From positions 1,739,053-1,803,052 of the forward strand of contig JBNZDD010013599.1 in assembly GCA_050575255.1 (NCBI GenBank): a DNA stretch of 64,000 nt, read 5' to 3'. Shown here one piece after another: positions 1 to 64,000 of the stretch (position 1 is its first letter; each line of letters opens with the position of its first letter). This stretch comes from Harriotta raleighana. Taxonomy: Eukaryota. A model generated the notes under the pieces. The model searched no databases. It was not told where the DNA came from and worked only from the letters and a program-made list of their open reading frames with translations. The position numbers and the translations under genes were made by a program.

Positions 1-3000
1 GGCCGCCCTATTGAGAACACTTATTATATCCAGGACAGTTCACCTTGGTCTGTGTCCAGGACTGTGCTATGAATCTGTTACACCGAGGGCAGACTTATGG
101 TGTCGAGTCTGTCTGTTATCCGTGGCATAAGAACCGCAGTCACCAAATGAAATGAAGTTGACTGAAGCCACACACAATGCCTGTTGTTCTTCAGTTGATC
201 TCTGTGGCTGTTTGAGAAACAAATGAGAAATTTGTCTTCGCTGCGACAGCTTTAGAAACCTGTGTAAGACAAGCGCACGATCGGGAAGATATACAATAGC
301 TATTTCCTGCACACATGTTGCTAAGTGGCAATTCTATTTAGATGGGTATGCAATTTTTTTTTAACTTCAGGCTGCCTTAAAATTGATCTTCACCATGAGA
401 AACACATGAATGCTTTTAATAAGGTGGAATTTTTTTCTCCTTTGAGGGTCGAGGGTTCATTATTCAGATTCTTTCCCATTTCGCACAAAGACTGCTTTGG
501 CCGTCGGATATTCAGCCGTGTTTATTTAGGACCAGAAAGTAAGGAAGCAATGATTTTAGAATGGTTGAATAGAGGTCTCCTGAGGATTTGCATAAAGCAG
601 TATGAAAGAGGCAGAATCGTGTTTCAGCACAGTTTGAGGGAAGAGGGAACAAGAATTTTCTTTTCTGGCTAATAAAGAATTCATGATAATCTTCCTGATG
701 CAAGTGGAGGGTGGAAGGAATGGAAGAGGTGACAGTGACATAGTGTGAATGTATTGATACCTCAGCTGGCACTGGAGAATAGGAGGGGGGGGGTGGGCTG
801 GAAGAATCGAGGACAGCTGCCAGTTAGCTGTCAAAGCAATGGAGAAATTTTAATTTGCATCATGATTAACTGAAGGCTGCTCATTGAAGATATTGACAAG
901 GAGGAGCCTTGGAGAAGGGATGCGCAGGGCAAATCAAACCCGAGCTTTTGTTTCTTGAGTAAGCATAGATTAGGTGGATTAGTGTTTAGGTTTTCGGTGA
1001 ACGTTTATAAAAAGGTGCTGGAGACAGGCTGATCTGTTCATCCACTAAATACAGCTGAGTGAATGCAACTTTTGAGAGACATGGGAATCAGCCAGAGAGA
1101 GAGAGAGAGGGGGAGAGGTGGTGGGGGGGAGATTTGAAACGGAGTCAAAATGATCAACGGCTAAAAGTTAAGGGAGTTCTTCACCGACAAAACTTAGGAA
1201 GATGGAGCGAACACGCCATGCGATATTCTAGCAGCTGCTCACGTTTGCGCTTTGCGTGCATTTGCGATGTGACTTGTGTGCAGCCTCACTGCGGTGTCTT
1301 TGTTGAGCTCAGCGCTTTGTCGAAAGTCACTGTGTAATCATGTGGAAACTTCAATGATTGCCACAGGACCAGTGTGTCCCTACACATCCCGGATAATGGA
1401 GTGTCAACGCAAAATGGATGGGAAAGTTGTGGTTTATTGGCTTCATGTGCTGGTTATAAACCCTAACTAGATGATGGATTGGAGAGAACTGTAAGTAAAT
1501 TCAAGCATCTTTTCCTGTATTGATTTACAACAGTTGACTCCAGACGCCTTCATTATATTGGTTATCCATCATATTTAGTAGATCTCTCTTTCGGAGTTGT
1601 GCAGATATATATATTTTTAAATGGGGGGGCGGGGGGGGGTTATTTGAGTTTGTAAAATATGACGTTTACCTTCCTTAATGAGTGCGTGAAAAACATCTCG
1701 TGTTTGTGCAGTTTGTTTCGCGGGTTTGCAATTGTAATATTGATCTCCACTGTTACGTTGCTGTTTAGAATTGTTGCTTTTCTGGTGACGCAGGTGAATT
1801 CATTCAAACGAAGTCATGCTCGAATAATGCTGGCTCAGAAACCTGAGTGTGCATTTCACTGCTCTTGTTGCACTCAGACCCACTTTAAATGGTCCCTAAT
1901 CCTTTACGCCTTGCGTCGTTGTCCTTTTTTCCTCCAATATACAAATAAATAAATAGCCTATCCAGCTAATACTTCCAATGAAGAACTTATCTCAACGCGT
2001 GTAACTAGATAAGAACTGGATAAGAAATCATTCTGTTTTGGCAAGTAATATTTTTCTTGGGATTTAAATTAAAACCAGAGGGATAATCATTCCACAAATC
2101 CACTTTTGTCTCTTTATGTCAAGACTTCCCTCTACGTGCCTGCTATGCAGAAGTATATTCGGAAAGAGTTTCATTTTTCTTGGGTGTTCTGTTGCTTTTC
2201 TGAAGATTGCTTGTTAGAACTTCCAGCAGTTAAGCTTCATCTGCTTGAATGAGCAATAGATGTGCAAATGCAGCCTTTAGCTCCCGCTTCCTTACACAGC
2301 CTGTCTCTAGGGAAATCCCGCACTAGACTTTATTGAAGTAATAATTATTTCATCAGCTCTTGTGTATTTTTCGTCTGTATTTGGATTGGAACCTCTAGAG
2401 TCTGGAGTTGTCATTCCTGCCCTAGACTTAACTACTTGCTTGTTGATGCTCTTGTTTTGCAAAATAAAAAAGTGTTCGTCGTCACATTTCAGAGGAGGAA
2501 TGTCCCAACAGTTCATGTCGTTTTTCACCCCCACACCCCCCCCACCCCCCCCCCCCACTCATTACATATTGTAAATGTGTGAATAAATGATTTTAAATAG
2601 TGATTTTTCCTTTTCTTTACAATTTTTTTTTACATTGTCAATTACTGTAAAGAGGGAACACATGACCTGTGATGAATTGACAAAATTAATTTTTTATGCA
2701 AGATCAAGCATTAGTGCTTTAATGTTTTGTTTCATTGAGGTTTGCTGCTTTAATGAGCCACTCTGGTACGGAATTATTTATGGGATGCTGAGTCTGTCTG
2801 CCTGCTTTTTTTTCCCCAGCTCTCGAGTAACGCAGGAATACAACTGATGCAGTAGTTAGTGGGTAAACTACAAAAGTGACCAATGCTATAGATTTCATAC
2901 CACACCATAGGAATGTGAATCCTCTGAAATGCTAATAACTTGTTTAGATCATGATGCACTCTATGCAAAAATGTTACCACTACAGTAGCCTATCCGGCCT

Positions 3001-3312
3001 AATAGTGACGGGAGTCTGGTTTGAAAGCTTTTACAATGTCAATGAGATTTTCAGCTGCCCTGGAGAGCTATGGCCTATTTGAAAATCTGCTTGGGAGAAA
3101 TTAAGTGAATACTGTAACGTGCTGACCATATTTCTGCCTGGATTCTGTCTAGATTAGTCTCCTGACTGAACATCCTGAAATAATTCAATTAGAATCAAGT
3201 GAGTTGATTTGTTAAATGGGCGACGATGACTTTGAACACGTTTTCCTCTACCAAATGACTTTTGCCTCTTAGTAACGCTAGATTTTTTTTTCTACCTCTT
3301 CCATCCTTACAG

Positions 3313-3496
3313 AGCAGCACAGAAGCTGAATCTATCTTCGAAGCGAAAGAAACACCATCCAGGTCTCCAGCATTCTCACGAGTTCTCGTCCTACACCACA
3401 GATTTCAATGGCATTCTGCAAGTATCTCCTCCCCCAGCACCACCAGGCCTTTTGAGGGCGGTCTCTAAAGTCAAGGACAACCCAGGCATTGGAAAG
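3313..3496 (+). CDS. KIF26A: KIF26A coding exon (pre-motor), not captured in the correct frame by the ORF track
   Basis: ttacag|A GCA GCA CAG...GGA AAG|gtatga. Translates [61 protein letters not shown] and joins in phase 0 to VKVMVRI. Confidence 0.92.
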
Positions 3497-6400
3497 GTAT
3501 GAAAGCAAAAGGCTGCCACCACTTACTCGTCTTCAACTTAAACCTGCAAACATAGGTATACCAAATAGCATCGTTTAAAGAGTAATACCAATCCCGATTT
3601 TTGAATCCTGTGCATCTGTCAACCACAAACGGCGAGAGTTGTGAGTCTTTACGTACAGAGTAAAAATTAGACGCCAGTGTGAATATTGCTGTCAGCTTTG
3701 CACTGTGCTGAAGCAATGTCATGGTATGGTAATAATCCTTTCAACACAGCACCTTGTCACGCTTGTCTCAAAGCGCCTCACAGAATATACTGTACAGTGA
3801 ATTGACTGTATATTTTGTGACAGAAATGCAGCAGCCAATTGCACACAGCAGGGTCTCCCCTCCAAAAACAGGCGCGGATTGAGTGACCCAAATTCTTATG
3901 ATCTGGGCGGAGGCTGAGCATTTTATCTGGTGGAAGAGTGTATTCTCTGGTTATATCTTTTACTGGATTGACTTGAGTTGAAATCTGAAATTGTTTTGTT
4001 GAAGGAGGACACTGTGCTATTGTGGGACGCTATATCAATTATATGACAGGGTGGGGGTGGGTGGGGTTAATTGAAAACTGTTTTGATTGAGGTTTGGCAT
4101 CAGCTGTCACGTTGGGTTTGGTTTCACAGGATAGTGTTTAGATGAGAAGCTTGTTTGCATAGTTGCGGTTACAGTCGAGACATTTTCCTTATGGGTAAAG
4201 CCTTATTTATAATGATTGTTTTCTATCACTCTCATATTGGCAAAATAATAACAGTAATGTTGGCACATGGAAACCATCCATCATAATCATTTACAGTTTT
4301 CTTGGTAATACATTTTTGCAAAACGGTTTACGTAACTCTACTGTCAAACACCACTTAAATGAAATGACGTGGGAGCAGTGTCATTTGGTTTCGAATCTCT
4401 CTGGTGCGGCAGTGAATCCGATTTACTGAAAGCGTATCAAGAGAACAAAGCCCATTAATCCAGATCGTGGGCCAGTTCGGAGTCCTCTTGCATGCTACTG
4501 CCTGCGGATGTTGGGTGAGGACAAGATCAGCCTTGGCCGTCATGTCCCCTCATCTGAAACGGGTTGCTAACATTTGCCACGAGGGGTTCAGGGACGATAG
4601 AATTTCCTGGCACCCAGAGAACTGTACCCCCTGTGTGAATTCCCTGCAGTTTCCTGTCCTGTGCTTTGAATCGCATGGATGATAACAATCCTTAATCCTT
4701 GCACTTGATGCAACACTTTTCATGTGGTCTAGACGTCTCAAAGCACTTCACAGAATATGCTGTCAGGTGAATTGACTGTATATTTGTGGGCGAAACGTGG
4801 CAGCCAATTGCGCACAGCATCGCGGGATTGAGTGACACAAGTGTTATTTTTTTTTTCTTGAGGGATTATTATCAGGCACGTGGAGCAAGGAAACTTGCCC
4901 AAGGCTTTGCCCTGCTGGGAATCGAATCCAGGTCTTTCGTTTACAAAGGCATGTGCTCTAACCACTGAGCTGCAAGACTGTATTGTGTTGAAATGGGAAT
5001 TGAAACCACAACGTTCTGACTCAAGAGTTGAGAGGGCTAAAACACAACAGTTTTAGGTCGTACTGCATTCTGGTTCTCCTCTGTTCTGTCCAGCTTAAAA
5101 TCACATGAATTAATGGATGACTGAAAATGAGTTCAACTTTGTTTAGTCATCAAATGGCTCCCATGAATGACTGAGGTTAAGATAGGGTTTTTGTTCAGCA
5201 AATACTCTGGGCTAATCACTTCGCATATTGTGCTTGAAATGAGATTTTACTCAGAAACTAGTGAAAATGCAGTAAACGCCATGGGTTAATTAAATCGAGT
5301 GCAGGTGAAAATGTGTCTTTTACTTTATGATAATATGAAACTGCATTTGAGATCTGACCACTTTTTAAAGTCACAATGACTCTCAGCGCTCTATAGATAA
5401 GATCTTCTGACCAAATGTAGTGACTGTGTGTGAACGTGTAAGTAGGCAAGCGATACACCCCAATTGTCACATACATTTTTGAGCAACAACAAATTACATT
5501 TTTAACATATTTATACACTTCACATCTGTACCAAAAAGATATAAAACACTCGTAACACTTGGCCCTTATCATTTACGTTTTTTTTTATTTTTAAAAAAGG
5601 GTTCATCTCGATCAAATAATTGATCATTATCGAGGGCAGGAAATCACGTCCCTTGGAAAAGCTACACGTGTTTCTACTGTCATTCAAATGGCCTTCCAGG
5701 AAGCCTGGCCTGAAAATGTGTATCTGTACAAAGTTCCAGCAGTAGCATTTTAATAGCGGGATTCACAGGCAGGAGAACAAGAACGATTCTCCCTTGCATG
5801 GTTAATGGATGATAAAAGTTTTAAGCCGATTCACAGTACGGCTGATCGTTCACAGTCTGCCTCTCACACACCGCATAGACGGAGAACAATGAATCCTCCC
5901 ATCACTTGTGGGTGAATTGTCATTTAATCTCATCATGCACACAGTTTCCCAGCGCAGATTCATCTATTACCTGATCCGATATGTGCTTAAGCATATGTTA
6001 ATAAATTCACAATCAGGACACGAGATGGGGGGGAGGGGGGGGGAATTTTTTTTTCATTTCAAGCACTTGAAAGAACCAGCTTCCTTCATTCCTGAGATGA
6101 ATGTGGTTTCTATCAAATTTTTTGAGCAGGAATTTGTTGCAGCTGTGGGCTCTGTCGAGAGAGAGATCTGTATATGGATGTCAAGGAAAATTTTAATTGT
6201 GTACATGAAAGCTTTTGTCCTTCCCCCCCCATGCCCGCCCACCCAGCCCCCCCCTCCACACACCCACAAAACATATCTTTTAAACCATTTTTTTTTAACT
6301 CCACTCCACTCAAAAATTGTCTGGCAGTCTTGCTCCTAATACTTCTTTGAACAACAAGTAAGTGCTCCACAATTATAAAGCTTCTGTCAGTTTTCCTGAC

Positions 6401-9400
6401 AAGAGACATCTTTCGTGAGATGCGCAGCAAAAAAAAAACGAAAGCAATTAAACTCCCGTCTTGACACAAAATGTGCTTAAAAGGGTTGATGCCACAAAGG
6501 TCTGATGCCTTCGTCTCTTTATTGAGTTCATACTGAGAAGCTTTCCGCCAGCTTTTTTGTCAGGTAACTACAAAGGTACAAAGAATCCGCGGCTATTAAA
6601 CTTGTAAATGTGACACATACAAACTGTTTTACGAGCAGGCCAGAAGATGCATGTTTTCTTTGTGATCCGGTGGACGTCGAGACGTTTGTGTGTTTCCGCA
6701 GGCAGAAAAGATGACTGATGCACGCGGAGGCAATGAATAATTTAAACTGCCTGTGAGAAGGTGGACATCTCGCACGCATCTTTCGGGCTTGAATCTGGTC
6801 CAAAATGGAAACCAAAAAGTGGTAAAGGGAGCGATTGACTGAATCTCCAGGTTCACTCGTACTGTTCTGGGAAGCGATTTGACCCGACTTGCTCAGTGTT
6901 GCTGCTGAGAAAAGCACAGCAGTTTCTGATGACAGCAAATTACAGGGAGGCAGCTTTGATGTTGATACCGGTGGACAGATAGATGCCCAGAAAACCGTCG
7001 GTTTAAAAACTGCGAACTCGGAATATTTGAGGGAGGCCGGGCGGATGATGTCAGAGGTTGCTGACTTCATCCAACTTGTATATACAGTATGTTGCCAGAC
7101 AACAACAGACACTGATGAAATAGCCATTTTGCTTCAGTGTGAGCTGAACATTTAAACTGATCACAGGGTTTGAAATAAATTTGCCTAGAGAATATACCGA
7201 ACTACACTTAGCAGTAGAGTACTGCATGTCCATCTCATAAAGCTCTTTGTGACGTACCCCTAACGTGACAGGTGTTGTATCAAACGCAAGCATTATTATT
7301 GTTATTTTCAATTCAGTATCTAAAACTTAAGGCTCCCTTGATGAATTGCAAAAAATATTATGTGGAAACTCTCCTTGCGGTCATTAAAATGCAAATATTT
7401 GTCATTATTATTCCAGAAATAAATGAGAATCCAGCCTTGACTGTTGCCATATCTACAGACAGTGTATATGTGTGCATGAACATGAGAATAATCTTGAAGA
7501 CTAAATTAAACCCAAGTCAGGTGGATCTCATCTATCAGTCCCAAATGAAGACTAGAGGAAAATTGTCTCCAAACTGAGACCTATATAATGTGATTTTCAC
7601 TCCGGACTAATAATGTTGGACTGAGATTGAGATTCATAGCAGTAATACTTATGGTTAATTAAATACAATATGTCCCTCGATTTAGAAATCCCGATCTGAA
7701 GATTTGAGAGGAGCTTGGTCGTGTATTGTGTAACTGCAGAATACTGTACACACATAACCAAGAGTGCTGGACAGTATGATTCTGCGATTCTCTTCCCAAG
7801 AGCGCTTGCTGGTTGTGATCAAGGTGAATGTGGGAGGCAAAATAAAGATGATTTCAATATTTTGCGCTTCACTTCAATCTTGTCCAAGATTGAATTCCTT
7901 ATCAGTTTACAACAGTCAGTGTTGCGCTGTTTGTAGTGTATTGAAATTGTCCAAGAAACCACATTAGGAATTATTCCTAATGTAAGGCATCATGAGTTAA
8001 TTGTGGGGTAATGTGAAATTATATGGCAGGTTGCTCATCAAAATTATACCATAACTTAATTGTATCGGAAGATTAAATTGAAGAATTATAACTAAAATGT
8101 GTTTAACTGGCTAAGGCAGAGTTATATTGGAAGATTTATATTATCTACAAGATTATGTTATTTTCTGAATGCATATAGCTGGTAATAATTCTATAATGAA
8201 TAATATAGAATTCGCATTTGGACATATACGCTGCATCACATGTTTGAGATGTCTTGTACTGCTTCACAGAATACACTGTAAAGTGAATTGACTGTATTCT
8301 GTGTGTGAAATGCGACAGACAATTGCGCACAGCAATGTTGCACAAACAAGTCGTGAGTGACAAAATTATTAACTCTTAAAAATTCTTTAAATTAAGATGA
8401 CTCCCAAGGTTACGGAGAGTACAAGGTTACCGAAAGCAGGTTACGGAAACTGCTGTGAAACACAATGCTGATTTCATTTAGCTTTTACAGGCAGAGACAG
8501 CCTTGAGTCTGTCATTTTCAATACACTTTGTCATTCAAAGCAACTGTTCCATTTAATTTAAGGTTCGCCTAGTTTTGAGGACTGTCTTTTTGTATTCGTG
8601 TCAATACCAAAAGTGGAGAGCTATCATTGGGATAGAACACAGATGCATAATACAGGCAGTGTTAAAAGATAGGAAGGCATAGCTCGCTTCTCATTATTAA
8701 TTCTACTGATCAAGAGATTTATTACAGATAGGTTTTCTCCATGGGAAATACCAATGTGACTTGGGTCTGCTTTATGAGTGGAAAAAGTAGGAACAAAATG
8801 AAATGAATAATTGCTTCAACGGTGAGTTTGTTCTTGCTGACACTCGAGTTGTCTGATTAAATGAGGATGGAGGCAGCTTTCCCAATGGCTCTCAGCGGCG
8901 ACCACAATGGCAAATATGATCACTAACGGGAAACTAGCTCACTAACTGTTGAAATCTCAAGCATTCAGAATAAGAAGAAGAAGAATAATAGCAGGTTGTC
9001 ACAATGACTGATTTTAATGGAGGCAAATACAGCAACTAATCTGTGCCAGCATCCTCCCAATTCATCTGTAAGGTACAGCATTTGCAGTTTGGATCAGGGA
9101 GAAATATTAGTTGCTCTAACGGGAACACAATCCCCATCCCAGACAGGGCTGAACCCACAAAATCCTTGTTCAAGAATAAGACCAATATACAGTACATTGA
9201 GTCAAGATCCTCTATTATGATAGTATCTAAAAGTTTGCAGGTTAAAGAGGTATCCTATTTGTAAATTAGACATTTTTCTTAATTGCCTTTCTTTTAGGTA
9301 GTTGTCCACACAAGAATCATAATTCAGCACGTATACCATTATTAAATCCCAAACATCTGAAAGTGTTACAGACTTTCCACCTTTGCTTTTCACCTGTTCC

Positions 9401-12400
9401 TCCAGGTACATATAACCAAGAACGTACAAATCGCATATCTAAATGACGACTTTTCTTGGGGATTTTGTTTCTGCCCTACCTGTGCGTTCTCACTTTTATC
9501 TGGAATTTTCAAATAAAATTCTGTGTTTTCTGAGGAACTTAGCCACCTTGATCAAATCCCCACAGACAGCTGCAAATTTCGCAAGGATAATTGTCCTGTA
9601 TATATTTGCCATGGGGCTCCATTAATGACTCAGATAGGCAAATTGGCTGGCTTGCTTTAATAAGTCCTGCCTGTTATTTTGTCTTCTGAATGTTCGCTGT
9701 ACATAACTATATTTATATAATTATATTCCAATTTTTTTTTTTTTAAATGACATCCTATATACTGAACATTTTTTTTCTGTTTCTATAGCTCTGGGTGCAT
9801 TGAATTTCATAGAATGCTATTGCAATGAACTTTCATTTCCTATAGTTTTACCTTTTCTGATCTGAATGTGTCTCATCTCTGTGATCTGGATAGGTCTGCA
9901 ACCAGAAAATTAAAACTGGTTTGAGAACAATTATTCATTTACAAATCCAGACTGTTTCCAATGCTGTCCTCAGTCTTTTGGACTCACACTGTATGAACTA
10001 AGATAATTGGCTGCCACGTTTCGCCCACAAAACACAGTCAATTCCCTTTGCAGTGTGCTCTGTGAGGCGCTTTGAGATGTCCTGAAGACGTGATAAAGGG
10101 CTGTATCAAAGGCAAGGATTATTATAATTATTATTGTCAGCGAGGCAACCTGAATCAATATGCACATCTCATGTAGTACACCCCCCAAAACGTAAGGCTT
10201 AAGCCCCATAAGTATAATCTGTTGTTTACATCCACACGTGAATGTACCCAAGATTTTAGACTCTCAAAAATAATGTATAAAATTACGCGGTGTGAGCAAA
10301 CGATGTCACAGGTTTCTCTCGGTGTCTGAACCCATCTGGCTGAGTGTGGCAGACAAATCCCTGGGAGCTGATTGTCCAGAAATATTGCTTTCACTTGTAG
10401 CTTTTACTGCTGTTTTACATGGGCTCCGAAGCGTTTAGCTACTTGTGGGAAAATCACAAACGCTGGGGGTGATAGGAAAGCTTGGCACAGCGGGGCTCGC
10501 TCCAGCCATTTGTATTTCTCCCATTAGTATAATCCATTAGAGTTTGAGGCTTTGAGACTTTGAAATGCTCTCACACAGTGTATTCGCATTTACCGATCAG
10601 CCCGTAATGAGATCAAGGAAAGCAGTTACTGTAGCTCCCACTGTTCGAAGCTGATCTCCTGATTGATTGTGTGGTCATTTTCTTTCCAGGTGAAGGTAAT
10701 GGTACGGATCTGTCCTTCCCAAGGAGCGAGCGACACGTCAGAATCCATGTCTTTCTTAAAAGTGGACTCTCGTAAAAAGCAAATAACCCTTTATGACCCC
10801 TCAGTGAGTGGACATGTAAGTCCTGCTCATCGTCGGACAATTGTTGCTGCTCCAAAAATGTTTGCGTTCGATGCTGTGTTCACCCAAGACGCCTCGCAAG
10901 TAAGTNTTTTTTTTCTGTTTCTATAGCTCTGGGTGCATTGAATTTCATAGAATGCTATTGCAATGAACTTTCATTTCCTATAGTTTTACCTTTCCTGATC
11001 TGAATGTGTCTTATCTCTGTGATCTGGATAGGTCTGCAACCAGAAAATTAAAACTGGTTTGAGAACAATTATTCATTTACAAATCCAGACTGTTTCCAAT
11101 GCTGTCCTCAGTCTTTTGGACTCACACTGTATGAACTAAGATAATTGGCTGCCACGTTTCGCCCACAAAACACAGTCAATTCCCTTTGCAGTGTGCTCTG
11201 TGAGGCGCTTTGAGATGTCCTGAAGACGTGATAAAGGGCTGTATCAAAGGCAAGGATTATTATAATTATTATTGTCAGCGAGGCAACCTGAATCAATATG
11301 CACATCTCATGTAGTACACCCCCCAAAACGTAAGGCTTAAGCCCCATAAGTATAATCTGTTGTTTACATCCACACGTGAATGTACCCAAGATTTTAGACT
11401 CTCAAAAATAATGTATAAAATTACGCGGTGTGAGCAAACGATGTCACAGGTTTCTCTCGGTGTCTGAACCCATCTGGCTGAGTGTGGCAGACAAATCCCT
11501 GGGAGCTGATTGTCCAGAAATATTGCTTTCACTTGTAGCTTTTACTGCTGTTTTACATGGGCTCCGAAGCGTTTAGCTACTTGTGGGAAAATCACAAACG
11601 CTGGGGGTGATAGGAAAGCTTGGCACAGCGGGGCTCGCTCCAGCCATTTGTATCTCTCCCATTAGTATAATCCATTAGAGTTTGAGGCTTTGAGACTTTG
11701 AAATGCTCTCACACAGTGTATTCGCATTTACCGATCAGCCCGTAATGAGATCAAGGAAAGCAGTTACTGTAGCTCCCACTGTTCGAAGCTGATCTCCTGA
11801 TTGATTGTGTGGTCATTTTCTTTCCAGGTGAAGGTAATGGTACGGATCTGTCCTTCCCAAGGAGCGAGCGACACGTCAGAATCCATGTCTTTCTTAAAAG
11901 TGGACTCTCGTAAAAAGCAAATAACCCTTTATGACCCCTCAGTGAGTGGACATGTAAGTCCTGCTCATCGTCGGACAATTGTTGCTGCTCCAAAAATGTT
12001 TGCGTTCGATGCTGTGTTCACCCAAGACGCCTCGCAAGTAAGTCCAAACCAAATTGAAATGATTCCTTACCTAACTGTTCGATTCAACGCTGCATTTCTT
12101 TACTTTTTAAATGAACGGAGCACGAATAACAACACTGTACTGACCGGCTAATGTGTTTCATTCGTTCGTTCTAACATTCCTAGGCGGAGGTTTGCTCAGG
12201 AACAGTGGCTGAAGTCATCCAGTCTGTCGTGAATGGTGCAGACGGCTGCATATTTTGCTTTGGTCATGTCAAGCTTGGTGAGCTCCCAAATTCGTTTCAG
12301 TTAATTACATTGTCAGGCTGGTAATTACATGCTGTCAGCGTCTGCAACAATAAACGTAGCGGCGGAGTGAATAGCTTACAATTTCCTTTTCAATTGACTT

Positions 12401-15400
12401 TGCGGGACTTACCGAATTTTGTTTCGAAATTAATTCCTGAAGTGTTAATAAGAAAAGCAGTAATAATCTTTAAAGTACAGTACAGCAAACAGCTCAAATT
12501 AGATTTTCCCTTTCTCACAAGTGCTATGATATGATAAATATTAATAACTGCAGCTCAATTCAGATAAGCCTTGTGTTTTGGATTGTTCTCATTTCGAAAA
12601 TTGAGTCTTTTTTTGATGCTGTGTTTTGCCAATTTATATTTCGTTCAATTTTGTAAAATATGAATATTAGGTCGGAAATGATTCCTTTATCAGGAAAATA
12701 ACATTTTGCAAATATTTAAATGCAGGGTCAGGGTTAGGGTTTGGGATTTTCATCCTGAAAATTAAAAGAGATAAAAAGTTTCCCGTGGATAGAAAAAAAG
12801 TCTTCTCCCCTTCTTGCATATCCATAACGATATTCAGGCCCTTTTCAATACATTGGCTACATTCAAAATGTTCTTGAAAAGTTATTTTCTCTCAGCAAAT
12901 ACAGTTAATGTGTCCTGATGAGTACAGTGTTGGGAGCAGAGTTTTTTCTGGCTGACTTTGACCCGCATTCAATATTTCTAAACCCTTCTTGATTCCCATC
13001 AAGAATGTTAGACCCCAGTTCTGAAGCGTTAGAAAATCACTGGAGCCGACCGGATCAGTCTGTGACAATTCCGTTCCTCCCTCTCGTAACCATCCTTTGT
13101 GCTTCTGAGTGAAGCTCCTGGTTTGGTGCTGAAGTTGGGGGTCTATTTCGTGCTCTGGCTTCACTGGGTAACTGCGTTGAGGCTGCTTAAGCTTGCTTCA
13201 CATAGGACTCTCGCAGCCAACAAGCCAAAGACTTTCACCCAATGTGTTTGAGCGGGGTTGAAAAGCAGGCCTTAAAGAGATGATAAGTGTCATGTTTACC
13301 AACTAGCTCCTTCCACCTACACACACTGTGTCTTCGACCTGTAACTGACATTGGTGGCCAGGATTTCCTGTGCATTCTCTTAGCTTTTCTTGGGGTTTTT
13401 TCCCCCCCACAAGCTGATTTAAGTTTTTTTTTTAGAATTACATTTGCCTCTATAGTTTAGAAAAAAGTACCAAGCCCGTAAGAAGTCTTCTTGTGGTGAA
13501 GAATTCCATGTAAAACCGATTGATTAAGAGGCTAAAAATGCACAAGCTGGCTATCAAGATACTCAGGCAGCTGGTAGCATTTCAGAACAGACCATATAGA
13601 TTGGGACCCAGTCAATAAAATCCTTACTATTGATTCCTTCCCAGAGCTATGAGGGGGGGAACAAACCTTCTCAAATCACTCTGTGGGAATTGCTACGGGG
13701 TGCACTTTATCAAACACTCTTCAGCACACATCCAAATTATATAGAACTATTGACATCTATTTGCTGGACCAATATTGCGATCAGTATCTCGCGGTACAGA
13801 CAGCACCCGCGAACACTTGACTTGTAACTTCCTTCTGTAGCCAGGGAGCAACGTTTGGAGAATGGGATTATCAGAGGGACAATTTCCGCATCACATCACA
13901 CATGTGCGTTTGCTATACGTCAAAACTTGGGGAAAGGCATATTAATACAATACTCTGTTAATAATGTGACATTAGTATGATCCGGTTGATGACGGGGGGA
14001 CTGTTTCGCGCATCTCGTTACCCAGGTGTGTGATTATCTGTATTTTTCGGGCATTGAAGGAATCCAGCATTTAGGTGTATCGTTTGGCATTTAATTCCAG
14101 GCAAATCGTACACCATGATTGGGAAGGATAATTCAACACAAAACCTGGGCGTCATTCCGTGCGCAATATCCTGGCTGTTCAAGCTGATAAATGAACGCAA
14201 GGAGAAGACGGGCACTCGCTTCTCGGTCAGGGTGTCGGCTGTCGAGATCTGGGGCAAGGAGGAAAACCTTGGGGATCTGTTATCTGAAGCAGCCACGGGC
14301 AGTCTTCAAGATGGCCAGTCTCCCGGTGTCTACCTCAGAGAGGATCCAATCTGCGGAACTCAGGTACTTAAACTATCAAATATTATTACTGTTACAGCTG
14401 CGTTTCCGAGCCTTTTGATGTGCCTTCTCAACTTCTACCATTTCACATTCAATCGAGCGAGCCTTGATATTTTCCGGATGTGTTTCAACTATGTTTTAAA
14501 TGGCGTTGTCTCACTCTTCGTCTCTTTTTTTCTTCTCTGCCTTACCTTTTCATCCCGGCTCCCTTGGTGTGCATATATTTGCTATTAATTGCCCAAGAGA
14601 GTCGAATGTGTCGAGCCGAGAACTAAACCCTCTTCCAATTAGCGACAATTTTTCCTCTTCACACCCAGCTTCAGAATCAAAGCGAGTTGAGAGCCCCCAC
14701 AGCAGAGAAGGCAGCCTACTTCCTTGATGCTGCAATCGCCTCCAGAAGGACCAGTGGGCCCGATTGCGACGAAGAGGAAAGACGAAACTCGCACATGCTC
14801 TTCACTCTCCATATCTACCAATACCGGATGGAAAAGACTGGCAAGGGGGGAAGTACGTTCATTATCCTCCCGATTAATCGCTGAGCAGCGAATTCGTAAT
14901 TTTCCCAAATCAATTCTGGGTGGGGGGGGCTGCGTGAGTGTATGGAACCACAGATAGAACAGCTGCAAGCGTTTTACCAGTGATAATTGACTGCTAGCGT
15001 CTTGACATCTGAGAAAACTTCCCCATTTGCCTTGTCATTAATATTTCACGCGGGTGAGGTAGCCTCCGCTGCATTTCATTGTGTTTCTTCGATCGAATAA
15101 CGCGAAGATGTCTTAATTGGGCTTGTTGGCTCTTTGCTCTGCCCGTTGCAGTGTCGGGCGGACGCAGTCGCCTGCACCTCATCGATTTGGGGAGCTGCGA
15201 AAAGGTTCTGAGCAAGAGCCGGGATGGCGGAGGCGGCGGTGGCGGTGGTGGTGGACTCTGTCTGTCACTCTCAGCTCTAGGCAATGTCATTTTGGCGTTG
15301 GTCAATGGCGCTAAGCACATTCCATACAAGTAAGTGACACATTATACATGGGAATTAGCATAACTTCAGAGCTCATATAAATGCAAATTCTGAGGGAAGC

Positions 15401-18400
15401 ATTTTGTTACAGGAATTGGAAGGCCATGGAGAAATCGGAAGCCGTGTGTGTGTGTGTGTGTGTGTGTGGGTGTGGGTGTGTGTGTGTGTTTTGTTTGAAT
15501 TTAAAAAATCAATATTTTTTTTGGCCTTCACACCAAATTTCTAATCTGGGAGAATTGAAAGTTAATTTATTCTTTATGTAAATTTTTCGCTTTACGTTGA
15601 AGGTATGTGCTGTGGGACTCTGTTCTGCGTACGCTAAACAGCCTTGTTGTTCCCTTCCCTTAAAAGTGACTGTATCACATCCCTAGACAGTGAATATCAG
15701 TACACCGTCCTCTCTAATATGGGAGGCATCAGAAACTTTGCCCGAAACTTTTCTTTAACCAACTCTCACACTTGTACCTTTCCTGAAAGGGATCTAATTG
15801 AGCAGAACCTTCCCTTAGGAGGTAAAATTGGCGGATGGATTCCACAATGAGATGGATTGGGACTTTTCCATATGCTGTAGGGAAGACTTTTGGTGAATAG
15901 GCCAAATGGACTTTGTCTCATTCCAGGCTTATCTTGTGTATAAGCAAAGTTAGCCAATAGATTCTATTTTGAAACAGATGATTTTCTACCTTTCTGGTTT
16001 TGAGGTACAGAAGGTAAATAAAAATATTGCAAGTACTGTACTAGCCTACGTCAAACACTAATGCAGCAACAAGTATAGAGGATTTCAAAATAGCCAGCTG
16101 ATTTTCTAATAGTTACTTCATCTCTGTCCTGTGTAACTGACTGTGTTTGTTTCACTGTTACTCTAGAGATAGCAAGCTTACGATGCTGCTGAGAGAGTCA
16201 CTGGGAAATATCAACTGTCGAACAACCATGATCACTCATATCTCTGGCTCTCCAGCCAACTATGCAGAAACCCTTACCAGCATCCAGCTTGCTGCACGAA
16301 TTCATCGAATGAGAAAGAAAAAATCCAAGGTCAGTGACCTCACTCTCTCTCTCTCTTTCTCTCTCTCTGTGAATTGTTTCTCATCTAAACCCCTTTTCAC
16401 TGTGAATGGCATTTAAAAGCGCCTCCCGTCATCGAGAGTTGTCGCGGCTTAAACTCACAGCTGTGCTATTCGTACGTCAAACGTTAATTTGAGCATTTTA
16501 TCTTTTATCTCAAGTCATTGGCTTTTTTGTTTCTTCTTCTTCTTCTTCGCTCGCGCCAGTATGCCTCGAGCTCCTCTGGAGGGNATGTTTCTTCTTCTTC
16601 TTCGCTCGCGCCAGTATGCCTCGAGCTCCTCTGGAGGGGAGAGTTCGTGCGAAGAAGGTCGGATTCGAAGGCCACCTCACCTGAGACCCTTCCACCCGAG
16701 GACTATAGCTCTTGACCCAGAGCTGCCTGCGTTGGGACTATCCAGTGACCCGGACTACTCCTCAAGCAGTGAACAATCGTGCGACACAGTTATTTACGTT
16801 GGTCCTGACGGAGCCGTGTTGTCTGATCGGGATCTCACCGACAACGAGGGACCCCCAGAGTTCGTGCCTATCATCCCTTCTCTGAACAAGCGATACGACG
16901 GGAAGAGAGGCAGGGAAACTGCCGCCGGCGGGAAGAGCACCGAAAAGGACTATTTCAAATGCAACACGTTTGCGGAATTACAAGAGAGGTTGGAGTGTAT
17001 CGACGGCAGCGAAGAGCCCCTGAAGTTTCCCGCCGAACAGGGACTTTTCCAAAGCAGCACGAGTCCAATTTCACTCCAGGGATGGGTGGAGAGCGGCCTA
17101 GCCACACCGGGCCAGGAGAGACCTCAAGCTGTGGCGGCCGGGCCGGAGAACGGATCCCCGCGTCCGTCTGGGAAACAGCCTTCGAACGAGGCCGTGTCTT
17201 CTCCCAAGCAGAGGCCGGCTGGGCCTCCTCAGGCGCCCGAAGAGCAGGGGAACGTGACCCCCGCGATGATCCCACCCCGGCCCGACACAACCGAACGCTC
17301 AAGCCCGCAAGCCCAAGCCGAGGGGAGCCGAGTGGAATTAAGCAGCGACGACGGCGGAACGGATGGAAGCCACAGGGCAATGGCGGCGGCCTCGCGGGCG
17401 CCCGGATCGAACTGCCCGAGAGCACGAGAGCTCGCCGCGGGCGCGCCCGCCTCCGCCGTGAGGGAGAAATCGTTGCTCTACAGGCGGCCTCTGCCGAGCC
17501 CCGCTCCGCCGCCCCCACAGGCGAAGGAGGACGCGGCGAGGGTCTGTCCGGAACTCGAGGCCGGGTGTGTGGGCCGCACGCCTCCGGTAGGAATGAGCTG
17601 CCAGGTGTCGAGCAAGCGAGAGTGGGTTGCCGCGGGAGCGGCTGCCTCGCGCTGGCGGTCTGGGGCGAGAGACGGAGGCCACTTGAGGTCGGCGTTGAGG
17701 AGCGGCTGCATCGACCGAGACGCGCTGACGGCCACTGTGACCTTGCAGCAGCCCGTGGAGCTGAACGGAGAGGACGAGCTGGTGTTTACAGTGGTCGAGG
17801 AGCTGTCGTTCGGCGACGTCCTGGACAGCGGCCGACCGGCCAGCATCATGAGCTTCAACAGTGATTGTTCGCTTCAGGCTCTGGCCTCGGGTTCGCGGCC
17901 CGTCAGCATTATCAGCAGCATTAACGATGACTTTGAAGCTTATACCTCGCCGGCCGCCCACCCTGGGGTAAACGTTGACATTGGAATGCCACTCGCGGAG
18001 GCTTCCTTTTGCAGCAATAGCAGGCGTTCATCGATCAGCTCCTGGCTCAGCGAAGTAAGCGTTTGCACTCTGGAAAGTGAGTGCGCCCAGTCCTCCGATG
18101 GTTTGGAGGCCCAATCGTGCTGCGGCTGTGGAGCGAGGTCTCTCGGGCCTTTTAACTTGGATTCACCCGACGAGATGCAAGACATGAACGTGTCACTGCC
18201 ACACACTCCGAAGAGCCCACTGGACGACAGTGGATTCTGCCTCCCTGAACTGCAGAGCGAAGGCGTGGGTTCCAGCAAGCTTGCCGTGGACGGACACAGA
18301 AGCTCCGATGCCTTAGGTTCACCCAAAGCCGCTTCGAGCAAATCCCCGGCTGAGGCCTCAGTGATGACAGCCGGCCCAGGGATCTGCGAAGAGGTTCCTC

Positions 18401-21400
18401 TAAGCCACTGTAGTCTTCCCAGCAGCAGGAAAGTAAAACCTACCTCATCCGTGAGCCACAGTTGCAGCACTGTGAACTGCGCCGACGCACAAAGGCAGGA
18501 AAGCAAACTCTCGGACCCTTGGTTGAGGCGGACAAACGGCCAACTGGAACCCAAAGCAGGCGATCAAACTCTTCCAGCTAAAACCTCCCCTAGATCCGGA
18601 AACAGCCTTCAGGCGAAGCCGCAGATGAAGGCGGCCCAGAGCAACAAATCCTCCTCCGCCGTTTCCTGCCCCCACCGCGTGGTGGACGGGTGCGAGATGG
18701 CCACCAGATCCAACGGCGCGAGCGTCAGGAAGTGCGAGGGGCCGGGGCGAGCCTCGCCGCTCAAGAAAGGGAGCGCGGCCGTGGCCACGATGCCGATGAT
18801 GCACACCAGCTCCAACGTGGGCGCCGTCCCCAAGAGCCAACTGGATTACGCCGCCGTCACCGGCAGCTTGAAATCGACCGGCGGGAGGAAAACCTCGCCG
18901 CCCAAGGCCAGCATGCTGCCGAGGCCGAGTGGGACGCCCCCGGCTCCGCCCGTCCGCAAGTCCAGTTTGGATCTGAAAAACAGAGCCGGGCCGCTGGTCG
19001 GCGTCCAGAAAAGCCCGGCTCCCGAGACAGCCACGGCCACCTCGCCCAAGCCAGAGGACGACGTCGACGGCGGACCAAAGGCGGCGGCCGGCCTGGGCGA
19101 AGGCGGAGCGGGCAGAGCGGCAAACGGGAAACCTGACCAGGCCGGGGCTAAAACCGCTCCCAACCCCAAGTCGAAGTTGCCGAAGCCCGAAGCCGCCCAG
19201 CGCTGCGGGAGCCAGGCTTCGCTGGAGAGGTGCGACGGGGTGTGCTCGCTGGCTTCCAAGGGCGGAGCGCTCAAGGAAGGCGGTCACCCGGGCAACGGCA
19301 GCGGCCGGCCCGGCCGATCGGTGCCGCGGCTCGGCGTGTCGCCCTCGGCTCCGGCCGTCTCCTCCCCGGCCGCGCCCGCGGCCCTCGGACCGGCTAAATC
19401 CGTTCAAAGCAAATGTGCTTCCAACCCCAAGCTGGTGGCGGTGGTGTCGGCGGGTAAGTGCCGGAGCCTGTCCACGAGTGGGGCCAAGGCGCTGACCACC
19501 TCGGTGAGGTCGTTGACCCAGGCGATAGGCCGCAGTTCCAGCGTTCCGCCGAACGGCAAAGCCCTGCCTCGCTCGGCCCAGCCGGCGATCGGCAAACCCG
19601 GGAAAGGAACCATCATGGGGACGAAGCAGGCGGTCCGGGCGGCCAACAGCCGCGTGTCCGAGCTGGCCTCCGGGGCCTGCGGCGGGAAAGTGGGCCACTC
19701 GAGAGCATCGGCGGACTCCGACAGTGGCAATGACAGCGGGGTGAACCTCGGCGAGGGGAAGTCCCAGACGCCCGTCTTGCCGTCTCCGTACAGCAAAATC
19801 ACCGCTCCCCGCCGCCCTCAGCGCTACAGCAGCGGGCACGGAAGTGACAACAGCAGCGTCCTCAGCGGAGAGCTGCCCCCGGCCATGGGACGAACCGCCC
19901 TCTTCTACCACAGCGGCGGCAGCAGCGGCTATGAGAGCATGATTCGGGACAGCGAAGCCACCGGCAGCGCTTCCTCAGCTCACGACTCCATGAGCGAAAG
20001 CGGGCTGTCTTCGGCCGGCCGCAACAGGAGTTCGCGATCCCCCAAGAAACGCACGACAGGTTAGTTTCCTCTCCCTGGGAAGGGGACGGCAGACACCCCG
20101 CGGAAATCAGACGCTGGGAAAAACACCAGCAGGAGATCAGGCAGCATCTGTGGAGAGAGGAATATTAGTGGAAGGGAGGGAGGGAGGGAGTCAGTGTTTC
20201 AAAAATTGTTTAAATTAGGGAAAATATACGACAACAAAATTGCTAAATTTGTTTCGCACTTTTCACGTCAGCATTTATGGAAATGAAGTTGGTTTTAGTT
20301 TCTATACATGTCACTTTTGTGTCTTAAATAATAATCCTTGCATTTGATATAGCGCTTTTCACATCTTATCAACGTCCCAAAGCGCTTCACAGAATATACT
20401 GTAATGTTTTTTATCAGGTGGGCAAAGTACAACCAGCTGTAAGACTAAAATTCCCTGTTGTCCACATCAAGCATATCCCCTACCTAACCTCAGATCACAC
20501 TATACCAGGGCAGTTACATCTGAATTGATTCAAAGGTATAGATAGGAGTCCCACGAGTGCAGAGCAGAAGCAAGAACAGATGAGAAATGATGCGTTTGTA
20601 TTTTTTCCCCTAATCTAGTTGAAAGAGAAATGGATTGTTTTGAGTACTGCAAAGTACTGATACCACACTTCACAATGAACCCTGTGCAATGCTTTGAGAT
20701 GTTCTCCCGATGTGCAAGGCGTTATAGTGAATGCAGGATTTTAAAAATGTACAGTATGTATTTACGATGACAGCTTTGAAATGGAGAAGGGGTATTTATT
20801 GTTTTACGACAAAAGAGTCTCTAGCGATCGAGCAACGAGTGAATAATTACGACAATCGTCACGTACGTTTGTTGGATCGCACCTTTCAAAACAACGGCTT
20901 GAGGTATGGAAGGTTCCATTTGTGAAGGAAGTTTCACACAATTTTTTTTAAAAAACAACTAAAAGTAGCGTCTCGATTCTCAGAGAGGGAATACGAGTAA
21001 TCTGACCCCTTTCTTAAAGAGCGCAGTGTAATTTATACAAGCAGACGCATCGGAGGGAGATGATGTTCGAGCAGGAATGCTCTTCCGAAACATTTTCCTG
21101 ATACTTATCAAGTTCACCCTCGCAATTGTGAGGGAGTTTTAAATGTATTTCAGTCACGTCACTTCACTTGATACGTCTCTCCCCGTTTCTAAAGGAAAGG
21201 AATTGGTGAGCAGAACGATCTCCGCACTGGATATGCTTGGTAGTGTGTACTCCCGACAGCAAAAGGGATTTATTATCGCCCTACATTTTAACTTCTTCCA
21301 TGACTTGTATGTTTTGTTTTTAAAAAAAAACGAGGAAACGTTCATTTTGCTGACTCTACTCTGTACCCTGGCTTTGAAGAACCGGGCTGTTGGGTTGAGG

Positions 21401-22495
21401 AACAACTAATGAGACAGTTAAATATTAGTGCTGTTCAGTTGCATGAAGAAATCTCTTGAGTTATTTTAGATTTCCCCACACCTTACAAGCGCATTGCATT
21501 AATACACGGTATGAAGGGAACACTGACACCATTTACAACAGCAATGATCTGTTGGCTGTTGCGATGTGTGTGCGGATGGGAAGGGTGAACAAAGTCTTCA
21601 GAAACACCATCAGGCCAACATGCAAGGGCAAATCGATGGAAATAATGTGTAAAATCGCTTCCTGAATGCCTGCCCGCCGAATCGAAGTCTTATCCTTACC
21701 CCATAGCCGCACAGCTTCACAAAATATGCCGTGGACTCGACAAAAAAGTGTGGCTTTCCTTCTCTTTTTCAACTAAATCATCAAACGCTACTCACGTGCG
21801 TAATAAAATATCTGAATTCTCATGGGGGCAAGGCTGCTGGTAGCAGGCAACTGTAAGATAGATACAAAATCCCATGGGATAACAGTTGATGTATCGTACA
21901 TGTTTTTTTTTCCTGTGTTCAACTGAGCACACGGCGTAGAAACCCCTATCCTCTGATAAGGGTGCGTTCCTGATGCCAGGAAACCGTAACTAAACGCAGT
22001 GTCTTTTATCACATTATAGGACTGCTTCTTAATTGCGTTGCTTTTCAGTAATAAAAATTTACCGATGCTTTTGGACAAGAAGTCTTTACTAACATCTTTT
22101 TTTCCGCTGAGATAACAGTTGCCAGGGATTCGTTTAGGAAGCTGTGATGTCAACTGAGTGAAGCTGTTACATTTATAGTTTGATTAGGGAAGCCATTTGA
22201 TAGCTATTTATTAGATTTCCTGTGGTTGTGTATTAGCACGAATGCATGTCAAGACGCCGCGCACACAAACGATTTATTATTTATACACTTAGCAAACGGA
22301 ACAACAGACGGTGTGGCATTGCTTTTGTGGGCAGAGCGTAGGATGTGAAGAGCTGAATGTGTACGCAAGTCTTGCATGGTCGCATTCCCCTTGAGACTGT
22401 TTGTTGCTCTCTGTGGAACTTATTTCTACAGTCATTCAGGGTTGTGATTTGAGATCTGGCGCGAACTCCAATTGCTTGTTAAAATGAATATGTCA

Positions 22496-22534
<39 letters not shown>

Positions 22535-23380
22535 GGAGGGGGGAGCGAGGTGCAGTTATTAAGAACACTGACCTTTTACCACGGAGATAAGATTTCAAGC
22601 CAGTCAAGCAAGATCGGATGGAAAATCTCTCTCCCAAAGCTATTATTGGGTCCTAAAAGAGGTTTACTGTTTGGTCAGATTCCCTTTGGACACTCCACAT
22701 CACAAACCCATGGTCATAGTTTAGTAAGTAGGTCATTTCATCGAGCAAGGCCAAAGTGCTGGTGAACAGAGCAATTGGAAATGCCAGCTGGATGGGAGTA
22801 CGGGGTGGTTTTGTGAGATTGAAGTGAAGGAATACTGAATCAATTCGGATGTCGGCTGCCTCACTCATGCAACATCTGACTGGGGAGTTTGGCAGATTAC
22901 ATCTCCAACCTTGTTGTCTTCTACCAAAAAGGTTAAGAGGAAATAACCTTTGAAGGCACAATCCCGTGGCTAATTATAGAGGGAGTAACGTANACACAAG
23001 ACGTGAAATTTTAGAAATCTTGCAAGCAGGTGAGAAAGTTATAAATCCATGGTCAGGGTTGTTTGCAAGCTGTTAGGAGTATTATAAGCAATTCACATGA
23101 AGGCATGATAGGTTTATATGCACTTACATTTGAGATGCTTTAACCCAATGAAATATTGGTCTGGGTGGCATATTCTTCAGTAAGGCTTAGAGCTGCTCTT
23201 TCCTTGATGTTCATTTGAAATATCAAGCCAAGATTTTTTTTGGAAAAAAAATCTTTTGAGAGTACAGTAAAAGTAAATGAATCATTTAGGATTGTCACAT
23301 TCTTTCCACATTCTTATACTGTTAAGCTCTGAAGCCCAATATTTTGTCTCTCTCTTTCTGTTTTTCTTCGTACCACACAC

Positions 23381-23411
<31 letters not shown>

Positions 23412-26400
23412 ATACTAGATGGGTGCACAGATGAAGCAACAATATTTGAGACCTTTGCTTTGGACACACTGAATGCAGCTTGCTTTCAGCCAACTCCTTC
23501 TCCCAATTGCCAAAATAGGCTTGACACTGGTCAGGGAGCGCAAGATGTTTTAAATATTTAATTGTACTTGTAAGACCGTATCCGATGCTTTAGCGGACTG
23601 GGTCTTAAAAATCCCAATTAAAAATCAAAGCAATGCTCTGTGCCCTGGAGAAAGATAGTTGGTGGAGATCCCTCAGGCAGAAATTGTTCTGTAGAAGTGG
23701 TCGAGAGTGTGTGCGTGTGTGGTGGAGGGATAGGTTAAGGCCATTCAGTCCCAAACCCATCATGTAAGACAGCTTTAAAAGTGACATTTTAATCACATTT
23801 TCTGCCCTTGTAATACTTCTGACATACTGCATTGTATTTCCCACCCTCACACCCCCAACCAATCCCAACACTCACATGGTTAGGCGAGAGAGAAAGAGAG
23901 AGAGATCAAGAAAAGTTAGTTTCAAACAAAAGCTTAAGGATAAGGCCTAGGGAGAGTCTTATTGTGGGGTAATCAAGGTTAGTCAAGGTCAAAACCATGA
24001 CAAACAGCTTAAGTCACATGTAAATGAATATTGGATGATGACTATATTGAAATGGGTGGTGGAACTGGCTAAAACAAAACCCACCGAAGTTGCTGGGGGA
24101 AACTCAGCAGGTCAGGCAGCATCCATGGAGAAAGGAAAGGAAAGTTGAGTCAACGTTTCAGGCCCACGACCCTTCGTCAGAACTGGCTTGCTGGGCATTG
24201 CTAGCTTGTTGCCCACTGGCTGAAAATAACACATTGAAGCCTTTCACTGTCTTGTTCATTTGAATATTCCCCCCCGTGCTCCTATAATGAATGGTTTCAT
24301 TCAGGTCGACCAGTAAATCAGGTGAAGTATATTCTTTGCAAGAGGATTAATGGTTAAAGTGAACTTAAAAGCCTTGCCTGCATTGAGCTTCTTATCACAC
24401 CTGATAAGTTTAATACTCTATTTAACCTTATTGCAAAACTGTCTGGTGTAATTATAGCTCTGATATATATATATATATACACACACACACACCTCCTCAT
24501 TCATTATTCCAAGCCTTAATGACTTGAAGCTTTGCAACTTTACGGTAGTCAAATTACAATAAAAGAACAGCACGCACTTTGCGTTTTGACTTTCTACTCC
24601 TTCAAGTTCAACGTTACTTCTTGATGGGCTTGTTCACTTTGCTCTCGTGATCCCGTTAACAGAAATCCATTCTGCTCGACACCATCCGCTTATTAAATGT
24701 TCACGGGACAGTTTTGTCTCACGGAATTTAGTTAGGGGCAAGCAGATACTTGGCAATGTTTACCTTTGGTGTTTGGAAAAGCCTTAAACAATGTAATAAG
24801 TGTCCTGAGAAATATCCTCGCACATTTACTGTTGTCTGGACATGTACCCAGAGTTTTTATTGGAAATATTGGGACTTAATTTGCGGTATTTCCCCCCCCC
24901 TTTTGGGTAAATGTTATTTTAATGGGTATTTCATTATGTAACGGTAAATTTAACAAGGGGAGGAAAATCAACGCTTGATAGCACTGGAAGAAGATGAGGG
25001 GATTCTATGAAAAGTAGGGAATCTTTTCATCTTACATAATGCCAGCCCTGGGAAACTTCACTCTGATACGGTCTGGTTCTGGGACAAATAGAAATTTAAN
25101 TAGTAGGGAATCTTTTCATCTTACATAATGCCAGCCCCGGGAAACTTCACTCTGATACGGTCTGGTTCTGGGACAAATAGAAATTTAACTGGATTCCTGA
25201 AGGAGAAATCCTCCAAATGAGACCCGAGTATTAAGTTAACCAAACGTCTAGAGGGGATACTTTCCTTTCAAGCTGCTCAGTCTGAATAAACGTTTTAAGA
25301 CGTTTGGTTCTTGCTTAAGCATTCCATTCCGTGTCTCGTCTTAACATTTGCATTGACTTGAGGAAGCCCTCTGGTTTTAAAATGACATTTTACAATCATG
25401 TGTACCATTTGCCCACTAAAGACTAGAAGTACCTTAAATCCCTTTACGTGTTCCCTATGTTGGGCAGAGTTTAAACATTCCACATTAAGACTGCCATTGG
25501 GTGTACAAGTGTTTCAGTCACACATTTGCTCTGCTGCGCGATTTAATTTAGCATTGCATTTCCCTAAATGCAGTCAACAAAATGATAATCACATCTTCTA
25601 GACGTCTCAACCAGCTTCACAGGATATACCGTAAAGTGAGTTGACTGAATTAACGCGGGCGAAACGCGGCAGCCAAATGCGCACAGCGACAGTGCCCCAC
25701 AAACAGTAGTGGACTGAATTTNACGATTTAATTTAGCATTGCATTTCCCTAAATACAGTCAACATAATGATAATCACATCTTCTAGATGTCTCAACCAGC
25801 TTCACAGGATATACCGTAAAGTGAGTTGACTGAATTAACGCGGGCGAAACGCGGCAGCCAAATGCGCACAGCGACAGTGCCCCACAAACAGTAGTGGACT
25901 GAATTTAACGTTAGGAATTAGATTAACATTAGGAATTGATCAAGCGACATTTCTAACGAGGCACGAGAGTGACTTAAGAGGCAGTAATCTCACCGAGTGC
26001 TTCAGGTGACATCGGAAACCGTGGCAACGAAGCCAGAGTTATTTGTAATTGCTATCGGAATTACTTGACAGTGTCACAACCTTAAGTCACCCCTGTGTCT
26101 CTGCTCTTTTTACAACGTCTACCTGCAAATTTGGGCAGAATTGGGCATTATGGTAGCCTGGTGTACCCTGTGTGATAGCTGCGAGATAGTGCTGTATTGA
26201 AGAAGTGATGATTGTACAGAAATATCGAGCTATTGTTTATTTGATGTCGTGTGTCGTTCCCCCCCCCACACACACACACACCCCCCACACACACAGGCAT
26301 AGTAGCAAGCCATCGATGGATCCGTCCAGAAGTTAAATCATGTCGAGTGGGAAGGAATTTGAATATCCAAAGGGACAAAGTTCTCAATTACCTCTGGCTG

Positions 26401-29400
26401 CTTAAATATCGTGCCCCATTTCCCAGGGGTTGTTGCTTCTTAACAAGATTCATGCCAGTTGAATCTCTGCAATGGATTTTGTTTAGTTCTTGCACACTAA
26501 TGGGGGAGAATACTTGCCTCAAGGTAGCTTTACCGAATTGCAGCACCGTTCAATGACTCGAGATTAATATGTGAGCCACAGTAGCTGGTGTGATTCCATC
26601 GATTCCATTGACTTTTTAAAATTAGCTGCTGAAAGTGGGAATACGATGGCAGCAACGACGACAACGACGACAACAACTTGTATTTCTATTGCTTCCCCTT
26701 CCCGCAGGAGAGCGCGCCTTGAACGTGGAAAGCAAATTTCTTTAGCTGCACTGAAAACCCACGCTTTGAAATGATCCGCAGCGAAGGCAATATGGCCGAC
26801 CAGTCAGCTAATTGCCAGCTGACATGTGGTCTTAAGACTTTTCTCTCTTAAATGTCCTCCCGATGTAAGGAGTTGACAGATGGTCTCCCATGTGCTGCAT
26901 TCAACCCCTACTAGACCTCACACACTGTGACTGCCAGCACCGACTCCCAGTACCCTGGGGTCTGAACGTTTTGGCCCAGTTCCCAGGCTTAGCTAGGTGC
27001 AGCCTTGAAAACACATGTGCCTGACCTACGATATCAGATCTCGTAACCCAAGAAGTGCCACCGGCTAACTCTTTTGTGAGAATTTTAAATCACGATTGCA
27101 ATATGTGATTTTTTGTCTCTCCCCCTCACCCACCCACCCACCCACCCACCCCACCCCCCCACCCCTTAGTGATAGCCTGGGCTTGGTTTGGGTAACGCTC
27201 CAGTAAAACCTGCTGCGGTGGTAAAGAGAAGGTAGAAATTCTGAATAACAAATGTATTCAGGATGTGCTTTTATCAGAGAGAAAGAGCAGATCCGAATGA
27301 CCCAGCTATAAATGAGTGCTGGGATGGCAGGTTTGATTTATCTGCATAGATTTGATCAAAAACTATGGTCAGACTCAGGCTAATTTTTGTCTTCAAAGAA
27401 AGCTCAGTTGGAGGCTTTTGTGTAACGTAGCAAATTGCATTCAAAATATCCAAGCATTTGCTTGACTTCCTAATTTGACAGATTTTAATATGATGTGTGT
27501 CTTCTGACAGTTTCCTGGCCTGCGTTCATGTCATTTTCTATTGTACAATTACTAAATACCTTTTTTCGTTTAGTTCAATGTGCTCTTCACTATTTAAATA
27601 TTCTTTTAAATACGGGTCCTATTTTAGCCTTTCCCACTAACATATATACACACACATATATATATATACATATTACTACATATTTATCTGAATCTAACAC
27701 TGTAGGATAGATACTTTGCAAATTGTACCTTTTGGAACAAAAGGTTTATTCTCTTGAAAGTCTTTTCCATCATACTTGATGTACCATTCACATCTACCTA
27801 CCTACGTTGCCAATGCTACTGAAATCTCCACACATTTTGTAGTGGCTATTGCTTTTTGACAGGTTTATATTTGCTGCTGTTCTGCATAGGGCTGCACAGA
27901 GAGCAAACGCTGTTTCATTGGAGCTTTTTTTTCTATATAAATAATCCTGTTTCTGGTAGTCTCATTGAACTGAAGTGATTTTGGAGACTGATATTACAAC
28001 ATCAGTTGATGGGATTCTGTTCGCTTACTTCCATTAGTTGTTGCAAGTGAAGTCATATGTACTAGATCATTGTATTCCACATAGATTCAAAAACGCTCCA
28101 ATATCTTTTAATATCTCTCTTTTGAGAAGAATGAGTTTCTTTTTTTGCGGATTCTGGTTCAAATTGTTTTTTCAATTTTATTTTTTTTGCATTTTCTGTA
28201 TTCATTTTCTGTAAGAACATATTCACAACTTATTCATTGGACAAGTGAAACACATATAACCATTTCATTACATTAACAGGAAGGACATTAATGCCTGTTT
28301 CTGCAGCTCAGTGCGTATTCGAGTTCGGAATACAAAGTCTTGACGACAGTGCCCAGCAGAACAAATTGATGTCTGGCTGTGTCGAATTTTAGAGACATTT
28401 TACACAGAGCGACTGCTGCGGTAGTTCAATAGTTCAGGGAGCTGCTTTGCGTCACGTCCCCCGCTCGACCCACCTCACCGTCAGTGGATGGATGAGCTGT
28501 CAGCCATTTCATTCTCTCAGGAACTCCATCTCAAAAGGCAACTAGGAGCTGAGAACTTGTGAGGAGACACAGCCTCATTGGGCTGAATGACCATATTCTC
28601 CCATTGCTCTCTCTGAATAAGCCACCGCACACCAAGGTATATGTATAAACATAAGAAGCTCAATGAGGCACTCCCGATACATGAAGCTCGAGGTGCCATT
28701 AACTATAGAGCATTTATTGTCTCAGAACAAACAGTCCTCTTCACGTCTGATAGTCTGAAACTATTTTCCCTTATCGGGCATTTGTGATAGCATTTTCAAA
28801 GCGCCTTTTCCTTCCTCGGATCAAAAGGGAGGGGGGGGGAAAGTGCCAAATAAATTGTGTTGATTTAATAAGGGGTCTTGTGGTTGCCTTTTTTTTCCCC
28901 AGGGATTCAGAGACGGCGGCTGATTCCTGCTCCTTTGCCCGATGCTTCATCCTTGGGACGGAAACCGACCGCGGGAGCCGGCCAGTGGGTGGATCTGCCA
29001 CCACTGCCGGGCACTCTGAAAGAGTCATTTGAAATTAAGGTTTACGAGATTGACGACGTGGAACGGTTGCAGCGACACAGGCAGGAGGAAAACGAGGTCA
29101 GTACATTTCGTACAACAACTTTAGACATCCTGAATTATGGCTTCGGTGAGGAATGGCTGCTTAAATCCGGGCAGAATACCGCGGCGCACAGAAGATTGAC
29201 TGCAATTAAATGACTATAATTATTAATTTTACAATGCATATGTTGAAGTGCCCTTACAAAGAGGAGATAAAAATAATTACTATCCACAATTAATCATGGT
29301 TTGCAGGAGAGATGGTAAAGGAGAAGAAAAATCTATGAATATATTATGAATGAACCTTTGCAGTTTTCGCCCGCTATTATCAAACTTTATAGTCACTCTG

Positions 29401-32085
29401 CACCAGGGTCATTAACTCCTTTGCAGATGAGCAAAAGTATGCTCTTTGGAATTATATTACATCAGCAGTATTATAATCTGATTTGCTTCCAATTAACTAA
29501 GGATTATGCATAATATCCGCTGTCAGCCTTTTAAAGGATTTGTCATTTTAACTTTTGTTTTATCTTTTCCATTGGCATTAATGGTGTAGCAGCCTTTCCA
29601 AGACGTTGACAAGGTAAGAACCTTGGGCCAGATTTATTATCCCCCCACCCTCCCCCTCCCATGAACTCTTTCCCCGCCGAGTTCACGAGAAAGTTTTTGA
29701 ACGCAAAGAGGAAAAATTCGAATCTCTTGTACGGCGGCTGGCTGCGGAGAAGCCGTCTTAAAACAAGGTTCCAATGTCTTCCTCTCCCGATAGGGCTTGT
29801 TGTACTTCAACACAAAGCTGAAGATCCTGCAGAAGCGTCAGCAGAGGCTAAGAGAGTTAAAGGCAAAGCACGAGGTGCTGAAAAAGGAGCTGGAGGATAC
29901 AAAAGACAGGCTGATGATGGATCCTGATAAATGGAATTCCGAGTGTAAGTACATTGGAAACTCTGTCAGCAAACCCGTTGGTTGGGGAGGGCGGCGGTGG
30001 CGGGGGGGGGGGGGGGGAGGGGGGTGGGGGGGAGGGGGGTTGGGGGGGGCGAAAGGCAAGGTTTATTCTTTATATGAATTATAAGCTAATTCCGTTAACT
30101 TTCCTATCAAAATGCAAATAGCCACTTGAGCAACAAGTCTACCATGATCTACTGCCTTGTGATATATATGTAGGTGCAGCAAACCCCAGGGAGGAAAGCT
30201 TAAAAACAAGGTCATGCTGAACTGATCCTCTGGCTTAAAACAAAATCTTGTCCCACTTCAATGGTTCCAGGTGCAAATCTCTTGTCAAAGAAGCATTCAC
30301 CTGCCAACACTTGGGAGCAAACTAGGAATTTATGCATCTAAGGAACAGCCTACTTTGTTAATTCAGTAGGTAGAGGACTTTTCAGAAGAGACGGACTCAT
30401 ATTACTGCCTTAGGAGTTAGTGAGTGAGGATGAAAGTGCTGAATTTTGGGCAAAATTCTTAATTCATTTTGGAAAAGCCCCAAGACTTTTTTTATATACA
30501 AGTCGTGTGTCTGGTTTTGGACAGGACTCTGCCGTAGGTCGTGTAGATAGGATAAGTAGATGTTTTGCTGCTGGATTTGGGATATCCTGGACACTGGAAC
30601 ACTTGCAACCTCTTTGGAGGGAGGGGAGGCCAAAAGGGTTTTTATTTCTTTCGTAATCTAGTGATGGTATAGAGAAAGGAATCCTGAATGTTTGGAGCTA
30701 TCCTGATATGACGTGATCCAAATTTGAACTCTGAAATAAACTTGCCCAGTTTTATCTGCTCAAAAGTTAGCAGATTCCAAGAACAGGATTGAAGAGCGAC
30801 ATTTTCTTTTTTTTAAAATTTAAAATAAAGCGCCTTCTGTCTTCGTGGCTGAAGAATTCTTGCTTCTGATAATGGAAGACCATTGACGTGCATTTCATCA
30901 AGAGAGGATATTATTTAATGGAGCTCCTGTGGCTCAGTGGTTAGAGCACTCGCCTTGCAAGCGTGAGATCTGTGAGACCTGTGTTCGATTCCAGGCATCC
31001 AGGGCGAAACCTTGGGCAAGTTTCCTTACTCCACCCGCCTAATAATAATCCCTCCAAAAAAAAACATCACAATAAAATTGGTCATTTCAATCCATGACTG
31101 TGTGTGGGAGACGCTGCTGTGCGCAATTGGCTCCCGCCTTCTGCCCACAAATATACAGTCAATTCACTTTACAGTATATTCTGTGAAGCGCTTTGGGACG
31201 TCGATAAAATGTGAAAAGCGCAATATCAAATGAAAGGATTATTATTATTATTATTTGGTGGGTTTGGAAGCATTAATATCAGTAACCCCCCCCATTAAGG
31301 GCTAATGTAATAATAATGCAATCGAACTCTCGGGAATATCCTGGAATTATAATTTTCCGTCGGTAAATTGAAAATGCTACTTTTTTCTATAAAAAAAAAG
31401 TGCTTAACATCAGATTGTAAAGCGGCTTTAGTGCTGAAACGTGCTATTCCGGGGAGTGTCCAAAGACTCCGGGGTTTTAACCCCATCATCGTGAAGCAAA
31501 TTCGCAGTCTTGAGCAGTGCAGTGTTTAGGGGCCCAGGTAATTCTCTTCAGGGAGAGAGGGAAAATCGAAAAGTGAGGCATCCTTGGTCACGTTCGGGCA
31601 TCACTTAACAACTGATTACAGAACAGCATCATCAGAGGTCACCTCCTTCTGATCCCAGTGGGGATTGGTACATGTTGTGGAGGACTGATAGAGAGAGAGA
31701 GAAGAGAGAGAACAGATTGATTTTAAAAAAAAGAGAGGTAAAGAAAGAGTCATTGTAAGCAGATGCTTCATAAGTTTACTGAGAAACACAAAAAGAAGTG
31801 GTATTGAATTACCAACCATGATGAAAGTGTCATTTATAGTTGCACTGATGTGTTTATCTAATTCATTTGTACTATTCCCCGCCCCCCCCACCCCCGCCAC
31901 TTATAGTTGAGGTTGACCCAGACCTGGATAAAGACTCCCTGGAGTATTTGGAAGCATTGGAAGAAGTAACGGAGGAGCTCGAGCAACGTGTCAACCTATG
32001 CAAGTCAAGGATCATGATGGTGACTTGTTTTGACATTGGTGTGATCATTGATGTACACGATGGACCCAGGGAAGTCCAGGTTTAA
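3313..32085 (+). CDS. KIF26A: Kinesin-like protein KIF26A (kinesin-11 family), 5'-partial spliced CDS: join(3313..3496,11828..12037,12184..12277,14101..14363,14669..14852,15152..15329,16167..16329,16615..20059,28903..29096,[29590/29593..29613],29794..29944,31907..32085)
   Basis: All exons have AG/GT boundaries and compatible phases. The motor domain has P-loop GHVKL|GKS, a degenerate switch I (EERRNSH), a degenerate switch II (DLGSCE) and [46 protein letters not shown] and the C-terminus GPREVQV match my recollection of KIF26A rather than KIF26B. Confidence 0.93.
3729..3860 (-). mobile_element. SINE 3' half
   Basis: tcaaagcgcctcacagaatatactgtacagtgaattgactgtata...cagccaattgcacacagc matches the family body. 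Confidence 0.8.
4681..4979 (-). mobile_element. Near full-length copy of the same tRNA-derived SINE
   Basis: Reverse complement of the head (ctaaccactgagc, atcgaatcc), body (cagccaattgcgcacagc) and tail (aatccttgca). Confidence 0.88.
8205..8365 (-). mobile_element. SINE 3' half
   Basis: cttcacagaatacactgtaaagtgaattgactgta...caattgcgcacagc. Confidence 0.8.
10005..10135 (+). mobile_element. SINE 3' half (repeated at 11143..11273 by the N-flanked duplication)
   Basis: aattggctgccacgtttcgcccacaaaacacagtcaattc...gcaaggattattataattattatt. Confidence 0.8.
10690..10899 (+). other. KIF26A: First copy of the KIF26A VKVMVRI exon, within a duplication ending at N10906 (probable assembly duplicate of 11828..12037)
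   Basis: By eye the 210-nt exon is identical to 11828..12037. Its donor GTAAGT is cut off immediately by N10906. Confidence 0.8.
11828..12037 (+). CDS. KIF26A: KIF26A coding exon, start of motor domain (VKVMVRICP...[13 protein letters not shown])
   Basis: ttccag|GTG AAG...TCG CAA|gtaagt. 210 nt, phase 0-0, with the kinesin beta1 strand and FxFD motifs. Confidence 0.93.
12184..12277 (+). CDS. KIF26A: KIF26A coding exon ([32 protein letters not shown]), first half of the P-loop
   Basis: cctag|GCG GAG...AAG CTT G|gtgagc. 94 nt, not in the ORF track. Confidence 0.93.
14101..14363 (+). CDS. KIF26A: KIF26A coding exon (GKSYTMIG...EDPICGTQ)
   Basis: ttccag|GC AAA TCG TAC...ACT CAG|gtactt. Completes the GKS of the P-loop. 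Confidence 0.94.
14669..14852 (+). CDS. KIF26A: KIF26A coding exon ([16 protein letters not shown]...[23 protein letters not shown]), switch I region
   Basis: acccag|CTT CAG AAT...GGG GGA A|gtacgt. Confidence 0.94.
15152..15329 (+). CDS. KIF26A: KIF26A coding exon ([18 protein letters not shown]...G10...KHIPYK), switch II region
   Basis: ttgcag|TG TCG GGC...CCA TAC AA|gtaagt. Confidence 0.94.
15444..15489. repeat. (TG)n microsatellite
   Basis: Directly visible, with two GG interruptions. Confidence 0.9.
16167..16329 (+). CDS. KIF26A: KIF26A coding exon ([13 protein letters not shown]...[13 protein letters not shown]), end of motor domain
   Basis: ctctag|A GAT AGC AAG...TCC AAG|gtcagt. Confidence 0.94.
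16615..20059 (+). CDS. KIF26A: KIF26A giant exon (3445 nt), Ser/Pro/Ala/Gly-rich tail with conserved blocks
   Basis: cgccag|TAT GCC TCG...ACG ACA G|gttagt. Open frame throughout, with KIF26 blocks [70 protein letters not shown] and [10 protein letters not shown]. The acceptor is also duplicated at 16560, before N16584. Confidence 0.94.
20110..20201 (-). mobile_element. Second, more degraded Penelope-like terminal fragment
   Basis: gctgggaaaaacaccagcagg..tcaggcagcatctgtggagaga...gagtcagtgtttca aligns by eye with 24092-24160 and stops before the CTGANGA core. Confidence 0.55.
20327..20407 (-). mobile_element. SINE 3' terminal fragment, nearly identical to the copy at 60051
   Basis: aatccttgcatttgatatagcgcttttcacatcttatcaacgtcccaaagcgcttcacagaatatactgtaatgt. 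Confidence 0.8.
22498..22531. repeat. (TG)n microsatellite
   Basis: Directly visible. Confidence 0.9.
24085..24186 (-). mobile_element. Penelope-like element terminal-repeat fragment containing a minimal hammerhead core
   Basis: Minus strand: agttCTGACGAagggtcgtgggcctGAAAcgttgactc...tctccatggatgctgcctgacctgctgagtttcccccagca. A related fragment lies at 20110-20201. Confidence 0.7.
25585..25905 (-). mobile_element. SINE body fragment, present twice across N25722
   Basis: cttcacaggatataccgtaaagtgagttgactg...cagccaaatgcgcacagc occurs twice. Confidence 0.75.
28903..29096 (+). CDS. KIF26A: KIF26A coding exon ([14 protein letters not shown]...[23 protein letters not shown])
   Basis: ttccccag|GG ATT CAG...AAC GAG|gtcagt. 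Contains the KIF26 motifs QWVDLPPL and [15 protein letters not shown]. Confidence 0.93.
29590..29613 (+). CDS. KIF26A: Candidate KIF26A micro-exon, (Q)PFQDVDK, 24 or 21 nt via a tandem TAG/CAG acceptor
   Basis: Upstream T-rich tract, then tgtag|cag|CCT TTC CAA GAC GTT GAC AAG|gtaaga. Strong donor, phase 0-0, no stop, lies between two phase-0 exon boundaries. Confidence 0.7.
29794..29944 (+). CDS. KIF26A: KIF26A coding exon ([50 protein letters not shown]), C-terminal coiled coil
   Basis: cgatag|GGC TTG TTG...GAG T|gtaagt. Confidence 0.93.
30920..31255 (+). mobile_element. Full-length tRNA-derived SINE with (ATT)n tail
   Basis: A box TGGCTCAGTGG 30930-30940, B box GTTCGATTC 30983-30991, body GCTGTGCGCAATTGGCT...TTCTGTGAAGCGCTTTGGGACGTC and an (ATT)n end. 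The same body recurs more than 12 times in the window. Confidence 0.9.
31907..32085 (+). CDS. KIF26A: KIF26A last coding exon ([19 protein letters not shown]...[23 protein letters not shown])
   Basis: ttatag|TT GAG GTT...CAG GTT TAA. The split codon T+TT gives Phe. Confidence 0.93.
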
Positions 32086-33480
32086 AGGCTGCCATTTGGT
32101 GAGGAGGATTAATACCCAAGTCATTTCCACGGTGGAAGTAGACGTGGTGAAGATATAAACGCTTAAGGGATTTTGAGTAAGAGGACGTTGGTGATGTGAA
32201 GACAGAAAAGGTGACAGAGGATGTTGATGGGTGGTGGGGGGGTTGGGCGAAGATTTGATGTGGTGACAATGAATTTTGACGGTGAGCTGTGTAAATCAAT
32301 ACAGTGCCTCAGAACTTTCTAAAACTGAAATGAAAGCTTAAAAAAAAACTGTTGAGAAGAGCGATTTCCTTTCTCGGAAGGAAGAGAGAAAGCAATGTAA
32401 ACCGGAGAGAAGAAAGAAACGCAAACCTTAAAGTGCCTTTTTGACCGACTTGATTTAATTTGCATTGGTGCTAGTAATGAAACCAGCATACCTAAGTACA
32501 CACTGAAACAAAATGCTTATTTTATATTGTATATTGTATTTATATGATGTATGTAAAAATGTCATTGTAGCAAAGCAATAAGTAAATTATGTTCACATCA
32601 CAGACTTTGCCTTCTCATTTAAAGGAGAGCTGTTTATATGCTTTCAACTTCGACATGTTCCCTTGTACATTACTATTTCATTGTATTCTGTTTTTATCAT
32701 TTTTTAAAAAAAAAATAGAAATAAAAGAAGTTCCATGAGTTGAGGCATGTTATGAACTAAGAATATGAAATGTATTGAATTTTTGGGAGACTTTTTATAT
32801 GAAATCCTGTCTGTTTTTCTGTGCAACATCTTTTTTACATACTGATATTATTGCAGAAGGTTGGAATGAAATTCCTAGTTTTTTTAATAAAAAAAACGAT
32901 TAGAAGTGATCAGTAAAAGGGGTTTCTGTGCGAAGTAGNAAAAAAAAAACGATTAGAAGTGATCAGTAAAAGGGGTTTCTGTGCGAAGTAGCAAGAACCA
33001 GCGGTATCAGTAAGCATCAGTGCAGCTAATGTGCAACCTACTACCATGAATCCAATATTATAAGTTGTTTAAGTGATTGATTTATAACTTTTTTAAAGAA
33101 AAAAACCCAAACGGGTTTACAAAACAACAGTTACTGATTTATAAAACACTGGTTCGGTAGTTTAAAAAAAGATTGCATCTCAGGATTTCAGCAAGAAACA
33201 TAAATTTGATAGAAGAGGTATTTACATTTGAACTCGTTGCATAAAAGTTTTGTGTAATTTTTTTTAATACTAGTTAGCGACCACTAATTGTGACGAAACT
33301 ATTGCCAAACAAAAACACTTTTACATGAGGAAATAATAAATACAATATCACAATTCATAGTGAATGATATTTTCTGACCATTTACTTTGTAAAGGTTTTT
33401 TTTCAGAACCTTTGTATAAATGTACATTATGGTAGCTTGCAGTAGCTTTTATCTGTGAATAAATGACATGTCTACTGGTA
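32086..33480 (+). other. KIF26A: KIF26A 3' UTR (end approximate)
   Basis: AT-rich sequence after the stop, with AATAAA at 32720, 32886, 33335 and 33458. The 3' end is inferred from the last hexamer. Confidence 0.55.
33458..33463 (+). terminator. Likely polyadenylation signal AATAAA
   Basis: Preceded by several TGTA motifs (tgtaaa, tgtata, tgtaca at ~33388-33426) and followed by T-rich sequence. Confidence 0.5.
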
Positions 33481-35464
33481 TTAATATTTCTGCTTCATGG
33501 TTATAACTTTGCATTCGAAAGCACACATCATGATGTAAAAACAGAATGTTACACGTTACACTGCATAGTTTACCTTGGTGGTCAATAACTGAAGAGTTCG
33601 TGTGTTAATACTGTAACTCAAATATTTGTGTCCATCCTGAAAGCAATGAAAAGCCTGTATTGTAGGGCTGGATGCTACTGTGACTCTCCCACCATGCCCT
33701 ATACAAACCCATGCTCCCTCTCCCCACCCTCTAAAGGTACGATACGCAGTTCACTGAACACTAGACTTGATCCACTCATACTTCGACAAACAACAAGCAA
33801 GGACCGAATATACATCAGCAAGTACATCTGCCCCAAGGTTGCTCTGTTCTTAAGTTGTTAGAAGGTTTTGAATCCTCACACATTTTGGGGGGGGATTGGG
33901 CAAGTAGCACTGAAAGACTTCGCCACACATGCCTTGTGCAAACTGTCGAAACAGCGCAAAGCGGAGGAATAATTCTCCCAGGGTTGAAAAAGCACAATGC
34001 GGAAGGAAAGGACACTGTTTGATGCTTGTCACTCAGAAAGGTACACCCTCAGGCTGTACTGAGTGACAGCAGCAAGAGAAGTTGATTAATGTTCTTGTAC
34101 CATAGAGCTGAAACAATGATCCCAACGCATCGTTTTCTTAGGACTCCCAATTTTGGAGAATGGGAAATCTCTCTCAATTGCTTGTTGCGGTTTAAGAATC
34201 CATTTTGAAGTGCTATATGAGGCTTCAGTTCTTTATGGATATATAAGGCTTACACAACAGATATTCCAATTTATGAAATAAACCTGAAATTGGTGTTTGT
34301 GAAGGAAATTCTCATCACCATTGGAGAGGAGAGCAAAAGGTTTAATGTAACTTAAAAATACTTCCTTGTTGTTTGCTAATCTAATTTTTATGAATCCAGA
34401 AAAATGAATGAAAACAGATTTCTGATTACTATTGCCTTATTGATGTAACATGTTGCATGATTTTGATCCTAAGTATCAGTAGCAGCTCTATTATGCAATT
34501 CAAATGAAAGCCTCATTTAGAATTGATTAATCATAGTCAATATTTGGTTGTTGGCTGATTACTCGACATACTAATTTTTAAAAATTTCCACGTGCATACT
34601 TAGTATTGAGTGTCCTTTTAGAAATCTTCAGTCTTAATTAGCAATGATACAACAAATTCCCCCCCCCCGCTCCCAACTTAAGAATTTTTCAGAAACATTT
34701 TATTTCACTTTAAGGGTATCCAAGTAGAGGCACTTACTCCATTCGTTGGGTACAAATTTCCAGATGCTACTGCAGAGGACAGCAATATTTCTGTCAATAA
34801 AGCACGTATATAGTACGTTAGACATTCTTGCATTTAATACAGCAGCTTATCATGGCATTTGAAATGTCTCAAAGTACTTCACAGGAAGTTCTGTAGCGAC
34901 TGCAGAACCTATAGGTGAACGCAGTCACCATGATATGGGGCTTGAACCAACAAACGTGACTCATTATTCCACGTTGCGTTGATAACTAGAGAAAGAAGGA
35001 CTGTGCTCCAGACATCAGTGACGGGGTACATTTCCTCTAGTTGCTGTCACAAAAGAGCTCAGAAAGTATTCTTCTGAAATTAATGACATTGGTACTTGCT
35101 TGGAGAGAACATTTGTAAGCGGAGCCTACACAGAGCAATAATCACCCCAATTAGTGTGAAGATAATTAGTTCATGCACCCAAGCGCTCCAAGGCAAACTA
35201 CAGTCTGGAAAATTTGCAAAAAAACTGTTGCCTTTATTATGGCTTCGACAATACTCCAATGATTTGAGTCAATGAGCCTGAATACCATACAATGAAGTGA
35301 GACTAAACTGGAGAAAAATGAGCTGTGTCCTGTGATAAAAGCAGAGTGTTTTTTTAAAAAAAAAGAAAGCCACAGGATGTATTGATGGGATGGGATACCA
35401 CACGATAGCGCTAACTGTTCTACTTGGCGACAGGAACAGCTTTGTCATTCTGAAGACTTAATTC

Positions 35465-35737
35465 GGAGTCCTGTCGCTGTAGCACTCGCCTCACACCCGG
35501 GTTCGAATCCAGGCCAGGGCAAAACCCTGGGTCGAGTTTCCTTACTCCCCAGGCTTGATAGTAACGCACAAAAAAGATTTGTCAGTTGAATCCACGACTG
35601 TTTGTGGGACACTGCTGTGTGCTGTCGTGTTTCACCCGCACATGTACCGTCAATTCACTTTACAGTATATTCTGTGAGGTGCCTTGAGATGTCTAGAAGA
35701 TGTGAAAAGTGCTGTATCAAATGCAAGGGTTATTGTT
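35465..35737 (+). mobile_element. Near full-length SINE copy
   Basis: agcactcgcc...gggttcgaatcc (B box)...caattcactttacagtatattctgtgag...atcaaatgcaagggttatt. Confidence 0.85.
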
Positions 35738-37196
35738 AAGTGTTGACGAGAAGGTGTTTTTTTTTTTGCACTGGTTTCAAACTGCAACAGGGGCAAACGT
35801 ACCATTTGCTTTCCAAATGATTTGCCCTTGCGTGAATGAAGGAACAATTCATTCCGTACCCCATGTGATGACTGTTGAAAGATGAACTGAATGTGGCGAT
35901 GCCAAGTTTCCTCTTTGCATCATCACTCAGGCCAGTTCCAATCACAAAAAACATAACAGTACTTTTCATAGCAAATCTGGCGATGGGACAAATAAAAAAT
36001 GACGTCATGCGTCGACGATAAACCTCGGCGTTTGAGGGATCTTTTTGAAGTGCGTTGCGGGATTTGAAGACTGATTTTCATTTTGAGAAATCATTTGGTT
36101 GCTATTAAAAGCGGATAAGAGCAAATCAAAGGCCTTATTGAAATGGCACATTAATGGGTTGTTTAGGCTGCGGATATTTAAGCGAAGAAAGATGAGCTCT
36201 GCAGTCGGGTAAACATGATGGATAGATCAAAGAATTTTCCAAAGTAGGCAACAAAGTCATTAAAAGAGTACTTAGAGAGTAACTGTTCCTTACAGAAACT
36301 GAAGGTCATAAAGGAAGGAGGTAGGAGCTGTTTCCTTCCACCCTGCTGGTGTAATTAAGGGCGAGCGTCAGCTGAAAAGCACCCAGCCCTTAGATTCTTC
36401 TAATAAACTTCTAGGATTGATTTCAAGGGAGTAAGTGGCAAGAGGCTGATATTGATCAAAGATAATTCTTCTTAAGAGAACAATGAGGCTGATTTCCATT
36501 TTGTTTGTTAAATTTAGCTCCAAATATGCAAACTGGAGAGTTCATGTTCTTACTCGATGGCTCTCGTGATAGCCTCGAGGCTGCAGCTAATATCTTTACA
36601 CTGTACAATACTTCCAGGTTGGTTTAGCTTGTTAAAAATGACCAGAGGCAAAACTACTTCACTCGCAGGCTCAACTCAAGCTTCATTAATGTACATCAAG
36701 CGAACAACAACAGTCCTCATAGCACACTCACATATTGTTAAATTTGAGTAGAGTTGGTCTGAAACCGAAGCCCTTGCATTGTAAAACATGCTGCAGGCAG
36801 TCGATGCCCCTTATATTGTGAAGGAAATGTAACTGCATTCCTCGCTGCTTTATTGCAAAGAACAAGTTCTGGCTTCATTTTAAGTCACCTCAATAAAACT
36901 TCAACAAATTCTATTACCCAATCCCAGTAATTGAAGCAAGCTGGTGTATTTAACAACACAAAGCCAGGAAATGGGTGGATTTTAAATCCTTTATTTATCC
37001 TTCGAGTCATCTTGGTAACACCTCTTAAGACAGGGGTTATAATTTATTTTAATGTTACAGGATCTCTTTTTGCAATAACCTACATAGCAATTTACTACTT
37101 TTAAGTCCGACTATCTGGGTAATTGCATCTTATTTAGCTTGATTAAGAATCAGAATTGAATCCCAGAGAGCAAATTACTGCAATACATATTTATAC

Positions 37197-37360
37197 AGAT
37201 AGAATCATAGAATATTACAGCACAGAAGGAGGCCATTCGCACTTCATGCCTACGCTGGCTCATTGGAGCAGCTATCCAACCAGATCCATTCACAATCTCT
37301 CTCCCATATCCTTGTTAATGTTTCCTTTTTAAGTACCTATCCAATTCCTGTTTGAAAATT
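37197..37360 (-). mobile_element. CR1-type LINE 3' end
   Basis: atagaatcatagaat octamer-like tail followed by acagcacagaaggaggccattcg, the reverse complement of a typical CR1 3' terminus. Confidence 0.65.
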
Positions 37361-49923: not shown

Positions 49924-52900
49924 CATGAAGTGGTGTATCTATCTATATTTGCTCACCTCTTCCTCTCAGACCTGTTACATGTTTAAAGAATTGCAAGACA
50001 GATTTGTATTAACATCAGTATCGGATCCCTTATCCCAGAAAACATAGACCAACTGAATGCATTTAATTACATTTAGGAAGACGCAGGCTTTGTGTGCAGA
50101 AACGAATTAGACGACATGTACGCACAGTGAGGAAAACAGAGTTCTTAATATCAATATATAGCTCATTAAGTACGCTCAAAAGCAGACAAATTCAATCGGG
50201 GCGGTCATTGGTCATGAAGATCCAATTAAAACTCAAGGTCAAAAATATTCCCAACCTCAGAGGGTCCATTGGGGGAGATATTTGCATTTGTAATGAAGAA
50301 GCCTACAGTTGAAATGAAATTACCAAATAGAAAATCTGATTCCTTCTTCATTAGAGGAAGGCAGCATTGTGGAAACAAATATACCGATATGTGCAGCCTG
50401 CCATATGCTGTTGGGTCCAGTAGTTTTTCAATAAGTGAGAGATTAGCCTGGGGCTAATAGATATGACATCAAATAATCAAATAATGAATAACTCAGCGGA
50501 TGTTAGCACAGGAATTCATTAAACCGCAAATCCGAAACAACCTATTTCTCACAACAAAATACTTTGACTGTGTTATTTCCTCACCCACCGCTGTCAGCTG
50601 TAGACTCAAAGAGACTTCAGATTCCAATAGTCATGCTCATCAAGCTTTGCAAGAACAGGTTTCAATAATACTGAAGGTTGAAATGTTATTAATACTTTTA
50701 GCTTGAAATCATCTCTAACCAGAGGCATATGAAACCACAAGGCTTTATTATAATATTGAGAACCGAAAAAAAGCAATAAGCAATTAAAAAACACTGCACT
50801 AATGCATTAATGTATTGGCTGAATACAGTTTAACGAGCCATTCTGTTCGTGTAGTATTTTACGCCCTCAGGTGTCAGCAAAGAGTGATATGCTTTAATAT
50901 TTACCTTTTGATAATCTGGTGATACTTTAAATGGTTTTCATACGCGCAGAACAGGTGAAAATAATGGATTCTTTGTCACAAAGAGCTGTTGCCAGTAGCT
51001 GGGCAGCTGGGAACAATACTATTAGCAATGCAAATGCCTCTTGAAACCACTTTGCTGTTTGAATTTTTAATCCGATGCGAGCTTCTCATTAAGATCCTAA
51101 GCAGAAGGATGTCAGCCGAGGAATGTGGTCGTTTATGGTTGAAAAATTGTGAATTGAACCCAATTATTCCTTGCGTGTGGTTCATTTTGGGAAATATAAA
51201 ACAATATCCAATGTAAATATCAAAGGCTCCGCACACATGTGAACTTGCTTGACTCAAGGACAAAATTTCAATGTACAGTTTCTCATTCTAGAATTATTAT
51301 TCCACTCGTCCAGACGTTACAAAAAGTGGAATGTGGTTTACTGCAACTTGTTTTGTTAGTGGACAATGCAATTTGTGGAAACTCATGCTGGCTCCTTTTA
51401 TATTATATTTGTGTAAGGAATACCAGATGAAATAACAAGCTTGGAACTTTTAATATTCCACCTTGTTTCCCATGCGAACTGGTTTATAAAGTTAGCTCAG
51501 TATTCATTTCCCCTTTGGAGGACATGATTCAAGCATAAAAATTGGTTATATATTTACCAAGATCTAACTAACATGGAGTGAAACTTTATTTTCCCCCCTC
51601 TTCTGGGTAATGAATCATGTCGGATGATCGTTCCACACAATAATGGCTCTCTGGTAGCTTAATTCCCCTATTCGTCGAACCTCAACGGATTATTCAACAC
51701 CCTATGTGTGTATGTGTGTGTGTGTGTGTGTGTGTTTCGGGATAAGGTAAGGTTCAAAGTCTACCTGACTCACTCTCACACTGGATGTCTGGCACTTTGG
51801 CGATCATTAAACCATTAGCGGGAATGGGAACCCAGGGATACTCAAACTGAGCCACTTGTAAGTTCCCCTGTTACTGTCCTCCAGACCCCCAGCCCACACC
51901 AGGGATTAAAACCTGACACTTTCCCGGCTCTGTCTGTCTGCGTCAATTTGATGCTGAAGAACGGTTCCACCGACGAAACCCTTCGAGGAGCAATGTGGCA
52001 TTTTTGAGTTTGATCGTTTCAACGTACAGTCATTTGCTCTGCTAGTCGCGTTGCTTAGTGATAAGACGTTTAAGGAAAGAAAAGAGGTTTGTCTGATTGC
52101 AATGCCCAGCGACTCCGTGCATTTACCAGGAGAGGCATTTCACCCCCTCACTTCTCACTCCATTTCCTGTTGCACTGAAATCCACTCAGATTGCAAAGTG
52201 CACCTAATATGTACTGTCACCGAGCTTGTTTAATGTGGCAATGTTCCTACATTGAATGGAGCGGGGAAATAAATAAGAAAGGCCATTCATTATCTCTGTA
52301 GATACATTGTTAACTGTACCTTTAAGGCATGATCTTATTGCCTGAGGTAATAATTTCTTGATTTGCCTGTTGTATTGTTGAGTCGGTGTTGTAGCATTGT
52401 ACGCACGGAAAGCCCAGTCATAAAGTCGTTCCAATACATGTTCAAACGCATGCACAGAGTGAGATTTACTGACACCCTATTTTGCTGATGTTTTTCCTGC
52501 TGATTGAAGAGAATGGTTGCAACAGCCATCGCTTTTCAATCAGAAGAAAATTGAATGGTAATACAGGACGTTGCCCGAGGTTTTCGAAAGCGATTCGGCG
52601 TCTGTAGTTTCATTACAGGCATCACAAAGGAAAACGGACTCCAAATTGCAAACACTGAGCCTCGCTCAGGACTGGTCATTGAATGTTCAAGCGATATGTT
52701 ACAAACGCAATCATTTTCAATGGGATTCTGAATCCCAAATGGGACTTCCTTCTGATCACTGGAGTACGTCAGTCCAAATCCTCATTCCCCCCTGAACTCC
52801 ATCCTTCACGTAGGTCATATGGTTGATACTGTACACAGTTTGGGACATTGCGTGCGACTGCCAGGATGGTGGAAGGCGAACTAGACGGGCCTTGATCTAG

Positions 52901-53284
52901 CAATTCTTATGTTCTGACGTTTTGGGGGTGGATCTAGGACAGCATGTACAGAACTCTTATCTATGTGCGGGACAGGATAGGGTAGTCTTTGCAATACCAT
53001 GTGGAAGGAGCAGGCNGGATGAATCCTTGATAGGGTAGTCTATGCGATACCATGTGGAAGGAGCAGGCTTGATGGGGCAAAAAGGCTTTTTATTCANAGG
53101 ATAGGGTAGTCTTTGCAATACCATGTGGAAGGAGCAGGCTTGATGGGGCAAAAAGGCTTTTTATTCATTCCACACTCGTTTCTACTACTGCTGTTCAGAA
53201 TGAACTGAAAAACCTTTTAGCACCGAATCCTCAATCATGGATTTTATGAGTTTAAAATGTGCAGCTCATCTAATAGGTTGTGCT

Positions 53285-53634
53285 CTCACTCGTATCATTA
53301 ACTTATCATTGTCTCAAAGTACTGTACCCTCAGACTGGAAAATTGTAAAAACCTACCTTTAGCACAAGTCTAGCAGCACATTTGATGTTAATAACTACAC
53401 CTCATCTCCATCTATAATTTCAAAAGCGATTGCAAGAATTGTCCATCATCAGCTATGTTCTTACCCTTTGGAAAACTCATTTATTAATGGTCATCATTCT
53501 TGTTTCTGACCATTACCTTCCATCACAACTGCTCTCAAACTCACTGGAGAAATCTACTCAGCCACACTTAAGTTATTTTTAACTACTGCAGTGTTTCCAG
53601 ATTTGAAGCAAAGCTTTTAACATTGTAAACCATG
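53285..53634 (+). mobile_element. Decayed non-LTR retrotransposon reverse-transcriptase fragment (L2/CR1/Crack group)
   Basis: Translates, with stops and frameshifts, as LTRIINLSLSQSTVPSDWKIVK..*HKSSSTFDVNNY / SKAIARIVHHQLCSY..ENSFINGHHSCF*PLPSITTAL / AVFPDL.KAFNIVNH. This matches the LINE RT pattern P..WK...NYRPIS...QSGFR...DLSKAFD.V.H. Confidence 0.85.
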
Positions 53635-54619
53635 CTTGCTCTTCATCATAAACTTTACAATTATGTCCCGAGTAGTAAAACAGCGAACTGATTTTCTTCA
53701 GAGCTTTAGAATTGGTATCAAAACTTTTACTTTGGAAGTGGATAGATTTGACCTGCACTCTATATCTGTCAGTGTACGTCACGATTCTAACCTAGGTCAA
53801 ACTCATTTGTGTGACAGACACAGTTACAATGAACTTGAGTGAAGCAAATCTCTCCTTATACAGTAGTTTCATTGGCTAGGAAAAGACTATTTTCCTTATC
53901 GTGTTGCTGAATGGAATAATATTCTGGCATTACTACCTGTAGTAAAAATCCCAAATGCTCGACTTCCACTTCCAATTAAAGAACGTTGGTGCCTCCAGTC
54001 ATCAAACGTAAAGTACTCTCTCCTCACCTTGCAAATGATTGAATCTCTTAATTACATTTCAAAAGCATTAATTATAGTTTAGTTGCAGAAAAGATTTAGG
54101 ATCAATCCTAGTTATTTTTCTAAAGCCAGCATCACAAATCTGGCAAGATCGGATAGCTTTGAAACTCCCTTTGTATCAGACTGAAGGCGGCAGCAATTTT
54201 AAGTTGTCTGTATTCAACGGATCTGAATAGCCTTGACAGTTTCTCCTTTATCCATTTCATCAAAATGTCAGTCAATAAAACTCCTAAAATACAAGGCGAC
54301 CAAAAAGTCGTGAAGCTACCCTATTATCTAAAAATATATGTAATTTCTTTCAGATGTATTAGACAGTGCCTTGGAGTACTGTTTTACAATCTCCTGGATG
54401 TCATTGCATACACTGAATACCACTCACTCAGATCATTGTGCACTTTATGGAGCTATAGAGATATGGAGTAGAGAATTACAGGAGGGATTACCAGCAGGTC
54501 TTTCAGTTTCAGTTTCTCTGGTGTCAATACTTTTTGGAAAAAAAACACTTCCAACTCACACATTGTAATGTAGAAGTAAACATGAGTAATCAAGTAATTT
54601 ATTAACAGTAGTAATCCTT

Positions 54620-54870
54620 AATCCTTCGCTCTACCAGGTCTGGCCTCCTCTTTGTCCCCCGAATCCTCTGCTCCACCGTTGGTGGCCATGCCATCAAACA
54701 CTACACCACGAGGCTCTGGCACTCCCTTCCTCACTCCCTTCGCCTCGCTCCCTCCTTTCCTATTTTCAGGTCGCGGAAAGACCTTGCTTTTCGACCGTGC
54801 TTTGGGTCGCCTTTTTCCCTCTCCCCCTGGCTGGGCCCCGGGATCCGTTAAGCATTTTTGCTTGCAATTT
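54620..54870 (+). mobile_element. L2 LINE ORF2 C-terminal / 3' fragment
   Basis: Reads LRSTRSGLLFVP / STVGGHAIKHYTTRLWHSLPHSLRLAPSFPIFRSR / KTLLFDRALG, typical of the L2 ending G.RAF....P.LWNSLP..LR......FK..LKT.LF. Confidence 0.75.
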
Positions 54871-57800
54871 CCTCATATTCCGTCTTCCATATTTCTTAAT
54901 GTTAACTGCCTCACACTAACACTAACCAATGAACCAAACGGAAATATCCAATGCTCTTCACAGCCAAAGCGGGTTCCAGGACTGCAAACATTTATCTGCT
55001 CGAGTTATGCTCTCGGCCCAAGTTAATCTCTGATCCATTTTGAAGAGTCTCTCTCAATCGAAGGATAAGTGATCTCAACTATGCCACTGATGCCTCCAGA
55101 TGTGATAACTCACCCACAACGGAGGGATGAATTAAAGTGCTAAACTGGGTGAGGGCTTATTTACTCATAAAGTGGATGTTCTCACAACAGAAGTCTTGAT
55201 CTAATAGAGTAATGTGACCAGTAGCCAAATATTTTAGAATGGAAAAGCAATGCTCATTGTTCTGTGTTGTGTTTCAGTACTTGTGGTGAGTAGTTTGTTT
55301 TGAGCTTCCTACTTAAATTTCGTCAAGAATAGAAGAACGTTGAAAGACACATACCTTTCGCTTCTGTCTGGGTTACGCACGGATTTACCTCACAAGGCAA
55401 GAAGTTAACAAATTCAATTGCTTACTGCAGATTTAAGTCCAAAGTTTTGTGAGCACAGTGGAGGCTATCCAAGAAGGTAATTTGATAATGTTCCATACTT
55501 AGTCAACATTTTCGAGACTAAAATGTAGTGGGTGAGTTTGGTAATGTGATAAATGAATACGTTTCATATCTTGGTCATATCCATCCCAGCTCACAATTTT
55601 GAACAGCGTTCGATACCTTCACATATACAAGTCCATTCTGAACCTGATTGCCAGTTAAGTTGAGATTTCTCTACAAGAATTTTAAATAAAGACATGTACC
55701 CAGATGGAATTTCCGAATCTTAACGACAGACAAGCCAGACACAGATTTAGACAAAGCAAACAAATTGATCTCTGTGCTAACTTGCGGGTGGTTGGGGGGG
55801 GGGGGGGGGGGGGGGGGTTTGGANGGGGGGGGGGGGGGGGGGAGAGGTTTTGAATTACAGTCATGGAAATTACAGTCGTGTGTGTTGCTATAAGGTTGAC
55901 AATGCCACTTTGGCTTCGCAGCTCTCAGATCTTTTATAAATTTTCAACGTAAAAATTTCTCTGCCATCAGAAAATATACAGCACTTGGGATAAGTGTTTC
56001 AGTCAATTCCTGGTACCCTGTTAAAACAGATGGTCTCTAGTTTCCCCATCATAAAACATCGCTCTTCAACCACGCTTTCAGTTACCTTTTCCGAACCCCT
56101 TTTCAGCTCCCCGCAGTTCAGGCAGTTTCAGCCAGTTGTGCGAAGGCCCCCCTGACATCGCCTCCTGCTATTATAAATGCAAATTGTTGTTGCGAATGAA
56201 CAGTAAATACAGTTAATGATCTCAAACTGCAAGCCAAAGCAAGGCATTGGTAGCTATAAAGAAGCCTGTCAAACATCATGAATGGGTTCTCGCTATATTC
56301 TAAAATCGTGTGTTTTTTTCACGATTAAACTAAAGCGAGATTGCAGCATTTTTAGTTTCAAATGCTTACTATTTTACCCAGCAGTCAATATTATATCAGT
56401 GCAATCAATTATTCATGAAATATTTGATTGACTGTTGCAGAGCTTTTTAAAATGCATCAATTTAGCACAATAAAATATATTGACTTCGAAATATATTCGA
56501 GAACACGAGACCGTATATGAATTGCCCCTCTAGATTTTTGAAGCTTATTAATCAAGCCAGCAGTATTTTACAATTAATCTGGTTTATAAATTTTAGATGG
56601 CAAGTGTTACATTTATTGCACAAAAGTATTACGTTCAAAATACTTGGAAATTTGAAATAAATTACAGTATATTTTCCAAGTCAGCATTCGACAGTGCTCA
56701 ACGCATGTTAGCACGCATTCACAAGGCAATACATTTAGCAGCTCTAGCAATTTTGATTCATTGTTTACAAGGCATCGAAAATTTCAGTGTTCAAGTTCCT
56801 CGCATATAATCAGATAAATCTTCTACAATTCTACATGAGCTGAAGTAATGGTTCAACTCTTACTGTTGGGCAACAGTCCACACTGATAGCTAGAGCTTGA
56901 ATGTCATATCCAATTTACTGCAGTCATTTTCGCTCAATAAGCTTGTCATAAGTATTTTACCAAACTTCACTGAAAGTATGTTTAGTGGTGTATACACTGA
57001 TGTTTTTTTTTTACAATCTACTCATTTCCCTCAAGGAAAAGCACTCAGCTTAAAATAGCTCAATAAATATATATTGGTACATCAAAATTACTGGTACTTA
57101 AGGGTTAAGCGTGTTTTGTGGTAGCTTAAAATTTCGAGAATGCTCAAAGCAAATACAGTAGCATTGTCTCATCGTAAAGTGTCATTTCAAGTCCGCACAA
57201 TTTGCATTCAATCCACAGAAAACTTCTCAGCAACTGATGAATCTTAATATCGCCACACGCAGTAAAAACCAGCTTATTGAGTGCGACGAACGATTGCTGT
57301 GGAAAGGTCAATAGCAGCCATTTTATTCACAAGTTCACAGTGTTGCTTGCTTTCTGTCAGCTCGATAACCATTAACATGTCAAGCAATGGTAAAATCTTT
57401 CGATGTCCTCCCCCACCACCACTCAATCAGTCGCAGACTCATTCTCGAGTACAGTCCATGGACGTGGCTGGCTTCATTTCCAAGCAGTTATTGCTGCTTT
57501 TTCATGTGCCAGCATAGATAGTGAGTGTTGACAGGCGATTGGCTTGTGTAAGGATCTGTAGTTGAACCCCATCCTGTCACCACAGGAATTCAACACACAC
57601 CTTCTAGCAAATGTCATTGGATAGAGAATACGAGGGTAAAAACAGCCTAATTTCACCCCTCCTTAATCCAGAGACGTTGAGGCCGATCGCAATTTCCACG
57701 ACACCCCCGGCCAGGAAATCTGAGTTTCTATAACTTAGTTCCACACTGGTCTGTGCAGTTACCACTGGAGTCATCAGGGACTTGTATAAAACCTTTTAAT

Positions 57801-60050
57801 CTTGACATTTACAGCACCTAAACGCATTGTTAGCAAGTGGCGGACAATGCCACCTAGGAATAAAAAAAAATGTCATTAATGACCTCGCTCGTTAAATAGA
57901 AAATATTCACTTACAAATTGAAATTTGTGTAAATTAAATGATTAAAAAAAGTACAACCAGCGAAGAGGTCTGTGCAATAAATGTAATTCTATTTGGGGTC
58001 TGGAGTCTCCCTTTAAGAGAGATGGACAGAACGCTATTTATTTTGCTGTGGGGAAGCAGTAAACCTACAATATGTAGTTGTTGGATTCATTTTTTGAGGA
58101 GAGAAGACATTATTGAAGGTCAGGAAGATTTATAGTATGCAATACTTGATGACCATTAGAAACAGCAGAAGTGACTGTGGTTGAAAGCCGAACGTACAGT
58201 AATGTGAATCAAATCTCGAGTCTGGTCATGCGATCAAAGCATCTTTGAAAAACTCTCCTTGTATTTAATTAGATTGCTCGACTTTTCTTTCTTACACTCG
58301 TACTCCAAAGCTGTTCTGCTCATTTGCTTGTTAAGCTTGAGTCGTCAACATGCCTGGCATCTCTCAGGCAGACAAACAGAAGGTATCTGGCCTCTACTTA
58401 AAAGGAAAACAAATCTTAGAGGCCATTGATTGATTGTTCAGTGGCAGAATATGATGTACAAAAAGCGGGGAGGAGTGGGGAGGGGGGGGTGAGGGGAGAG
58501 AAGTCATGAAAGCTAAAGCCATCTACCACAAACCATAACAGACACCAGCCATGGCCACTAGCTTTGCTTTCTTTTAGTCGGAGTCACACAGAAGTTGCTT
58601 GTGTATTTTTGTTTGCTGTCCACAAGGAGAAGTTCACGAGTCTAGAATGATTTGCAGTTCGCCTAACCGCACAGATCTTAAATGAAGGAGATGTAACGAG
58701 AGTAAATAAACGCCTCTTGAGAGAGAGAGAGAAAAAAAGAACGGAAATAGTTCTGATGCTGACATCTACCTGGATTGGGCCAGTAAATAATAAGGACGGA
58801 TGTGCATCAGTGTAAAGGTTATATGCATAATTCAAAACTGAATAGTTTTCATAGCTGCACACAATGATTGACTGGCGACATACTTCAGCAGCTGCTGATG
58901 TGCGATGTCTGCATTTATAAGTAGGGTAAAATTATTATCCTTCATGCAAAAACATTCACCTCATTTCTAATTAATCTGGTGTTGCGAAATGCTTTGAGAC
59001 AACCTTTAGTAAATGTAAGTTGCTGTCGTACTACTGTTGTTGTGTTAAAACGTCTGTCTGTGCTTTCTTGTGATTACTTTTCATGTCAAGTCAATATGTA
59101 GAGGTGAAAAACGCATGCTTCATATCAGACTCAATGTGATAATTACACCAAATCTGTTATGGAATATCCCATTTTTCTCCATTATAGCTCTAAGTGTGTG
59201 ACACAACCCCATGATATGCATAACAGGTGAGAGTTCTCTACTTAGTGCTCAAAATAGAGTTCTACTATATAATTAGATATTGGGTCTGCAATATCTAACA
59301 TGCATTAAACTTTAAACACACTCCGCATATGTATTACATTATAAAACGTAAATTGTGTGCTGGATAACCTTGGAGGATGAGGAGTCAGTCAGTCTGTGGG
59401 TTTTAGAACAGCAATCTTGTCGATTATGCGAGAACCCAGGCGATGTGATGTCGCTCAAAAAATGCTGCCGAGTGAACAGAAATCTACAAGTATCGCACAC
59501 AATTTTGTTCAAATGTTTTGATGTGATCCAATAAATATGAGCTGCCCTCGGCTGACTTGTGGGCTGTGAAGTAATGAGATGTATGTACTTTCATACACTA
59601 TGAAAGAAAATCCACTTTGGCTGCTCTTGTATACAAGTCTACTAACACCCAAAGATGAAAGGTGTGCTGACAACTTTACTGTCCACATGATAGAAGGGAA
59701 TAAAACAGTGGAGAAATACTTTGTTTAAAAGGACCTGTGGTGGGAGGAAAACAGAAGTCACAGGCTATAATTTGTCCATAGAGCAAAAGAAAATTTCACT
59801 ATCTGTTCTGAGCTTTGCTGCATCTATTACGTAAGTGTTTAAGCACATCACAGCCACGAGAAGAAACTTTAGGAAAGAAGCTTTGTTCCTGTCTCTTTGG
59901 TTCTCTCAACGTCCCCTACAGAACTGTGAAAATAATAGGTGGATTTCTGAAATATTCCAACACAGCAAAATTTACTTAAATCAACATTACCGCATTTGAG
60001 CAGCAATGTATCCGACCAACCAACCAAAGGAAGAGACAGAACATGCAACT

Positions 60051-60171
60051 TAATAATAATATAATAATAATCCTTGCATTTGATATAGCTCCTTTCACAT
60101 CTTATCAACGTCCCAAAGCGCTTCACAGAATATACTGTAATGTGAATCGACCGTATATTTGTGGGCGGAAC
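60051..60171 (-). mobile_element. SINE 3' half
   Basis: (TAA)n tccttgcatttgatatagc...cccaaagcgcttcacagaatatactgtaatgtgaatcgaccgtatatttgtgggcg. Confidence 0.82.
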
Positions 60172-60899
60172 TTAACTCACTTATTCCATAGATATACAAA
60201 AGGAGCTTGAAAAGAGAGCAGAATAGGTATAAGTCAGCATTTTTTAAACAGTATGGGACACCTGTGCTTTCCACTGAAAGATTTTCGTGCCCAGATTACA
60301 ATGTGTACAGATCTTGAGGGAAAGCATCTTTGTTCTTGGATGCGCTGCTGATGAGGGACTTGACAGTATTATTTGCGGGAATCGGACGCAAATCCCACGG
60401 GACCTGATCCAATTATTTCTGCAATTAGAAGAAGTGGGATGTTTAGTTTTGTGTCCACAAGCCAAGAAGTCGCTCCTCTCAGCTGCACTAAAAATACATA
60501 AAGATGGGATTTGAATTGAAAATTTTATGACAAAAGCCAGCGTATGAAATTACCTCCCTACATTAAGCCAAAGCATTTCATTAGTCATTAACCATCAAAG
60601 AAGTATTAACTTGTTTACTCACCCTAACTCCCCCAACCTCATCCCCGAACAGTAAAAAAAATTTAGCTTGAGGGGATTGCCACTGATTAATACGAAATCA
60701 GTTGAATTGTGAATATCCTTAGACCTTGAACAAATAATGAATTGCGGCCCAGAAACACTGCGAATGTTCTGGAAGTCAGAAATTGAAAGGCAAAATACAT
60801 AGCAAGTCGATGAGCATTTGAAAGACAAAGATCAGCAAAAGCTTTGAGTGGGGCCCTTTCTTCTAGTCAATACAATACGATGCAGTCGAGACTCGGCGA

Positions 60900-61190
60900 C
60901 TTAAAGGATGTGAATGGTTCTTCCCTAAAAAAGGACTGGTGCTTAAAATGAGAAAAAGGTGAATTTGTGAATGTTTCAACTAATGCCGTGGGATTTTGAA
61001 TGTCCACCTGAACAGGCAGACCTGAATCCTCAGATTAACTTCTGACTGGAATGATGACATGTCCAGCAATGCAATGCTATACCAGCTCTGTATTGGAGTG
61101 TTCCTCTAGGATACATGAATTCAAATGCCCGCAGTGTGGCTTGAACTCACAACCATCTGACTTAAAAGGTGAGAGTGCTACCGACTGATC
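60900..61190 (-). mobile_element. Older tRNA-derived SINE with a Deu-domain-like core
   Basis: The minus strand reads a tRNA-like head tcagtcggtagcactctcacc...gagttcaagcc, then gtctgcctgttcaggtggacattcaaaatcccacggcatt, which resembles my recollection of the DeuSINE core. Confidence 0.6.
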
Positions 61191-62389
61191 CAGATCGACA
61201 AAAAAACACGATTCATTTCACTGCTAAATATGTTTAATTGAATCGGATTCTTTGTTCACAAAACTGCCCAGAATAGGGTAGAACTGTAAAATCCACTTTA
61301 ATTAAATCACAACGATGTGAAATGCGATTTTCTGGGGGGGGGGTTTGATAAATTTAACAATTATGCAACACATTGGGCTTGGGATCNGCTGGGGGGGGGG
61401 GGGTTTGATAAATTTAACAATTATGAAACACATTGGGCTTGGCATCTGTTATTTTGAAAAGGAACAGGAGTAATGCCGACTAACACATTTTCTAATTNGA
61501 TTTTCTGGGGGGGGGGTTTGATAAATTTAACAATTATGCAACACATTGGGCTTGGGATCTGTTATTTTGAAAAGGAACAGGAGTAATGCCGACTAACACA
61601 TTTTCTAATTTAAAAAAAAGTTTTTTTTTAATAATGAAACTGGGATGAAATTGAAATCAGTGAGGAGGTTTTCTGTAATGTCGCACGTGAGAAACACAAG
61701 GGCTAGCCATTGATGGGGCACCTGTAATAATGAGTAGTTAACATGTCTGAAACATNAAAAAAAAAAAGATTTTTTTTTATAATGAAACTGGGATGAAATT
61801 GAAATCAGTGAGGAGGTTTTCTGTAACGTCGCACGTGAGAAACACAAGGGCTGGCCATTGATGGGGCACCTGTAATAATGAGTAGTTAACATGTCTGAAA
61901 CATTGAACAAGATAAATGAGAGCTGCATAAGACGCACACGGATACAGCTGTGAAGCATGGAATCAAACGGTGAGTGAGGGGGAAATTCACCAAAAACCTG
62001 TTTTTCCGCACATTCCTTGGGACATGTTAACAATGCGACACCTTATTATGATTGATGGGGGAAACGGGCTCCCCCTAGAATGAAAAGAAGTTGCCAAGAG
62101 CAGAAATACACGTCACACAGTGCTAATCGGAGTAGGGGGGGGGTGGGGGTGGGGGGGTGGGGTGGGGACGACACCATCGTGGAGTACACGTTTTGTATTT
62201 ATGCACATTTTCGGGCCCAGAGGATGAACTGACATGCAACTGGAACGTTACTGACCTATACTGGCTTGTTCCGATACTATTTGGATCGAATTATCTGGGA
62301 ATGGTAAAACAAACGGGTCAGACATGATTGGCTACATGCGTTAGGCCCAAATCTGAACACACAAATGAAGGTGTCACTCTCTCCTCGTG

Positions 62390-62540
62390 GTTGTTTGTGA
62401 GACATTGCTGTTGTGTGCGAATTAGCTGCCGGGTTTCATCTACAAAATACAGTCAGTGCAGTTTAGCAGTGTGAAGCACTTTGAGTCGTCTTCCCGACCT
62501 GAAAGTCACTGTACCATATGTAAACATCATATTATTATTT
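62390..62540 (+). mobile_element. Diverged SINE 3' half
   Basis: tttgtgagacattgctg...gcgaattagctgccgggtttc...gtgaagcactttgag. Confidence 0.65.
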
Positions 62541-64000
62541 TCTCCGCTAGCAGTAGCAAAGTGGGGAATTAGATCTGTGTCAAAAAGCCAGCAGATGATC
62601 ATATTGATTTGCTGTATCCAGCGGCAGATAAACCTGAATTGTTTCCATTCTTAGTTGCAACAGCAATTCTCTTGATGGGAATATGGTGGGCGTTTGGGAA
62701 AGAGAATAATTAATAGTTTTCTCAGCATGTTTCTACTTTTTACAGTCTCTTCAGCGAGGATAAACTTAAATATTGATTCCTTATGACGGGGAGGGGGGGT
62801 GGTGGGGGGAAGGTGGGAGTGGGTGGGTGGGGGGGGTTAATTAAGTTGAATAATGCCAGTTGCAGCAGTAATTGCCTCTACTTCAATGTCCGAAACACGA
62901 AGAGTGAGAGTTATGAGAAACTAGTGTGACGTGCACCTTAATTAGAACTGGTTAATAATTGCCCGGAGACACGATTATCTCATGTGGACATTGTTGGATC
63001 AATACCCAGGTTTCACATTCCCGAGCCTTACTTTTGGTAATTATAAGGTGCAAATTCCTTGCAATCCGTGGGGATTTCCACGATAAATCCAGGCCCCAAG
63101 AAGTCAATATCAATTGTGAGCAGGATTTCAGGCATTTTCAGTCGCATATTTTGAAGCATTTGCTTTTTAGATACTGTATGCTAAGCCCTGTGATTGTTTC
63201 ATCCTCCATTAATCCCACAATGTGTTGCACAAACACATGCCATGCAGCTACGAGGTGGATGATTGCTTCCACATGGGGCTGCTTCTTATTACTTCCAGCC
63301 GAGCTGATACTCTCCAGCACACACTGCGTTTAACCCGTCCTTTAACTCGAGTCTTTTCATCCATTATAGATTTGTTGCACTGAGAGATTCGCACTTACGC
63401 CTTGCGAAATTCGCTGCCATTTGTCAAGATTTTGAATTGCGCAGGAAAATTGACGCACAAAAGGAACGAATAAACACCAAACCCAGCGATCACAAACTCA
63501 AGAGTTATGTTTTTCTGAAATGTCGCAGGTTTGATAAACCCAAAAATATAAAATGTTGGTCAGCTCAAACAATTTTCTGTCTGATCATTTATATTTTATG
63601 GTATTGATATGATATTGTCTCCGGCTTGAGTTTCTTATACCTCACCCAGTTGGATGTAACTTAACTGTTATAAATAATAGATTAAAATAGATTGAACTAA
63701 GACCTTGTCTACTCTGATTTTACGATCGTGGTGGAGCCTAGCACGGATTGACTGTTGGTTACTCAGATCCATAAGGTTTACGGTTGGTACTATAATTTAA
63801 CAAGACACAATCATGACTTAAACACACGATTAACAACCCAACTCAACCCCTCAACATCAAGAATATGAGAAATCGTTTTTCCCCTCAAATGTTGTTCAAA
63901 CTAACATTTCTAGCATGACATTAAAGTTTTGTGTGTCAAGGGGCACTTTGTAAAGCATCTACTGTGGGATGAAACGTTGTTTTTGGTCAGCTGGGTGTCT

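What the first reader, a model, noticed from the sequence alone, without database searches (positions are those of the whole stretch)
29545..29620. Hidden 21/24-nt micro-exon with a NAGNAG acceptor just before the KIF26A C-terminal coiled coil
Seen: a branch-like tttaac and a T-rich tract (~29547-29570) set back about 20 nt from a tandem TAG|CAG acceptor, then CCTTTCCAAGACGTTGACAAG and the consensus donor AAG|GTAAGA. Both lengths keep the frame between the phase-0 boundaries at 29096 and 29794, giving three possible isoforms (skip, +PFQDVDK, +QPFQDVDK). Established: 3-27 nt frame-preserving micro-exons are typically neural and SRRM3/4-regulated, and gene predictors often miss them. Inference: this is a neural isoform switch next to the coiled coil. 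Caveat: I see no canonical UGC motif between the tract and the AG.
Basis: partly seen in the sequence, partly recalled or inferred. Interest (0 to 1): 0.7.

Follow-up and report, generated by a model that had tools for sequence, protein, structure and literature searches.

The report
Ancient, already annotated KIF26A micro-exon
This 24-letter piece of a chimaera-like KIF26A gene matches a tiny exon already annotated in sharks, bony fish, birds and mammals, and because its mouse counterpart is catalogued as included in all tissues it is likely an ordinary, mostly included part of the protein rather than a brain-specific switch.

Summary
The anatomy is confirmed: branch-like TTTAAC, set-back U-tract, TAG|CAG, 24/21-nt frame-preserving exon and AAG|GTAAGA between phase-0 KIF26A exons. 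It is not hidden. The RefSeq Callorhinchus milii protein already carries QPFQDVDK, and the peptide occurs from sharks to mammals. Of 47 junction-spanning cartilaginous-fish records, 44 have +8 aa, 3 skip and none has +7. All three predicted isoforms are annotated in lungfish and sterlet, but the tandem acceptor is not universal. The neural reading is not supported. The mouse orthologue is in the constitutively included cluster I1 of MicroExonator, kif26 is absent from 708 zebrafish neural exons, and no UGC lies between branch point and AG here or near the AG in two teleost loci. No RNA run of this animal was available. One oddity remains: 384 nt of upstream intron are about 99% identical in two related animals, more conserved than the coding exon. 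The scan's earlier notes held nothing on this exon.

The parts
28903..29096 (+). KIF26A coding exon ending ...[18 protein letters not shown], phase-0 donor GTCAGT at 29097
   Evidence: 97% identical to C. milii KIF26A
29188..29571 (+). 384-nt AT-rich intronic block, about 99% identical in two related animals; role unknown (splicing control region or enhancer)
   Evidence: 3 substitutions + 1 insertion in organism A, 5 + 1 in organism B
29547..29552 (+). branch-point-like TTTAAC (putative branch A 29551)
   Evidence: sequence; no listed difference in organisms A and B; use as branch point is inferred
29552..29570 (+). polypyrimidine tract set back 16 nt from the tandem acceptor; no UGC in the gap
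29587..29592 (+). tandem acceptor TAG|CAG (CAG|CAG in organisms A and B)
29590..29613 (+). micro-exon, 24-nt form QPFQDVDK (21-nt form 29593-29613, PFQDVDK)
   Evidence: same peptide in RefSeq C. milii XP_007886578.1; one synonymous change in organism A
29614..29619 (+). consensus donor GTAAGA
   Evidence: no listed difference in organism A
29794..29944 (+). next coding exon, [10 protein letters not shown]..., the long C-terminal helix
31907..32085 (+). terminal coding exon ending ...HDGPREVQV*, the KIF26A-type end

Best explanation
This is the chimaera copy of an ancient, already annotated KIF26A micro-exon that is likely included in most transcripts and most tissues, and is predicted to supply the end of a linker and the first turn of the long C-terminal helix. 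Shown: the splice signals, the frame, the peptide's presence in annotated orthologues, and constitutive inclusion of the mouse orthologue in a published catalogue. Inferred: a consensus donor and a clean U-tract let the core spliceosome recognise it without SRRM3/4; the 24-nt form is the main one in cartilaginous fish; occasional skipping and plus-or-minus-Q wobble at the tandem AG give minor isoforms; the exon's Asp caps the helix of the module that the literature links to FAK binding.
For: C. milii RefSeq protein has [16 protein letters not shown]. Of 66 cartilaginous-fish records, 47 span the junction: 44 have +8, 3 skip, 0 have +7. In the first search 61 of 120 hits include it, 38 skip and 21 are other. 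Mouse row chr12_+_112179479_112179500 (21 nt, translating to the PSQDAEK of Mus musculus KIF26A) is type 'Included', cluster I1, with no differential flag for brain, heart, muscle or adrenal (cluster definition). No kif26 among 708 zebrafish neural exons, with kif1b etc. found as control. No UGC between branch and AG in the window; none within 30 nt of the AG in two teleost loci. AlphaFold model of a sturgeon orthologue (52-row alignment): exon = residues 69-76, coil to 73, helix 74-116, block pLDDT 83.
Against: There is no RNA evidence from this animal or any chimaera. Skip forms are annotated beside included forms in many species (Heptranchias, Hypanus, Scyliorhinus torazame, lungfish, sterlet, Mus caroli, macaques), so the exon is alternative to some degree. 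The 384-nt conserved upstream block and the set-back tract with a 38-41 nt branch-to-AG distance lean towards a regulated exon (neural median 45 versus 34 nt, PMC12871342). The mouse intron is much shorter (131 nt upstream, from the row), so mouse regulation need not hold in chimaeras. The mouse row shows a total coverage of only 401 and I could not see its per-sample PSI. About a quarter of SRRM3/4 micro-exons lack UGC.
Confidence: 0.62

Rival explanations
1. Neural SRRM3/4-dependent switch: skipped by default and included in neurons.
For: Length 21-24 nt, frame-preserving, set-back tract. Long conserved upstream intron. Skip isoforms annotated in many species. UGC is present in only 74-79% of SRRM3/4 micro-exons and is not strictly required. 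KIF26A acts in neurons (PMC10585591).
Against: Mouse orthologue constitutively included. Not among 708 zebrafish neural exons. No UGC. The included form dominates annotations: 44 of 47 cartilaginous-fish records.
Confidence: 0.15
2. Regulated, but not by the neural micro-exon programme: the conserved 384-nt intronic block controls partial skipping by stage or in a non-neural tissue of cartilaginous fish.
For: The block lies directly upstream of the exon and conservation ends about 15 nt after the donor. Core versus the downstream intron P=3e-7, versus the coding exon P=1e-4 in organism A. 3 of 47 cartilaginous-fish records skip.
Against: No significant similarity of the block to two teleost introns in most settings (L006 core: 44 and 72 of 200 shuffles reach the score; L007 core: 131 and 11 of 200). 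No RBFOX (UGCAUG) or QKI (ACUAAC) motif (motifs recalled). No RNA structure signal (z +1.44) and no Rfam match.
Confidence: 0.15
3. The conserved intronic block is a transcriptional enhancer that merely shares the intron with a plain micro-exon. This concerns the block only and is compatible with the best explanation.
For: 32% GC; 19 TAAT/ATTA cores versus 10.4 expected, reached by 7 of 1000 base shuffles; single copy in the genome; length typical of vertebrate conserved non-coding elements (recalled).
Against: Its edge coincides with the micro-exon donor. No chromatin or reporter data. The motif count was chosen after seeing the sequence.
Confidence: 0.4
4. Chance splice-like sequence, not an exon.
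For: About one strict donor cassette is expected per shuffled window. No transcript from this species was seen.
Against: The identical peptide is in C. milii RefSeq and orthologous peptides span jawed vertebrates. The mouse orthologue has junction coverage. Two teleost genomic loci hold it with AG and GT in register.
Confidence: 0.02

Closest known systems
KIF26A micro-exon in RefSeq models (C. milii XP_007886578.1; lungfish XP_043930270/272/273; sterlet XP_058843457/458/459)
   Same: Same position, phase and peptide; C. milii identical at all 8 residues; lungfish and sterlet show +8, +7 and skip.
   Different: The window has TAG|CAG where two relatives have CAG|CAG. Sharks and rays start with E and show only +8.
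Mouse Kif26a 21-nt micro-exon chr12_+_112179479_112179500 (MicroExonator, PMC7821500, cluster I1)
   Same: Orthologous by translation (PSQDAEK) and position; in frame; annotated.
   Different: 21 nt; F replaced by S; upstream intron 131 nt versus 493 nt here. Tissue data exist for mouse and not for this animal.
Neural SRRM3/4-regulated micro-exons (for example the kif1b 18-nt exon DreEX0041536)
   Same: 3-27 nt, frame-preserving, set-back tract, conserved upstream intron.
   Different: No UGC; orthologue constitutive in mouse; gene absent from the zebrafish neural list.
KIF26B (paralogue in the same genome, L004)
   Same: Same flanking exons and phase-0 intron (about 1166-2471 in L004).
   Different: A motif scan found no micro-exon-like peptide in that intron, which holds two similar repeat-like blocks.

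Membership tests
Micro-exon (3-27 nt cassette) | 3-27 nt between AG and GT inside an intron of a real gene | tested here: met
Micro-exon (3-27 nt cassette) | Frame-preserving and conserved in orthologues | tested here: met
Micro-exon (3-27 nt cassette) | Junction reads in this organism | not testable with these tools
   no run on record as RNA was offered
Neural SRRM3/4 micro-exon | UGC between branch point and AG | tested here: not met
   not obligatory
Neural SRRM3/4 micro-exon | Extended branch-to-AG distance with set-back tract | tested here: inconclusive
   38-41 nt, between the medians of 34 and 45 nt; the branch point is only predicted by eye
Neural SRRM3/4 micro-exon | Neural-enriched inclusion in orthologues | tested here: not met
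   mouse cluster I1; absent from 708 zebrafish neural exons, although zebrafish coverage of this exon is unknown
Neural SRRM3/4 micro-exon | Dependence on SRRM3/4 | not testable with these tools
   needs knock-out or minigene data
Alternative NAGNAG acceptor | Tandem AGs 3 nt apart | tested here: met
   kept as CAGCAG in two relatives and in teleost locus L007
Alternative NAGNAG acceptor | Both AGs used in one species | tested here: inconclusive
   plus and minus Q models in lungfish, sterlet, paddlefish, swordfish and Pogona; 0 of 47 cartilaginous-fish records show +7
KIF26A orthologue | Best hits are KIF26A; a separate KIF26B locus exists in the genome | tested here: met

The most novel reading that the evidence does not exclude
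In cartilaginous fish the exon is a regulated switch run by a UGC-independent, roughly 400-nt ultraconserved intronic control region that toggles the N-cap of KIF26A's FAK-binding helix. That control was later lost: the exon became constitutive in mouse, shrank to 6 aa in monkeys and is missing from the 4 of 4 ape records seen, so human KIF26A would lack an element kept for over 400 million years elsewhere.
Probability: 0.15. Interest if true: 0.55.

Novelty: already known. Interest (0 to 1): 0.2.

Why it matters
Little as it stands: the exon is in public annotations and in a mouse micro-exon catalogue. It is a useful counter-example to reading every conserved 3-27 nt exon as neural. What is not in the papers searched is any function for it. 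It sits at the predicted start of the helical module linked to FAK binding in a gene whose loss causes brain malformations (PMC10585591), it has drifted in placental mammals (PFQ to PSQ, 6 aa in monkeys), and it has an unusually conserved upstream intron in chimaera-like animals. If that block controls inclusion, it would be a tractable case of UGC-independent micro-exon regulation.

Tried and rejected
RNA evidence: no RNA holder listed. The five listed runs are contigs that carry the intron, so they served only for conservation; four were laid in each. Exact degenerate pattern in metagenome contigs: 0 hits; the protein-based scan then gave 4 loci, of which 2 (L006, L007) were usable and 2 were not examined further. 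Deep conservation of the intronic block with teleosts: not significant in most of 12 settings; the best were 6 of 200 shuffles, with no correction. RNA structure and Rfam: nothing. A poison exon inside the block: candidate AG/GT pairs exist, but donors are weak and no protein record ends there, apart from intron read-throughs. Truncated shark isoforms turned out to use an alternative last exon further upstream. Pfam on the two flanking exons and the large exon: nothing above cut-off. Single-sequence AlphaFold model: low confidence, pLDDT 54, not used. Literature: 0 papers for KIF26A+microexon, KIF26B+microexon and kif26+micro-exon; KIF26A+srrm4 gave 2 unrelated listings. Supplement searches for kif26 gave 0 in PMC12626420 (file 13 not searched), PMC13281805, PMC9303857 (files 13-18 not searched) and PMC4317164 (file 1 not searched); none of these four had a positive control, so they carry little weight. 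Six guessed codon strings in the zebrafish brain table found nothing and are uninformative. The paper asked for was not held.

Full report
Observation. The flanking exons end and start in phase 0 at 29096 and 29794, so 24 nt add QPFQDVDK and 21 nt add PFQDVDK. It is the only cassette of this strictness with a strong tract on the + strand of the window; 30 resampled windows gave 0.03 such sites on average (thresholds set after the fact). The stretch is single-copy in the genome.

The gene. The upstream exon is 97% identical to Callorhinchus milii KIF26A, its best hit, so the animal is most likely a chimaera. A separate KIF26B locus lies on another contig; a motif scan of its corresponding intron found no such peptide.

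The exon is annotated, not hidden. The RefSeq C. milii protein XP_007886578.1 reads [18 protein letters not shown]. Among 120 first hits, 61 include the peptide, 38 skip it and 21 are read-throughs or otherwise unclassifiable. Among 66 cartilaginous-fish records, 47 span the junction: 44 carry 8 residues, 3 skip and none carries 7; many of these are several isoforms of one species. It is present in gar, sturgeon, teleosts, coelacanth, lungfish, amphibians, reptiles, birds, monotremes and marsupials. In placental mammals it reads PSQDVEK or similar, and in monkeys it is 6 aa (PSQDTK, PSQDGK, PSQEVK). The 4 ape records seen (human, two orang-utan, gibbon) all skip it, but only 15 of that cluster's 136 members were listed, so loss in apes is a lead only. 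These are mostly predicted RefSeq models; that they usually rest on RNA-seq alignments is recalled, and I did not see their support.

The tandem acceptor. But sharks and rays begin the exon with E and show only +8, and teleost locus L006 codes the Q as CAA, leaving no second AG, while L007 has CAGCAG. The NAGNAG therefore comes and goes with the first codon; I infer wobble rather than a conserved switch. Two related animals have CAG|CAG where the window has TAG|CAG.

Tissue specificity. This could not be tested in this animal. The best outside evidence is the MicroExonator mouse table (PMC7821500; I saw passages, methods section 21 and supplement search rows; one supplement was too large to read). 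Row chr12_+_112179479_112179500 is a 21-nt exon that translates to PSQDAEK, the Mus musculus KIF26A insert. It is 'Annotated', cluster type 'Included' (I1), with all brain, heart, muscle and adrenal difference flags FALSE. The paper defines such clusters as consistently included across all samples. The row's total coverage is 401 and per-sample PSI was not visible. In zebrafish, kif26 does not occur in any of 12 supplement files of PMC12626424, including the table of 708 neural exons (passages), whereas five other kif rows are found; that table needs coverage in five tissues, so absence could also reflect coverage. There is no UGC between branch and AG in the window, and none within 30 nt of the AG in either teleost locus (one TGC at -38 in L006). 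Against over-reading this: UGC is found in only 74-79% of SRRM3/4 micro-exons and is not strictly needed (10.1101/2024.09.17.613571, abstract and section 10), and the 38-41 nt branch-to-AG distance lies between the neural and other medians of 45 and 34 nt (PMC12871342, passages).

The conserved intron. Contigs from two other organisms cover the locus. In 29188-29571 (384 nt) organism A differs at 3 bases plus one insertion and organism B at 5 plus one; neither differs in 29429-29571 (from the listed differences; differences near contig-piece ends are not listed, at most one unaccounted for in B). The upstream coding exon has 13 differences in 194 nt in A; the downstream intron has at least 13 substitutions in its first 105 nt and 8 gaps in A, and is replaced in B. 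Fisher P values are 1e-4 and 3e-7. The block shows no folding signal, no Rfam match and no convincing similarity to teleost introns. It is rich in TAAT/ATTA (19 versus 10.4; 7 of 1000 shuffles). It could be a splicing control region or an enhancer; this is the one unexplained feature and the main evidence that regulation in chimaeras may differ from mouse.

What the peptide does. In an AlphaFold model of a sturgeon orthologue built on 52 rows (mean pLDDT 66.5), the exon is residues 69-76; a low-confidence coil runs to 73 and a confident helix runs 74-116. The exon's Asp thus sits where a helix cap would be, and its last three residues start the helix. [quoted passage not shown] That skipping would shorten the linker and weaken the cap is inference.

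In print. Searches for KIF26A+microexon, KIF26B+microexon and kif26+micro-exon found no paper; KIF26A+alternative splicing+exon gave 19 listings, none on this exon by title or abstract start. Subscription journals and VastDB were not searchable, and unread supplements may list the exon. The scan's own notes had nothing near this place and one note on a different gene, which I did not use.

Verdict. A real, ancient and already annotated micro-exon; the neural-switch reading is unlikely (about 0.15). Novelty: already known. Interest 0.2, mainly for the conserved intronic block and the drift of the exon in primates.

Noticed in passing
shark and ray proteins P0376, P0380, P0398, P0412, P0416, P0424 and others; expected in window 20065-28902: Many elasmobranch RefSeq models end in a conserved alternative last exon of about 70 aa (starting after ...KKRT) that removes the whole C-terminal helical module. 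tblastn and an HMM found no copy in this window.
   Followed up: partly
primate proteins: The micro-exon is 6 aa in monkeys and absent from the 4 ape records seen; possible decay or loss in apes including human.
   Followed up: partly
rodent proteins P0229, P0230, P0195, P0156: A second plus-or-minus-Q wobble at the acceptor of the next exon (…EK-Q-GPV) in rodents.
   Followed up: no
window 29097-29120: The first 24 intron bases read through as VSTFRTTT; bird read-through models give VSTYFTTT, hinting that the 5' intron flank is conserved from chimaeras to birds.
   Followed up: no
window 29300, 29357, 29420: Three TTTGCAG acceptor-like words inside the conserved block (0.06 expected from the window frequency); the first is interrupted by an inserted C in both relatives. 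Chosen after the fact.
   Followed up: partly
run X1, 729-nt contig against window 29241-29261 and 29580-29609: A second, lower-depth contig matches two short colinear pieces including the micro-exon (1 and 4 mismatches). Chance, another animal or a stray copy; unexplained.
   Followed up: no
window single Ns at 10906, 16584, 25100, 25722, 32939, 47136, 47862, 53097, 61387, 61498, 61756: 11 of 16 single-N joints have duplicated flanks (about 50 to 1137 nt), typical of unmerged contig overlaps. The one at 16584 duplicates the start of the large KIF26A exon and is likely an assembly artefact.
   Followed up: partly
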